The position numbers and the translations under genes were made by a program. Below, one piece after another: positions 1 through 32,000 of a stretch of DNA of 32,000 bases. Origin of the DNA: Candidatus Saccharimonadota bacterium (GTDB taxonomy: Bacteria > Patescibacteriota > Gracilibacteria > Absconditabacterales > Absconditicoccaceae). The stretch spans positions 1,110,001 to 1,142,000 of the forward strand of contig CP006913.1 of NCBI GenBank assembly GCA_000503875.1. Reading direction: 5' to 3'. Below the pieces are notes generated by a model that saw nothing but the letters and a program-made list of their open reading frames with translations, did not search any database and was not told the DNA's origin. The number at the start of each line of letters is the position of its first letter. The first letter of the stretch is position 1.

Positions 1-16
1 TTCTGAAGTAATACCT

Positions 17-3000
17 CTATAATCTTGACAATACCAAGCAGAAGGAAAGGATTCCAGTAAAGGTATATGGAATACCAATTTTCACTTCTTGAGCATCCAT
101 AGTAAGAGAGGTTCAGTAGACACATTCAGTAACTCATCACGTGATGGTGAGAGAAATATTTCCTTGAGTTCAATTTCAAGAAGTTCAATTTCAAGAAGTT
201 CAATCTGTATATAGGATAGAATCAGAAGTAGTATAAATATCTCAGTTGGCAATAAATTGTGCAGAAATAGTTTTTTCACTGTATCACTCGGATAATACCC
301 AAGATTTAGTAGTAGAAATAGGTTCCCAATCAGACCAAATAATACCGTTATTAGAAAATCTCATTCCTGTGGCAGTAGGAGCAGCTATAGTAAGATTTAC
401 AGATTGAGAAAGCGTAGAAGCTTCATCGTTATTTATGACAAAAGATCAAGTAGATCAAGCGATAGCAAAATAGGTAAAATGATTTGTGGTAAAAGAAACA
501 TAAGATTGTCCATCAATTTCAGAAACAATACCACCTTTTTCAAATATCCAATCTACACCATTTTGAGATGAGTAGATAGAGACAGGGTCTCAGATAGAAG
601 AAGTAGGAGCAGGAATACCTAGAGTAGCAGCTCAGTTGGTTAGTGTAAGAGATTCAGAAGGACTACCGACAGATATAGCTGAAAGGATTGGTTTGTTGTC
701 TACATTAGAAACTGAGTAAGTAGTAGGGGGATAAATAATTCAATTATAATTTGAACTATCAGATTTTTTGAATTGGAGATTTTGAGGCAATGAAAGCCTT
801 AATGTATTTTCAGAAATAATATGTAAATTTGTGAGTATTTTTCAGCTAGTTTCTTTAAGAGATATTTTTGAATTTCCAAAAAAAACATCGCCAAAAGTTT
901 CAACATTTTGATATTCATATCATTTGTTATTAAATTCATCTTTTATATTCAATAAATCACTCGAATTTGGGATATAAACAGGAATATTTCATATCAATGA
1001 TACTATATAATTTGCTGTTTCTTCGTTGTAGGAAGTAAAATATCATCAAACAAAAATTCCTCCATCATTTTCTATCACTATTTTATCGACCTCATTATCA
1101 AATCCATCTCAAATATCAAATGAGTTGTCTCTAGATCAATCAGCATTTAATCTGATAATATTGTTTGCAAGCTGTCCATTATAAGAAGTAAATCGTCCAC
1201 CAACCAAGATTTTTCTATCATCTTGAATTGCAGTTGTCATTATATAAGCAGATCAAATTCAATCATCGAACCCACTTCAAATACCAAATGAAGAATCTAT
1301 AGATCAATCAGTATTTAATCTAACAAGTCAGTTTGCAGGCTGTCAATTATAAGAAGAAAATTGCCCAGCAACCAAAATTTTCCCATCATTTTGGATAGTT
1401 GTTGCATATATGTAAGCGGATCAGTTTCAGTCATTAAAACCATCTCAAATATCAAATGAGTTGTCTCTAGATCAATCGATATTTAATCTAATAAATCAGT
1501 TTGCAGGCTGTCAATTATAAGAAGAAAATTGTCCACCAACAATAATTTTTCCATCATTTTGGATGGTTGTTGTATATATGTAAGCGGATCAGTTTCAGTC
1601 ATTAAAACCACTTCAAATATCAAAAGAAGCATCTCTAGTTCAATCAGCATTTAATCTAACAAGTCAGCTTACAAGATCTCCATTGTAAGAAGTAAATCAT
1701 CCTCCAACCAAGATTTTCCCATCATTTTGAATTGCTGTTGTATATGCGTAAGCAGATCAATTTCAATCATCAAACCCATCTCAAATATCAAATGAGCTGT
1801 CTTTAGTTCAATCAGTATTTAATCTAACAAGTCAGTTTGCAGGTTGTCCATTATAAGAATAAAATTGTCCACCAACCAAGATTTTTCCATCATTCTGGAC
1901 AGTCGTTGTATATACGTAAACAGATCAATTTCAATCATTAAAACCACTTCCTATATCAAAAACAGAATCTATAGACCCATTAGTGTTCAATCTAACAAGT
2001 CAGTTTGTAGGCTGTCAATTGTAAGAAGTAAATCGTCCACCAACAATAATTTTCCCATCATTTTGAATTGTTAAAGCAAAAACTCAATCATCAAATCAAG
2101 TCACGGTATTCTTTTTTAAATTTGTATTATTGGTCCCATCAGCATTTAGCTGAATAATATTGTTTATTGTTTCTCAACTGTAAGAAGAAAATTCACCACC
2201 AACAATAATTTTACCATTTTCCAGCAGATGTATATCATAAATATTTGCAGCTAAACCTCAGTCAGTAAAACCACTTCCAACATTAAAAGATGTATCAAGG
2301 GATCAGTCAGTGTTAAGTCTTCTTATTCAGTTTGCAGATTGTCCGTTGTAAGAAGAAAAAACTCATATAACGATTATTTTTCCATCATTTTGGATTAAGG
2401 TTTTACTTACTCTTGCTGGATTATATCAGTTGAGAAAACCTGCTCAAGCAATAAAAGTATTGTCTATAGATCCATCAGCATTAAGTCTAAATATATTAGA
2501 GGTATCTCCTTCCGCCAAAACAGCAAAAGGATTAAACGAAGCCATCATTGTGTTGGTTACTCATCAAACAATAATTTTACCATTACTTTGTATTGTTATG
2601 TCATTAACACTAAACAAATTATGAAATATATTTTCATATGCAAAAGTAGAGTCTATAGACCCATCGGTATTTAATCTTATTAGATTTTTTCTTTTAATTT
2701 GAGTCCAACTAAAATTCCAAGTTTGTCGGCTATAACCATTATTTATACAACTTTGTTCGGTTTCTCATTCAATAGTTCCATTTTTGTCGTAACAAAAACC
2801 TGCCGATAAACAACTTTCTTCTGTTGTATATTGTGGTTGTGGTTTTTGTCCTTGGTCTATACAATAATATTCATTAGGCGAAAACTCAAATTGTCCTCCA
2901 ATTAATATTTTTCCATCATTCTGGATTGTTATTGTACTTATATAAGTAGATCAATTTCATCCATTAAACCCACTTCATATTATAAATGAAGAATCTCTAG

Positions 3001-3595
3001 ATCAATCAGCATTTAATCTAACAAGTCACTTTGCAGGTTGTCCATTGTAAGAAGAAAATTGCCCACCAACCAAGATTTTTCCATCATTTTGAATTGATAT
3101 TTTTTTAACTGAACCATTGTATGAACTATTAAACCCACTTCCTATATCAAATGAAGCATCTTTAGATCAATTAGCATTTAATCTGATAAGATTGTTTGTA
3201 AGTTGTCCATTATAAGCCGTAAAGCTTCATCATACAATCATTTTTCCGTCATTTTGAAGCGCTATTGATTCTACTCAATATCAAGAATATTCATCCTGAA
3301 ACCCAGTTCATGTCAAAAAAGAAGCATCTCTAGATCCATCAACATTTAATCTAGTGATGTGATTTATTTCTTCTCAATTATAAAGATTAAAATTTCAAAC
3401 TATAACCATTTTCCCATCGTTTTGAACAGCGATAGATTTGACTCTATTAAAAAAACCACTTCCAATATTGAAGGAATCACCTACTTCTAACGCTCAAAAA
3501 GATTTATCTATACCAGCTTGCCAAGCATGTCAAAAACTGCCAAAAAGCAATACAAAAGACGCCATTATTCAAATGGTATAAAATAACTTTTTCAT
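17..3595 (-). CDS. Secreted giant repeat protein (1192 aa with TGA=Gly): signal peptide, ~14 tandem ~56-aa delta-60/DUF5122-type beta-propeller repeats, and a C-terminal non-repeat domain
   Basis: ATG at 3595 (MKKLFYTIGIMASFVLLFGSFGHAWQAG, signal-peptide-like). Hand translation of the minus strand with TGA=Gly runs without TAA/TAG to TAG at 17-19, and the length of 3579 nt is divisible by 3. Repeat consensus is RLNxDGSxDxSFDIGxGFNDGNGSAYxYTTxIQNDGKILVGGxFxSYNGQPANGLV. I counted ~77 in-frame TGA, which is why no minus-strand ORF of 60 aa or more appears across most of the gene in the track. Confidence 0.8.
168..204 (-). repeat. In-frame 15-bp microsatellite (about 2.5 copies of gttcaatttcaagaa) encoding (GTSGN)n in the C-terminal domain of the repeat protein
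   Basis: Direct reading gives gttcaatttcaagaa at 168-182 and 183-197, plus a partial copy at 198-204. On the coding strand this is tga act tct tga aat repeated. Confidence 0.7.
1010..3490 (-). repeat. Coding tandem repeat array with a 168-bp (56-codon) period, best conserved at 1100-2100 and interrupted by a Cys-containing insert at ~2640-2900
   Basis: Near-identical strings recur in register, for example aaatatcaaatgagttgtct at 1111 and 1447 (336 bp, or 2 x 168, apart). Many repeats share ccatcattttg and tcaatttcaatcat variants. Confidence 0.85.
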
Positions 3596-3630
3596 TTTTT
3601 TTGATGATAAAAAATAAATTTATTACATCA

Positions 3631-3659
3631 ATTGTATAGAAAAAAGTCTTTTTTGTCAA
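3631..3659 (-). promoter_or_regulatory. Putative sigma70-type promoter of the repeat-protein gene (TTGACA-N17-TACAAT on the minus strand)
   Basis: The reverse complement of 3654-3659 is TTGACA and of 3631-3636 is TACAAT, with a 17-nt spacer. It lies ~36 nt upstream of the ATG at 3595. Confidence 0.45.
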
Positions 3660-3745
3660 AAAAACAAATAGTTTTTTAATTATCTCTTTTTAAAAACTTA
3701 TTTAAAAACAATGCCAAGAAAACACTAGTCACCATCTAGTAAAAC

Positions 3746-3774
3746 ATTTGTCCTACTTTTGTCAGTTTTTTTCT
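3746..3774 (+). promoter_or_regulatory. Conserved 29-nt box ATTTGTCCTACTTTTGTCAGTTTTTTTCT (direct repeat TTTGTC-N5-TTTGTC), copy a
   Basis: 28/29 identical to 24366-24394 and 25/29 identical to 13344-13372. It lies 68 nt upstream of the radical SAM ATG. Confidence 0.5.
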
Positions 3775-3841
3775 TATATCGGGATTTTTACAATTGGGCG
3801 CGATATCTAGAGATATCATTTTTACCCTCTAAAAATCCCCC

Positions 3842-4747
3842 ATGAACGAAAGAGATCTCAGACTTATTCTCACCCAAAAATGTAATTATCGCTGCACCTT
3901 TTGTCATCATGAAGGGGTAGCTCACGACATTTTTCAGACACTTAATAATGATGATTATTTGTTTTTATATGACACGGTAAAACAACAACAAAACATCCAA
4001 GATGTAAGTTTAACCTGATGAGAACCACTTATGTACCCAAAAATAGAGAATTTATGTAAATTGTTGTATGATCGCTGAGCAAAAATTACGCTAGTAAGCA
4101 ATTGATCTTTGCTCAATATACATCATGAAGTAGGGAAGTGGGTTCACAGAATAAATCTTTCACTTCATACCTTAGATCAAGAACAATACAACGACATTAC
4201 CCAAACAAAAACCAAAATAGAACACATCATTTACAACATAGAGCTTATGAGAAAACTTTATCCAAATCTTTTGATCAGACTCAATGCAACCGTAGTAAAA
4301 TGACGTAATGATAACAAAGAAGATCTATCGGCATTGGTTGATTTAGCTGACAAACATAGTCTTTCTATAAAATTCGTAGAATTATACCCAAACACAGAGC
4401 CAGATTTTATTCCTTTGAAAACAATAGAGCCAATTTTAGAAGATCTTGGATTTGAAAAATATCAAGAAAAACCAAGGCAAACAATATATGGAAGAGGAAA
4501 ACGCATAATAATTTTGACCAAAATTTCTTGTGGCGCCACAGGCCAAGAAGAACATATTATTGCTCCAGCAGATAATGATATTTTTATAAGTCCTGACTGA
4601 CTTATTTCTCCCTATCCTTCTAGTGAAAACAAAGTTTCTTTATTCGATGCTATCAAAAAACAAAACACCCAAGAAGTAGCTCGTCTTTTGCAGCAAGCTA
4701 TAGATCAAGTCGATCCAACCAGAATTCCTCAAAAAATTTTAGATTAA
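3842..4747 (+). CDS. Radical SAM enzyme, MoaA-like fold (301 aa), apparently lacking the C-terminal auxiliary-cluster cysteines
   Basis: Contains CNYRCTFC (CxxxCxxC) at residues 14-21, LTGGEPL (both Gly are TGA, 4016-4021), SNG, INLSLHTLD and a RLNATVVKGRND..FVELYP pattern like MoaA. Stitched from frame-2 fragments 3842.., 4109.. and 4334... Only one Cys (KISCGA) occurs in the C-terminal third. Confidence 0.8.
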
Positions 4748-4757
4748 AAAAGATATT

Positions 4758-5171
4758 ATGAAAGATAAAGATTTTGATGGTTGGAATAATGAAAAAAAGA
4801 AAATTGATAAAGATTTTTCAAAAAAACATCTATGGGTAAATAAAAGAGAGATTCGACTTTATTATGTATGAGTTAATATATGAAATGAAATAAGCAAAAA
4901 TTCGCCATATATAAGACCTTGTTTAATTATAAATAATTATTTTATAGGCGATTTAATCGTTATAATACCCATAACAACAAAATATAAGCAAAAATTTGAA
5001 AAGGTTTTTTATAAATTACCAATAAAATCTAATATATCTAGTTTTTTGATGCTCAATCAAATAACTGTTATTAGTAAAAAAAGATTGGTGAGAAAAATTT
5101 ACATAGAAAATAAAAAAATATCAACAATAATTTTTGAAGAAATTATAGATAAAATGAAAAATTTATTATAA
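4758..5171 (+). CDS. PemK/MazF-like toxin-fold protein, paralog 1 (137 aa), with no adjacent antitoxin ORF
   Basis: Translation with TGA=Gly gives FDGWNNEKKKID...REIRLYYVGVNIGNEISKNSPYIRPCLIIN...IVIIPITTK...MLNQITVISKKRL. This is the G-x-E...RP-x-hydrophobic...P-x-T...Q-x-R/T-x-x-KR pattern of PemK/MazF. It starts 10 nt after the radical SAM stop. Confidence 0.75.
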
Positions 5172-5230
5172 AAAAAACGGCCTTTTGGGCCTCGGAAAAG
5201 CGCATTCATTTAAAATGAACCGCTCAAGTT
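5171..5230 (-). ncRNA. Predicted convergent sRNA 1 (~60 nt), running from the promoter at 5237-5264 to a terminator abutting the toxin stop
   Basis: On the minus strand there is a hairpin at 5199-5224 (about 10 bp including a G.U and one bulge). A GGCC/GGCC hairpin at 5179-5191 follows, then T8 (complement of 5170-5177). No T-tract follows these hairpins on the plus strand. Confidence 0.4.
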
Positions 5231-5236
5231 GATGTA

Positions 5237-5264
5237 ATTATAAATAAAAAAAATAGAAAATCAA
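5237..5264 (-). promoter_or_regulatory. Antisense sigma70-type promoter TTGATT-N16-TATAAT facing PemK-like gene 1
   Basis: The reverse complement of 5259-5264 is TTGATT and of 5237-5242 is TATAAT, with a 16-nt spacer. The rpsL promoter at 14825-14852 and my reading of the dnaX upstream region have the same architecture. Confidence 0.5.
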
Positions 5265-5292
5265 ACATTTTTTTACTTTTTTATAATCATCC

Positions 5293-5802
5293 ATGATCGA
5301 ATTTGAAAAAACATTTCTCCTCAAAACTATTCCCTTTGATTTACAAAAATATCCACATAAAGAGTTAGTTGATCATTATATTCCTATTGAGTCAGAACAC
5401 CCAAAACTCAGGCTTCGCAAACGCGGAAATCTCTACGAAATCACCAAAAAAACGTTGGTCCAGGAATGAGATAGTTCAGTCCAAAGAGAACAAACCATAG
5501 AACTTTCAAAAGTAGAATATGAGGCATTGGCAGAGCTTCCCAATAAATTAATTCACAAAATTAGGTACTATGTCCCATACGAGGAATTTATCCTGGAAAT
5601 AGATCTTTTCCAAGAAAATCTCGATGGCCTCATCCTCATGGATGTAGAATTTCCAGACCGCCAAACAATGGAATGTTTTACTATGCCAGATTTTTGTCTA
5701 GCCGACATTACGCAAAACGAACTTTTTGCATGAGGTATGCTTTGCGGCAAAACCTATGCGTCTTTAAGTGGATTAATTAAGCAGTACATGGGAGAAATAT
5801 AA
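5293..5802 (+). CDS. CYTH-domain protein (triphosphate tunnel metalloenzyme / CyaB-ThTPase family), 169 aa
   Basis: N-terminal MIEFEKTFLL matches the ExExK CYTH signature. Also present are LRLRKRGNLYEITKK and ILEIDLFQENLDGLILMDVEF. Stitched across TGA at 5467 and 5731. Confidence 0.75.
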
Positions 5803-5866
5803 AAGTAATGAATTCGAAACCTTTAAAAAAAGCAGATATAGTTTCATTTCTGTAATATAATTTTCA

Positions 5867-7390
5867 ATGTTTTTTCTCATTATATTTTCGTTGGCGATTG
5901 CAGGAATTACAATCACGGAGCTGCCTATCGTCATTATCTTGCTGCGATCGCCAGTGCTTATTTACTTTTTGTTTTCAAAAAATCGTGCAACTTTTTTTGC
6001 CATGACTTGAGCGTGTCTCCTTGCTCTTTTGAGTCGGCAAATGTATCAATGGAGATATTATTGAACAACAACATTACAATCACAAATTTTAACAAAGCCC
6101 TTTCACCTCTCAACCGGAACAATTTCCGAAACTCTATGATCAGGGAAATACCTATACACCACGAACACCAAAGACTATCTGCTTTATACCACAAAAACCT
6201 ATGTCCCTGGCAATCAAATTCGATTAATCGCACGTAATTCGGTCCAGTCGATAAATTCACCATCGCTCACCTTCATTACACGAGATTCTATTTTTTATAG
6301 CGGTTTCAACGCCCCAAAGCGATCAAAAATGAAGGGATACGCCAATATATTATACGAAACCAACTCAGTTTTTATCGACACTGGAATTATTTCATGATTT
6401 TCCAAAATTCGTCACACCTTTCAAAAAAAATTAGAAAAAACTTATACCAATAACAGGACTGCGTGACTAGTTCTATGAATGCTCATTTGAGACAAATCAA
6501 AATTTTCAAAATCAGAAGAACAATTATTTATCGATTCTGGACTTGTGCATTTGGTTGCCGTAAGTGGCGGAAATATAGTTATGCTCGTTACTTTTCTGAC
6601 AGCGATCCTCTTTTTCGTCCCGTTTTACGCCAGAATAACCCTCATCCTCCTCGCCGTCCTTTCCTACGGAATCATCTGTGGTATGGATTCAAGCGTGCTT
6701 CGTGCAGTGCTTATGGGCTCACTTTCTTTGGTCGCATTACTTGTCGGAAGAGGAACATCACTGCGAAGATTACTAGGCTTGGTGCATGTCAGCATGCTTA
6801 TCTACAATCCCTATTTTTTAGTTTACGATGTATGATATATTCTCAGTTTCTCAGCGGTATTGGGTATTGTTTTTGTAGATGTTTTTCATTCATCATCAGA
6901 TGCCAAAATCTCGAAATTTCGAAAACCATTTCTTCGAATCCGATCGAATTATCTCAAGCCCAGTTTATGAGCAACGCTGGGTATTTTTCCAGTTATCATC
7001 TTCTTTATGGGCCAAATAAATATCGGTTGAGTGATAGGAAATATGTTTGTGCTGCCTTTGGTGCCATTTATTATGATTTGATGATTTATTGGTGCTTTTC
7101 TTCCTTCTCGAGCACAAACTTATTATATACCAATTGTCGACTTGCTCGTAGAGCGAAATTACTTCATAGCAGCCAAAATCGATCAATATGGTCCAACAAT
7201 TATCGCTGAGGTATCATGGATCAAATTTTTGCTCTTTACTACATCAACTATTATGATGATACTAGTCATCAAGAAACTGGCAATCACGACAAATGAGGAC
7301 AAACCACCCAAGCCTTTAGACAAACCCACGACATCACCCTATGACGATATCATCACCCACCTTCCTGTCGAAGTAACTCAAAAACAATAA
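5867..7390 (+). CDS. comEC: ComEC/Rec2 DNA-uptake channel protein (507 aa), membrane domain only
   Basis: Contains LVLGMLIGDKSKFSKSEEQLFIDSGLVHLVAVSGGNIVML (competence domain signature) and multiple TM segments. Frame-2 fragments were stitched across about 12 TGA. No C-terminal metallo-beta-lactamase domain is visible. Confidence 0.85.
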
Positions 7391-7670
7391 AAAAATCCAA
7401 AACTTCCCCAAAATCCCCATAAATGAACTCAAAATAATATATAAGTACTTGTTTATATCTTCACATTTTATCACAAAGAGCCTGACTTCCAACAGAAACA
7501 TTCTTAGAATTTTTCAATAGCCCTATTTTTCTCAAAAAATTTGCTATCACGAACAAACTCCAAGCTTTAGATAAGACATTACTCAAAACACTCTCCAAAT
7601 TCCAAGATATAGAAATATTGATGTCGATCTATATGAAAACAAAGATTTTTTAAATATCTTATTAGTTTAT

Positions 7671-8084
7671 ATGGAAAACACCTTTTCTTTATTTGATAGT
7701 TGGAACCAAGAAAAAAAGCATATTCACCAATATTGATCAACCTGAAGAATAAAAGATTTTTATATTAATCATAGAGAGGTTTGGTATGTTAAATTAGGTA
7801 TTAATGTTTGATATGAGCAAAATTGAAAAACTGAGTTTAAAAGAGCGGTTTTGATTATAAAAAAAATAGGTAACATTTTTCTTGTAATCCCAATGACAAC
7901 AAAAGAAAAAAACAATATTTATCACTATAAACTAATATCTTTTAAATGAAAGGTTTCTTGGTTAATACTTTCTCAGTTAAGAACTGTAGATAAGAAAAGA
8001 TTTATAGAAAAAATCTGAGAAATTAGTACAGAAGAACTTAAAATAATTAAAAAAAATCTGAGCAAATACTATTTCTCAGATTAA
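7671..8084 (+). CDS. PemK/MazF-like toxin-fold protein, paralog 2 (137 aa), solitary
   Basis: Contains FDSWNQEKKHI...REVWYVKLGINVGYEQNGKTEFKRAVLIIKKIGNIFLVIPMTTK...LSQLRTVDKKRFIEKIGEIS. It has 7 in-frame TGA and the same length as paralog 1. Confidence 0.8.
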
Positions 8085-8137
8085 CGGTTGTAGCTCAGCA
8101 GTAATGCTGAGGGGATCCCAATAAAGGGACATTTACG
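8049..8137 (-). ncRNA. Predicted cis-antisense sRNA 2 (~89 nt) overlapping the last ~36 nt of PemK-like gene 2
   Basis: Minus-strand hairpins lie at 8115-8130 (5 bp, one pair valid only as G.U on minus) and 8094-8111 (7 bp, 4-nt loop). A terminator follows at 8056-8081 (ATCTGAG/CTCAGAT, 7 bp) plus a T-run (complement of 8049-8055) inside the toxin CDS. No T-tract follows on the plus strand. Confidence 0.55.
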
Positions 8138-8143
8138 TTGTGT

Positions 8144-8171
8144 ATTATAATAATTTTTTTTAAAATTACAA
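8144..8171 (-). promoter_or_regulatory. Antisense sigma70-type promoter TTGTAA-N16-TATAAT facing PemK-like gene 2
   Basis: The reverse complement of 8166-8171 is TTGTAA and of 8144-8149 is TATAAT, with a 16-nt spacer. It lies 60 nt beyond the toxin stop. Confidence 0.55.
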
Positions 8172-10118
8172 ACCATTTTTTCTAAAGCATTATTCCAAAT
8201 TTCAAATCCGCTTTAAATTTTCTCTCCCTGCCACCAACCACCATCCATTCCCCAAAATTACCCCAAAATGTTGTTTTTGTAAAAAGCTAGGTACTAACTA
8301 CATTCTTTGAAAAGATTGTCATTTGCTATAGTTCTTGATATAGATATAGACATTTGTATAAATATCTTTACAAGAAATTGATTGTCCATATAAAACTTTC
8401 TGCTTGCCCATATTTGTTTGCTTCCAAACAAGCATATAGGGATATATCTATATTTCTATGTAAATAAAATACAAAAAAGACAAGAGGGTCGGTTTTTTGG
8501 GATTTTGATCAAAAAAATGAAAAAATTTAATACCTTTTTCACCAAAAATTAAGGAATATTTTTGAAGAGAAAAATCTTTGATATCAAGATTTAGAATTAT
8601 TGTTTCTCAAAAAAACCGTACCATCATTTTCCTCTCAAAAATCATTTTCAGAAAATCTCTCCAAATGGAAAAAATAAAGCAATATTTTTTTCTTCTTTTC
8701 CAAAATTTTCCCCCCAAAATTTTCTTTCTCAATCTTTTTTATCTCTTCAATCATCTTCACCCACCTACACAAAACAAAAAGCCAGAGAAATTGCTTATTA
8801 TACAAAGAGCCTTATTTGCCTTTTTTATCTCTCTGATATCAGACAATATGCCCATAGTTACGATTGCTGGTTTATTGATCAATTCCGCTCCAAAACAGAT
8901 ATTTACTTCTTCAAAACAGATATTTACCTCTCCAAAAATTCGAATAATGTATCCGTTTCACCCAAAATTAGCTCTTTCCCCCAAAAACCCGAAATACCTA
9001 TACAAAACCATCGGTTTAACCACCACTGACACAAAACCACAAAATTTCATCACTACCCACTCAAAATAGATCTTTATCTATATATCTATTTGGCATATCA
9101 AGCCATTTAAGCATAGTTCAATCAATCTATAGATACCTATCAATGTCTTTAAAACAAGGAAACTCGATCAAAACCATTTCAAAAAGCTCCAAAAACCCTC
9201 TTTTTTACAGAAAAATCAGTAGAATTTTTTGTCCAAGAAAAATTTATTTTGCCAAAAGAGCTTAGACAACCAAAATTTTATATTTTGTCAAAAACAGACA
9301 TATTTCAAAAACTAATCAATAAATGACCTAGACAAGAAACCATGCAGAGATACCAACCACCAAAAAATCATTTTCACATGAAGTTCAGATTTTTTTCTTT
9401 TTCCCCTTCGACATTTTATTTGATTTCATGCTCTTTTATTGCTGGGTACAACGCCTATTTCCTCTCCAAAAAGACATTTTGTCTTCAAAGGTGGCTCCAG
9501 TCTTGGTTTATCTTATAATATTTGTCAAAGTTCAGATACAAACTAGGCAAAAACTCATTAAGAACTTCAAAATAAACACCCTTTCTTTCGACTTTTTGTT
9601 CAAACTACCACAAAAAACGACACCAATAACACAAATTCTCTCGTTCTAACAACTATTTTATCATAACAATAAATCTGATTTTCTTTTTTGTTCAAATTGT
9701 CTACCTTATATATACGGAAATTTTGTTTTTCTGTTTTTTCATTTTTGGCGTTTCTCAACTATAATTTATTCTTTATCCAGTAGAGTGAGACATCGCTAGT
9801 CACTCAAGATGACATATATAGTCATTTCGACAGGACAAACCAAGAAAAGTAAAAAAACACCAATTATTGGTCAAACTATTGTGATATAGGGCAAAATGAA
9901 GGACTAATAAGCTATTTGATTATCTATAAGACCAATAATCGTTTTATATTCATTTACACCCACCAACCATTATTATCACCACACAGAAAATAAATATGTC
10001 AATTACATTCTACACCAAACAGACCCAAAACAACGACAAGAGAAAGTCTAAATATACTAGGTAAGAAGCTATGTTTTATATAAATCACCTCAAAATCAAT
10101 GCTTTTTATTACTTTTTT

Positions 10119-10146
10119 TGTCACAATACCCTTTATTTTTCGTATA
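10119..10146 (+). promoter_or_regulatory. ECF-sigma-like promoter TGTCAC-N16-CGTATA upstream of the S-layer-like gene
   Basis: The motif block ACTTTTTTTGTCACAA-N12-TTCGTATACAG at 10111-10149 is repeated at 28892-28930 (16/16 and 11/11 identical). It resembles the SigW-type pattern TGAAAC-N16-CGTATA. It can alternatively be read as TTGTCA-N19-TATACA. Confidence 0.4.
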
Positions 10147-10408
10147 CAGAGGTAGATGGATGGACCCTACCACATCTGTAATCATCAATTGCTAAGCTGC
10201 TTAGGCTCATTGACAACAAAAGGTTATCATTTGTCTAACTTTGTCTTGCATTTGTGTTATAGATTGGTATGCTGTACGCATTGCTGTGTGGATACACAGA
10301 TATTGTTCTTTAATAGTTCATCTTGTTTACCTATAAGGTAGACTTTACTTTGTTCTGCGACTGCTCGCAGACTGAGTGTACGTTTTTATATCGTATTTTA
10401 TTGTACAC

Positions 10409-13243
10409 ATGAAAAAATTGTTTTCAATTGTTGCTACCGTTATGTTGTTGGCTGGAATAGTAATTCCTGCTAATACAAGCGCTGCTTATTCAGACGAATT
10501 GACAGGAGCTTATAGTTATGCCTATGGAATGGGAATAACTACTCAATCTTCTATCGAAAATGCTGATATGTATGGAAGTCTTACAAGAATCGCTCTTGCT
10601 AAAATGATTTCTAATTACGTATTAGAATTAGGATTACAAACACCAGACACATCTAAAGAATGTATCTTTACTGATGTATCTAATGCTTTAGACACTCAAT
10701 ACAACAATTGAGTAAAAAATGCTTGTCAATTGGGACTTATGGGAGTAGGAATTTCTACTTTCAGACCAAATGATACAGTTACTAGAGCTGAATTTGGTAC
10801 AGTTCTTTCTAGAGCTATCTGGGGAGACGATAATAATGGATCTGATCCTTATTACGTTGCTCACTTGAATGCTTTGAAAGATGCTGAAGTTATGACAAAC
10901 ATCGCTAACCCAAATATGAAAGAGGTTAGAGGTTATGTTATGTTAATGATGCAAAGAGCTGACGAAAGTGGTGTTGCTAATAATCAACCTGCTATTTGTT
11001 CTACTCCAGAAAATGTTCTTGCTTGTTCATTAGGTTTGGACTCTTGTCCAGCTGAATGTCTAGAAACAGAAGAAGAAGTAGATCTTCCTGGATTTGCTAC
11101 TATTTCTAGAGTTGGTTCAACTGCTACACAATATGTAGCTTCAAATGCAGTTAACAAAAAAGTTGGAGCTATCAAGCTTACTGCTGGGCAAAATGACACT
11201 ACAGTTTCATCTGTTGTTGTTTCTCACAATGGTCTTGGTGATTCTACTGATGTTACTGTTCAATTATACAAAGATGGTGTAGTTGCTTCTAATGCTAGAG
11301 CAATCACTTCTTCTTCACAAAATGCTACTCTTAGATTTACTCCTGCTCTTGAATTAAAGGCTGGATCATCTATGACATTTGATGTTATGGCTAGTGTTGA
11401 TGGATTAGTAAATGAAGAACATAACTTTTCTGTTACAGCAGTTAATGTTGTAAACGGAACAGCTACTGGTACTCCAATTGCTCTTGATACACTTAGAACA
11501 ACTTCATATGTAGTTGGTAATGCTAATCCAACACTTACTACATACAGTGTTAAAGCTGGTGATGTTCAAGAATTAGTTGCATCAGTTTCTATTTTACCAG
11601 GTAAAAATGCTATCATTAAGGGTGTAACTCTTACTAGATCTTCTGGTAAAAATATTGATGAAGTTCTTTCAAATGTAAAAGCTTACTACAATGATGAAAT
11701 AGTTGGTACAGTTACTGTAACTGACGAAAAAATCGTTGTTGCTGGTCTTAACATCGAAAGATTAAATGGAGAAACTGCAAACATCGAACTTAAAGCTAAT
11801 GGTATCTATATTGGTACTCTAGGTGATGTTCTTTTGGTTGTAGAAGCAAATGATGTATATGCTGTAGAAGCAAATACAAACGAAAGCATGAGAAGTCTTG
11901 CAAGTGCTATTGGAACTCTTTCTGTTGCTAATGTTGATATGTCTCTTACAAAAGTATCAACAGGATCACAAACAGTTGCTCCAGGTACATCTAATGTAGA
12001 ACTTCTTAATCTTAAATTAACATCTAATACAGAATTTGAAGTATCTAATTATACTATTAAATTTAATGATATTGGTGAACTTTTGACAAACTTTATTGAT
12101 AATGAAGTAACAGTATATATCAATGGTATAGATTATTCTATGACTACTGATACATTAACTTTAAGTGCTTCATCAGATAGATTTTTCATAGACAAAAACA
12201 ATCCTGCTACAATCAGAGTTGTTGGTCATACAAAATCTGTTCCAGCTGTTCTATGAGAATCTTATCAAATGAACTTTGCTATCACAGAAGTTAAAAACAT
12301 AGAAAATGGAAATACTATTGGTGCTTTGACGTACAACAAAAATGGAGATACAACAACAGTTAACGTTGGATCTTACACAGTTACAAAACCATCTACTCTT
12401 CCAAATAACAAAACAGTTATGGAAGGATCTGATTCAGATCTAGTATACTTCAACATGAAGGCTGCTGCTGAAAATCAAGTTTTGAAAGCTGTTACAGTTA
12501 CGTCTGCATTGTGATGAAATTTTGATGTTTACGCTACTGAACTTACACTTATGCAAGGAAATTCAATAGTTAAAACTATTGATGAAGCTGATCTAGGTGT
12601 TGCTACTGTAACATTCAATGATTTCTCTAGAAATCTTACAAAGGATGCTTCAGTTCCATTTACAATAAGAGCTACTCTTAAAGATGGAGACGTTACAACT
12701 CTTGGAGATATAATCCAACTTCAAGTAACTGACTTCGATGTTAGACGTGCTGCTGCTATTGGAGATGCTGAATTGGTTACAACAAGTGTATTCAATACAT
12801 ATGGTAAAGCATACCAAATTGCAAGCAACATCCCAACTATAGCTTTAACTGCTCAAGTTGAAAAAAATACAACTGTTCAATTCGCTAATACATCATCTTA
12901 CGATATCAGAGTTACTAATGTAACATTTGATATGACTCGTAATTTGAATAATGGTTCATATGTAACATGGGATGGAACTGCTGCATTACTTGATTGAATT
13001 AATGGTACTGCTGTATCAGTTACAGCTCCTGTTATACCAGGACCTGCTGCATTTGTTATGAATGCTGGTTACATCGTAAGTACATCTACAGTTGATGCTA
13101 ATCTTGAACTTGTTGACAGTGCAAATACTGTTACAGATGCTGATTACACAGTGACTGCTAAGAGTATGACATTTGTATACGTAGACAGAGATACTTCAGT
13201 AGAATCTGCTCCTATTACAGAAACATACAGTATTTCTAAATAA
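10409..13243 (+). CDS. S-layer-like surface protein (944 aa): signal peptide, two SLH-like domains, a Cys-rich linker and a long Thr/Val/Asn-rich beta-type region
   Basis: MKKLFSIVATVMLLAGIVIPANTSAA looks like a signal peptide. SLH-like segments are YGSLTRIALAKMISNYV and FRPNDTVTRAEFGTVLSRAI. Five frame-2 fragments (10376, 10730, 12269, 12551, 13058) are joined by only 5 TGA. A strong terminator follows. Confidence 0.85.
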
Positions 13244-13301
13244 TTATTTCTCTCGAGATCTAATTGTTAGACATATATACCCTCGCTTCGGCGTGGTACA
13301 G

Positions 13302-13333
13302 AAAACCCTTGGACTTCGGTCTGAGGGTTTTTT
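13302..13333 (+). terminator. Intrinsic terminator of the S-layer-like gene
   Basis: A 9-bp stem CCCTTGGAC/GTCTGAGGG (13306-13314 / 13319-13327) carries a UUCG loop and T6, flanked by A4. A second UUCG hairpin at 13283-13297 precedes it. Confidence 0.8.
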
Positions 13334-13343
13334 GTGTTGATTT

Positions 13344-13372
13344 TTTTGTCTTATTTTTGTCAGTATTTTTCT
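13344..13372 (+). promoter_or_regulatory. Conserved TTTGTC-N5-TTTGTC box, copy c (25/29 match to copy a)
   Basis: TTTTGTCTTATTTTTGTCAGTATTTTTCT lies 49 nt upstream of the PemK-like gene 3 ATG. A TTGTAT-N17-TATACT promoter candidate follows between the box and the ATG at 13421. Confidence 0.4.
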
Positions 13373-13420
13373 TTGTAAAATTGTATATAGTCCGCAAACT
13401 TTATATACTAAGCAAAGAAA

Positions 13421-13813
13421 ATGAACGATAAAAAGGAATTGTTTGATATTTGGGGCAAACAAAAATTTATTATAGACAAAGAGATTTCACCTGTTTTTTT
13501 TAAGGAAAGGGATATGTTTTTTATAAAAATGGGTCAAAATATAAGATTTGAACAAAATTGAAAATGATGGGAATTTGTTAGACCAGTAGTGATAATAAAA
13601 AAATTTAATAACGATGTATTTTGGTGAGTAGCATTATCAACAAAAATTAAAGACTGATTATATTATTATTGTTTTGATGCCAATTGAGCCAAACAATGTG
13701 CTATAATATCTCAATTTAGATTGTATGATAAAAATAGATTAATAAAAAAAATTGGTATGATACCTATAAAAGATTTTTTTCAATTAAAACAAAAAATCAA
13801 AAACCTTTTATAG
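13421..13813 (+). CDS. PemK/MazF-like toxin-fold protein, paralog 3 (130 aa), solitary
   Basis: Contains LFDIWGKQKFIID...RDMFFIKMGQNIRFEQNGKGWEFVRPVVIIKKFNNDVFWGVALSTK...ISQFRLYDKNRLIKKIG, with 6 in-frame TGA. Confidence 0.8.
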
Positions 13814-13868
13814 TTTCTGATTGTTTTATATCCCAACATAAGTTAGGACGATCCCGAAGGAATTTAGT
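13790..13868 (-). ncRNA. Predicted cis-antisense sRNA 3 (~78 nt) whose terminator hairpin covers the toxin stop codon
   Basis: On the minus strand there is a short UUCG-loop hairpin (13852-13861) and a 7-bp hairpin at 13831-13848 (TCCTAAC/GTTGGGA; one pair is G.U on minus but C.A on plus). The terminator is CAGAAAC/GTTTTTG (13798-13819) followed by ATTTTTTGTTTT. Confidence 0.5.
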
Positions 13869-13874
13869 GAAGTA

Positions 13875-13902
13875 ATTATAACAAAAACATTTCAAATTGC
13901 AA
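13875..13902 (-). promoter_or_regulatory. Antisense sigma70-type promoter TTGCAA-N16-(TGT)TATAAT facing PemK-like gene 3
   Basis: 13897-13902 is TTGCAA and the reverse complement of 13875-13880 is TATAAT, preceded by TGT (extended -10 like), with a 16-nt spacer. The 42-nt block 13865-13906 is 38/42 identical to 25014-25055. Confidence 0.55.
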
Positions 13903-14019
13903 ATCAAATTAACCACACCTCGGCGTGGTGCAAAGTCCTCCGCATAGTCGAGTTTTTTTGCTTGTTTTTTTTATAAAAATATCTACAAAAAGGAATCTTT
14001 TATATATTGTTTATCAATC

Positions 14020-14679
14020 ATGAACTTTCTCAAAAAGAACTGGATTAGTTTTGTAATTGCACTAATTTTTATAGGTTTTTTGTGTATGGTATACGTTATT
14101 AGACAACAAAATCTTTACGAGAAGAATCCTGGACTTATCCCACCAAGAAATAATTATGACGTAAAAATAGAACTTAACGACCAAGAAAAAGCCAAACTAG
14201 AAGAAGAGCTAAAAAAATATGACGATCTGATTCAAAATTTTGTTCCTGCTACAGGTCAACAAGAAGTAGATTTATGAGACGGTAACAAAGGTATGATAGA
14301 ACCTATAAGCAAACCAGATGCCCAACGATTTTATGGAAAAGCAACCGCATTAGAAAAACTTGGAAGATATACCGAAGCCATCAAAACATTAAATGAAGTC
14401 TTTGAACATTACGAAGAAAGTGCAACAGCTCGAAATAGTCTGTGACTATTATATAGCAAGGTTGGTGAACACAAATATGCTATTATGAATTTCCAAAAAA
14501 TCATAGATACTTTTGGCGATCCAATTTTCCAATATTACGAAAGAATTATTAGAACCTATTTGATAATTTGAGACGGAGAACAGGCATGACAACGATACAT
14601 AAAATACGAGAAAGCATGAGGAAAGAGAAACGAAGAACTTATGTCCTTAATCAAAGCAGCAAAGCTTCAAACGAAATAA
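14020..14679 (+). CDS. Membrane-anchored TPR-like repeat protein (219 aa)
   Basis: It has an N-terminal TM segment (WISFVIALIFIGFLCMVYVI) and TPR-like helices (FYGKATALEKLGRYTEAIKTLNEVFE; LLYSKVGEHKYAIMNFQKII). Stitched across 5 TGA. Confidence 0.65.
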
Positions 14680-14824
14680 TATCTAGTCGTTAACCAATAA
14701 TTTTTATTATCAAATATTTCCTTGTATTTTCCCTTCAAATAGCTAAGAATATCGGACCAAATCTAATCAAAACAACCAATAGAAACTGGGATATAAAAAA
14801 GTCTGACTTTTTATTGTTTTTCGC

Positions 14825-14852
14825 TTGATTTTCGATTTCATATTCATATAGT
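14825..14852 (+). promoter_or_regulatory. Putative sigma70-type promoter of rpsL-rpsG (TTGATT-N16-TATAGT)
   Basis: TTGATT at 14825-14830 and TATAGT at 14847-14852, ~50 nt upstream of the rpsL ATG. Confidence 0.5.
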
Positions 14853-14903
14853 GTCGTACGCGCAATTTTCGCAATATCTTTAATTGTTTGAAAAATATAG
14901 TTT

Positions 14904-15329
14904 ATGCCTACTATTAATCAACTTATTAAAAACGGAAGAAAAGAAAGGAAAGCAAAGTCAAAAGCTCCTGCTTTACAATTTGGTATCAACAAATTAAAAG
15001 GAAACAAGAAAGTTGAGGGACCAGCACCATTCAAAAGATGAGTATGTCTCAAAGTTTCAGTTATGGGTCCTAAAAAACCAAATTCAGCTCAAAGAAAGTT
15101 TGCGAAAGTAAGACTTTCAAATGGTGCGGAAGTATTGGCATATATTCCTGGAGAATCTCATACTTTACAAGAACACAGTGTGGTTTTGGTGAGAGGATGA
15201 AGAGTTAAGGATCTTCCATGAGTGAGATACCATATTCTTAGAGGAAAATACGATGCTAATCCAGTAGATAAAAGAAGACAAAGCAGATCTTTGTACGGAG
15301 CAAAAAGACCAAAAGCTGCTGCAAAATAG
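14904..15329 (+). CDS. rpsL: 30S ribosomal protein S12
   Basis: [13 protein letters not shown]...KRGVCLKV...[10 protein letters not shown]...[24 protein letters not shown] at 15039, 15198 and 15219 align to universally conserved Gly. Confidence 0.97.
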
Positions 15330-15357
15330 TTTTTAATCATTAATAATTTGTGATCTC

Positions 15358-15792
15358 ATGCTTGATCAAAATCAGAAAGTAACTAAAATCGTAAATTTTA
15401 TCATGAAAAGTGGTAAAAAGAGCGTTGCACAAAACATATACAACAAGATGCTTCAAGAAATCAAAGCAAGCGGACATATGAATCCTTTTATCGTAGTTGA
15501 AGCTGCAATCGAAAATGCTGCTCCTACTATTATGATCAAGTCAAAAAGACTTGGAGGATCTGTATACCAAGTGCCAGTAGAAGTAAAACCGGCTAAAAGA
15601 CTGTTTTTTTCTATTAAATGGCTTTTGGATGCTGCTAGATCAAAATCAGGAAAGCCTATGTACAAAAAACTGGCTGAAGAAATTCTTGCTGCTTACTCAA
15701 ATCAAGGATATGCAGTTAAGAAAAAGGAAGAAGCTCACAAGATGGCTGAAGCAAACAAGGCGTTTGCATATATGGCAAAATATATTAACTAG
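15358..15792 (+). CDS. rpsG: 30S ribosomal protein S7, lacking the usual basic N-terminal ~12 residues
   Basis: SGKKSVAQNIYNKML...KSKRLGGSVYQVPVEV...HKMAEANKAFA. An in-frame TAA at 15334-15336 limits any upstream extension. Confidence 0.93.
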   Translation: MLDQNQKVTKIVNFIMKSGKKSVAQNIYNKMLQEIKASGHMNPFIVVEAAIENAAPTIMIKSKRLGGSVYQVPVEVKPAKRLFFSIKWLLDAARSKSGKPMYKKLAEEILAAYSNQGYAVKKKEEAHKMAEANKAFAYMAKYIN

Positions 15793-15863
15793 TATAGTAT
15801 ACAAGTTTTTACACTATTAAATTGTTTACAATGTGAAATACAAGTGGTGCAAAATATAAGCAC

Positions 15864-16097
15864 ATGTTATATAACGTAAGTCGAGCAAGAAAGAAGTCAG
15901 GAGACAAACAGAAGAAAGCTTTGGAATGGTACATTTTGGTATTGAAAAAAGAAATCTTGTTGGGAACAACTAAATGGGTAATCAACACAAAAAAATGTGC
16001 TGAAGCTAGACTCAAAAAAATGGGAATTACCAAAGATATGGTGATAAAAACACTAGAAAATAAAGGACTGAAAGATTTATTATCTAAAATAAACTAA
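15864..16097 (+). CDS. Hypothetical small Lys-rich protein (77 aa)
   Basis: An intact ORF in an operon-like position between rpsG and rplS. I recognise no family. Confidence 0.4.
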   Translation: MLYNVSRARKKSGDKQKKALEWYILVLKKEILLGTTKWVINTKKCAEARLKKMGITKDMVIKTLENKGLKDLLSKIN

Positions 16098-16100
16098 ACT

Positions 16101-16244
16101 ATGTCTAGATTAAGAACAAATGCAAAGAGAAAAGTAAGTAAAGCGTTGGTAAGAGTTGAAAAAACAGTAATTATGGACGTTAGAAAATCTCTTGAACAAC
16201 AAAGAAAACGAAAAGCTAAGGTAATGAACAAAAAAAGTAAATAA
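16101..16244 (+). CDS. Hypothetical very basic small protein (47 aa)
   Basis: MSRLRTNAKRKVSKALVRVEK...QQRKRKAKVMNKKSK starts 3 nt after the previous stop. It has ribosomal-protein-like composition, but I do not recognise the family. Confidence 0.4.
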   Translation: MSRLRTNAKRKVSKALVRVEKTVIMDVRKSLEQQRKRKAKVMNKKSK

Positions 16245-16268
16245 TTTTATTCATTGATTTTTTAAAAA

Positions 16269-16649
16269 ATGAATTTTGAAAGAGTTAAAGCGCTTCATGC
16301 ACAAAATAATGTAAACATATTAGAGGTAAAACCTGGAATGTTTTTGGAAATCCACGAAAAATTGGGAGATGGAGAAGGAAATAGAGTATGGAGATTCAAA
16401 GGTCTCGTTATCAAGGTTAAAAATCCAAATCAAGCTGATGGTACATTCACTATAAGAGGTACTGTTGCTGGTAATGATATCGAAAAAATCTATCCTTTGT
16501 CATTCAAAAAATTTGAAAAAGTTCTCTTATTGGATGAATACAAAGTAAGAAGAGCAAAATTATACTACATTAGAGAAAAAATAGGTAAAGATGCTAGAAT
16601 GAAGAGCAAAATAACTGCTGATAGAAGAAATAAAAATATCCTTAAATAA
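16269..16649 (+). CDS. rplS: 50S ribosomal protein L19
   Basis: FLEIHEKLGDGEGNRVWRFKGLVIKVKN...FTIRG...GNDIEKIYPLSFKKFEKV...RRAKLYYIRE. Confidence 0.95.
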   Translation: MNFERVKALHAQNNVNILEVKPGMFLEIHEKLGDGEGNRVWRFKGLVIKVKNPNQADGTFTIRGTVAGNDIEKIYPLSFKKFEKVLLLDEYKVRRAKLYYIREKIGKDARMKSKITADRRNKNILK

Positions 16650-16679
16650 TTCTTACATTTTATTCTTGTTGCCAAATAA

Positions 16680-17315
16680 ATGAAACTCAACGTAAATATT
16701 CGTAAAGGAGAAGACTTAAGACAAATGAGAAAAGAAGGGAATGTTCCAGCTATTATGTATGGAAAACACCTTTCTGCTCCAGTTTCTGTTTTTTGTAATA
16801 AAAACGACTTTATCAAAAAGTTTAAACAAGCTGGATATTCAACAGCATTAACACTAGAAGGTAAAGGAATAGAAGAATTGGTACTTATTCAAGATATACA
16901 AGTAGATCCAGTTAGTGATGTTGTTTTGCATATAGATTTCTTGGCTGTTAGTAAAAATGAAAAGGTTAAGACTGAAGTACCAGTATTGTTAGTAGGAGAA
17001 TCTCCAATAGAAAAATTGGGAGAAGGAAAGATTCAATTGGTGAAAGATTTCGTTGAAGTTGAAGCATTCCCTCAAGATCTTCCTCATGATATCAAGGTTG
17101 ATATTTCAACAATTGCATCATTGAATGATACAGTATTCGTAAAAGATTTGAATGTTTCTGACAAAGTAAAAATACTTGATGATATGGAACAACCAATTCT
17201 TACTGTGGTTACATTAGCTGAAGAAGTTGAAGAAACTCCAGTAGCAGCTACAGAAGTAGCAGCAACACCTGCCGCTTGAACAGAAGCAGCAAAACCAGCA
17301 AAACCCACAAAATAA
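16680..17315 (+). CDS. rplY: 50S ribosomal protein L25 / general stress protein Ctc
   Basis: RKEGNVPAIMYGK...VLIQDIQVDPVSDVVLHIDF, followed by an acidic/Ala-Pro-rich tail. The track ORF is extended through TGA at 17277 to TAA at 17313-17315. Confidence 0.9.
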
Positions 17316-17343
17316 CCCTTTTTAATTGTTTTTATCTAAACAT

Positions 17344-17532
17344 ATGGCAAGAGTTTGTGACTTCACATGAAAGTGAACAAAATCATGAAATACGAGATCT
17401 CACTCAATGAGATCGTCAAAAAGAACATTTAAACCAAATCTTATTTACAGAAAGGTAAAACTTGAAGATGGAACTTCTGTAAGAATTAAGATATGTTCTA
17501 AAGTATACAAAAAACTTAAGGGGTTCATCTAA
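17344..17532 (+). CDS. rpmB: 50S ribosomal protein L28
   Basis: [33 protein letters not shown] (three Gly are TGA) matches the L28 N-terminal signature. Confidence 0.9.
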
Positions 17533-17543
17533 GAACCTTTTAT

Positions 17544-17616
17544 GGGGTGGTAGCTCAGTCGGTAGAGCAATAGCCTTTTAAGCTACTGGTCAAGGGTTCG
17601 ATTCCCTTCCACCCTA
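17544..17616 (+). tRNA. tRNA-Lys (anticodon UUU)
   Basis: Hand-folded cloverleaf: acceptor GGGGTGG/CCACCCT (G1.U72), D arm GCTC-AGTCGGTA-GAGC, anticodon loop CTTTTAA, T arm AAGGG-TTCGATT-CCCTT, discriminator A. Confidence 0.85.
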
Positions 17617-17635
17617 AGTTTCAACAAAAATTAAA

Positions 17636-17661
17636 ATATCCAAAAGAGGGTATTTTTTTTT
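17636..17661 (+). terminator. Intrinsic terminator after rpmB/tRNA-Lys
   Basis: Stem ATATCC/GGGTAT (one G.U), a 6-nt loop, then T9. Confidence 0.6.
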
Positions 17662-17663
17662 AT

Positions 17664-17687
17664 AAAAAAAATCTCACCATAGTGAGA
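17664..17687 (-). terminator. Intrinsic terminator of murB
   Basis: On the minus strand, TCTCAC-TATG-GTGAGA is followed by T8, immediately after the murB stop. Confidence 0.65.
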
Positions 17688-17688
17688 C

Positions 17689-18720
17689 TTATACGTAGAT
17701 AACTTCTGGGGAGAGGGATACGGAGAATGTTTCTTGAACCTTGCTTTGGATTTCCCCAGCTAAATCAACTATTTCACGACCAGTGGCTCATCAGTAATTA
17801 ACCAAGATAAGAGCATGTTTATTGTAAACACCGGCATTACCTTTTTTATATCCTTTGAATCCTGCTATTTCTATAAGTTGCCCAGCAGAAAGTTTGATAT
17901 AACCTGGTTCATCAGCAACATCAAAACTCATTAAATGGACAAAATTTGTTTTAAGTAGCGCAAATTTTTCTTTGGAAATCATAGGGTTTTTGAAAAAACT
18001 TCCCGCTGTTCCCAAAACTTTCCGATCAGGTAATTTATGTGATCTAATCTCTGCAATAGCTTTTGCGATTGTTTTCAAGGTAATTTTGGATCAACTATCT
18101 GCTATCCATTGTTGTACATCTCTATAGTTGGTATTTAGGGTATATTGATCGCTATATACATGTAAGCCAAATCTTACTTTAGTGATTAAGAAATTGTCCT
18201 TAAGCTGTTGTTTGAAAATGCTTTCACGATATCCAAATAAACATTCGATATTGGATAGGGTAATAGCTTCTTTTGTTGCTGTATTAATTCCATGTACCGA
18301 TATGATGCGGTCTTTTGCCTCCATTCCATAAGCTCCAATGTTTCAAAAAGCTGCTGCTCAAACACTAGAAGGTATAGCTACCATATTTTCAATACCTGCC
18401 CATTTTTGATCAATAGTCCATCGGACAAATTCATTCCAATCTTCACCAGCTCCTACATCAATAATCACAGAAGTATCCGTTTTTTCTATAATATCTTTTC
18501 CTTTAATGTTAATTTTGACTATAAGTCCATCAAAATCTTTGGTAAAAAGAATATTTGCACCTGTTCCCAAGAAAAGATGCTGATTGTTTTTTCGTTCTGG
18601 GGTTTCCAAAAGCTCCAAAAATGATGCCTCAGAATCCACTTCAACAAATAGCTTTGCCTTCGCTTGTACTCCAAAAGTAGTATAAGGTGCCAAATTAATG
18701 TTGTTTTGAAAGTTAAGCAT
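17689..18720 (-). CDS. murB: UDP-N-acetylenolpyruvoylglucosamine reductase
   Basis: LAPYTTFGV...LFLGTGANILF...VGAGEDWNEFV...GIENMVAIPSSVG AAAFGNIGAYG...GTAGSFFKNP. Three track fragments plus a tail were joined across TGA. Length is 1032 nt with stop TAA at 17689-17691. Confidence 0.9.
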
Positions 18721-18840
18721 AAGATGAGAATTAGTGAAAAATAAACGTCAGGAAAAATAGTATACCCAAAAAAAATCAGACTTCAATTGAATTTTATAAA
18801 CTAAATCATAAAGTAATTCAGAATTTTATTTATTATAGTA

Positions 18841-19704
18841 ATGATGAATATAGCAAACCTACTTTCCAACGCACAGTTTTCCGAAAAATATATTCTCCAA
18901 AAATTGATTATGGAATATATGAAATGTACGAGAGAGGAAATGCGAACAGAAGGAGAAAAAGAAATTCCACAAGAGCTCTATGACAAAATTATCCGTGGCT
19001 ACAAATTGTCGACAGAAGACCAAATGCCTTTGGACTATATTTTGGGACATGTGACTTTTTTCGGTAATGAATTTATCGTCAACGAAAACACCCTCGTTCC
19101 TCGTCCAGAAACAGAATATATGGTCCAAGCGGTAACCGAACATATCAAAGAAAATAAGAACCAAGATATCGTTGTAATGGACATCGGAACCGGGTGCGGA
19201 GTGCTTTGAACGTCAGTTCTTCTCCAAAATCCAGATCAGATTTCTACGGTATTTTTTACTGATATTTCCCAAGAAGCACTCAAAGTTGCCAAAGAAAATA
19301 CCGATAGACTCCTCAAAGGCTTCCAGCAAGAAATGATTTTTATCTGGACAGATTTATTGGCTTTTGCAGACAACTACAAAGGAACTTGGCAAGACAAAAA
19401 GATCGTCCTTGTTGCCAATCTTCCCTATATTCCAGAACAAACTTTCGACGAGAACTCCCCTGCAAATGTCCAAAAACGAGAACCAAAAATGGCTTTTGTC
19501 TGAGGAGAAGATGGACTTATTTATTATAGACAAATGTTGGATCAGATGCCCGAGGCGATGAAGAAAACCGTGGTATGTTTCTTCGAAATGATGACTCGAC
19601 AAGTCGAAATCCTCGCCAAAGAATACGAAAAAGATCGACACTTCGAAGAAGTGAAGACCTTTCATTTCAATATCAGAATAGTTAAAGCGACATATAAGGG
19701 ATAA
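18841..19704 (+). CDS. prmC: Release-factor glutamine N5-methyltransferase (PrmC/HemK family)
   Basis: PLDYILGHVTFFGNEFIVNENTLVPRPETE, VMDIGTGCGVLG and LVANLPYIP (an NPPY-type motif). Stitched across 2 TGA. Confidence 0.85.
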
Positions 19705-19705
19705 T

Positions 19706-21103
19706 CTACCCGAGCATTCCAGAGAAAAAGTCTTCTTTGCTTTGAAATTCAACCTTAATTTGGATAGGAGAACCATGTTCTTCAGACAATAGTTTTTCTA
19801 TATAATTTCTATTTTCGTGGCTTTCTAATGCCATTTGAGCAAATTTATTGATCACCATAATATGAGCAACCCCATTTTCCAATGAGGAAATAGAACTCAA
19901 ATCTTTGAGACTTTTTTGCAAAGAATCTTTGTCGATACGAGCAACAACGCGAGTCCATAAATCTGTTGATTGAGATGGAGAATCTGTCGCTATTTTTGCT
20001 TGAACAGGGGCTATTTTTTCTTCTTGGACAATTATTTTTTGTACAGGATCTGGGTTGGTTGCGGCTACAGGTTTCTCAACAGCAACAGGTTCTACAATAG
20101 ATCAACTTGTTCCATGGATATATTTATGTAAGACAATTTTATAGATAAGAGCTGGATAAGGATAGTTTCTAATTCATGACAAAATCTCACCAAATTGTTC
20201 TGATATTTTGAGATAAAGATCGATATTATCAAAAAGATGGGCATCCAAAAACATCAATACTTGTTTTGCAAAATGTTGAAGATCTACTCCTTGATCTACA
20301 AGTTTAGCAATTTCTTTAAACAACAAGTCTGAATTTTTATCAACTATATGATCAATAAAATTAATAATAGTTTGTTCTGACGCAATTCCCAAAAATTTTG
20401 TTACATTTTCTTCATTCAGGTTTCCCAAAATACTCACTTGATCTACATATTTAACCGCATCACGGACACATCCTTCAGATACTTTTGCAATCAAAGAAAG
20501 TGCATTATCATCATAACTCAATCCTTCTGATTTACAAATTTCTTCCAAACGACCAACCATTTCTGCCTCAGGAACTTTCTTGAAATTAAATACCTGACAA
20601 CGAGAAATAACAGTTTCAGGAACTTTGTTTACTTCTGTTGTTGCCAAAATAAAAGCAACAGTATCTCTAGGTTCTTCAATGGTTTTTAATAATGCATTAA
20701 ACGCTCATTTAGACAACATATGTACTTCATCAATTACGTAGATTTTCTTTTTGAGCATGGTTGGCGGATAGACAGCCTTACTAATAATTTCATCTCTAAT
20801 ATTGTCTACTCCTGTATGAGAGGCAGCGTCTATTTCGACATAATCCAATGTTTTTCATTCATCAATAGTTTTGCAGTTTGCACATTGATTACATGGGTTT
20901 CCATCTTGAAGATCAAGACAGTTCATAGCTTTGGCAAGTATTCTTGCACATGACGTTTTTCCTGTTCCTCTTGGTCCAAAAAGCAAGAAATTACTATTTC
21001 CTCCTTTATCACTTTTGATCTTTGCTTTGAGAATTCCTGTGATATGATCTTGTCCAATAATGGTATCAAAATTTCTTGGACGATACTTGTTTGCTAAAGA
21101 CAT
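19706..21103 (-). CDS. dnaX: DNA polymerase III subunit gamma/tau
   Basis: KYRPRNFDTIIGQDHI...LFGPRGTGKTSCARILAKAMNC...CNQCANC...VIDEVHMLS...SRCQVFNFK. Stitched across 5 TGA. Its stop lies 1 nt from the convergent prmC stop. Confidence 0.92.
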
Positions 21104-21228
21104 TGTTGCGTGGGACTAATAACTAAAAGTTCGACATAAAATATATTCTAGGAATTCCATTTCTTTTTTCAATTTGAATATCGGAAAATAATCCCTATAT
21201 CAGGAAATGTTTATTTCAAAAATTTAAT

Positions 21229-22551
21229 ATGTCCAAAATATCCTACCTCGATCATGTTGCTACGCTTCTTCCTCCTGAGGAAGTGGCAACTTTTCAAGCA
21301 TGTTATCAACAAAGATTGCCCAAAACCATCAAAGTTATGAGGTCAAAAATAGCTATTGACGACTTCGTCCAGCTGGTTACTGATATGGGTTGGAAATTAG
21401 AACCAACAACAAATTCGGATTGTTTTCATGTCCATACGTTTACGGATTCAGCTACCCTTGGCCAACACTTCTTGCATCAAGGATGATTTTTTTATATCCA
21501 GGAATTGTCGGCAAGTAGGTCGGCGCCGCTCTTGGATGCTCAGAGATGAGAGATAGTCCTCGATATGTGCGCGGCGCCAGGCGGTAAAACGATTCAACTT
21601 GCGGATGAGGGTGCTTTCGTGATCGCCAATGAACCCCTCAATCCCCGCCGCAAAGCCCTCATCTACAATATCAACAGAACCTGAATGATCAATACGGCAG
21701 TGACCAACATCGATGGCACACGTTTTGGAAATAGTTATCCAGAATTTTTTGATAAAATATTAGTTGATGCTCCCTGCTCAGGAGAAGGTATGAGTTACAA
21801 AACGGGTGGTCCTATTTCTCGAAACGAATGATTGATAAAATCACTTGCCAGAATGCAGGTTAAACTTATGGACTCTGCAATCCAAGCATGCAAGATAGGC
21901 GGAACAATAGTGTATTCGACATGTACACTCAACCAAATCGAGAATGAAGAAGTGATTTCTACAATCACGGAAAAATATAAATGAGTTGTCGAACTGGAGT
22001 TTAGTAAGAAATATCGACCACATCGTGATCACTGTGGGGGATTTTTTGTCGCGAAATTCCAGAAAACTGCTCGCTGCGCGACCTCAGATTCCTCCCCAAA
22101 AATCCCCCTCAAAACACCTGATTTCAATCTCTCAGACAAACTGCAATCTCAAGTAAAATCATACCTCGCTGAACAATTTGGCATCTCAAATATCCTGGAT
22201 ACTACTTTGTTTTTCTCAACAACCAATACGATATATGCAACGACCAAGGACTATCAAGCCATCCATGGCAAGCTTTCCTTAGATAAAGTCTGAATTCCTT
22301 TATTTGATATATCCCGCGATAATAGATGGATACCTCTTCACGCACTAGGAAATATCTTTGGACAACTAGCTTCTCAAAACTCATTTGAACTCGATAATAA
22401 ACAAGCTCAAGCATACGCAGAGCAAAAAGATCTTCACGTATCATCAAATATCCACACAACATCTGATAACTTCCTCCTCTTACAACGAAAGAATTATGGT
22501 TTCTCCTTGGCAAAAAAGGTGGACGATATTCTCAAAAATAAGATCATCTAG
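21229..22551 (+). CDS. NOL1/NOP2/Sun-family RNA cytosine-C5 methyltransferase (RsmB/RsmF-like)
   Basis: [22 protein letters not shown] and [11 protein letters not shown] motifs. Stitched across 6 TGA. Confidence 0.85.
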
Positions 22552-22601
22552 GTCTATCAAGCATTCTTTTGACAATAAAATAATATGAATTATCTATTGA
22601 T

Positions 22602-23654
22602 ATGTTTTTCCTATTGTCTATAATATTTTTGACAAGAATTTATCTTATAGACCCAAAAACGATGATTCATCCTCACGCGCTCATCTACTCATCACAAGAA
22701 GATATTACTATCGGTCATCTCAAACAGGCAAATTATGACCCAAGCATTGATACAACCGTTGTTGCTCATTGGATGGCAAACCGCGAAATCAGTGCGGTTG
22801 TCGAAGGAGAGCCAGATTTTCCTAGTAAATTATATCAAATACAATCCAAACCATATATTATCTACTATCAGGGAGATATTTCACTTCTCAACAAGCCTAT
22901 TCTGGGTATTGTTGGTCCTAGAAAACACAGTGATTTTGCCAAAATTATGGTCCAAAAAGTCATCAATCAGGCAACTCATCACGATATTGTTACTATTTCT
23001 GGATTGGCTTCAGGAGTCGATCAACTTGCTCATCATTACTCTCTAGAAAACAACATTCCTACGATAGCAGTTCTATGATGAGGATTTAGGCATTTTCTTG
23101 CATCCAAAGATCGTGAATTTATTCGTCGCATTGTCGATCAAGGAGGACTCGTGATTTCAGAATTCAAGCTCTCTCAAGACCCCCAAAGTTACACCTTTCC
23201 TCAGAGAAACCGCATTATTGCAGGCTTAGCCGATGTCCTCTTTCTCCCCGAAGCCTCCAAAAATTCAGGAAGCCTAATTACCGTAGAATTCGCTCAAAAG
23301 CTCCAAAAACCCATCTATGGTACTCCAAATTTTACCTCACCTTCGATGAGCGAATGACTTCATGAACAGCTCCAAAACTGATGAATGAGAGCTCTCTTGA
23401 ATATCCCCGCAATGTTCAAAGCCCATTTTTCTGTTCCCCAGAAATCTACTGGAGGAGGCCACATATCTCTGTTATCTAGTTTCGATCCCGATACTCAGCA
23501 ACTTCTAGGTTCCTTCCAAAGCCACCCCTCACTCACCATTTCCTCCCTCCTCCAACAGGGTTTTTCTCAGGATAAAATTTATCCAGCACTTGCTCGTTTA
23601 GAGATGGAAAATATAATTCATCAGCCAAGTCCCGGTACATATGCCCTCTCATAA
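22602..23654 (+). CDS. dprA: DNA processing protein DprA/Smf
   Basis: ILGIVGPRK...ISGLASGVDQLAH...AVLGGGF...GGLVISEF...FPQRNRIIAGLADVLFLPEASKNSGSLIT. An alternative start at 22662 (MIHPH) is possible. Confidence 0.85.
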
Positions 23655-23724
23655 AATTTCCTTGCAAAACATCCACAAAACGATAAACTACTGCAAACAT
23701 TTTATTTTTTATGTATAAAAACAA

Positions 23725-24318
23725 ATGAAATTTTTAGGTAAAAAAAGGTGATTTACGCTTATTGAAATGCTTATAGTTATCGTAATTATCGGAGTTTTAG
23801 CATCAGCGTTGATACCAAGACTTGGATCAGCAAGAGGTAAAGCAAACGATGTAGCTCGTAAAGCCGATCTTCAACAAGTTGCTACCGCAATTATTTCTTA
23901 CCAAATTGATACAAATTATTTTCCAACATGAATAAAATCTTTCAGTGATACGGGATTTCAAGCAAATCTTGTAAAATGATGAATGGCAAGTATACCAGTA
24001 TGAGATACAACTACTAATTGGACATGATTAGATAACGTATCTACATGATGATATAGATATTATCCAATGAAGAAAAATGGATGAGCAAATAACTGATTCA
24101 TGCTTGCTTCTAGAGCAGAAACAGAAGGATGAGCAAATTTTGTTCATTGTTGATTAGCATCTGTAGTAACTCCAGATGGAACTATTGATGTGGATTCTAT
24201 TAAAATGCCATCAAAAATCGTTTTAGATACAGATGGTACATGTACTTGTAATGGATGAGCTGGTTGAGAAGCAACAGCTTGTGATAAAAATCAACTTTTG
24301 TATATCTACAAATACTAA
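23725..24318 (+). CDS. Type IV pilin / pseudopilin with a prepilin N-methylation motif
   Basis: MKFLGKKRGFTLIEMLIVIVIIGVLASALIP. The cleavage-site Gly is TGA at 23749-23751. The C-terminal part is Cys-containing. About 17 in-frame TGA. Confidence 0.85.
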
Positions 24319-24334
24319 AAATATATATTTTCTA

Positions 24335-24365
24335 AAAAACTCCGGTGAATGCCGGAGTTTTTTTT
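24335..24365 (+). terminator. Intrinsic terminator of the pilin gene
   Basis: CTCCGG-TGAATG-CCGGAG, flanked by A5 upstream and T8 downstream. Confidence 0.8.
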
Positions 24366-24394
24366 ATTTGTCCTAGTTTTGTCAGTTTTTTTCT
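24366..24394 (+). promoter_or_regulatory. Conserved TTTGTC-N5-TTTGTC box, copy b, overlapping a candidate promoter TTGTCA-N17-TGTAAT (24379-24407)
   Basis: ATTTGTCCTAGTTTTGTCAGTTTTTTTCT is 28/29 identical to 3746-3774. It lies 64 nt upstream of the PemK/MazF gene 4 ATG. Confidence 0.5.
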
Positions 24395-24457
24395 AGAAAT
24401 ATGTAATTATAATTCACCATAACATGGTAAATGTTATTTTATTTTGTAATTATAAAA

Positions 24458-24952
24458 ATGGAATTACTTATAAAAAGATTAATTAACAAGGTCAAAGAAA
24501 TTGCAAACGATATTACAATTCCAATTATATATCAGTTTTTGGATCGATTTAATCTTGTTTTATATCTTCATTTTGAGAAAAAGACACCAAATATTGTTTT
24601 TAAACAACGGGATATTTATGAAATAAATTTATGACAAAATGTTTGAAGTGAATTAAACAAGAAAAGACCATGTATTATTATTTCCAATCAATCTTTTAAT
24701 AAATGAAATACAGTAATAATATTACCATTAAAAGGGATAAGAGAAACTACAAGAATATGAATTATCACGATATCTATTGATTTTCTAAAATCTTGACTAA
24801 AAAAACCAACATATTGTTCTTGTTTTAATATTAGAGAAGTATCAAAAAAGAGGATCTGACAATATATTGGTACTATAACAAATGAAAATAGAAAAATCAT
24901 TAACAATAGTTTGTCTATAATATTTTGATTAAAAAAACAAGCCACCCCCTAG
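24458..24952 (+). CDS. PemK/MazF family toxin, paralog 4 (164 aa; canonical core with an N-terminal extension), solitary
   Basis: RDIYEINLGQNVGSELNKKRPCIIISNQSFNKGNTVIILPLKG...GLKKPTYCSCFNIREVSKKRIGQYIGTI. An alternative start at 24431 is possible. Stitched across 7 TGA to TAG at 24950-24952. Confidence 0.8.
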
Positions 24953-25017
24953 AGGATGACTTGCTTTTAAAGTGAATCTCCGATTGTTCGGAGTCAATAG
25001 CATAGGCTATTTATAGT
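24931..25017 (-). ncRNA. Predicted cis-antisense sRNA 4 (~87 nt) overlapping the last ~22 nt of the toxin CDS
   Basis: Minus-strand hairpins lie at 24997-25010 (ATAGC/GCTAT) and 24978-24993 (CTCCGA/TCGGAG). The terminator is at 24937-24964 (GCAAG-T-CATCC / GGGTG-G-CTTGT; two pairs are G.U on minus but A.C/C.A mismatches on plus), followed by a T-run (complement of 24931-24936). Confidence 0.55.
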
Positions 25018-25023
25018 GAAGTA

Positions 25024-25051
25024 ATTATAACAAAAATTTTCCCAATTGCAA
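25024..25051 (-). promoter_or_regulatory. Antisense sigma70-type promoter TTGCAA-N16-(TGT)TATAAT facing PemK/MazF gene 4
   Basis: 25046-25051 is TTGCAA and the reverse complement of 25024-25029 is TATAAT, with a 16-nt spacer. It sits in the 103-nt convergent gap between the toxin gene and rsmA, so it has no protein-coding target on the minus strand. Confidence 0.55.
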
Positions 25052-25055
25052 ATCA

Positions 25056-25898
25056 TTATCTCAAAATTTCTCAAACATCTCACCAACCAAGTTCTTCCAA
25101 TCTCTTTCCCCTCAATGTTTCAGGAATCAACCATTCTTTATTCTGTTTCTTTTTGAGCATTGTTGCGATAGCACCCAATGTCTTCCTCGAATACGGAGCA
25201 AAATCTTCTAGAAAGCTGAGAAATCTAGTGAAATCTATACTAAGCGGAACATCTTTTCTCTTTAGTTCTATCAATGCGCTAGTCACTTTTGGGGCAGGGG
25301 AAAATGCTTTGGCAGGGACAGTCTTGAGATAGATCACATCATACCCAAAATTCACTATCCACCATAGATATGATTTTTTCTGAACATCAGTACAGAGTTT
25401 ATCTGCTACTTCTTTCTGCACCATAAAGACACCTCCTACGTAGTCTTGTTTCCCTTCTCCAAAGAACTTTCTCAGAATCGGAGAAGTAATATAGTACGGC
25501 AAGTTTCCTACAACAAGGGTTTTGTTGGCTTCCTGTCATCTATTTTTAAGCTCTGCATCAACATCAACATCCAATACGTCAGCATGAATCACACGAACAT
25601 TTTCCAGTCATTCTACCTTCAATTTACCCTCAGCAATCAGATTATTATCTCTTTCAATAACAAAAAAATCTGGGCTTATTTCATGGATAAGTTTGGTTAA
25701 CGATCATTTTCCTGGTCCGATTTCGATCAGTACTGTACATCACGACTCATCATAGATCTTCTTGATTTTATCGCCAAGATAATGTCTGATTTTGGTATCG
25801 GTTAGGAAGTTTTGTCCTAGATATGTTCACACGGGTATGCTTATTATTGATAAATATGATTTCTTATACTTACTTGAGCTTGAAAATCAACTATTCAT
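25056..25898 (-). CDS. rsmA: 16S rRNA (adenine1518/1519-N6) dimethyltransferase KsgA/RsmA
   Basis: LGQNFL...VLIEIGPGKGSLT...VVGNLPYYITSPIL...PKVTSALIEL. The track ORF is extended through two TGA to TAA at 25056-25058. The start at 25898 is the first ATG after an in-frame TAG. Confidence 0.85.
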
Positions 25899-25940
25899 CT
25901 ATACATTCTACATCGATTCTTCATCCCTAAATAGTCAAAA

Positions 25941-26795
25941 ATGATCAAACATATTCCTGTCCTCCTAGACGAAGTCCTCAAAAGTATCCCAGAAACCACC
26001 ACTTTTCTCGTAGATGGGACGCTGGGGCACGGCGGGCATACTCAGGCAATTTTGGACAAGTTTCCTCAGATTTCCGTGCTCTGAATCGACAGAGATCCCA
26101 ATATTTTTTCTGCAACCCAAGAAAAATTAGCATGATACGCAAATCGTTTCCAGGCAAAACAATGATCATACGCAGATATCGATACCTTACAATCAAAAAA
26201 ATCAGACTATATATTATTGGATATAGGTGTAAATATGGAGCATTACAAAGACACATCACGCGGGTTTTCCATCAAAGGAGAAGGCCCATTGGACATGAGA
26301 TTCGACCCAACCAAGGGTCTCTCAGCCCAACAACGGATTGCCAGAGTGTCAGCGGCAGACTTAGAAACTTGCTTCATCGACTACGCCGATTTCACCCCCG
26401 AAAAAGCGAGAGAGTTGGCGAATGCGATTCTCCGTGCAAGAACCAAATACCCTCTTACGACCACTCGCCAACTCCGCCAAGTCCTCTACGACTGTGGTCT
26501 TTGAGACCCAGCGTCTAGCGTAATTTTCCAGGCAATCAGGATCCAAGTCAACCAAGAATTAGAACAACTCAAGATATTTCTCCAGAAACTTCCCGATCTT
26601 CTCAATAAAGGCGGAAGATGTGCTATTATTACCTTCCATAGTATCGAAGATAGGATAGTTAAGAATGCTTTCAAAGAATTTCCAGAAAACCAACGAGTAC
26701 TCTATAGCAAGAAAGCAATCCAACCTACCTATAAAGAAATTGAAAAGAATAAGGCTTCCCGTAGTGCAAAACTCAGAATTATTGAAAAAATATAA
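25941..26795 (+). CDS. rsmH: 16S rRNA (cytosine1402-N4)-methyltransferase RsmH/MraW
   Basis: HIPVLLDEVL...VDGTLGHGGHT...LLDIGVN...GPLDMRF...FHSIEDRIVK...RSAKLR. Stitched across 5 TGA. Confidence 0.9.
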
Positions 26796-26838
26796 AGAAC
26801 TCTTGCAAAATGGGTAGATTTTGTATAAAAGTAATCTT

Positions 26839-27213
26839 ATGAAAACATTTGCTTTTTCCCCAACAAATTCACTCAAAAATGGATACGAAAATATTCTGAT
26901 TAAATATAGAAATCAGGATGCTTTTCTTGATATGCTAAAAATCTGATCATTACTTTTCGTTTTTTTGTTTTGTTTGTTTATTTATCTTCGTTACGTAAGT
27001 TTATCATCAACATACTGATATTTTTTGAGAAAAGAAAATCAAAATTTAAGTAATGTATCTTTTCAATACGAAATTTATAAGACACAAATTCTCGATCAAA
27101 GACAAAAAAATTGGACAATAGTAAATTCTACAAGATCCCAAAAAAGAGATGTAATTACAGTGAATGCTCAAATAGTTACTATTCCGGTAGTAACTGAATT
27201 ATCTATGAAGTAA
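26839..27213 (+). CDS. Small bitopic membrane protein, FtsL-like by position after rsmH
   Basis: It has one TM segment (SLLFVFLFCLFIYL) and a polar C-terminal part. The call rests mainly on dcw-cluster synteny, with no diagnostic motif. Confidence 0.45.
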
Positions 27214-27320
27214 AAGTATCAAAAATTCCCGTGATTATTTAGAAAACGGGAATAAAAAATCTTCATATTATAGATATTTGTCTATTATTCTATTCATCTA
27301 TTTATTTTTTTTCTTTACCT

Positions 27321-27578
27321 ATGATCGATATTATTTTCAAAACATTATCGGATAAAAATCGTAGAAGAATTATACAGCTTCTTAAACAAAAAGAAATGAC
27401 TGTTTCTGAGCTTTTGACCCATTTTGAAATTACACAGGCATCACTTTCTCATCATCTCGATATCCTCAAAAGATCAAATTTAGTTATTGATGAAAGAAGA
27501 GGTCAGTTTGTTTTCTATTCGCTTAATCAAAGTGTTTTTGAAGAAACAATAAACTTAATTCTAAATTTATTGGTATAA
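27321..27578 (+). CDS. ArsR/SmtB-family winged-helix transcriptional regulator
   Basis: FKTLSDKNRRRIIQLLKQKEMTVSELLTHFEITQASLSHHLDILKRSNLVIDERRGQFVFYSL. Confidence 0.8.
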   Translation: MIDIIFKTLSDKNRRRIIQLLKQKEMTVSELLTHFEITQASLSHHLDILKRSNLVIDERRGQFVFYSLNQSVFEETINLILNLLV

Positions 27579-28274
27579 TTACAATTCAATTTCACATCAC
27601 AGCAATCCTTCATCTCCAATTTTTTCTAATTTCATATCATTGAGATTAAATTTTCAAATAGATGTTCTTCTCAGTTGTGTTAAAATTCCTCCAAGTCAAA
27701 ACTCTTGACCAAGCCAGTATCCAATAGATCTAATATAGGTTCCTGAACCAACATGCAAGGTAAGTTTCAATAAAGGAAAATCATAGGAAACGACCTTATT
27801 TTCAAACACTTTCATTACTCTATTTTCTGTCAAAATATGTCCATCTCTCGCAAGCTCATACATCTTTTTTCCATCCTTTTTTTTTGCACTAAAAGGAGTC
27901 AAAGGAAGCTCTTTTTCTGGAACAAGTAATGATAATTTTTCCTCAAGTTCCACCTGGCTTGGAGCAGCAATAAATTGATCATTTTTGATGATTCATTTAT
28001 CAGCAATTTTATATTGTTCATGAGAATCTCGGTAGTCAACATCCCGAGTATCTGTCATCTGAGCAAAATCGATAGTTGTTTCATATTTTTTATCTAATCA
28101 TTGAATTTGTGTCAATAATTTAGTTCAAGAGCCAATTCCTATAATCAATAATCCTGTTGCCAAAGGATCTAAAGTTCCGCTATGTCCAATTTTTTGTTTC
28201 GGAAAAGCCCTTTTCAATCTACGAATAACATCATAACTGGTAATGCCTGTTGGCTTATCGATAGCGAGAAGCAT
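27579..28274 (-). CDS. truB: tRNA pseudouridine55 synthase TruB (short form, 231 aa)
   Basis: LAIDKPTGITSYDV...IGHSGTLDPLATGLL...GSGTYIRSIG...LRRTSIGKF. Stitched across 7 TGA. Its stop abuts the convergent arsR-family gene stop. Confidence 0.9.
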
Positions 28275-28295
28275 GAGTTCTATTAACGAGTAAAA

Positions 28296-28859
28296 TTATC
28301 CCAAAAATTCTTCTACTTTTCTTCATTCACTGTTCATAATACGAAGGTAGTTTTTGAGTAATTCAGTAGTAGCATGAACATCAGAAAGTGCTCTATGGGC
28401 GCGGGTATTAGTGATACCAAAATGTTCACATAAAAAACCTAGATTTCTTTTGGGAACTTCAGGAATAAGATGTCTCGCAAGCTTTCTCGTACATAGCGTA
28501 GGATTGGAAAAATAACATCCAAGATGAGTATAACGAGCATAATTTAAGAAGCCCAAATCAAAGGAAATATTGTGAGCGACAAAAATGTCTTCGCCCAAAA
28601 AAGAAATAAATTCAGGTAAGATGTCTTGGATAATTGGTGCATTTTCTACCATTTCATTGTTGATTCCTGTGAGTTTTGTAATGAAGGTAGGAATATGTCT
28701 TTCTGGATTTACCAAACTTTGAAACGTGTCAACAACCTGATTTCCATCAAAACGAACCGCAGCAATTTCGGTAATACTATGCTTATAGGGACTTAATCCC
28801 GTTGTTTCAAGATCGATAATAACGAATGTCATGATATCATAAAAAATAAAGTCAGACAA
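28296..28859 (-). CDS. DEDDh 3'-5' exonuclease (DnaQ / Pol III epsilon-like)
   Basis: FVIIDLETTGL (Exo I), VAHNISFDLGFL (Exo II) and HRALSDVHAT (Exo III). Extended through TGA at 28323-28325 to TAA at 28296-28298. Confidence 0.85.
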
Positions 28860-28899
28860 CTATACAAAAAAAGAGAAGAGATGCAAATCAGACTTTTTT

Positions 28900-28927
28900 T
28901 GTCACAAAGTGTCTACTCATTCGTATA
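28900..28927 (+). promoter_or_regulatory. ECF-sigma-like promoter TGTCAC-N16-CGTATA upstream of the FecR-like gene
   Basis: It has the same two motif blocks as 10111-10149. CGTATA ends ~40 nt upstream of the ATG at 28968. Confidence 0.4.
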
Positions 28928-28967
28928 CAGGAGTAGAATGTTTATTATATTATTGTCATTAATTTAA

Positions 28968-30275
28968 ATGAAACTCCAAGAATATTTTAATCAGAAGAAA
29001 GACCAAGGGTTGTCTGACATTCAAAAAATGGATGTCTATTACGCAATCATGGACAAAAACATGAAGAAATCTTTCCAAAGGAAGAGATCTTTTTTGCATG
29101 TTAAATCTTTTGTATATACATCGTTCTTGTTGTTTTTCTTAGTAGGATTTTATGGAATGTATTTCTTCCAACAAACAAATATAGAAGATAGCGAATGATA
29201 CTTGCTTAGTCGTTTGGCAAACACAAACGTAGCACAAGCAGATTTCGTTGCAAAAATAGTGGATTTTGATGGAAGTTTTTATATAGAACAAGCAGGTAAA
29301 ACAATCCAAACAAGCAACATCAAAGATGGAGATATTGTTACTCTCAGAGAAGACGCACAAATTGTATTTCACATAGATGATGATACAAAAGCAAAGATAG
29401 TTGGACCAGCAAAATTTGTTATAAATAAAAAAGCTCAATGATATAAAGTAGCATTATTGTACGGAGAATATGTAGAATTATCTTCTTTACAAAAAGAAAA
29501 TAAACATAATATTGAACTAGCGGTTGATGGCTTATTGGTTTCTCAATGAGAAAAGAAAAAGCCTATAAATTTCCAAGTAGTAAAACAATGAAAAGGTCAT
29601 GTTATCAAAAATAACTGAGCAAAGTTATTGGTTAGTTCTGATGATCAAAAAGCAACAAGCGTAGGAAACAAACAAGTACTGGCTATCCAATGAAACGATA
29701 TATCATTGTTTGATAGTTTTGAAAAATTTGCCAAAGCAGTAAAAGACAAAAACTTAAGTCAAACATTTACATTTGTTGAAGAAGTTAAAACAGAAATTGT
29801 CGATACAATTGTTTGACAAGAAGAAATCAAAGAGTTAGAAGAAGAAGAAATTCTCAGTATAGATGAACAAGAAATTCCAAATATAGATCTTGGTTTGGTA
29901 AACGATGAACAGAAAATAGCAACACCAGAACAAACAAAAGTTATTGAAGCACAACTAAACAAATCACTTCTTCAAGAAAATTTAGACGAATTAGTTATAG
30001 CATATAAAGCAGCGGATCAAGCTAAATTTGCTACTTCATATACTGAACTAGAAAGAAAAATATCTACAATAGCAAAGACATTCCAATATCAATATACCAT
30101 AGCAAAATGAACAGAACAAGAAAAAATATCAACAATTATTTCTACAATACAAGATTTGTCTGATTATATTGCTAAAAAATATTTGATTCCACCGAAATAT
30201 ATTGATAGTTTAAAAGCTATCATTCCAATACTTTCTCCACTTAAGTCAGTTTCTTTTGAAACAGCAACAGAATAA
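28968..30275 (+). CDS. Single-pass membrane protein with a FecR-like domain (anti-sigma-factor-like), 435 aa
   Basis: It has a short cytoplasmic N-terminus and a TM segment (FVYTSFLLFFLVGFYGMYFF). Then comes AKIVDFDGSFYIEQAGKTIQTSNIKDGDIVTLREDAQIVFHIDDDTKAKIVGPAKFVI, which is FecR-domain-like. An acidic coiled C-terminal half follows. Stitched across about 10 TGA. Confidence 0.55.
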
Positions 30276-30295
30276 TAAATCATAAAATTTTATAT

Positions 30296-30322
30296 AAAGC
30301 TGATGGAAACATCAGTTTTTTT
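30296..30322 (+). terminator. Intrinsic terminator of the FecR-like gene
   Basis: CTGATG-GAAA-CATCAG (GNRA loop) followed by T7. Confidence 0.75.
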
Positions 30323-30377
30323 CTTGCATAACAAACGTTTTTCGATACATTGGTAGCAATGTTTTATTACCTTTTTC

Positions 30378-30710
30378 ATGACAATGCTTATAGCACTAAC
30401 CACGTTTCCCAATGATGGGAGAAAGCTCAAACAGTTAATTCAATGACTCATTAAATCAGGAATAGCTGCCTGTATCCAAAGAATAAACTACGTAAAATCC
30501 TATTATATGCGAGAAGGAAAACTCAAAACAGAAGAAGAGAAAATAGTTCTCATCAAATTTCCCAAAGAAAACAAAGACCAACTTACAGCTTTTCTAAAAA
30601 AGAATCATCCTTACCAGATACCAGAGCTGGTTTTTTTGGCACCAGAGGATGTAGACAAAGTCTACCTGGAACGAGTACAATCCCAGGCAAAAAAACCAGC
30701 AAAGAAATAG
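30378..30710 (+). CDS. cutA: CutA1 divalent-cation tolerance family protein
   Basis: LIALTTFPN...GIAACIQRINYVKSYY..EGKLKTEEEKIVLIKF...NHPYQIPELVF. One TGA joins it to track ORF 30507. Confidence 0.6.
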
Positions 30711-30794
30711 AATATTTCTCAATCACTTATTTGGTTTCAAGAAAGATAATCAAACCATCAGATTTCAATTAATTTAACAATATAAAAAGCTTAT

Positions 30795-32000
30795 ATGAAA
30801 GAAGCTCTCTCAAATATTAAAAAATTTCTAAGCCCTATTTGATATACAAAAGGGCGATGGCGATGATTTCTAACAGCAGAAATGTATGATGCATTTCAAA
30901 GCGTTTTTACTGTACAAGTTTGAGTTTTTATTATAGCAGCAATAGAAACAAAAAATATTGAAAATATAAAGTTTTGGGCAATAATTCTTGTTGTAGTAAA
31001 TATTTTTTCTTATTTTTTTGGATGGGTAGCAGAGATGTGTCGGGAGTCAGCAAATGGTAAGGTAGATATGTGATTAAGAAGAAAATATTTTGAAAAATAC
31101 ATTCATCTAGACAATACAAAAGTTGAAACTATATGAACATGAAAAATGCAGAATATTATTTTTGATGGAATTTCAAATCGAGTATGATTGGTAAATGATC
31201 TTTTTGTAGCTATTCTAGTAGAAATATTAGCCATTATTTATGCGTTTACATTGATAGCAACAAAAAGTCCAAATCGAACATATTTTTTGTGATTTACATT
31301 ATTGTTTATTGTGGCAACATTTTTAATTCGAGTTTGACTATGAATATTACAAAAAACAAGAAAACAAGCAAAAGAAATAAATATGGATCTTGCTCGTAGA
31401 GATATTAAAATTCTTATGTCCAAGTTTGAAATATTACAAAACAATAAACTATCCATAGAGATGGATAAACAAGAAGATCTTATCAACAAAAAAGTAAAAT
31501 TACGACAAAGATGAAATACAAAAAAAATCTTTTGGCAAACACCTGCAAGCGGTATTATGGATGCTATGAAAATTGGAATATATGTTTTTGTTGGTATAGG
31601 AATAGTTACTGGTAATTATACTTTTGCTTATATAATGTTACTTCTTCAACTATTAAATATTGTAAGTAGATATGTCTGGAATATTAGAAAATATCTTAAG
31701 GAATGGTATAAAAGTATTGTTCATATAGACAAATTGTGGGAAACATTTGATTCGATTTCTTCTATGAAAAATACGAAGGATATCAAAAAATTTAGTCCAA
31801 AACATTGAGACATTTTTCTTAAAAATATCAGTTTTTCCTATGAAAAAAATAAAGTCTTCGAAAACTTTAATCTCGAAATTCAAGGCTGAACCAAGACTGC
31901 TTTTGTCTGAGAATCATGATGATGAAAAACAACTTTGATCAAACTATTGGCTGGATATATCAGGCCAGATAAATGAGAAGTGATTGTAGATTGACAAAAA
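30795..32000 (+). CDS. ABC exporter, fused permease/ATPase (MsbA-like), 3'-truncated by the window edge
   Basis: It has an N-terminal six-helix-type TM region, then the start of the NBD: FSYEKNKVFENFNLEIQGGTKTAFVGESGGGKTTLIKLLAGY. The Walker A Gly codons at 31908, 31917, 31920 and 31923 are all TGA. Confidence 0.85.

Follow-up and report, generated by a model that had tools for sequence, protein, structure and literature searches.

In the genome of RAAC1_SR1_1 (candidate division SR1; 1.18 Mb, about 31% G+C), four solitary genes of the MazF/PemK fold lie within the window, i.e. the whole stretch of 32,000 nucleotides analysed here, and each of them is faced by a predicted small-RNA gene which converges on it from the minus strand. 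We consider it rather probable that the loci are toxin/RNA-antitoxin modules of two parts, belonging to the CJpv3/CJJ81176_pVir0047 family and working by antisense, and the convergent sRNA most likely serves as the antitoxin of its toxin. The first part would be a MazF/PemK-fold endoribonuclease bearing an N-terminal helix with the motif FDxWNxxKK; the second would be a structured sRNA of 60-90 nt, made from a near-consensus sigma-70-type promoter, whose gene ends at an intrinsic terminator abutting or lying within the final codons of the toxin. In this scheme the sRNA would be produced far in excess of the toxin mRNA and would pair with its 3' end (at T1 with the 3' UTR, at T2-T4 with the UTR and 22-38 nt of the coding sequence), by which the mRNA would be degraded or its expression blocked, and the toxin would appear only once sRNA synthesis ceases.

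The four toxin genes are all on the plus strand, and their reading frames stay open only if TGA is taken as a sense codon, as it is in this genome. T1 (4758..5171; 137 aa under code 25; E=4.4e-8), T2 (7671..8084, P148_SR1C00001G1037; 137 aa; E=2.5e-14), T3 (13421..13813, G1040; 130 aa; E=1.8e-5) and T4 (24458..24952, G1056; 164 aa; E=2.6e-19) match Pfam PF02452 (PemK_toxin) with 33.7, 53.8, 25.3 and 69.8 bits, respectively, all above the gathering cut-off of 23.1. They are thus members of the MazF/PemK-fold family, as a sequence-only reading of this DNA had proposed in describing four solitary PemK/MazF-like genes, and no antitoxin-like ORF adjoins any of them. When compared with the family profile, B. 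subtilis MazF (4mdx/1ne8) gives a match with E=1e-11, and in the profile alignment the segment RP(V/C)L falls on R25 and (I/L)T(T)K on T48 (a Thr/Ser position), which we take to be the catalytic residues; the Arg is invariant among 87 family sequences. The AF2 model of T3 (pLDDT 82) has the MazF fold, and the best Foldseek matches to it are the MazF proteins of S. aureus and B. subtilis; the best 50 structural matches are all MazF proteins, ToxN being absent. The helix with the FDxWNxxKK motif is specific to the subfamily, and the N-terminal region of about 25 residues, with its conserved F, W and K, has no counterpart in solved MazF structures. The extension reads FDGWNNEKKK in T1, and T4 has a longer N-terminus unlike that of the other toxins. 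The T2 protein is identical to P0001, while T1 has orthologues in L001 (94% identity), L002 (81%) and L003 (syntenic). T1 starts 10 nt past an upstream radical-SAM gene, and this arrangement, an apparent co-transcription with a housekeeping-type gene, is kept in four genomes; other toxin-antitoxin pairs, HicAB among them, also occur close by in the relative L003.

Regarding a protein antitoxin, code-25 ORFs of at least 25 aa within 350 nt of T1-T4 include no gene of the MazE/PemI, AbrB or RHH type, and the minus-strand peptides at the four loci gave no match in a Pfam search. A protein antitoxin encoded there was rejected, for no small ORF is conserved, and L001 has a minus-strand reading frame unlike that of the window. 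The adjacent, co-transcribed antitoxin gene of a type II system was accordingly not found at T1-T4.

The sequence-only reading had placed a minus-strand TTGNNN-N16-TATAAT past the stop codon of every toxin, followed by hairpins and a U-tract terminator ending at or inside the toxin 3' end. All four sites are present, with 65, 59, 61 and 71 nt between stop codon and -10 at T1 to T4, and folding recovered the hairpins and terminators at all four loci. Predicted transcript starts were set by a 7-nt offset from the -10, borrowed from the mapped start of a homologous unit on the plasmid pVir. At T1, the promoter (5237..5264) has a -35 TTGATT at 5264-5259, a 16-nt spacer and a -10 TATAAT at 5242-5237, and the predicted sRNA of about 61 nt (5170..5230, start ~5230) forms a hairpin of 12 bp (5225-5198) in which two pairs are G.U; on the plus strand these two would be C.A mismatches. 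Its terminator is a GGCC/GGCC stem at 5191-5179 followed by U8 at 5177-5170, so that the overlap with the toxin is limited to the stop codon, just as had been described for this locus. The promoter is retained in the relatives (TTGAAA-N16-TATAAT in L001 and L003, TTGATT-N16-TATAAT in L002); in L001 one C-G pair of the hairpin has become U-A, which is compensatory, in L002 the upper stem is replaced, and the terminator with its flank is identical in all three sequences.

The T2 unit (8047..8171, minus strand) has its promoter at 8171-8144 (TTGTAA-N16-TATAAT), a predicted start at ~8137, predicted stems P1 (8130-8115) and P2 (8111-8094), and a terminator hairpin at 8082-8055 with a U-tract to ~8047, which lies inside the toxin coding sequence (codons KKNLSKYYFSD). 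In the L003 orthologue the -10 is TATAGA, and the P2 stem CUCAGC/GCUGAG is changed to CCCUGC/GCAGGG, a compensatory replacement. The T3 unit (13786..13902, minus strand) has the canonical form of the family: promoter 13902-13875 (TTGCAA-N16-TATAAT), predicted start ~13868, and a core folded as AAAU, P1 UCC[UUCG]GGA (13861-13852), a UC linker and P2 (13849-13830), then a terminator hairpin at 13822-13795 with the toxin stop codon in its loop and a U-tract to ~13786. This core recurs in at least 30 loci of other phyla. The T4 unit (24931..25051, minus strand; promoter 25051-25024, TTGCAA-N16-TATAAT; predicted start ~25017) has TG directly upstream of the -10, a predicted core of AAAU, P1 (~25008-24999) and P2 (24993-24978), and a terminator hairpin at 24964-24938, again with the stop codon in the loop, followed by U7 at 24937-24931; in L038 a near-identical sRNA unit adjoins a T4 homologue. 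At the four loci, the predicted 3' ends reach 2-38 nt into the stop codon or coding sequence. It had been claimed that the RNA bodies are not conserved between loci, but this does not hold in full: over 41 positions, running from a little before the -35 to about +12, the T3 and T4 units agree at 37, and T2, T3 and T4 have in common the layout of AAAU, P1, linker, P2 and terminator.

Promoter-like sites as such are not enriched in the window when compared with shuffled sequence (75 vs 77.9, and 68 vs 64.4), hence the non-randomness resides in their placement next to the toxin genes. With both strands of the 32 kb counted, there are 7 instances of the exact form TTGNNN-N16-TATAAT, and four of these are on the minus strand immediately 3' of T1-T4. 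Promoters of like type stand before housekeeping genes, as had been noted from the sequence: rpsL has TTGATT-N16-TATAGT (14826-14853) and dnaX has TTGAAA-N16-TAGAAT. An Rfam scan of the window at the gathering threshold returned tRNA-Lys only, with no match on the elements; the elements were also without match in E-value scans (E<=5-10) of 10 loci plus the window against 4227 families, and a PADLOC search for known defence systems gave no match. A candidate 'pemK RNA motif' was reportedly described by Weinberg et al. in 2017 and named for its association with pemK genes; this Rfam motif is likewise pemK-associated by name, whereas its covariance model does not match the elements here (E<=5-10).

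Homologous loci were gathered with an alignment of T3-like proteins, and 45 of them, spanning Patescibacteria, Campylobacterota, plasmids and a prophage, were scored for the promoter. The conservation beside homologues that had been suggested as a check was borne out: a convergent promoter is present on the minus strand in 42 of the 45 loci, compared with 4/45 for the plus strand and 13.6% for background windows, and its strict form in 33/45 against 1.5% of background. The majority of loci carry an RNA core of AAAU, a P1 with UUCG loop, UCG, and a P2 that is often GNRA-looped. The folds have a mean z-score of -3.55, and of the two strands it is the minus strand that folds more stably at 25 of 33 loci (p=0.003). 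P1 covaries, one pair being UA in 22 loci, GC in 8 and AU in 1, and another CG in 23 and GC in 8. Since P2 stems vary in length, they were assessed by folding each locus against shuffles; a P2 stem is present in 32/32 loci, its sequence taking 29 different forms, and its energy is -10.9 kcal/mol compared with -3.0 for the shuffles. UUCG loops (27/32) and GNRA loops (10-11 of 22 tetraloops) are readable as such on the minus strand only. The structured strand is the minus strand, as G.U stem pairs and T-tracts had led the sequence-only reading to argue. The reverse test in metagenomes agrees: every promoter-bearing copy of the 17-nt core (15/15) is convergent to a PemK homologue, while none of the 111 other matches has a promoter. 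On its own the core is unspecific, most of its metagenome matches (111 of 127) falling in unrelated coding genes; it is specific only when joined with the promoter. The pairing of toxin and sRNA is not due to chance.

A counterpart has in fact been mapped on the plasmid pVir of C. jejuni 81-176. The sRNA CJpv3, convergent to CJJ81176_pVir0047, is 77 nt long, was detected by Northern blot and has a dRNA-seq start (PMC3656092 Tables S5, S12); the minus-strand start at 31119 lies exactly 7 nt past TATAAT, with a step height of 16164 against 28 for the toxin start (PMC3656092). The toxin mRNA begins 26 nt before the ATG (PMC3656092), and it is monocistronic because its start is only this far ahead. 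The pVir toxin matches T3 in tblastn with E=4e-12 over 86% of T3, and its identical residues amount to 47/134 with T1, 44/136 with T2 and 51/130 with T3 (35-39%), while T4 matches over its protein core only. The two systems have in common the toxin subfamily with the N-terminal FDxWNxxKK motif, a convergent promoter (TTGNNN-N17-TATAAT in pVir), a hairpin-rich RNA and the lack of a protein antitoxin. The pVir RNA, which ends 5 nt from the toxin stop, differs in having neither the UUCG-P1/UCG/P2 core nor a clear U-tract, and its locus is plasmid-borne in a code-11 organism, whereas the SR1 loci are chromosomal, multicopy, set amid housekeeping genes and in a TGA-recoded genome. What is more, a type I system of 2016 on pVir, made up of the antisense RNA antitoxin CjrA and the protein toxin CjpT, is described in papers that cite it (PMC10470494, PMC7826846), and CJpv3/CJJ81176_pVir0047 is probably this published CjrA/CjpT system (Shen et al. 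2016, Mol Microbiol 101:909). The architecture, which had been put forward as a new one, is thus not new, because the pVir homologue has the same unit, mapped as CJpv3, and a type I pair is on record as far as those citing papers describe it; the SR1 loci are further examples of an already known but obscure arrangement. Compared with MazEF/PemIK of type II, the toxin fold and the aligned catalytic Arg and Thr are the same, and the differences are the missing MazE/PemI-like gene, the extra N-terminal helix and the monocistronic toxin mRNA of pVir.

Convergent type I systems are the closest in layout. In B. subtilis, txpA/RatA and bsrG/SR4 have 3'-overlapping convergent sRNAs, and the par system of pAD1 (fst RNA I/RNA II) has a bidirectional terminator held in common. 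The toxin of a typical type I system is a small membrane peptide rather than an RNase, and enzyme-like toxins occur in the type I systems RalR/RalA and SymE/SymR. The loci here share with the convergent type I systems the tail-to-tail transcription, the shared or overlapping terminator and the strong antitoxin promoter, and the predicted units at all four loci would give an opposite-strand sRNA complementary to the toxin transcript. They differ in that the toxin is a soluble MazF-fold protein of 130-165 aa instead of a small hydrophobic peptide, that the RNA has a 5' domain conserved across phyla, and that no complementarity to the toxin ribosome-binding region was detected. The idea that the sRNA 5' domain pairs in trans with the toxin translation start region was tried and dropped, the cognate value of -14.9 kcal/mol giving no signal over the non-cognate -14.4. 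At T1 and in pVir, the overlap is limited to the stop codon or 3' UTR, which weighs against the antisense reading. About 8-10 loci have a symmetrical terminator, inside which the toxin mRNA may end, and P1-P2 would then have nothing complementary to pair with. Although the toxins are only 40-50% identical, the P1-P2 core hardly varies from phylum to phylum; it is more conserved than the toxin, which antisense pairing alone does not account for. An RNA rather than a protein antitoxin, as first proposed, stays the best reading, with no protein antitoxin found, but the argument that unconserved bodies mark a pure cis-antisense RNA is not supported.

A second explanation, which we hold possible though doubtful, is a type III-like or hybrid system in which the sRNA neutralises the toxin protein directly. 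Type III systems (ToxIN, CptIN, TenpIN) combine an RNA antitoxin with an endoribonuclease toxin, and their toxin ToxN resembles Kid/MazF in fold and is held in check by an RNA that it processes itself at AA^AU. Their likeness to the present loci is an RNA antitoxin with a (here predicted) endoribonuclease toxin, the structured RNA being made in excess. The conserved domain AAAU-P1[UUCG]-UCG-P2 would then bind the RNase, perhaps as a pseudo-substrate and perhaps via the N-terminal helix, and the convergent layout would mainly give the two genes a common terminator and hold them together. That the RNA core is conserved above the level of the toxin in both Patescibacteria and Campylobacterota suggests binding of the toxin protein by the sRNA, and this reading also accommodates a core that may fall outside the toxin transcript at symmetrical terminators, the N-terminal residues unmatched in solved MazF structures, and the lack of an evident trans antisense target. 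However, the RNA is downstream on the opposite strand, never upstream of the toxin nor on its strand as in type III; the toxin belongs to PF02452 with only MazF proteins among its best 50 structural matches; and ToxI-like tandem repeats, which were searched for near all toxin genes, are absent. Nearly all loci keep a strict tail-to-tail overlap, which argues for a role of complementarity, and T1, T4 and pVir keep the layout without the conserved core sequence. Also, ACAAAU stands at the predicted start, and its conservation may be an effect of the promoter or initial transcribed sequence; the published member on pVir, in the accounts of it cited above, is classed as type I. We would accordingly suggest only tentatively a large, so far unrecognised MazF-fold toxin family with a conserved structured RNA antitoxin (AAAU-P1[UUCG]-UCG-P2[GNRA]-terminator) acting on the protein directly, or by a combined type I/III way, for which the N-terminal helix would be the RNA-binding adaptor; with like reserve, the range of such a family could take in Patescibacteria including code-25 lineages, Campylobacterota, plasmids and prophages.

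It is quite unlikely that the sRNA is real but no antitoxin, acting instead as a block by convergent transcription or as a trans-acting regulator which travels with the toxin gene, the toxin being controlled by its N-terminal extension or by a distant antitoxin, or being non-toxic. Such a role would suit the apparent co-transcription of T1 with the radical-SAM gene in four genomes and the presence of other toxin-antitoxin pairs (such as HicAB) near by in L003, but toxin and sRNA accompany each other nearly universally, and reciprocally, across phyla, on plasmids and in a prophage, the catalytic residues are kept, the pVir sRNA far exceeds the toxin mRNA, and pVir carries a reported RNA antitoxin according to the citing papers. 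That the hexamers and hairpins are chance in AT-rich intergenic DNA, or the toxin genes' own terminators, has a negligible probability: although promoter-like sites are no commoner than in shuffles and G+C is low, this reading is effectively refuted by the shared position and orientation of four of the seven exact matches relative to the toxins, the promoter in 42/45 loci, the compensatory changes, the minus-strand-specific tetraloops and U-tracts, and the mapped pVir start.

For the toxin/RNA-antitoxin module preferred here, the meaning lies first in annotation. Such toxins carry the database name 'type II toxin-antitoxin system PemK/MazF family toxin', and surveys of toxin-antitoxin systems would count them as orphan toxins, the cognate RNA gene being missed by gene callers and, as no Rfam model exists, by Rfam alike. 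Many genes labelled 'solitary MazF' would be re-classified with a covariance model derived from the present loci, and such a model would add an RNA-antitoxin family to the genomes of the candidate phyla radiation, for which hardly any regulatory RNAs are known. The occurrence of four modules within 32 kb suggests that this reduced genome of 1.18 Mb bears a substantial load of such elements. With a conserved core joined to an obligatory antisense geometry, the family would be a good test case for the coexistence of type I and type III action, for which the members on Campylobacter pVir and in the prophage would offer a tractable experimental system.

Each of the four PemK/MazF-family genes in the window, T1 (4758-5171), T2 (7671-8084), T3 (13421-13813) and T4 (24458-24952), all on the plus strand, is faced by a convergent minus-strand unit of promoter, hairpins and terminator, and we commit ourselves to the predicted sRNA of this unit as the probable RNA antitoxin of its facing toxin. 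All four ORFs score above the Pfam PemK_toxin threshold and, as the sequence-only reading had claimed, no antitoxin-like ORF was found flanking any of them. With table 11 only short ORFs appear throughout the window and long genes emerge once TGA is sense; code 25 fits, because TGA stands where conserved MazF motifs, e.g. GxNxG, have a Gly. The G+C content is ~31%, and P148_SR1C00001G1037, G1040 and G1056 of candidate division SR1 bacterium RAAC1_SR1_1 (1,177,760-bp contig) are identical to T2, T3 and T4. The toxin-family profile aligned B. subtilis MazF (4mdx, 1ne8) with E=1e-11, and R25 and T48, the catalytic residues of that protein, are matched with the family's invariant Arg and with the Thr of its (I/L)TT motif. 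For T3, AF2 gives a model (pLDDT 82) in which residues 3-20 form an N-terminal helix, at lower confidence, followed by a MazF barrel and a C-terminal helix; the best 50 Foldseek matches of this model are all MazF proteins. No solved MazF structure has an equivalent of the first ~25 toxin residues, among which the F, W and K of FDxWNxxKK are nearly invariant; PHROG 9567 'MazF-like growth inhibitor' spans the whole protein, this N-terminal extension included. Elsewhere in the window, a tandem repeat at 1097-2072 (period 168/336 nt, ~5.8 copies, ~80% identity) lies inside the minus-strand ORF 17-3595 (1192 aa) and presumably encodes a domain that is repeated in a surface protein.

The exact motif TTGNNN-N16-TATAAT has 7 sites in the whole window, 4 of them on the minus strand 59-71 nt past the stop codons of T1-T4, which bears out the convergent promoter proposed earlier for every toxin. 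Generic promoter-like sites are no commoner than in shuffles, so the signal is placement, not density. The rpsL and dnaX housekeeping promoters share the TTGNNN-N16-TAnnnT build of the sRNA promoters, a likeness already seen in the sequence-only reading, and thus the latter are strong versions of the organism's normal promoter. Taken together with roughly the first 12 nt of the transcript, the T3 and T4 sRNA promoters agree at 37/41 positions (13862-13903 and 25011-25052, minus strand), despite strongly different N-terminal regions of the two toxins. The window has 7 copies of the sequence TATAATTAC vs 0.8 expected; two further minus-strand matches directly upstream of T4 (24403-24454), without a TTG -35 element and embedded in near-palindromic GTAATTATAAT sequences, probably belong to the plus-strand promoter region of T4 itself.

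Downstream of each of the four promoters the minus strand folds into 2-3 hairpins and a final U-tract. T3 is a canonical family member, and T2 and T4 are variants of the same layout; in these three the terminator hairpin lies inside or across the last toxin codons, and the predicted RNA overlaps the coding sequence by 38 nt (T2), 28 nt (T3) and 22 nt (T4). T1 is a two-hairpin derivative, with a 12-bp hairpin at 5225-5198 containing two G.U pairs and, as first described, a GGCC hairpin plus U8 whose end falls on the toxin stop codon. We agree that it is the least typical of the four loci, though its orthologues prove the RNA unit to be under selection. The T1 and T2 units are retained in three loci of close relatives, L001, L002 and L003, and in the last, from an Absconditabacteria genome (GCA_028693445.1), the genes follow one another as in the window (radical SAM, PemK, 169-aa gene, ComEC, PemK). 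Three genomes show no difference in the T1 terminator or its 5' flank; in the first T1 hairpin a C-G pair has become U-A in L001, a compensatory change, and the upper stem has been replaced in L002, and the stem of the T2 hairpin P2 changes from CUCAGC/GCUGAG to CCCUGC/GCAGGG in L003.

Several further features of these neighbourhoods were observed. T1 and its syntenic gene (L003 30-479) are almost identical in the first 17 residues and only ~35% in the remainder, and the facing sRNA is canonical in L003 and two-hairpin in the window; it looks as if toxin core and RNA had been exchanged together as a cassette. At L003 430-479 the orthologue ORF crosses an in-frame TGA, in a TGA-recoded genome, exactly at the T2-type protein end (…YF-TGA) and continues for 17 further codons spanning the entire sRNA gene. 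Toxin modules are clustered in L003 1-6417, with three PemK modules and a HicAB pair within 6.4 kb, and in the homologous locus L018 (~2700-2900) a second PemK gene begins directly after the first module's sRNA promoter. In the gene after the T1 unit (5293-5802; weak CYTH match, E=0.008) the ATG is preceded by a TATAAT at a distance of only 5 nt (5282-5295), which suggests a leaderless mRNA or read-through expression from the radical-SAM/T1 transcript. In the ~320 nt past the T2 sRNA promoter (8172-8496) no convincing ORF was found, and the plus strand carries the C-rich tract CCCTGCCACCAACCACCATCCATTCCCCAAAATTACCCC.

A scan for distant homologues with a T3-like alignment, taking one genome per species, gave 29 loci in Peribacteria, Saccharibacteria, Nomurabacteria, Gracilibacteria, other Patescibacteria, Campylobacterota and one gammaproteobacterium. 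On the strand that does not encode the toxin, almost every locus is built alike: TTGAC(A/T)-N17-TATAAT, ~7 nt, (A/U)ACAAAU or GUAAAU, the hairpin P1 as UCC[UUCG]GGA or GGC[UUCG]GCC, UCG, the hairpin P2, which varies, then a spacer and a terminator hairpin overlapping the last toxin codons. The unit is also present in T1-like, T4-like, plasmid and prophage homologues. The comparison of homologues proposed in the sequence-only reading came out in its favour, with the convergent promoter motif on the minus strand of 42/45 loci, vs 4/45 for the plus strand of the same windows and 13.6% of background windows, all locus counts overstating the independent observations because some loci are closely related; the strict motif is found in 33/45 loci vs 1.5% of background. 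The fold z-score of the predicted RNAs against dinucleotide shuffles averages -3.55, and the minus strand is more stable than the plus strand in 25/33 loci (Wilcoxon p=0.003). P1 covaries, with one pair UA in 22, GC in 8 and AU in 1 and another CG in 23 and GC in 8, and has UUCG as its loop in 27/32 loci; P2 is present in 32/32 loci with 29 distinct sequences, at -10.9 kcal/mol vs -3.0 for shuffles; 10-11/22 P2 tetraloops are GNRA on the minus strand and only 3 if read on the plus strand.

The toxin-RNA association holds in reverse: among 127 matches of the 17-nt core AAATTCCTTCGGGATCG in viral and metagenome contigs, only 15 have an upstream promoter, each of them convergent to a PemK homologue, and the remaining 111 are promoterless and in unrelated coding genes. 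The core also recurs in an unrelated ~140-nt repeat of marine metagenome contigs (L107 286-579, L059, L060, L068, L070, L071, L075, L151) and in frame within several protein-coding gene families, so it is not diagnostic alone. A convergent hairpin-rich unit also accompanies the family members in Campylobacter prophage CJIE4-3 (L041 711-1145), between terminase and portal genes, and on small plasmids of Helicobacter (L040, H. suis, 5.8 kb) and Nitratiruptor.

One family member, CJJ81176_pVir0047 (NC_005012.1 30630-31034), lies on plasmid pVir of C. jejuni 81-176. According to Dugar et al. 2013 (PMC3656092), minus-strand transcription starts at 31119 with step height 16164, the toxin's own start being 30608 with step height 28, and they list an sRNA CJpv3 of 77 nt (31119 to 31043; flanking-gene orientation '><>') that was 'Detected on Northern blot' with a probe designed against the minus-strand RNA by complementarity. 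The upstream sequence listed for this start matches the locus, and the start is 7 nt after TATAAT. In passages citing Shen et al. 2016, two papers (PMC10470494, PMC7826846) name the antisense sRNA CjrA as a type I antitoxin of pVir of 81-176. The SR1 loci therefore belong to a known kind, because the architecture, which the sequence-only reading thought undescribed, was already contained in published data on this homologue. The toxin partner of CjrA is reported to be the protein CjpT, and it is likely that CjrA is CJpv3 and CjpT is pVir0047.

As to its mode, the predicted RNA antitoxin would most likely act in cis as a type I-like antisense on the 3' end of the toxin mRNA, since the tail-to-tail overlap is almost obligatory and the pVir system is published as type I; a search for complementarity in trans to the translation start region of the toxin gave none. 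A type III-like direct RNA-protein mechanism, or a mixed one, stays a serious rival, because two features misfit a purely antisense action: from phylum to phylum the P1-P2 core hardly changes, while the toxins are only 40-50% identical, and ~8-10 loci have a symmetrical terminator (A-tract, stem, U-tract), inside which the toxin mRNA may end and so never contain the P1-P2 complement. The conserved ACAAAU, however, coincides with the predicted transcription start and thus may reflect promoter constraints. The family's RNA is absent from Rfam, and the database label 'type II' is given systematically to its toxins; this absence, this labelling and the multiplicity of the units in a reduced code-25 genome appear unrecognised, as do the breadth of the family and the conserved core of its RNA.

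Follow-up and report, generated by a model that had tools for sequence, protein, structure and literature searches.

The minus strand at positions 8138–8049 of the window, the 32-kb stretch of DNA analysed here, is predicted to encode a small RNA (sRNA) of about 90 nt with a sigma-70-type promoter of its own, which would fire toward the 3' end of a solitary MazF/PemK-family toxin gene. The sRNA is best read as a cis-encoded RNA antitoxin that has a 3' antisense overlap with the toxin mRNA, in the manner of type I systems, and this reading is given a probability of about 0.5.

The source lineage of the window is candidate division SR1, which uses genetic code 25 (TGA=Gly), and the toxin reading frame is open throughout only when TGA is taken as a sense codon, with six in-frame TGA codons read as Gly. 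The protein is 100% identical to the hypothetical protein P148_SR1C00001G1037 of candidate division SR1 bacterium RAAC1_SR1_1, and its sole Pfam match is PF02452 (PemK_toxin, E=2.5e-14). The profile of the toxin family matches the Bacillus subtilis EndoA/MazF structures 1NE8/4MDX with E=3e-7. Residues R58 and T76/T77 are invariant and are aligned with Arg25 and Thr48 of B. subtilis MazF, the catalytic residues of that enzyme, with R58 and T76 as their counterparts. The top 50 Foldseek matches of the AF2 model in the PDB are all MazF. By its modelled fold and its catalytic residues, the protein is a predicted MazF/PemK endoribonuclease. An N-terminal extension serving as a built-in inhibitor was considered and set aside, the AF2 model being too uncertain in that region (pLDDT <50 across residues 1–41). 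Toxins of this kind are annotated here as “type II toxin-antitoxin system PemK/MazF family toxin”.

A MazE/PemI-type antitoxin gene adjoining the toxin was found neither in the window nor at 76 loci of the family. The region upstream of the toxin (7391–7670) contains no open reading frame of 25 or more amino acids in code 25, and the 55 upstream reading frames at the 76 family loci are unrelated, the largest cluster of relatives having three members. The description of the toxin gene as solitary in the initial annotation is thus borne out, and the upstream scan of both the window and the family turned up no hidden protein antitoxin. The sRNA is most likely the antitoxin because it is the sole conserved partner of this toxin subfamily.

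The predicted sRNA consists, in order, of a single-stranded 5' motif, two hairpins, a CUACAA spacer and an intrinsic terminator that would be written into the last 12 codons of the toxin (Table 1).

Table 1. Features of the toxin–sRNA module, in window coordinates
Feature	Position	Strand	Basis or remark
Solitary MazF/PemK-family toxin gene	7671..8084	+	137 aa, genetic code 25
U-tract after hairpin 3	8049..8055	-	T8 invariant in all orthologues
Predicted complementarity of sRNA and toxin coding sequence	8049..8084		36 nt, stop codon included; from coordinates
Hairpin 3, AUCUGAG-12 nt-CUCAGAU, predicted terminator stem	8056..8081	-	Toxin codons 129–137; stem invariant
Single-stranded CUACAA 3' of hairpin 2	8088..8093	-	Invariant in 10 SR1 orthologues
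Hairpin 2, CUCAGCA-UUAC-UGCUGAG, 4-nt loop	8094..8111	-	Compensatory changes
CCC linker	8112..8114	-	Invariant in SR1 orthologues
Hairpin 1, GUCCC-UUUAUU-GGGAU, closing G.U	8115..8130	-	5 pairs invariant in 10/10 orthologues
Predicted 5' end (~8136–8138) and single-stranded UAAAUG motif	8131..8138	-	AAUG invariant in SR1 orthologues
-10 box TATAAT, 16-nt spacer	8144..8149	-	Read directly; TATA invariant in orthologues
-35 box TTGTAA	8166..8171	-	Read directly; TTG invariant, position kept in 10 orthologues

The two promoter boxes with their spacer match the sigma-70 consensus at 10 of 12 positions, and the start site of the sRNA is placed solely by its distance from the -10 box. Hairpin 3 and the U-tract occupy toxin codons 126–137 (…IKKNLSKYYFSD*), where the U-tract is represented in the sense strand by AAA AAA AA of Lys127-Lys128-Asn129. 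The count of eight U (8056–8049) includes the last base of the hairpin 3 stem. Beyond the end of the coding sequence and its stop codon, the predicted overlap with the toxin transcript continues for about 50 nt more of the 3' UTR. The coordinates of the promoter, hairpins and U-tract in the initial annotation were all found to be exact when read directly, and the minus-strand sRNA of ~89 nt that it proposed, with a start near 8137 and a terminator in the last 12 toxin codons, is backed by the conservation of promoter, hairpins and U-tract. Hairpin 3 itself is weak (-8.2 kcal/mol), and a simple terminator scan left it uncalled because its loop is 12 nt long.

Ten distinct orthologues were compared in an SR1-only alignment. 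All 19 pairs are kept on the minus strand, with 184 of 184 pair cells standard, and 20–47% are paired in slid-alignment controls. Compensatory cells number 15 versus 4.9 in shuffles, and none of 500 shuffles is as high. Hairpin 2 shows compensatory double changes at four of its seven pairs with 100% of cells paired, and the stem of hairpin 3 varies only by an A-U to G-U change in two of the ten orthologues. The codons within hairpin 3 are locked at rare synonyms, CTG for L130, TTC for F135 and TCA for S136 (each 10/10), while elsewhere in the toxin invariant Leu sites use two to four codons and every invariant Phe is encoded by TTT. Judged by this codon usage, the hairpin 3 codons are under synonymous-site constraint.

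The PemK subfamily has 426 or more loci among GTDB species representatives, most of them Patescibacteria/CPR, and also occurs on plasmids and prophages of Campylobacterota, where the Campylobacter and Helicobacter homologues share the layout. Viral contigs contributed four distant matches only. The sRNA architecture is shared by about 80 related loci and by three more paralogous modules in the window, which thus carries four PemK–sRNA modules within 32 kb. A promoter with a match of at least 10/12 is present on the convergent strand at 58 of 82 loci and on the toxin strand at 2 of 82 (p=3e-13). The terminator hairpin spans the stop codon in many other loci. The RNA motif classes named in the family are CUCCGAGA, CUCGCCC and GGGAUCCC.

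A single MAFFT alignment of all RNA classes was structurally inconsistent, and the SR1-only alignment and iterated covariance models were used instead. The models were iterated over 510 kb on both strands with 20, then 22, then 35 matches, and all 35 (a second module in L029 included) are convergent to a PemK gene and directly after it. In the resulting alignment of 35 sequences, 99.2% of cells are paired compared with 75% in shuffles, 79 cells are compensatory compared with 19.8, and the covariation score is 0.65 compared with 0.22 (0/500). Five of the six pairs of hairpin 2 covary across the family, pairs of hairpin 1 switch from GU to GC and from UA to GC, and the minus-strand loops are UUCG or GNRA. 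The 5' motif has the consensus (U)ACAAAUG, at least 70–90% conserved over the 35 members.

Model R3 defines the family as two hairpins following ACAAAUG, on the opposite strand directly downstream of PemK and behind a sigma-70-type promoter. The window segment 8086–8141(-) matches the R3 family models with 52.7–71.5 bits (E 2.4e-10 to 2.5e-18), a match that is by construction because the window sequence is in the seed. The paralogue at 13824–13873(-) was found at E=0.043 with R2, for which it was a non-seed sequence, and at E=8e-7 with R3, whose seed alignment includes it. A search of Rfam 15 with the window and 31 related loci gave no match to the sRNA at the gathering score or at E up to 5–10, the scan returning tRNA, tmRNA and scattered chance matches and nothing else. 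By these searches the PemK-linked convergent sRNA is an RNA family absent from Rfam, and no description of the CPR PemK–sRNA module was found in literature searches.

As an antitoxin of the type I kind, the sRNA, whose complementarity to the toxin mRNA is perfect from codon 126 past the stop codon and into the 3' UTR, would pair with the 3' region of that mRNA and thereby cause cleavage or decay of the duplex, or would keep translation from finishing. The model for such a mechanism is provided by the 3'-overlapping systems txpA/RatA, bsrG/SR4, bsrE/SR5 and yonT/SR6 of B. subtilis, where a convergent antitoxin RNA with an overlapping terminator region pairs with the toxin mRNA at the 3' ends, and RNase III cuts the resulting duplex close to the stop codon of the toxin (PMC6562991). 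The predicted convergent RNA described here resembles them in its 3' overlap. However, the B. subtilis toxins are hydrophobic peptides of <60 aa controlled by longer RNAs, while here the toxin is a MazF/PemK protein of 137 aa and the RNA is ~60–90 nt long; moreover, its primary sequence, unlike that of the B. subtilis RNAs, holds motifs that are conserved across phyla. Overlap with the coding sequence is not universal: in the large “class A” branch the terminator of the sRNA extends only as far as the stop codon, so that the coding sequence is barely overlapped and any pairing would be limited to the 3' UTR. An anti-Shine-Dalgarno or trans interaction of the sRNA with the 5' region of the toxin mRNA was rejected, the cognate pairs scoring no better than the non-cognate ones (-18.36 vs -18.42, p=0.55).

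With regard to classification, the feature by which type I systems are recognized, a cis-encoded antisense RNA gene overlapping the toxin transcript, is present in silico, while in place of the typical hydrophobic toxin of <60 aa there is a soluble MazF-fold RNase. A small hydrophobic toxin is typical of type I systems and not obligatory, SymE and RalR being exceptions. In the symE/SymR and ralR/RalA pairs, antisense RNA antitoxins control nuclease-like toxins and not membrane peptides (PMC8594479, PMC6562991), but there the antisense RNA covers the 5' end or coding region of its toxin mRNA, and the toxin families are unrelated to the present one. With the type II systems MazEF and PemIK the module shares the toxin family, fold and catalytic residues; unlike them, it has no MazE/PemI-type gene, and no neighbouring protein is conserved at the 76 loci.

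A pemK RNA motif was reportedly described by Weinberg et al. in 2017 as a candidate structured RNA at pemK genes that have no antitoxin gene, and as a possible RNA antitoxin. That motif is said to lie upstream, on the same strand, in Firmicutes, whereas the sRNA described here is downstream and convergent. The main text of PMC5737381 holds no mention of pemK. A further parallel is the cjrA/cjpT pair of the Campylobacter jejuni plasmid pVir (Shen et al. 2016), reported in PMC7826846 and PMC10470494 as a type I system of an antisense sRNA antitoxin, CjrA, and a protein toxin. The PemK homologue of pVir (NC_008770, 30634–31038) has 34.5% identity to the window protein. Downstream of it come a convergent promoter, TTGATT-17-TATAAT, and three hairpins that end at its stop codon, a layout like that of the window module; this gene is a candidate for cjpT. 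The Campylobacter RNA gave no match to the covariance models built here.

A less probable alternative is that the convergent sRNA neutralizes the MazF protein directly, as a pseudo-substrate or decoy, in a manner similar to type III systems. In that case the antisense overlap would be of no consequence in itself, arising from the sharing of terminators in a compact genome, or would add only a secondary layer of control. In type III systems (ToxIN, CptIN, TenpIN), an endoribonuclease with a Kid/MazF-like fold, as in the toxins ToxN and AbiQ, is neutralized by a small structured RNA. Among the SR1 orthologues AAAUG, CCC, CUACAA and the stem of hairpin 1 never change, whereas hairpin 2, the loops and the synonymous sites of the toxin diverge. 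A pure cis-antisense RNA needs no conservation of primary sequence, yet unpaired motifs are invariant, which suggests a further, sequence-specific partner of the sRNA, although such conservation could also stem from promoter-proximal or terminator constraints. The 5' (U)ACAAAUG is kept across SR1, Gracilibacteria-type and Saccharibacteria-type loci and resembles the UACAU site of the B. subtilis and S. aureus MazF enzymes, the closest solved relatives. The slight overlap of the class A sRNAs with the coding sequence is also in line with direct action on the protein. On the other hand, the RNA of type III systems is a tandem repeat array upstream in the toxin operon and is processed by the toxin, while here it is single-copy, downstream and convergent; within 7300–8600 the search for such repeats returned only a trivial 9-nt x2 unit at 7405–7424. 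The toxin is likewise not a member of the type III families ToxN/AbiQ, CptN or TenpN, given its assignment to PF02452 and its top 50 Foldseek matches, all MazF. A more speculative and unlikely proposal combines both modes of action: the subfamily may have swapped its protein antitoxin for a convergent sRNA of dual function, acting by 3' antisense pairing and by sequestration of the RNase through (U)ACAAAUG or CUACAA as a pseudo-substrate, and this hybrid of types I and III might be the main toxin-antitoxin format of ultra-small genomes.

It is quite unlikely that the convergent sRNA is real and has a function other than that of an antitoxin, such as tuning or ending toxin transcription by transcriptional interference or a shared bidirectional terminator, serving the RNase as a dedicated substrate or regulator, or acting in trans while hitch-hiking with the mobile toxin gene. 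Many family members have, over the stop codon, a bidirectional-looking hairpin that is preceded by an A-run and followed by a U-run, and the toxicity of the subfamily is itself only presumed. There is also a precedent in the antisense RNA aMEF, which stimulates and does not repress mazEF (PMC8749433). However, a mere terminator needs neither a consensus promoter nor two covarying hairpins, and the linkage is strict, all model matches adjoining a toxin gene. Moreover, the absence of any second conserved partner agrees with an obligatory protective role toward a protein that has kept its catalytic residues.

It is highly improbable that the structure is one of the plus strand, forming the 3' UTR or terminator of the toxin mRNA, with the minus-strand promoter a chance match in AT-rich DNA. 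The energies at the locus itself are compatible with it: the 95-nt stretch folds with -25.4 kcal/mol on the minus strand and -25.6 kcal/mol on the plus strand (z = -4.35 and -3.80), and hairpin energies are equal on the two strands, an outcome that the initial annotation had itself listed among those that would refute it. As the z values are similar, energy alone cannot pick the strand at the window locus and was discarded for this purpose. On the plus strand the loop of hairpin 2 would be GUAA, a GNRA loop. Promoter-like sites are no commoner in the window than in shuffles (42 observed, 45.5 expected), so that a lone site of this kind carries no weight; the signal rises far above chance through conservation across the sequences compared.

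At the window locus only three things tell the strands apart: the U-tract, the G.U pairs and the comparison of sequences. The closing pair of hairpin 1, described earlier as valid only as a G.U on the minus strand, would indeed be A.C on the plus strand; the G.U is present in all ten SR1 orthologues, and the A.C would occur in 21 of the 35 family sequences. In total, 13 SR1 pair cells would become A.C mismatches. It is also confirmed that on the plus strand none of the hairpins has a T-tract behind it, the nearest T8 (8153–8160) lying 22 nt beyond hairpin 1. The promoter keeps its position and is strongly biased toward the convergent strand, which does not fit a chance match. Modules W3 (-22.6 minus versus -10.1 kcal/mol plus) and W4 (-32.9 versus -20.6 kcal/mol) gain about 12 kcal/mol on the minus strand, and across the family this strand is favoured by -1.6 kcal/mol for 60-nt stretches (p=6e-5) and by -2.5 kcal/mol for 95-nt stretches (p=9e-6). 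While the antisense sRNA proposed initially for the window locus is supported, its designation as the “clearest” one is debatable, since W3 and W4 show a far larger strand asymmetry.

A short mRNA for a small protein antitoxin starting at AAAUG is scarcely credible and was dismissed: an AUG or GUG does occur at a conserved place near the predicted 5' end and opens an 18-codon frame in the window (table 11), but this frame is not conserved, for the hairpin 1 loop has 5 or 6 nt and the lengths of hairpin 2 vary, which shifts it between close orthologues (MSLYWDPLS…, MSHLGIPPR… etc.), the conserved CCGAGA falls in different frames by locus, and compensatory stem changes are a signature of RNA and not of a peptide.

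The comparisons across loci indicate that the pairing of PemK with a convergent sRNA recurs in many bacteria with tiny genomes (CPR), and the sRNA is probably the RNA antidote of the MazF/PemK toxin. The MazF/PemK proteins are textbook type II toxins, and an RNA antitoxin would depart from such annotation. If these toxins are governed by RNA, hundreds of “orphan” toxin annotations in CPR would be complete two-gene modules, and the new RNA family, absent from Rfam, would be usable for annotation. The reduced genomes of episymbionts, deemed poor in regulatory RNA, would then bear several RNA-controlled RNase copies. The module of ~0.5 kb, in which an RNA terminator would dictate codon choice at the end of a protein, may serve as a compact test system for one RNA acting on both the toxin mRNA and the toxin protein.

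The window is AT-rich (GC content 33%), and its open reading frames are broken up under translation table 11 and become long once only TAA and TAG are taken as stops. Translated with TGA as glycine, 7671–8084 gives a product with 100% identity to a protein annotated as hypothetical in candidate division SR1 bacterium RAAC1_SR1_1, and the same gene order recurs on contigs carrying the window's ribosomal protein S7 gene. Together these observations indicate that genetic code 25 (TGA=Gly) is in use in the host, RAAC1_SR1_1. The toxin gene is a real gene, coding for 137 aa, with six in-frame TGA. The neighboring comEC (5867–7390) contains 12, and table-11 ORF lists split nearly all genes of the window.

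The 137-aa toxin matches Pfam PemK_toxin (E=2.5e-14), and the B. subtilis EndoA/MazF structures 1NE8 and 4MDX align with the profile of its family (E about 3e-7). Residues R58 and T76, invariant or nearly so among relatives, align with Arg25 and Thr48, the catalytic residues of the B. subtilis enzyme. The AlphaFold2 model is of moderate confidence (pLDDT 63, with residues 1–41 below 50), and the top 50 PDB matches of its core are exclusively MazF proteins. The comEC-toxin interval contains no ORF of at least 25 aa under code 25. The toxin gene is without a protein antitoxin of the MazE/PemI kind. An inverted repeat, ATATAGA-N13-TCTATAT at 7613–7640, about 30–55 nt upstream of the toxin start, is common to the two closest orthologues (loci L004 and L084) and absent from those further away; a role as operator or promoter element for the toxin gene is possible.

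Features of the predicted focal sRNA and of related toxin-sRNA modules (window positions, except for pVir)
Feature	Position	Strand	Details
-35 TTGTAA	8171-8166	-	sequence reading
-10 TATAAT	8149-8144	-	sequence reading
Hairpin 1	8130-8115	-	sequence reading
Hairpin 2	8111-8094	-	sequence reading
Hairpin 3	8081-8056	-	sequence reading; within toxin codons 126-137
U run	8056-8049	-	sequence reading; within toxin codons 126-137
Module W1	4758-5264		PemK gene 4758-5171; promoter on -: -35 5264-5259, -10 5242-5237
Module W3	13421-13903		PemK gene 13421-13813; -10 13880-13875; sRNA about 13869-13790
Module W4	24431-25052		PemK-domain gene 24431-24952, 173 aa; -35 25052-25047, -10 25029-25024
C. jejuni pVir (L093)	NC_008770 30634-31130		PemK homologue + convergent promoter-hairpin RNA

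The initial annotation proposed a minus-strand antisense sRNA with its terminator inside the toxin coding sequence. All of its coordinates are correct when read directly from the sequence, and the last hairpin and U-tract do fall, by coordinates, in the final codons of the toxin. By itself this anatomy is weak evidence, because promoter-like hexamers are no commoner in the window DNA than in shuffled DNA, a terminator scan of the locus did not call hairpin 3, and folding of the 95-nt stretch is as good on the minus strand (-25.4 kcal/mol, z -4.35) as on the plus strand (-25.6 kcal/mol, z -3.80), so that hairpin energy, one of the strand comparisons put forward in the annotation, comes out even. 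The finding is real, and the sRNA reading, including a terminator within the coding sequence, holds on comparative evidence from the SR1 orthologues and the wider family.

Ten distinct SR1/Absconditabacteria orthologues (protein identity 61–88%) were drawn from genome and metagenome collections. The -35 TTG and -10 TATA keep their position while the spacer drifts, and each of the 19 pairs that make up the three helices is a standard one in all ten when read on the minus strand. The sequence of hairpin 2 is wholly replaced among them (CUCAGCA/UGCUGAG, CCCUGC/GCAGGG, CCCCGAU/AUCGGGG, CUCCGG/CCGGAG and CCACGGA/UCUGUGG), with double compensatory changes at four pairs. The closing pair of hairpin 1, G.U in 10 of 10, becomes an A.C mismatch if read on the plus strand, as do further G.U pairs, one in hairpin 2 and two in hairpin 3. 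At the level of sequence comparison, the orthologues settle that the predicted RNA is real and encoded on the minus strand. Invariant in SR1 are AAAUG, the hairpin 1 stem, CCC and CUACAA.

Codon choice indicates that the embedded terminator is under nucleotide-level selection. When the codons are aligned, Leu130 is encoded by CTG in 10/10, while five other invariant Leu sites use two to four codons each; Phe135 is TTC in all ten, as against TTT in 10/10 at four other invariant Phe sites, and Ser136 is always TCA, with TCT preferred at other invariant Ser sites. The bases fixed in these three codons are exactly those forming the stem. Asp137 alternates between GAT and GAC, retaining a G.U pair on the minus strand. 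The toxin C-terminus (…SKYYFSD) extends past the …KNLL* end of the paralogues, as would happen if the reading frame had lengthened across an sRNA terminator already in place.

Loci encoding toxin relatives number at least 426 confirmed in a genome scan, and the relatives among the matches listed belong in their great majority to Patescibacteria/CPR (Saccharibacteria, Nomurabacteria, Paceibacterota, Peregrinibacteria, Gracilibacteria and others). Almost every one of the 80 fetched loci has a variable GC-rich hairpin, then a small hairpin, 3' of the stop codon, and on the opposite strand a near-consensus TTGACA-16/17-TATAAT/TATACT promoter. Promoter scores of at least 10/12 occur on the convergent strand at 58 of 82 loci, against 2 of 82 when the toxin strand of that DNA is scored (p=3e-13). 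Family loci fold better on the convergent strand, where the loops are UUCG and GNRA. In the class A branch the terminator is hairpin 2 followed by UUUCG(A/C)UUUU, ending at the toxin stop codon, and overlap with the coding sequence is almost nil; in class B and in SR1, termination is by a third hairpin, located across or before the stop codon, and the RNA covers that codon.

A covariance model seeded with nine SR1 sequences reached 35 matches in two iterations, among them class B loci, a single class A locus and the W3 paralogue of the window (13824–13873). Each of the 35 lies directly behind a PemK gene in convergent orientation, and the 510 kb searched on both strands gave no match elsewhere. 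In the 35-sequence alignment, which was fitted to the model, 99.2% of cells pair and compensatory cells number 79 versus 19.8 expected. No Rfam family matches the RNA. Same-strand upstream ORFs in 76 loci are mutually unrelated and heterogeneous in length, and by this comparison the sRNA is the toxin's only conserved partner.

On L029, a Saccharibacteria MAG contig, two toxin-sRNA modules (1–200 and 3001–3460) lie 3 kb apart, so modules are often multi-copy within one small genome. In two relatives (P0018 and P0019) and at loci L046, L051, L053, L069 and L074 the called toxin ORF runs on through the sRNA region, and the conserved RNA sequence UCGGAGGCCGAAGCCACUAAU shows up as a C-terminal tail, …SEAEATN, that is spurious or accidental; these may be over-extensions by gene callers.

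The window holds four toxin-sRNA modules. The three scanned ones have a minus-strand 10/12 promoter with its -10 box 60–66 nt past the stop codon, and in the fourth (W4) the distance is about 70 nt. The W1 sRNA is about 60 nt long with a UCCGAG motif, and its GGCC hairpin and U8 terminator abut the stop codon (-16.5 kcal/mol on minus versus -14.2 on plus). The W3 sRNA has a UUCG hairpin, a 7–8 bp hairpin and a terminator across the stop codon (-22.6 versus -10.1 kcal/mol); it was detected by model iterations R2 (E=0.043) and R3 (E=8e-7, W3 being part of the R3 seed alignment). In W4, with an sRNA at about 25017–24922, the stop codon TAG sits in the loop of a terminator of 10+ bp with two G.U pairs (-32.9 versus -20.6 kcal/mol).

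The "gene desert" at 8200–10375 contains a 194-nt block (8306–8498) that the closest relatives (L004, L005, L084 and L085) carry at the syntenic position with 77–82% identity; the remainder is unconserved except for about 50 nt near 9184–9236. The block has no Rfam match and low fold z-scores, -1.0 and -1.8, and a called 190-aa ORF at 8497–9069 has no Pfam family on record.

PemK homologues are also found on C. jejuni pVir, in CJIE4 prophages and on plasmids of Helicobacter suis and Nitratiruptor. In every case there is a convergent -10/-35 pair with two or three hairpins that end at the stop codon of the homologue. At four such Campylobacterota loci (L093–L096, plasmids and one prophage) the RNA directly follows the stop codon, and none is annotated. 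The Nitratiruptor annotation has a "hypothetical protein" CDS beginning right at the sRNA promoter. For pVir, cjrA/cjpT has been reported as a type I system whose antitoxin is an antisense sRNA (PMC7826846, PMC10470494, both citing Shen et al. 2016); equating cjpT with the PemK gene of pVir is at most a lead.

Comparative analysis shows an RNA gene that is conserved, structured and convergently promoted, in strict linkage to a catalytically intact MazF-type gene without a protein antitoxin, and because of this linkage we infer that the sRNA is the antitoxin. In an antisense, type I-like mode, the sRNA and toxin mRNA would pair at their 3' ends. The geometry is the same as in the 3'-overlap type I systems of B. 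subtilis, whose antitoxin RNA and toxin mRNA form a duplex through their 3' ends that RNase III cuts close to the stop codon (PMC6562991). Coverage of the stop codon by the RNA in SR1 and class B also favors this mode.

A protein-binding, type III-like component, as rival or complement of the antisense mode, is a serious possibility, because primary sequence (the invariant SR1 elements and (U)ACAAAUG) is conserved where pairing alone demands nothing and because the near-absent coding overlap in class A counts against pure antisense. The formal hallmarks of type III were looked for and not found: tandem upstream repeats are absent, and the toxin falls outside the ToxN type. The (U)ACAAAUG motif, conserved family-wide in most lineages, lies in the single-stranded 5' end of the sRNA (8131–8138 in the window, and family alignment A8). 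It resembles UACAU, the site recognized by MazF of B. subtilis and S. aureus, the toxin's nearest solved relatives, and may be a decoy or cleavage site. Pairing of the sRNA with the toxin 5' region was tested and is unsupported, and a coding function is ruled out since the reading frame shifts between orthologues.

The family is widespread and absent from Rfam, and no more than one experimental description of it was found, in Campylobacter. The finding is best classed as an RNA-antitoxin variant, in which a MazF/PemK toxin is combined with a convergent, 3'-overlapping structured sRNA.

Follow-up and report, generated by a model that had tools for sequence, protein, structure and literature searches.

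A predicted MazF/PemK-type toxin and a convergent structured RNA between copies of a reused terminator module in an SR1 bacterium

In the window studied here (the whole stretch of DNA that was analyzed, 32,000 nucleotides of an SR1 chromosome), the third of several PemK-like toxin genes, at locus 3, lies between an S-layer gene and a TPR-repeat gene and is bracketed by two copies of a GC-rich word in AT-rich DNA. This arrangement raises the question of whether the direct repeat is the trace of an inserted element or has another origin, and what kind of system it encloses.

The GC-rich repeat and the terminator module

The left copy of the repeat, TCGGCGTGGTACA, occupies positions 13288-13300 and the right copy, TCGGCGTGGTGCA, positions 13920-13932; they agree at 12 of 13 positions and lie on the two sides of the PemK unit exactly where the original prediction had placed them. 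With a repeat finder the similarity grows to 23 nt, of which 78% are identical (13278-13300 versus 13910-13932), and no other pair of GC-rich 13-mers (at least 8 G/C, at most one mismatch, at most 1 kb apart) occurs in the 32-kb window. The pair had been considered very unlikely by chance, a judgment that holds in part: taken alone it is only moderately significant, because at least one comparable pair arose in 5 of 100 first-order Markov simulations, but it reflects true homology, because homologous copies are present in three relatives. In the predicted folds (13281-13296 and 13912-13929) each copy does supply a small hairpin with its 3' arm, together with part of the loop, and the T-tract said to follow the right copy is present as a weak hairpin followed by TTTTTTT at 13952-13958. 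Both copies belong to a module of about 60 to 100 nt, which consists of a leader, a hairpin 1, a terminator hairpin 2 with a UUCG loop, and a T-tract. At locus 3 its parts are as follows:

13244..13280, plus strand: leader of the left module copy, containing TCTCGAGATCTAATTGTTAGACA and starting immediately 3' of the TAA that ends the S-layer gene (13241-13243)
13281..13300, plus strand: hairpin 1 of the left copy, with a UUCG loop (fold); holds the left repeat
13297..13340, plus strand: hairpin 2 and T-tract, which serve the S-layer gene as a strong intrinsic terminator with a UUCG loop (fold and terminator scan)
13912..13932, plus strand: hairpin 1 of the right copy (fold), which aligns with all other module copies; holds the right repeat
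13930..13961, plus strand: a variant second hairpin, hp1b (AAGTCCTCCGCATAGTCGAG), with a T7 tract, resembling the middle hairpin at position 5796 of the relative L003

Module copies fold as two independent hairpins followed by a T-tract, with z scores of -4 to -6, and the scan result is terminator-like. The left copy forms a 20-pair extended stem followed by a T-tract (z = -5.6), as in intrinsic terminators. The right copy has a weaker fold (z = -1.4) before its T7 tract and is atypical in lacking hairpin 2, which is present once in the window and seven times in L003; the counterpart of its hp1b is the second of the three hairpins in the module copy at L003 5796. Hairpin 1 is weak, with 5 to 6 bp and an internal mismatch, yet it varies less among the copies than the strong terminator hairpin does, and the word TCGGCGTGGT is invariant in all nine aligned module copies. 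A tRNA or tmRNA origin of the hairpins was considered and rejected; the tRNA scan of the window finds only a tRNA-Lys at 17543.

In L003 (JGI 3300076802, Ga0645783_01019), a relative about 87% identical, the repeat word occurs seven times in 6.5 kb, always as hairpin 1 of the module:

L003 2907, 3550, 4732, 5796, 6785, 7780 and 9384: module copies, all with hairpin 1 followed by AACCCTTGGACTYCGGTCTGAGGGTTTTTT

These copies stand 3' of an S-layer gene, a PemK gene, two Bro-N genes, a KilA-N gene, a further Bro-N-domain gene and a RelE-like ORF; seven plus-strand genes thus fill the region from 2.9 to 9.4 kb with a module after each. The intergenic segments, comprising module and promoter, are 91 to 98% identical between unrelated genes, and no module copy was found in the 11.8 kb of L003 beyond the island. 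Two further copies lie on either side of a Bro-N-domain gene in L004, and one is found 3' of hicA in L016. The leader is conserved 3' of the S-layer gene in L003 and of the Bro-N-like gene in L004, and partly in other copies. Across the DNA searched (the 32-kb window, 18 kb of L003 and small contigs), module copies are confined to the island from the S-layer gene to rpsL; a dispersed intergenic repeat (REP/MITE-like) would be marked by many copies throughout the genome. Collections that did not include the source genome and L003 were scanned for the module with the query TCGGCGTGGTRC..TTGGACTYCGG. Among genome contigs this retrieved one real relative, L004, and three chance matches located in coding DNA of 63 to 71% GC. 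Five single matches in metagenome contigs (four of them in contigs of 54 to 68% GC), each with a long gap, were judged to be chance, as were three long-gapped matches in viral contigs. None of the papers searched describes this terminator module.

The GC-rich repeat belongs to a terminator element, of which it forms the conserved core, and is neither an insertion scar nor a cassette boundary. The original prediction had read it as both, and neither reading survives: the same word stands 3' of unrelated genes in L003, L004 and L016, and PemK units without the repeat are found at locus 4, at the right side of L016 and in seven other genomes. The prediction had named, as grounds for its refutation, the word being a common terminator motif genome-wide; half of this holds, in that the word is a recurrent terminator motif, but one restricted to the variable island in the DNA scanned. 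For annotation practice the lesson is that when a gene in AT-rich DNA has a GC-rich direct repeat on either side, the repeat may be a terminator used over again and not the scar of an insertion.

The insertion site and the ends of the cassette

The downstream side of the site and the elements by which the PemK units can be delimited are as follows:

13345..13364, plus strand: the box, TTTGTCTTATTTTTGTCAGT, left end of the PemK cassette, with three copies in the window
13865..13906, minus strand: promoter of a convergent small RNA (sRNA), a conserved 42-nt block with a -35 TTGCAA at 13902-13897 and a -10 TATAAT at 13880-13875
13962..14019, plus strand: promoter/leader region of the TPR gene, homologous to the empty-site spacer (alignment with L038 and L040)
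14020..14679, plus strand: TPR-repeat gene (Pfam TPR), the ancestral downstream neighbor of the S-layer gene
3747..3766, plus strand: third copy of the box, upstream of a radical-SAM gene and PemK-1 pair
24367..25055, plus strand: locus 4, a sister cassette with box, PemK-4, convergent sRNA and the same promoter block, lacking the GC-rich repeat

The search with the S-layer protein returned only four distant homologues and no close relative. In L038 to L041, TPR orthologues lie directly 3' of the S-layer gene, in the order S-layer gene, two-hairpin terminator of the same design, promoter stretch and TPR orthologue, and no matches to PemK, the sRNA or the box were found in these relatives. An empty counterpart of the filled site, which the original prediction had led one to expect, therefore exists, although in relatives that are distant (about 66% nucleotide identity in the S-layer gene and 34 to 36% amino acid identity in the TPR protein). 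The empty-site terminators have the design of the module but lack the TCGGCGTGGT word. In each of three close relatives the site of locus 3 holds a different set of genes. These comparisons support insertion: the unit of toxin and sRNA appears to be an inserted, exchangeable cassette, with loss of the cassette in the empty-site lineage as a formal alternative. Of the claim that a cassette had inserted or recombined at the S-layer terminator, the part concerning an accessory cassette at this place stands, while the repeat as the signature of its insertion does not.

All three copies of the box in the window lie upstream of PemK units, a number reached in none of 100 shuffles, and the box is probably a promoter-proximal or operator element. 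Its T-rich units of 11 to 14 nt, in 2.3 to 3.4 copies, are the only tandem repeats. The promoter block is of the sigma70 type (TTGCAA-16-TATAAT) and also covers the first transcribed bases. Alignment with positions 25014-25055 at locus 4 reproduces the 38 of 42 identical positions (90.5% over 42 nt) reported originally, and the common descent of the two loci proposed on this basis is supported for their shared ends. The whole of locus 4 is 94% identical to L003 7839-8527, which has a different genomic context and unrelated flanks, and this homology has sharp ends, beginning at the box and stopping at the -35 element of the sRNA promoter. Judged from these alignments, the upstream box and the sRNA promoter are the ends of the mobile unit proper. 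A search for terminal inverted repeats between box and promoter block revealed nothing above AT-rich noise.

Between these ends the cassette is far less conserved. At locus 3, identity between the window and L003 is highest in the leader and module (92 to 93%), followed by the promoter block (88%), the box (81%) and the right hairpin 1 (79%), but falls to 60% for the ORF and 45% for the sRNA body, and the L003 toxin at this locus has 39% amino acid identity to PemK-3 and 45% to PemK-2. This pattern indicates that the cassette interior has been replaced between conserved ends; L016 carries a chimera in which the 5' part of PemK-4 is joined to PemK-3 (PemK4-5'::PemK3).

Movement of the cassette

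As bacteria of the candidate phyla radiation (CPR) have tiny genomes with few recognized mobile elements, their exchange of accessory and defense genes is poorly understood. The locus displays a pattern with two layers, namely, a variable island by rpsL in which the same terminator module closes each cassette, and a family of very compact units of a MazF-type toxin and a structured convergent RNA that have shared ends and swappable interiors. We consider it probable that locus 3 is a compact toxin/RNA cassette lodged between reused copies of the terminator module and that insertion did not create the repeat. The self-contained cassette, of about 560 bp (13345-13906), would occupy a former spacer of about 175 nt between the S-layer and TPR genes. 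The module would end essentially every gene of the variable island, from the S-layer gene to rpsL, in this SR1 lineage, probably acting as a terminator or insulator, and with a module copy on each side of every cassette the repeat would therefore come to bracket the PemK unit. Cassettes may be shuffled when module copies, or the shared box and promoter ends, recombine with one another; the window encodes no recombinase and no excision product was seen, so the part of the module in this is an inference.

A comparable arrangement is reportedly found in the PeSL (promoter-early stem-loop) mobile regulatory cassettes of T4-type phages, said to have been described by Arbiol et al. in 2010, in which repeats of a terminator stem-loop and a promoter reportedly lie between small accessory ORFs of a hyperplastic region and modular shuffling by recombination between copies was, by that account, thought likely. 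The L003 intergenic segments of module and promoter between unrelated genes are alike in arrangement, but PeSL belongs to phage genomes, whereas the module sits in a bacterial (CPR/SR1) chromosome, has no sequence similarity to PeSL and has shown no mini-circles or junctions.

The alternative that best withstands the evidence, possible though on balance doubtful, is that the copies are simply two homologous terminators without a role in movement, the cassette having been brought in or duplicated with its own terminator, of the type that the island favors, and their likeness being kept by gene conversion or by selection on terminator function. Both copies are indeed part of plus-strand terminator-like structures, the empty-site relatives also have a two-hairpin terminator after the S-layer gene, and PemK units elsewhere integrate without the module. 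Like Rho-independent tandem-hairpin terminators, the module places GC-rich UUCG hairpins and a T-tract right after stop codons; it differs from ordinary intrinsic terminators in being a near-identical family reused after unrelated genes in one variable island and in the conservation of its small first hairpin above that of the terminator stem. It is this stricter conservation of the weak hairpin that a plain terminator leaves unexplained, along with the fact that the breakpoint between the window and L003 falls precisely on the 3' edge of the right module copy.

The module could also be the crossover site of cassette exchange in SR1/Gracilibacteria, at which toxin/sRNA, Bro-N, KilA-N and RelE-type cassettes are assembled and reshuffled directly upstream of rpsL; in function it would resemble integron attC sites or phage PeSL elements, while differing from them in structure. 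We regard this as rather improbable; if it were true, the invariance of TCGGCGTGGT would reflect recognition by a recombination protein and not terminator function. Slightly less probable still is a dedicated, attC-like site of site-specific recombination served by a recombinase encoded elsewhere. Integron attC sites, such as the Vibrio cholerae repeats, form a single imperfect hairpin with R''/R' cores, have a GTTRRRY core and are acted upon by an integrase. The L003 island resembles an integron in that its genes form an array of one orientation, each ending in a similar, conserved and imperfectly palindromic 3' element of 60 to 100 nt, and its cargo of toxins, Bro-N and KilA-N is typical of cassette arrays, with toxin-antitoxin genes also familiar from integrons. 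The invariance of TCGGCGTGGT amid variable neighbors in an AT-rich genome and the near identity of the intergenic segments between unrelated genes likewise favor such a site. On the other side, no integrase or recombinase gene was found in the 32-kb window or in the examined loci of the relatives, and on both strands the module folds into two separate hairpins plus a T-tract instead of one long R''-L''/L'-R' hairpin. A GTTRRRY-type core is absent, the cassettes bring their own promoters, and PemK units move without the module.

Far less credible, and largely refuted, is the transposition of an element of about 630 bp into the S-layer terminator with a 13-bp target-site duplication. The 12/13 direct repeat on either side of the unit and the empty site in distant relatives are what it would predict, but in L003 seven unrelated genes are flanked by this word, as are others in L004 and L016, so that the supposed duplication is met again at 10 further sites in the relatives. 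Moreover, the similarity does not stop at 13 nt but continues, at lower identity, over 23 nt and more; the cassettes of locus 4 and L003 lack the repeat, their homology stopping at the box and the sRNA promoter; the empty sites lack the word; and the window has neither terminal inverted repeats around the unit nor a transposase gene. Finally, a chance likeness of two GC-rich hairpins, for which the five simulated windows with comparable pairs might speak, can be dismissed, as the comparative data (ten further homologous copies in three relatives, with common flanks and architecture) refute it.

The PemK-3 toxin and its convergent RNA

The two genes of the cassette are as follows:

13421..13813, plus strand: PemK/MazF-family toxin gene 3 (PemK-3), 130 aa under genetic code 25, with five in-frame TGA codons read as glycine
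13790..13876, minus strand: convergent structured sRNA with a leader, P1 (UCC-UUCG-GGA), P2, an A-rich linker and the terminator P3

PemK-3 is recognized as PemK_toxin (Pfam PF02452; 25.3 bits versus a cutoff of 23.1) only if it is read with code 25, and the use of TGA for glycine in the source is shown by the S12 reading "...FKRGVC...". The protein is 100% identical to P148_SR1C00001G1040 and has an N-terminal extension of the FDxWNxxKK type; the PemK-1, -2 and -4 proteins of the window score 33.7 to 69.7 bits against the same Pfam family. A profile of the PemK-3 subfamily matches the solved structures of EndoA/YdcE, PemK and MazF with E values from 9e-5 to 7e-3. R54 and P55 are invariant in all 16 subfamily members, and an L-S/T-T/S-K segment is conserved; R54, P55 and the S/T residue are presumably those involved in catalysis by the MazF fold, with its Arg-Pro motif in the catalytic loop. 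On these grounds PemK-3 is a predicted endoribonuclease toxin of the MazF/PemK family, for which PADLOC and NCBIfam offered no specific family. Within 13341-13906 no plausible ORF of at least 30 aa besides the toxin is available for a protein antitoxin, the listed minus-strand ORFs in this interval crossing terminators or promoters, and an adjacent protein antitoxin ORF is likewise absent in the seven other genomes with the PemK unit.

What accompanies the toxin is the sRNA, about 80 nt long, the P1 of which has the sequence UUCCUUCGGGA and which folds with z = -4.8. Its overlap with the toxin gene is limited to the terminator P3, which covers about the last 24 nt of the toxin ORF with the stop codon, and the fold bears out the original proposal that the antisense terminator hairpin spans this stop: the minus-strand stem (about 13795-13821) encloses the TAG at 13811-13813. 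The same layout recurs in seven further genomes, in different neighborhoods, and across all eight the RNA has an invariant AAUUCCUUCGGGAUCG and a covarying stem. In the seven-genome alignment, 91% of the cells are paired, compared with 36 to 57% when the partners are slid, and none of 500 shuffles reached the observed covariation score. A covariance model matches the window at 13791-13876 with 93 bits and finds the L016 copy, which was outside the seed, at 92 bits. These results argue that the predicted sRNA is real and conserved. Rfam searches of the whole window (E of 1 or less) and of the sRNA region (E of 10 or less) revealed no relevant family, the best match being Anti-Q at 22 bits versus a threshold of 45 bits; the SR1-type sRNA could readily be put forward as a new RNA family. 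Five matches of an sRNA 17-mer in viral contigs were discarded as chance, all scoring 21 bits or less with the covariance model, and the promoter block had no match in these contigs.

The pairing of a MazF-family RNase with a conserved RNA partner in place of a protein antitoxin is unusual, and none of the papers searched describes an RNA partner for PemK in CPR bacteria. Homologues of PemK-3 with a convergent promoter and a hairpin RNA at the 3' end of the toxin gene are present on plasmids of Campylobacterota, namely, Campylobacter jejuni pVir and Nitratiruptor and Helicobacter plasmids. The pVir homologue (WP_011117588.1, pVir 30630-31034; 38% identity) likewise has the FDxWNxxKK N terminus, and the convergent promoter (TTGATT-17-TATAAT) drives a predicted hairpin RNA whose end falls on the stop codon of the toxin gene. 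This RNA has no match to the covariance model of the SR1-type sRNA; the layout is common to both, but the sequence families differ. According to two articles, an antisense RNA antitoxin, CjrA of the type I system CjrA/CjpT, is reported from experiments on pVir (PMC10470494 and PMC7826846, citing Shen et al. 2016). An antisense RNA antitoxin has thus been described on a plasmid carrying a PemK-3 homologue, and if CjpT is that gene, as it may be, one member of the layout of MazF toxin and convergent RNA may already have been shown, on a plasmid, to be an RNA-antitoxin system.

The sRNA of locus 3 most likely acts as an RNA antitoxin. To neutralize the toxin it would either pair as an antisense RNA where the 3' ends overlap, as in type I systems, or bind the protein. 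That it binds the toxin as a pseudosubstrate, in the manner of type III systems, and does not act by antisense pairing seems to us unlikely but worth serious consideration. The toxin gene is overlapped by the terminator alone (about 25 to 35 nt), and the nonoverlapping 5' domain of the sRNA contains, in seven to eight genomes, a 16-nt motif that does not vary and a stem that covaries, which antisense action would not need. This domain also lacks conserved pairing with the start region of the toxin gene: such trans-pairing was tested and rejected, being significant in the window only (z = -3.8) and not in the six other genomes. Against protein binding, there are no tandem processing repeats like those of ToxI, the RNA lies downstream and is convergent instead of lying upstream, the toxin belongs to the MazF and not the ToxN family, and the sole published relative that we know of, CjrA on pVir, is given as an antisense type I antitoxin in PMC10470494.

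Among the established classes of toxin-antitoxin systems, locus 3 shares the toxin family with the type II systems MazEF and PemIK, but the adjacent, cotranscribed gene for a protein antitoxin, upstream in those systems, is missing here. The RNA partner and the Kid/MazF-like fold of the toxin recall type III ToxIN, from which the locus differs in its toxin family and in having no gene for a tandem-repeat RNA antitoxin upstream of the toxin, the conserved RNA being downstream and convergent. A cis-encoded antisense RNA overlapping the toxin mRNA, the mark of type I, is predicted in silico by the promoter, the fold and covariation in eight genomes; the typical type I toxin, however, is a small hydrophobic peptide, whereas PemK-3 is a protein of 130 aa with a predicted RNase fold. 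In the type I systems txpA/RatA and bsrG/SR4 of Bacillus subtilis, the two RNAs are convergent, overlap at their 3' ends and share a bidirectional terminator. At locus 3 the toxin mRNA and the sRNA would converge and overlap in the same way, but the toxins of the B. subtilis pairs are small hydrophobic peptides and that of locus 3 is a predicted MazF-fold RNase of about 130 aa.

PemK units of the window and the GC-rich repeat

Translation under table 11, in which TGA is a stop, breaks the ribosomal protein genes of the window, and reading TGA as glycine gives an S12 protein with "...FKRGVC..."; the window is therefore read with code 25. Table 11 ORF lists fragment almost all of its genes, including all four PemK genes. 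Under code 25, four PemK_toxin genes are recovered, all on the plus strand, each followed on its 3' side by a hairpin-rich stretch and a TATAAT-type promoter in convergent orientation; at all four loci, the last hairpin of this stretch lies at the toxin stop codon or just past it.

Features of the window (units named after PemK-1 to PemK-4)
3747-3766, box, preceding a radical-SAM gene
3842-4747, radical-SAM gene; PemK-1 starts 10 nt after it
4758-5171, plus, PemK-1
5172-5270, minus, multi-hairpin RNA of locus 1 with its own convergent promoter
7671-8084, plus, PemK-2
8085-8190, minus, multi-hairpin RNA of locus 2 with its own convergent promoter
13288-13300, left repeat copy, TCGGCGTGGTACA
13345-13364, box at locus 3
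13421-13813, plus, PemK-3
13790-13876, minus, convergent sRNA of locus 3
13902-13875, minus, sRNA promoter, TTGCAA-16-TATAAT
13920-13932, right repeat copy, TCGGCGTGGTGCA
14904-15329, rpsL, an example of a code 25 gene
24367-24386, box at locus 4
24431-24952, plus, PemK-4
24953-25055, minus, multi-hairpin RNA of locus 4 with its own convergent promoter

The product of PemK-3 matches P148_SR1C00001G1040 of candidate division SR1 bacterium RAAC1_SR1_1 with 100% identity and, judged by its sequence, belongs to the MazF/PemK family with an additional N-terminal segment of about 25 residues bearing an FDxWNxxKK motif. ORF listing found no protein antitoxin in the PemK-3 cassette.

The descriptive claims of the original prediction were all correct. 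Both copies of the GC-rich repeat said to bracket locus 3 are present, with a similarity that reaches 23 nt at 78% in a repeat search. They form the sole GC-rich 13-mer pair of their kind in the window, and at least one comparable pair arose in 5 of 100 Markov simulations. Folding bears out the small hairpins, each copy providing a loop and 3' arm; the left copy precedes a strong terminator with a UUCG loop (z = -5.6), and the right precedes a weak hairpin and the expected T-tract (T7). Likewise, the last minus-strand hairpin encloses the TAG stop of the toxin, as described for the antisense terminator, and the promoter block at 13865-13906 matches 25014-25055 at 38 of 42 positions.

A terminator module reused across a variable island

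The interpretation placed on these observations is partly supported. The closely related contig L003 encodes an identical S7 protein and is ~87% identical to the window over the ribosomal protein core; between its S-layer gene and rpsL lie ~6.5 kb not found in the window, in which the 13-mer occurs seven times, following the S-layer gene, a PemK gene, three Bro-N-domain genes, a KilA-N gene, and a RelE-like ORF. Two further copies lie on either side of a Bro-N-domain gene in L004, a Peribacteria-labelled metagenomic contig, and one is found 3' of hicA in L016. In the window, a third 13-mer is absent and the second hairpin of the module occurs only once. The copies align as a single module, comprising a leader (TCTCGAGATCTAATTGTTAGACA...), hairpin 1, hairpin 2 (AACCCTTGGACTYCGGTCTGAGGGTT), and a T-tract, that folds as two independent hairpins; TCGGCGTGGT of hairpin 1 is invariant in 9 of 9 aligned copies. 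No copy was detected in the 11.8 kb of L003 outside the island.

The proposal that the repeat is a duplication left by one insertion was rejected, as the 13-mer recurs after unrelated genes in L003 and is also found in L004 and L016. The recurrence of one module after unrelated genes instead shows that the repeat is the conserved core of a terminator module that is used repeatedly; this largely explains it. On these alignments, the module brackets essentially every cassette in a variable island specific to the lineage, and the repeat itself is neither an insertion scar nor a cassette boundary. In form, the module is like an intrinsic terminator, and its genomic behavior resembles that of the PeSL, which are regulatory cassettes of T4-type phages; its likeness to integron attC arrays is looser, and it lacks the defining features of attC.

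The right copy in the window is a variant, with hairpin 1, a hairpin termed hp1b, and the T-tract but without hairpin 2; hp1b is also the middle hairpin of a three-hairpin copy at L003 5796. Directly upstream of the latter lies all that is left of the TPR gene in L003, a remnant of 32 codons (5665-5760; 62% amino acid identity to window residues 174-205), so that the hp1-hp1b/TPR association is on the opposite side relative to the window. Four L003 intergenic segments (3730-3797, 4706-4843, 5835-5949, and 6756-6896), each combining the module with a TTGTCAAAAAAAGATTTGATTT...TGTATAAT promoter, are 83 to 98% identical to each other, with cassette genes that are unrelated or share only 70% identity. 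This pattern indicates homogenization or shuffling of regulatory segments.

Occupation of the S-layer/TPR site and exchange of cassettes

The suggested comparison of empty and filled sites recovered empty ones in four more distant relatives (L038 to L041; ~66% nucleotide identity in the S-layer gene). Their order is S-layer gene, a terminator with the same two-hairpin design, a short promoter segment alignable with window positions 13962-14019, and the TPR orthologue (34 to 36% amino acid identity over the full length). PemK, the box, the sRNA motif, and the 13-mer are all missing from these loci. The filled site therefore corresponds to the empty site plus a cassette and a second terminator copy. 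Insertion at the S-layer terminator is supported by the PemK-free sites, and the repeat, as part of a reused module, is not its mark.

Close relatives fill the site differently. The window has the module, the PemK-3 cassette, the variant module, and TPR; L003 has the module, a different PemK cassette, the module, four Bro-N/KilA-N cassettes, a PemK-4-type cassette, a RelE-like pair, and the module; L016 has hicA, the module, a MITE-like element, and a chimeric PemK cassette. All three rejoin one conserved rpsL leader downstream. At the locus 3 position, the L003 toxin shares 39% identity with PemK-3 and 45% with PemK-2. Between the window and L003, the leader and module (92 to 93%), box (81%), promoter block (88%), and right hairpin 1 (79%) are conserved; identity falls to 60% for the ORF and 45% for the sRNA body. 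Locus 4 (24367-25055) shares 94% identity with L003 7839-8527, a segment in another neighborhood; the homology starts exactly at the box TTTGTCCTAGTTTTGTCAG and stops exactly at the -35 element of the sRNA promoter, and the GC-rich repeat is absent from locus 4. The PemK gene at L016 836-1304 is frameshifted and chimeric: its 5' region and initial 10 codons are of the PemK-4 type and its body is of the PemK-3 type, providing evidence for recombination between the two cassette types. Taken together, the locus 4 match, the locus 3 identity profile, and the chimera indicate conserved ends and exchanged interiors, pointing to cassette exchange by recombination via shared ends and modules. By these comparisons, we regard the locus 3 unit as an inserted, exchangeable toxin/sRNA cassette. 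The 32-kb window encodes no recombinase, and junction products were not observed.

The window contains exactly three copies of the box (TTTGTCYTANNTTTGTCAGT), each preceding a PemK-containing unit, and further copies are found in L003 (two), L016, and L019 to L021. The box lies ~21 to 24 nt 5' of the closest -10-like hexamer, too distant for a normal -35 element, and probably represents a shared operator or promoter-upstream element. In three different genomes, PemK or island cassettes have as a neighbor a MITE-like element, GTCATTCCCGC...GCGGGAATCTAA...GGAAATGAC, that is absent from the window (L004 1833-1865; L016 725-781; L019 3751-3783, minus; L020 1570-1602, minus).

The convergent RNA and its plasmid counterparts

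Folding gives three hairpins for the minus-strand RNA that runs from 13870 to 13790 (z = -4.8). PemK-3 homologues from seven other metagenomic genomes (55 to 69% identical) lie in unrelated neighborhoods, beside serine recombinases, GroEL, an OTCase gene, and others. The GC repeat is missing from all seven. Each has a sigma70-like promoter in convergent orientation and an RNA that carries an invariant (A)AAUUCCUUCGGGAUCG, a 6- to 8-bp stem with compensatory sequence changes, a CAUACAA-type linker, and, over the toxin stop codon, a terminator.

Members of the candidate sRNA family outside the window
L016 1189-1274
L017 3374-3462
L019 3482-3566
L022 3357-3452
L025 2868-2956
L031 1255-1339
L037 2868-2954

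In the alignment, 91% of cells are paired, versus 36 to 57% with partners slid; double changes affect 9 of 21 pairs, and the covariation score was reached by none of 500 shuffles. The covariance model matches L016, left out of the seed, at 92 bits, and Rfam 15 has no matching family. The sRNA is a candidate new RNA family linked to PemK-3-type toxins, with a covarying P2 stem. Its A-rich linker is complementary to the U-tract predicted to terminate the toxin mRNA, so the two transcripts probably overlap only via a bidirectional terminator. No conserved pairing was found between the sRNA 5' domain and the toxin start region, nor any ToxI-like repeat array at the cassette.

The RNAs of loci 1, 2, and 4 differ in sequence and, like the plasmids, gave no match to the locus 3 model; each toxin subfamily therefore seems to have a cognate RNA type. 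L022 carries tandem PemK genes of different subfamilies (2335-2739 and 3001-3390), each with its own convergent hairpin RNA. In L019, two large serine recombinase (Resolvase-domain) genes (1-2511) directly precede a PemK-3-type unit, which suggests that this unit is carried on a mobile element.

The cassette family, the conserved sRNA, and the module-delimited island are variations on known kinds of system. txpA/RatA is a type I pair overlapping at its 3' ends, a layout shared by PemK-3 and its sRNA, but the PemK-3 toxin is an RNase-fold protein. Homologues bearing FDxWNxxKK (35 to 45% identical) occur on plasmids of Nitratiruptor, Helicobacter, and Campylobacter jejuni 81-176 (pVir), where they are annotated as type II PemK/MazF toxins. 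No antitoxin gene adjoins these plasmid homologues, and at all four loci inspected (pVir NC_005012.1 30630-31200 [L048], Nitratiruptor [L049], and Helicobacter [L050 and L051]) the 3' end of the toxin is accompanied by a convergent promoter and a multi-hairpin RNA. Two articles citing Shen et al. 2016 (PMC10470494, PMC7826846) describe the antisense sRNA CjrA as the RNA antitoxin of a pVir type I toxin-antitoxin system; the plasmid PemK/hairpin-RNA loci may be the published CjrA/CjpT system.

Follow-up and report, generated by a model that had tools for sequence, protein, structure and literature searches.

The window analysed here, a stretch of 32,000 nucleotides of an SR1 (Absconditabacteria) genome, contains a mazF/PemK-family gene on the plus strand (24458–24952; 164 aa, translated with code 25, in which TGA = Gly; an ATG at 24431 is an alternative start). 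To its left lies a type IV pilin-like gene (23725–24318), whose strong plus-strand terminator (24334–24363, a 13-bp stem with a T-run) forms the left limit of the module described below, and to its right the convergent rsmA/ksgA gene for 16S rRNA dimethyladenosine transferase (25056–25898, minus strand; PF00398, E = 3e-40), which is outside the module. Between mazF and rsmA a small RNA (sRNA) of ~88 nt was predicted on the minus strand (25018 to 24931), and the whole module of mazF and sRNA is compact, ~0.7 kb. The conserved left edge of the module (24366–24413, plus strand) contains TTGTCA (24379–24384) and TGTAAT (24402–24407) separated by 17 nt, and the block TTTGTCCTAGTTTTGTCAGTTTTTTTCTA upstream of mazF is common to the window and four related loci (L001, L002, L003 and L014). 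This edge is a putative, weaker promoter of mazF, although the consensus promoter scan did not call it.

The gaps beside mazF, 94 nt on the left (24364–24457, to the pilin terminator) and 103 nt on the right (24953–25055, to rsmA), contained only ORFs of ≤26 aa, none of them conserved, in agreement with an earlier note on this DNA that had reported no antitoxin ORF. No adjacent co-transcribed gene of the MazE/PemI/AbrB or RHH type, as in type II mazEF, was found at mazF. A 24-aa minus-strand ORF (24929–25003) was considered as a small protein gene in the gap and was rejected, as no ATG ORF was conserved across the 20 RNAs of the comparison set below. The genes up- and downstream of mazF differed among related loci, with no conserved neighbouring protein gene. 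PADLOC defence models gave no match at the mazF locus, and a phage origin was rejected, as viral contigs contained no relatives.

A MazF-family protein with an N-terminal extension

The mazF product has the same sequence (100% identity) as P148_SR1C00001G1056 of candidate division SR1 bacterium RAAC1_SR1_1, which was obtained from acetate-amended samples of the Rifle aquifer. Residues 49–156 of the product aligned with the entire PF02452 PemK_toxin profile (positions 1–109 of 109; E = 2.6e-19, 69.8 bits, cut-off 23.1), which was the sole Pfam match above a curated cut-off; DUF5814 fell below its own (14 bits versus 25), and NCBIfam gave only weak, sub-threshold MazF/ChpB equivalog matches. An AF2 model of the protein (pLDDT 89) had the MazF fold, an SH3-like barrel, and its best Foldseek matches were the MazF proteins of S. 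aureus, B. subtilis and M. tuberculosis (target-normalised TM 0.84–0.88, probability 1.00), with a TM of 0.88 for S. aureus MazF 4mzp. Among the top structural matches was 4mdx, the complex of B. subtilis MazF with RNA.

The catalytic dyad of MazF consists of Arg25 and Thr48 (Thr/Ser; B. subtilis numbering). Most signature residues (GSE...RP) were as in canonical MazF, the TGA codon falling at the Gly that is conserved in the GSE motif, and the catalytic Arg position was occupied by R70, invariant in the subfamily. At the catalytic Thr position the subfamily has an invariant Lys instead (K92, motif PLK[GST]), and because of this replacement RNase activity of the window MazF is not guaranteed. 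The earlier description of the protein as a canonical MazF needs qualifying in this respect. Residues ~1–48, previously put at ~45 aa, were modelled with high confidence as two helices ahead of the barrel. This extension with its FLxW helix was conserved throughout the RNA-associated PemK clade; group 2 of the clade, whose RNA is co-directional, has it as well.

Promoter and structure of the predicted sRNA

The predicted sRNA promoter (25024–25051, minus strand) directly adjoins the rsmA stop codon (25056–25058). It comprises a -35 box TTGCAA (25051–25046), a 16-nt spacer and TATAAT (25029–25024), the latter within an extended -10 element, TGtTATAAT (25032–25024), and it scored 10/12 with TG in a consensus scan that assumed sigma-70-like rules for Absconditabacteria. 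Both hexamers lie where the earlier note had placed them; its spacer of 16 nt plus TGT is corrected to 16 nt in total, TGT included. Loose promoter-like sites were not enriched in the window (27 found versus 23 expected from shuffles). Strict TTGnnn-16/17-TATAAT sequences numbered six on both strands, with 3.4 expected. Four of them are accounted for by the PemK-like genes of the window, all four of which have one a short distance downstream in antisense orientation.

Counting from the -10 box (within ~2 nt), the sRNA would start at 25018 and end in a U-run at 24931. The minus strand of this segment folded with an MFE of -32.9 kcal/mol (z = -6.5), compared with -20.4 for the plus strand. Read on the minus strand, a conserved 5′ leader, CACUAUA (25018–25012), precedes a 5′ hairpin (24996–25011; 6 bp, loop CUAU), followed by a second hairpin (24978–24993; 6 bp, loop ACAA) that is flanked by the direct repeats AUUGAC (24998–24993) and AUUCAC (24977–24972). 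A single-stranded linker, AUUCACUUU (24969–24977; family consensus AUUSACU), then leads to an intrinsic terminator (24931–24968) with a 16-bp stem (24933–24968), the loop UCUA and the U-run. An RNA of ~87 nt with two hairpins had been proposed before, and the present prediction matches it closely.

The terminator, which rsmA read-through could also use, had a folding energy of -19.9 kcal/mol as minus-strand RNA, against -6.6 for the plus-strand sequence, and four of its pairs, rather than the two counted previously, are G.U pairs that the plus strand cannot form. Its loop falls at the stop codon of mazF (TAG, 24950–24952), and its 3′ arm takes in the last ~6 codons. The terminator therefore covers the toxin stop as the earlier note had said, with an overlap between sRNA and mazF coding sequence of 22 nt, i.e. 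the stop and about six codons instead of seven.

Conservation of the sRNA at homologous mazF loci

Twenty distinct homologous mazF loci (32–88% protein identity) were compared. The sRNA unit, i.e. the minus-strand promoter and the RNA, was found at the mazF 3′ end in all of them, and an intact toxin without the RNA unit in none of the 20, so its linkage to mazF was obligatory in this set. TTGnnn-16/17-TAnAAT occurred at the equivalent mazF 3′ position at every locus, the hexamers and the 16–17-nt spacing being kept and the spacer sequence varying. The RNAs were 75–93 nt long with the layout hairpin-hairpin-linker-terminator, and their 3′ ends overlapped the mazF coding sequence by 2–54 nt at each locus. 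The three-hairpin MFE fold was obtained for all 20, the minus strand being the more stable in 19.

Compensatory changes were seen in 25 of the 27 pairs of the sRNA, and 95.8% of cells were paired; shuffles reached 64%, and sliding the partner gave about 50%. The three helices all contributed: 5/6 pairs in helix 1 (97.8% of cells paired), 5/5 in helix 2 (97.3%) and 15/16 in the terminator stem. Across the family G.U cells outnumbered A.C cells in the stems by 22 to 2, marking the minus strand as the RNA strand. In several relatives the terminator was symmetric and bidirectional, for which reason the overlap of mRNA and sRNA could shrink to the terminator hairpin.

A covariance model built on seven close sequences found the distant RNAs at the expected place with E values of 5e-8 to 6e-4, and a second model added L019, L024, L010 and L025. 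These models scored the window sRNA at 93–101 bits, and in 127 kb scanned, scores >35 bits were obtained only at mazF 3′ ends. A second match in L005 (11287–11373, 34.7 bits) was rejected because a plain bidirectional terminator downstream of a cold-shock gene accounts for it.

No convergent neighbour was present downstream of mazF and the sRNA in at least 11 of 16 loci. In some, the downstream gene (atpA, rfbC or metG-like) was co-directional with mazF, and there is therefore nothing on the minus strand to terminate there. Most related loci had the module without rsmA, and it was located inside operons and in varied, unrelated genomic contexts, like mobile toxin-antitoxin cassettes. In L008 mazF was frameshifted and prematurely stopped, with promoter and sRNA intact, and an orphan RNA unit without toxin was present in L002/L008; such retention of the RNA as the toxin decays is the asymmetry expected of an antitoxin.

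Single-stranded motifs and pairing with the mazF mRNA

In an alignment of 12 sequences, YACU of the 5′ leader was invariant and the AUUSACU linker near-invariant, though the latter is outside the mazF coding sequence in most loci. The single-stranded motifs YACU, UGAC and AUUSACU were the best conserved parts of the sRNA, the stems and loops turning over freely, and the family had 53 occurrences of BACU where 19 were expected, placed at three fixed points of the structure. Since the motifs lie outside the coding sequence in most loci, coding constraint does not explain them. They hint at a possible protein-binding mode of the sRNA; conserved primary sequence is not needed by a purely cis-antisense RNA and counts against the antisense reading. 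SACU/UUSACU showed no depletion or enrichment in mazF coding sequences that might have hinted at the cleavage specificity of the toxin.

Duplex energies between the sRNA and the mazF 5′ UTR/RBS were like those of shuffles (z about 0, -1.9 to +1.9). Pairing with the 5′ UTR or RBS in the manner of par was thus rejected, and a block of translation as in par/Fst is unlikely.

Comparison with known RNAs and toxin-antitoxin systems

No Rfam 15 family reached its gathering score in the window or the related loci. The pemK RNA motif of Rfam is a conserved structured RNA beside pemK-type genes and is in that respect like the window sRNA. Named as an Rfam family in 10.1101/2024.10.12.618037, it gave no match in the window at 24300–25200 (E up to 10) or in nine related loci (E up to 5), indicating no detectable similarity to the window sRNA. 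A full-text literature search turned up no account of an RNA antitoxin for a MazF/PemK toxin, nor of such modules in CPR bacteria.

The par/Fst-RNA II system of pAD1, txpA/RatA, bsrG/SR4 and bsrE/SR5 of B. subtilis and SprA1/SprA1AS of S. aureus are type I systems with convergent, 3′-overlapping RNAs, and their toxins are hydrophobic membrane peptides of about 30–60 aa. The window locus resembles them in the convergent toxin and sRNA, the 3′ overlap at a shared or nearly shared terminator, the strong predicted sRNA promoter, the absence of a protein antitoxin and the small, mobile cassette. Also as in type I, the sRNA is by prediction cis-encoded, with its own promoter and terminator, and complementary to the toxin mRNA. 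The locus differs in its toxin, a 164-aa soluble member of the MazF-fold RNase family and not the hydrophobic or membrane-active protein of <60 aa that is typical of type I, though not universal; in lacking the complementarity to the toxin 5′ region found in par; and in its conserved single-stranded motifs, unneeded for cis-antisense. Enzyme-like toxins also occur in type I, namely in SymE/SymR, whose toxin has the AbrB/MazE fold and whose RNA, SymR, overlaps the symE 5′ end and RBS, and in RalR/RalA, whose toxin RalR is a DNase. These systems are a precedent for an antisense sRNA that controls a nuclease-type toxin, but their toxins are not MazF/PemK and their RNAs are without the three-hairpin architecture of the window sRNA.

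In type III systems (ToxIN, AbiQ/AntiQ, CptIN and TenpIN) a structured RNA with repeated recognition motifs neutralises an RNase of Kid/MazF-like fold; the antitoxins consist of tandem 34–45-nt repeats that precede the toxin on its own strand, with a terminator between (PMC8860590, PMC12283969). The repeated UUSACU-plus-hairpin units of the window sRNA are reminiscent of these recognition motifs. However, the window RNA is single-copy, convergent and downstream; only short UUSACU motifs recur, with no tandem array upstream on the same strand, and the toxin belongs to PF02452, whereas type III toxins come from other sequence families (ToxN/AbiQ, CptN or TenpN).

With type II mazEF, pemIK and chpB the locus shares the toxin fold and most signature residues, the nearest structures being S. 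aureus and B. subtilis MazF. Unlike them, the window mazF is monocistronic with a convergent sRNA and has no MazE/PemI gene, and its protein has the ~48-aa two-helix extension and Lys at the catalytic Thr. aMEF is an antisense RNA of the complete E. coli mazEF pair that stimulates expression independently of RNase III and whose promoter is poorly conserved (PMC8749433). Both it and the window sRNA are antisense RNAs at mazF-containing loci, but in the latter the promoter and fold are strongly conserved and MazE is absent.

A candidate toxin/RNA-antitoxin pair

On the comparative evidence the sRNA gene is real and is co-inherited with mazF, and the sRNA is most likely its antitoxin. The MazF-type RNase gene and its overlapping convergent RNA look like a new kind of toxin/RNA-antitoxin pair, in which the RNA could act as antisense to the 3′ end of the mRNA (type I-like) or bind the toxin directly through its UUSACU repeats (type III-like). 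Our main reading, to which we assign a probability of about 0.5, is a two-gene module of a MazF-family RNase and a convergent sRNA antitoxin acting by 3′ antisense pairing. Its first gene would encode a MazF-family endoribonuclease, presumably toxic, that has an N-terminal two-helix extension and no protein antitoxin at its locus, although one might be encoded in trans elsewhere in the genome. The second would specify the ~88-nt sRNA, whose own promoter, convergent to mazF, is a near-consensus one of the sigma-70 type and may be strong enough to keep the sRNA in excess. Complementarity between the sRNA and the mazF mRNA would be perfect at the 3′ end of the latter, extending at the minimum along the shared terminator hairpin and over the whole 88 nt if mazF transcription passes this hairpin, which is weak on the plus strand. 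Between them, pairing and convergent transcription would then leave less translatable mazF mRNA, a scheme resembling the 3′-overlapping type I systems of Firmicutes.

It is possible, though we rate it as doubtful, that neutralisation is instead type III-like, with a MazF dimer binding, and perhaps slowly cleaving, single-stranded UUSACU pseudo-substrates of the sRNA, and that the convergent overlap is no more than compact packaging. Each of the three hairpins of the sRNA would display one UUSACU copy at its 5′ foot, two of the copies directly flanking hairpin 2, and the N-terminal helices could hold the hairpins. This agrees with the conservation of the single-stranded motifs over variable stems and loops, with the excess of BACU at its three positions, with the location of the motifs outside the coding sequence in most loci and with the lack of complementarity to the 5′ UTR, as well as with the FLxW-helix extension kept across the RNA-associated PemK clade, the co-directional-RNA group 2 included. 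MazF enzymes are, moreover, known to recognise short single-stranded motifs. Protein binding does not require the convergent 3′ overlap that was found in 20/20 loci and in three further PemK paralogue families, and the RNA, which has no tandem-repeat array, is not upstream of the toxin as in ToxI, AntiQ and CptI; nor is the PF02452 toxin a ToxN, AbiQ, CptN or TenpN. The conservation of the 5′ YACU may in part be start-site context, and the motif is neither depleted nor enriched in mazF.

Both modes might be combined, a tentative proposal that we would not rank as probable. MazF/PemK RNases would then form a hybrid class in which an ~85-nt RNA replaces MazE, two or three UUSACU pseudo-substrates at the hairpin feet inhibit the MazF dimer with the aid of the N-terminal helices, and 3′-antisense pairing adds to this, giving type I geometry with type III chemistry. 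Code-25 CPR bacteria would carry such modules in multiple copies, as with the four in 32 kb here, and the class may extend, with co-directional RNA, to L028–L034. In this distant MazF-like group (tandem-MazF, standard-code bacteria) the sRNA is downstream on the same strand as the toxin gene and therefore cannot act as antisense.

We regard it as unlikely that the sRNA is real but is no antitoxin. It might be cargo or a trans regulator, serve a mobile cassette as outward-facing promoter and insulator at its end, or stabilise or activate mazF expression; the restraint on MazF would then come from its N-terminal extension or from a protein encoded elsewhere. In favour of this are the mobility and small size of the module, at whose outermost edge the -35 box lies, the confidently predicted two-helix extension of unassigned role, and the precedents of aMEF, which stimulates mazEF (PMC8749433), and of a solitary MazF neutralised by the unlinked protein MrpC (reviewed in PMC4803016). 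Against it, RNA and toxin were strictly linked one to one at every locus, in an unvarying arrangement, and the RNA was retained where the toxin decays or, in L002/L008, as an orphan unit; no candidate trans target was identified.

A role in termination only is very improbable. The large hairpin would in that case be a terminator of rsmA or a bidirectional one of mazF and rsmA, the small hairpins incidental 3′-UTR structure and the promoter a chance match in AT-rich DNA. In favour of this, rsmA lacks another terminator in the window and read-through from it would stop at 24931, loose promoter-like sites are no more frequent than in shuffles, and the terminator is symmetric in some relatives. 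Against it, the unit follows mazF with a co-directional or different downstream gene in at least 11 of 16 loci, the hexamers and their spacing are conserved in 20/20, both small hairpins covary, the covariance model matches mazF 3′ ends only, and of the window's six strict promoters, four are directed at its four PemK genes. A terminator of rsmA alone, or a bidirectional one alone, was accordingly rejected, the unit following mazF where the convergent gene is absent. The preference of the earlier note for a regulatory RNA gene over a mazF/rsmA terminator is borne out by the mobility of the unit with mazF, the retained promoter spacing, the covarying stems and the strand bias of G.U pairs.

Implications and other PemK-like genes

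MazF/PemK proteins are textbook type II toxins, thought to be held by protein antitoxins apart from rare solitary cases. If the antitoxin reading is true, a MazF subfamily with a covarying sRNA and without a protein antitoxin would blur the type I/II/III classification, and toxin folds would be able to exchange the chemical nature of their antitoxin. Absconditabacteria/Gracilibacteria are uncultured, TGA-recoded episymbionts with reduced genomes, and to our knowledge almost nothing is known of RNA regulation in them; the sRNA would be one of the first regulatory sRNA candidates with strong comparative support in these bacteria. As a practical yield, a covariance model of the mazF-linked sRNA is ready for use.

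The 32-kb window contains four PemK-like genes, each with an analogous convergent RNA unit, and the convergent, 3′-overlapping placement is also seen in the three other PemK paralogue families of the window. The predicted RNAs of these three sister units run from about 5229 to 5172, 8137 to 8070 and 13868 to 13780. If each has its own RNA antitoxin, the frequent 'orphan' PemK genes of these genomes would be explained.

A MazF-family gene without a protein antitoxin

The G + C content of the window was 33%, and readable ORFs became about three times longer once TGA was read through. When the protein was aligned with solved MazF proteins, its in-frame TGA codons coincided with the Gly conserved in their "GSE" motif, indicating that TGA was read as Gly (code 25). 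mazF (24458–24952, plus strand) encoded 164 aa; an alternative ATG lay at 24431, but homologues favoured 24458. Its product was 100% identical to hypothetical protein P148_SR1C00001G1056 of candidate division SR1 bacterium RAAC1_SR1_1, matched the whole Pfam PemK_toxin profile (E=2.6e-19, residues 49–156) and aligned end to end with MazF of S. aureus and B. subtilis; by its sequence it is a member of PF02452. An AlphaFold2 model from a 40-sequence alignment (pLDDT 89) predicted two N-terminal helices (residues 2–15 and 21–40) followed by a MazF barrel. In Foldseek the model fell on MazF structures with TM 0.84–0.88 across ~115 residues, none of which covered the N-terminal extension. The catalytic Arg was retained (R70). 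At residue 92, the catalytic Thr/Ser site of MazF, the subfamily had an invariant Lys (PLK[GST]), and relatives had AITG or PITS. Thus, the "textbook" MazF of the earlier note was nearly but not entirely right: family match, fold and R70 stood, but the Thr site did not. The other PemK paralogues of the window retained ITT, MTT or LST at this site.

Upstream of mazF, a strong terminator (24334–24363) followed a type IV pilin-like gene; downstream lay the convergent rsmA/ksgA (25898–25056, minus strand, PF00398). The gaps of 94 and 103 nt beside mazF held only tiny, unconserved ORFs, so the absence of an antitoxin ORF, already remarked from the sequence, was upheld.

A predicted RNA gene opposite the 3′ end of mazF

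A promoter scan found, on the minus strand, TTGCAA (25051–25046), a 16-nt spacer and TGtTATAAT (25032–25024), among the best promoter-like sites of the 6 kb scanned. Both boxes had been described before as TTGCAA-N16-TGT-TATAAT, but the 16-nt spacer already contains the TGT. Loose promoter-like matches were as common as in shuffled sequence (27 vs 23), so a single site alone proves nothing. With both strands counted, the window had only six sites of the strict pattern TTGnnn-16/17-TATAAT (3.4 expected), and four of these sites (5264, 8171, 13902 and 25051) were antisense to the four PemK-like genes, at most ~90 nt downstream.

Extrapolated from this promoter, the sRNA would be 88 nt long (25018 to 24931, minus strand), with predicted hairpins at 25011–24996 and 24993–24978 and a terminator at 24968–24933 (16-bp stem, then U's). 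Its folding energy was −32.9 kcal/mol (z=−6.5). The terminator was far more stable on the minus than on the plus strand (−19.9 vs −6.6 kcal/mol), the plus-strand form being weak, and its four minus-strand G.U pairs became C.A mismatches if read on the plus strand. The two hairpins and terminator of the earlier note were thus all present in the minus-strand fold, with four G.U pairs rather than two.

The strict promoters at the other three PemK-like genes also preceded hairpins and a terminator that extended to the toxin stop codon. Opposite the orphan gene at 4758–5171 (plus strand, PF02452, E=4e-8), a minus-strand unit from about 5264 to 5172 (TTGATT-16-TATAAT at 5264–5237) contained a nested hairpin and a terminator, GGCC-CAAAA-GGCC plus U8, abutting the TAA stop. 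A further gene (about 7665–8084, plus strand) was assigned to the family by eye from its FDSWNQEKK N-terminal motif and ...VIPMTTKEK...; its minus-strand unit (8171 to about 8056, TTGTAA-16-TATAAT at 8171–8144) had two hairpins and, within the last ~10 codons, the terminator ATCTGAG...CTCAGAT plus U8. Opposite the orphan gene at 13421–13813 (plus strand, PF02452, E=2e-5), the minus-strand unit from 13902 to about 13780 had a promoter, TTGCAATTTGAAATGTTTTTGTTATAATTACTTCACTA, near-identical to that of the mazF sRNA, the hairpins UCC-UUCG-GGA and UCCUAAC...GUUGGGA and, within the CDS end, a terminator; the fold of this unit reached −24.8 kcal/mol on the minus and −12.2 kcal/mol on the plus strand.

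Conservation and covariation of the sRNA

Profile searches defined a small mazF subfamily; clustering at 90% identity gave ~35 groups, and at E<=1e-30 there were 30 representative clusters among 1.84 billion. All members (155–187 aa) carried the N-terminal extension and came from contigs that were low in GC, recoded at TGA and labelled either Gracilibacteria or Absconditabacteria. DNA of 20 distinct loci (32–88% protein identity) was compared. All 20 had, opposite mazF, a promoter of TTGnnn and TAnAAT, the spacers of which (16 nt, but 17 nt at one locus) were unrelated in sequence; a leader with YACU at its start, two short hairpins and an 8–11 nt single-stranded linker; and a terminator with a U-run, the 3′ end of which overlapped the mazF CDS by 2–54 nt. 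Folded singly, each of the 20 RNAs gave a three-hairpin MFE structure, more stable on the minus strand in 19 (means −28.2 vs −21.4 kcal/mol).

Trained on the seven closest sequences, a first covariance model (alignment A2, model R1) located six distant relatives outside the model at the exact expected coordinates (E 5e-8 to 6e-4). A second model (alignment A4, model R2) gained locus L019 and, with filters off, placed L024, L010 and L025 as the top hits of their loci. Loci L011 and L012 (32–35% protein identity) had the same sRNA architecture and were too diverged for a model score. In the 127 kb searched, no site exceeded 35 bits besides mazF 3′ ends; a 34.7-bit match was rejected as an ordinary terminator.

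Pairing-preserving changes on both sides were found at 25 of 27 pairs in a 15-sequence alignment (22 of 27 in A4). Paired cells reached 95.8% (94.8% in A4), vs 64% in shuffled alignments and ~50% with slid partners, and none of 500 shuffles equalled the observed covariation values; these alignments were fitted to the model and lean toward structure, and the alignment-free single folds independently agree. Across the family G.U cells outnumbered A.C cells by 22 to 2, indicating that the minus strand is the folded strand. No conserved ORF was found in the sRNA, and no Rfam 15 family, the "pemK RNA motif" included, matched it at gathering or permissive thresholds. The antisense-oriented regulatory RNA gene proposed for this orphan MazF was supported by strong comparative evidence, and we put the probability of a genuine sRNA gene with a functional link to mazF at about 0.9.

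Possible modes of action

A toxin/RNA-antitoxin module, its toxin activity putative, is the best-supported reading of the locus, and the sRNA is probably the antitoxin. An antitoxin acting mainly in cis, as in type I systems, has about an even chance and is slightly preferred to direct inhibition of the protein. The cis-antisense sRNA would act via mazF mRNA decay and/or transcriptional interference, and would then resemble txpA/RatA, bsrG/SR4 or par. This mode is favoured because the convergent geometry is strictly conserved, the overlap of sRNA terminator and toxin 3′ end is obligatory, and the sRNA promoter is strong and that of mazF weaker-looking.

A tentative alternative, compatible with cis-antisense action, is that the sRNA inhibits MazF directly as a pseudo-substrate, as in type III systems. 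Stems and loops turned over, and the best-conserved nucleotides were single-stranded: 5′ YACUA, UGAC between the hairpins and AUUSACU ahead of the terminator. Each of the three hairpins had a UUSACU-like motif at its 5′ foot, a direct repeat AUUSAC flanked hairpin 2 on both sides, and BACU occurred 53 times in the sRNAs (19 expected). The conserved motifs lay mostly outside the mazF CDS and are thus not explained by coding constraint. These repeats, the N-terminal extension specific to the family and the lack of above-chance complementarity between sRNA and mazF 5′ region argue for such inhibition, although the upstream repeat array and ToxN-like toxin of type III systems were absent.

Direct inhibition is also favoured by a covarying sRNA conserved downstream of, and on the same strand as, the MazF-like gene in a distant group (L028–L034; standard code, 35–46% GC). 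Its ~270-aa proteins appear to be tandem MazF-like domains with a common "YQFLxWK" helix. TTGACA-17-TAnnAT preceded a ~84-nt RNA (L028 2519–2660; L033 2456–2588) with, in order, UAUGAUUAGAUC, a covarying hairpin (CGUGG/CCACG to CAUGG/CCAUG to CGUGA/UCACG), AGGAG and a long terminator. No Rfam family was found for it, the sole match being sub-threshold (RF02618 SSRC34_2 in L031, 30.8 bits, gathering score 48).

The mazF–sRNA locus has the geometry that defines type I systems, but not their usual toxin type; enzyme-type type I toxins exist, namely SymE and RalR. It falls outside type II because it has no protein antitoxin. We rate it as a probable RNA-antitoxin TA system, in an arrangement unlike SymE, RalR or aMEF, the antisense RNA to E. 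coli mazEF (PMC8749433). For solitary MazF genes, a protein surrogate as antitoxin has been discussed (MrpC; PMC4803016). Neither a MazF/PemK family partnered by an RNA nor modules of this sort in CPR bacteria were described in the full-text literature searched, which is no proof of novelty.

Genomic context of the cassette

rsmA lay downstream of mazF only in the window, L002 and L008. The next gene was co-directional in most loci: atpA in L005, rfbC in L020/L021, a MetRS-like gene in L009/L010, and others in L001, L011, L012, L017, L019, L024 and L026. An element serving only rsmA, or only as a bidirectional mazF/rsmA terminator, is thereby ruled out; judged from these arrangements, the sRNA unit belongs to mazF, not rsmA.

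The cassette had conserved edges (left, TTTGTCCTAGTTTTGTCAG; right, just past the −35 box) and occurred in many contexts, atp and rfb operons included. In L005 (7221–10134) its neighbours were a UMPH-1 gene and atpA, part of the ATP synthase cluster; in L020 (1127–3156) it was flanked by rfbA and rfbC and began 1 nt past the rfbA stop. Both operons were otherwise co-directional.

The 79%-identical mazF of L008 (2970–3500) was a pseudogene: its frame shifted after ...PNIVFK, and an in-frame TAG lay 14 codons short of the end. This could be real toxin decay or a MAG assembly error; the sRNA and its promoter beside it were intact (92–99 bits). No intact subfamily toxin without the RNA was found among the loci examined. 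An RNA outlasting its toxin is the asymmetry that an antitoxin predicts, in a small sample. An extra ~110-nt insertion between the sRNA promoter and the rsmA stop in L002 (650–800) and L008 (~3565–3700) was itself an sRNA unit that lacked a toxin and was of the type at window 13780–13901, with TTGCAA-16-TATAAT, a UCC-UUCG-GGA hairpin and a terminator.

REP-like repeats, GTCATTGCGAGCG[A/T]CAGCGTGGCAATCC, adjoined the module in L001 (about 1095–1125 and 1178–1208) and L002 (about 995–1025), and similar GC-rich palindromic blocks were present at window 13915–13950 and, in L012, next after the −35 box. One mazF-plus-sRNA module of 32–35% identity occurred in two identical copies (L012 and L013), 6.8 kb apart on JAQUVI010000001.1 (Absconditabacteria). 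Their sRNA promoter region, ATTATAACAAAAACATTCCAAATTGCAAATCAAAATAA, was identical to that of L001/L022 (L001 950–1000), with very different toxins and RNAs; this sequence identity suggests recombination or a common cassette end.
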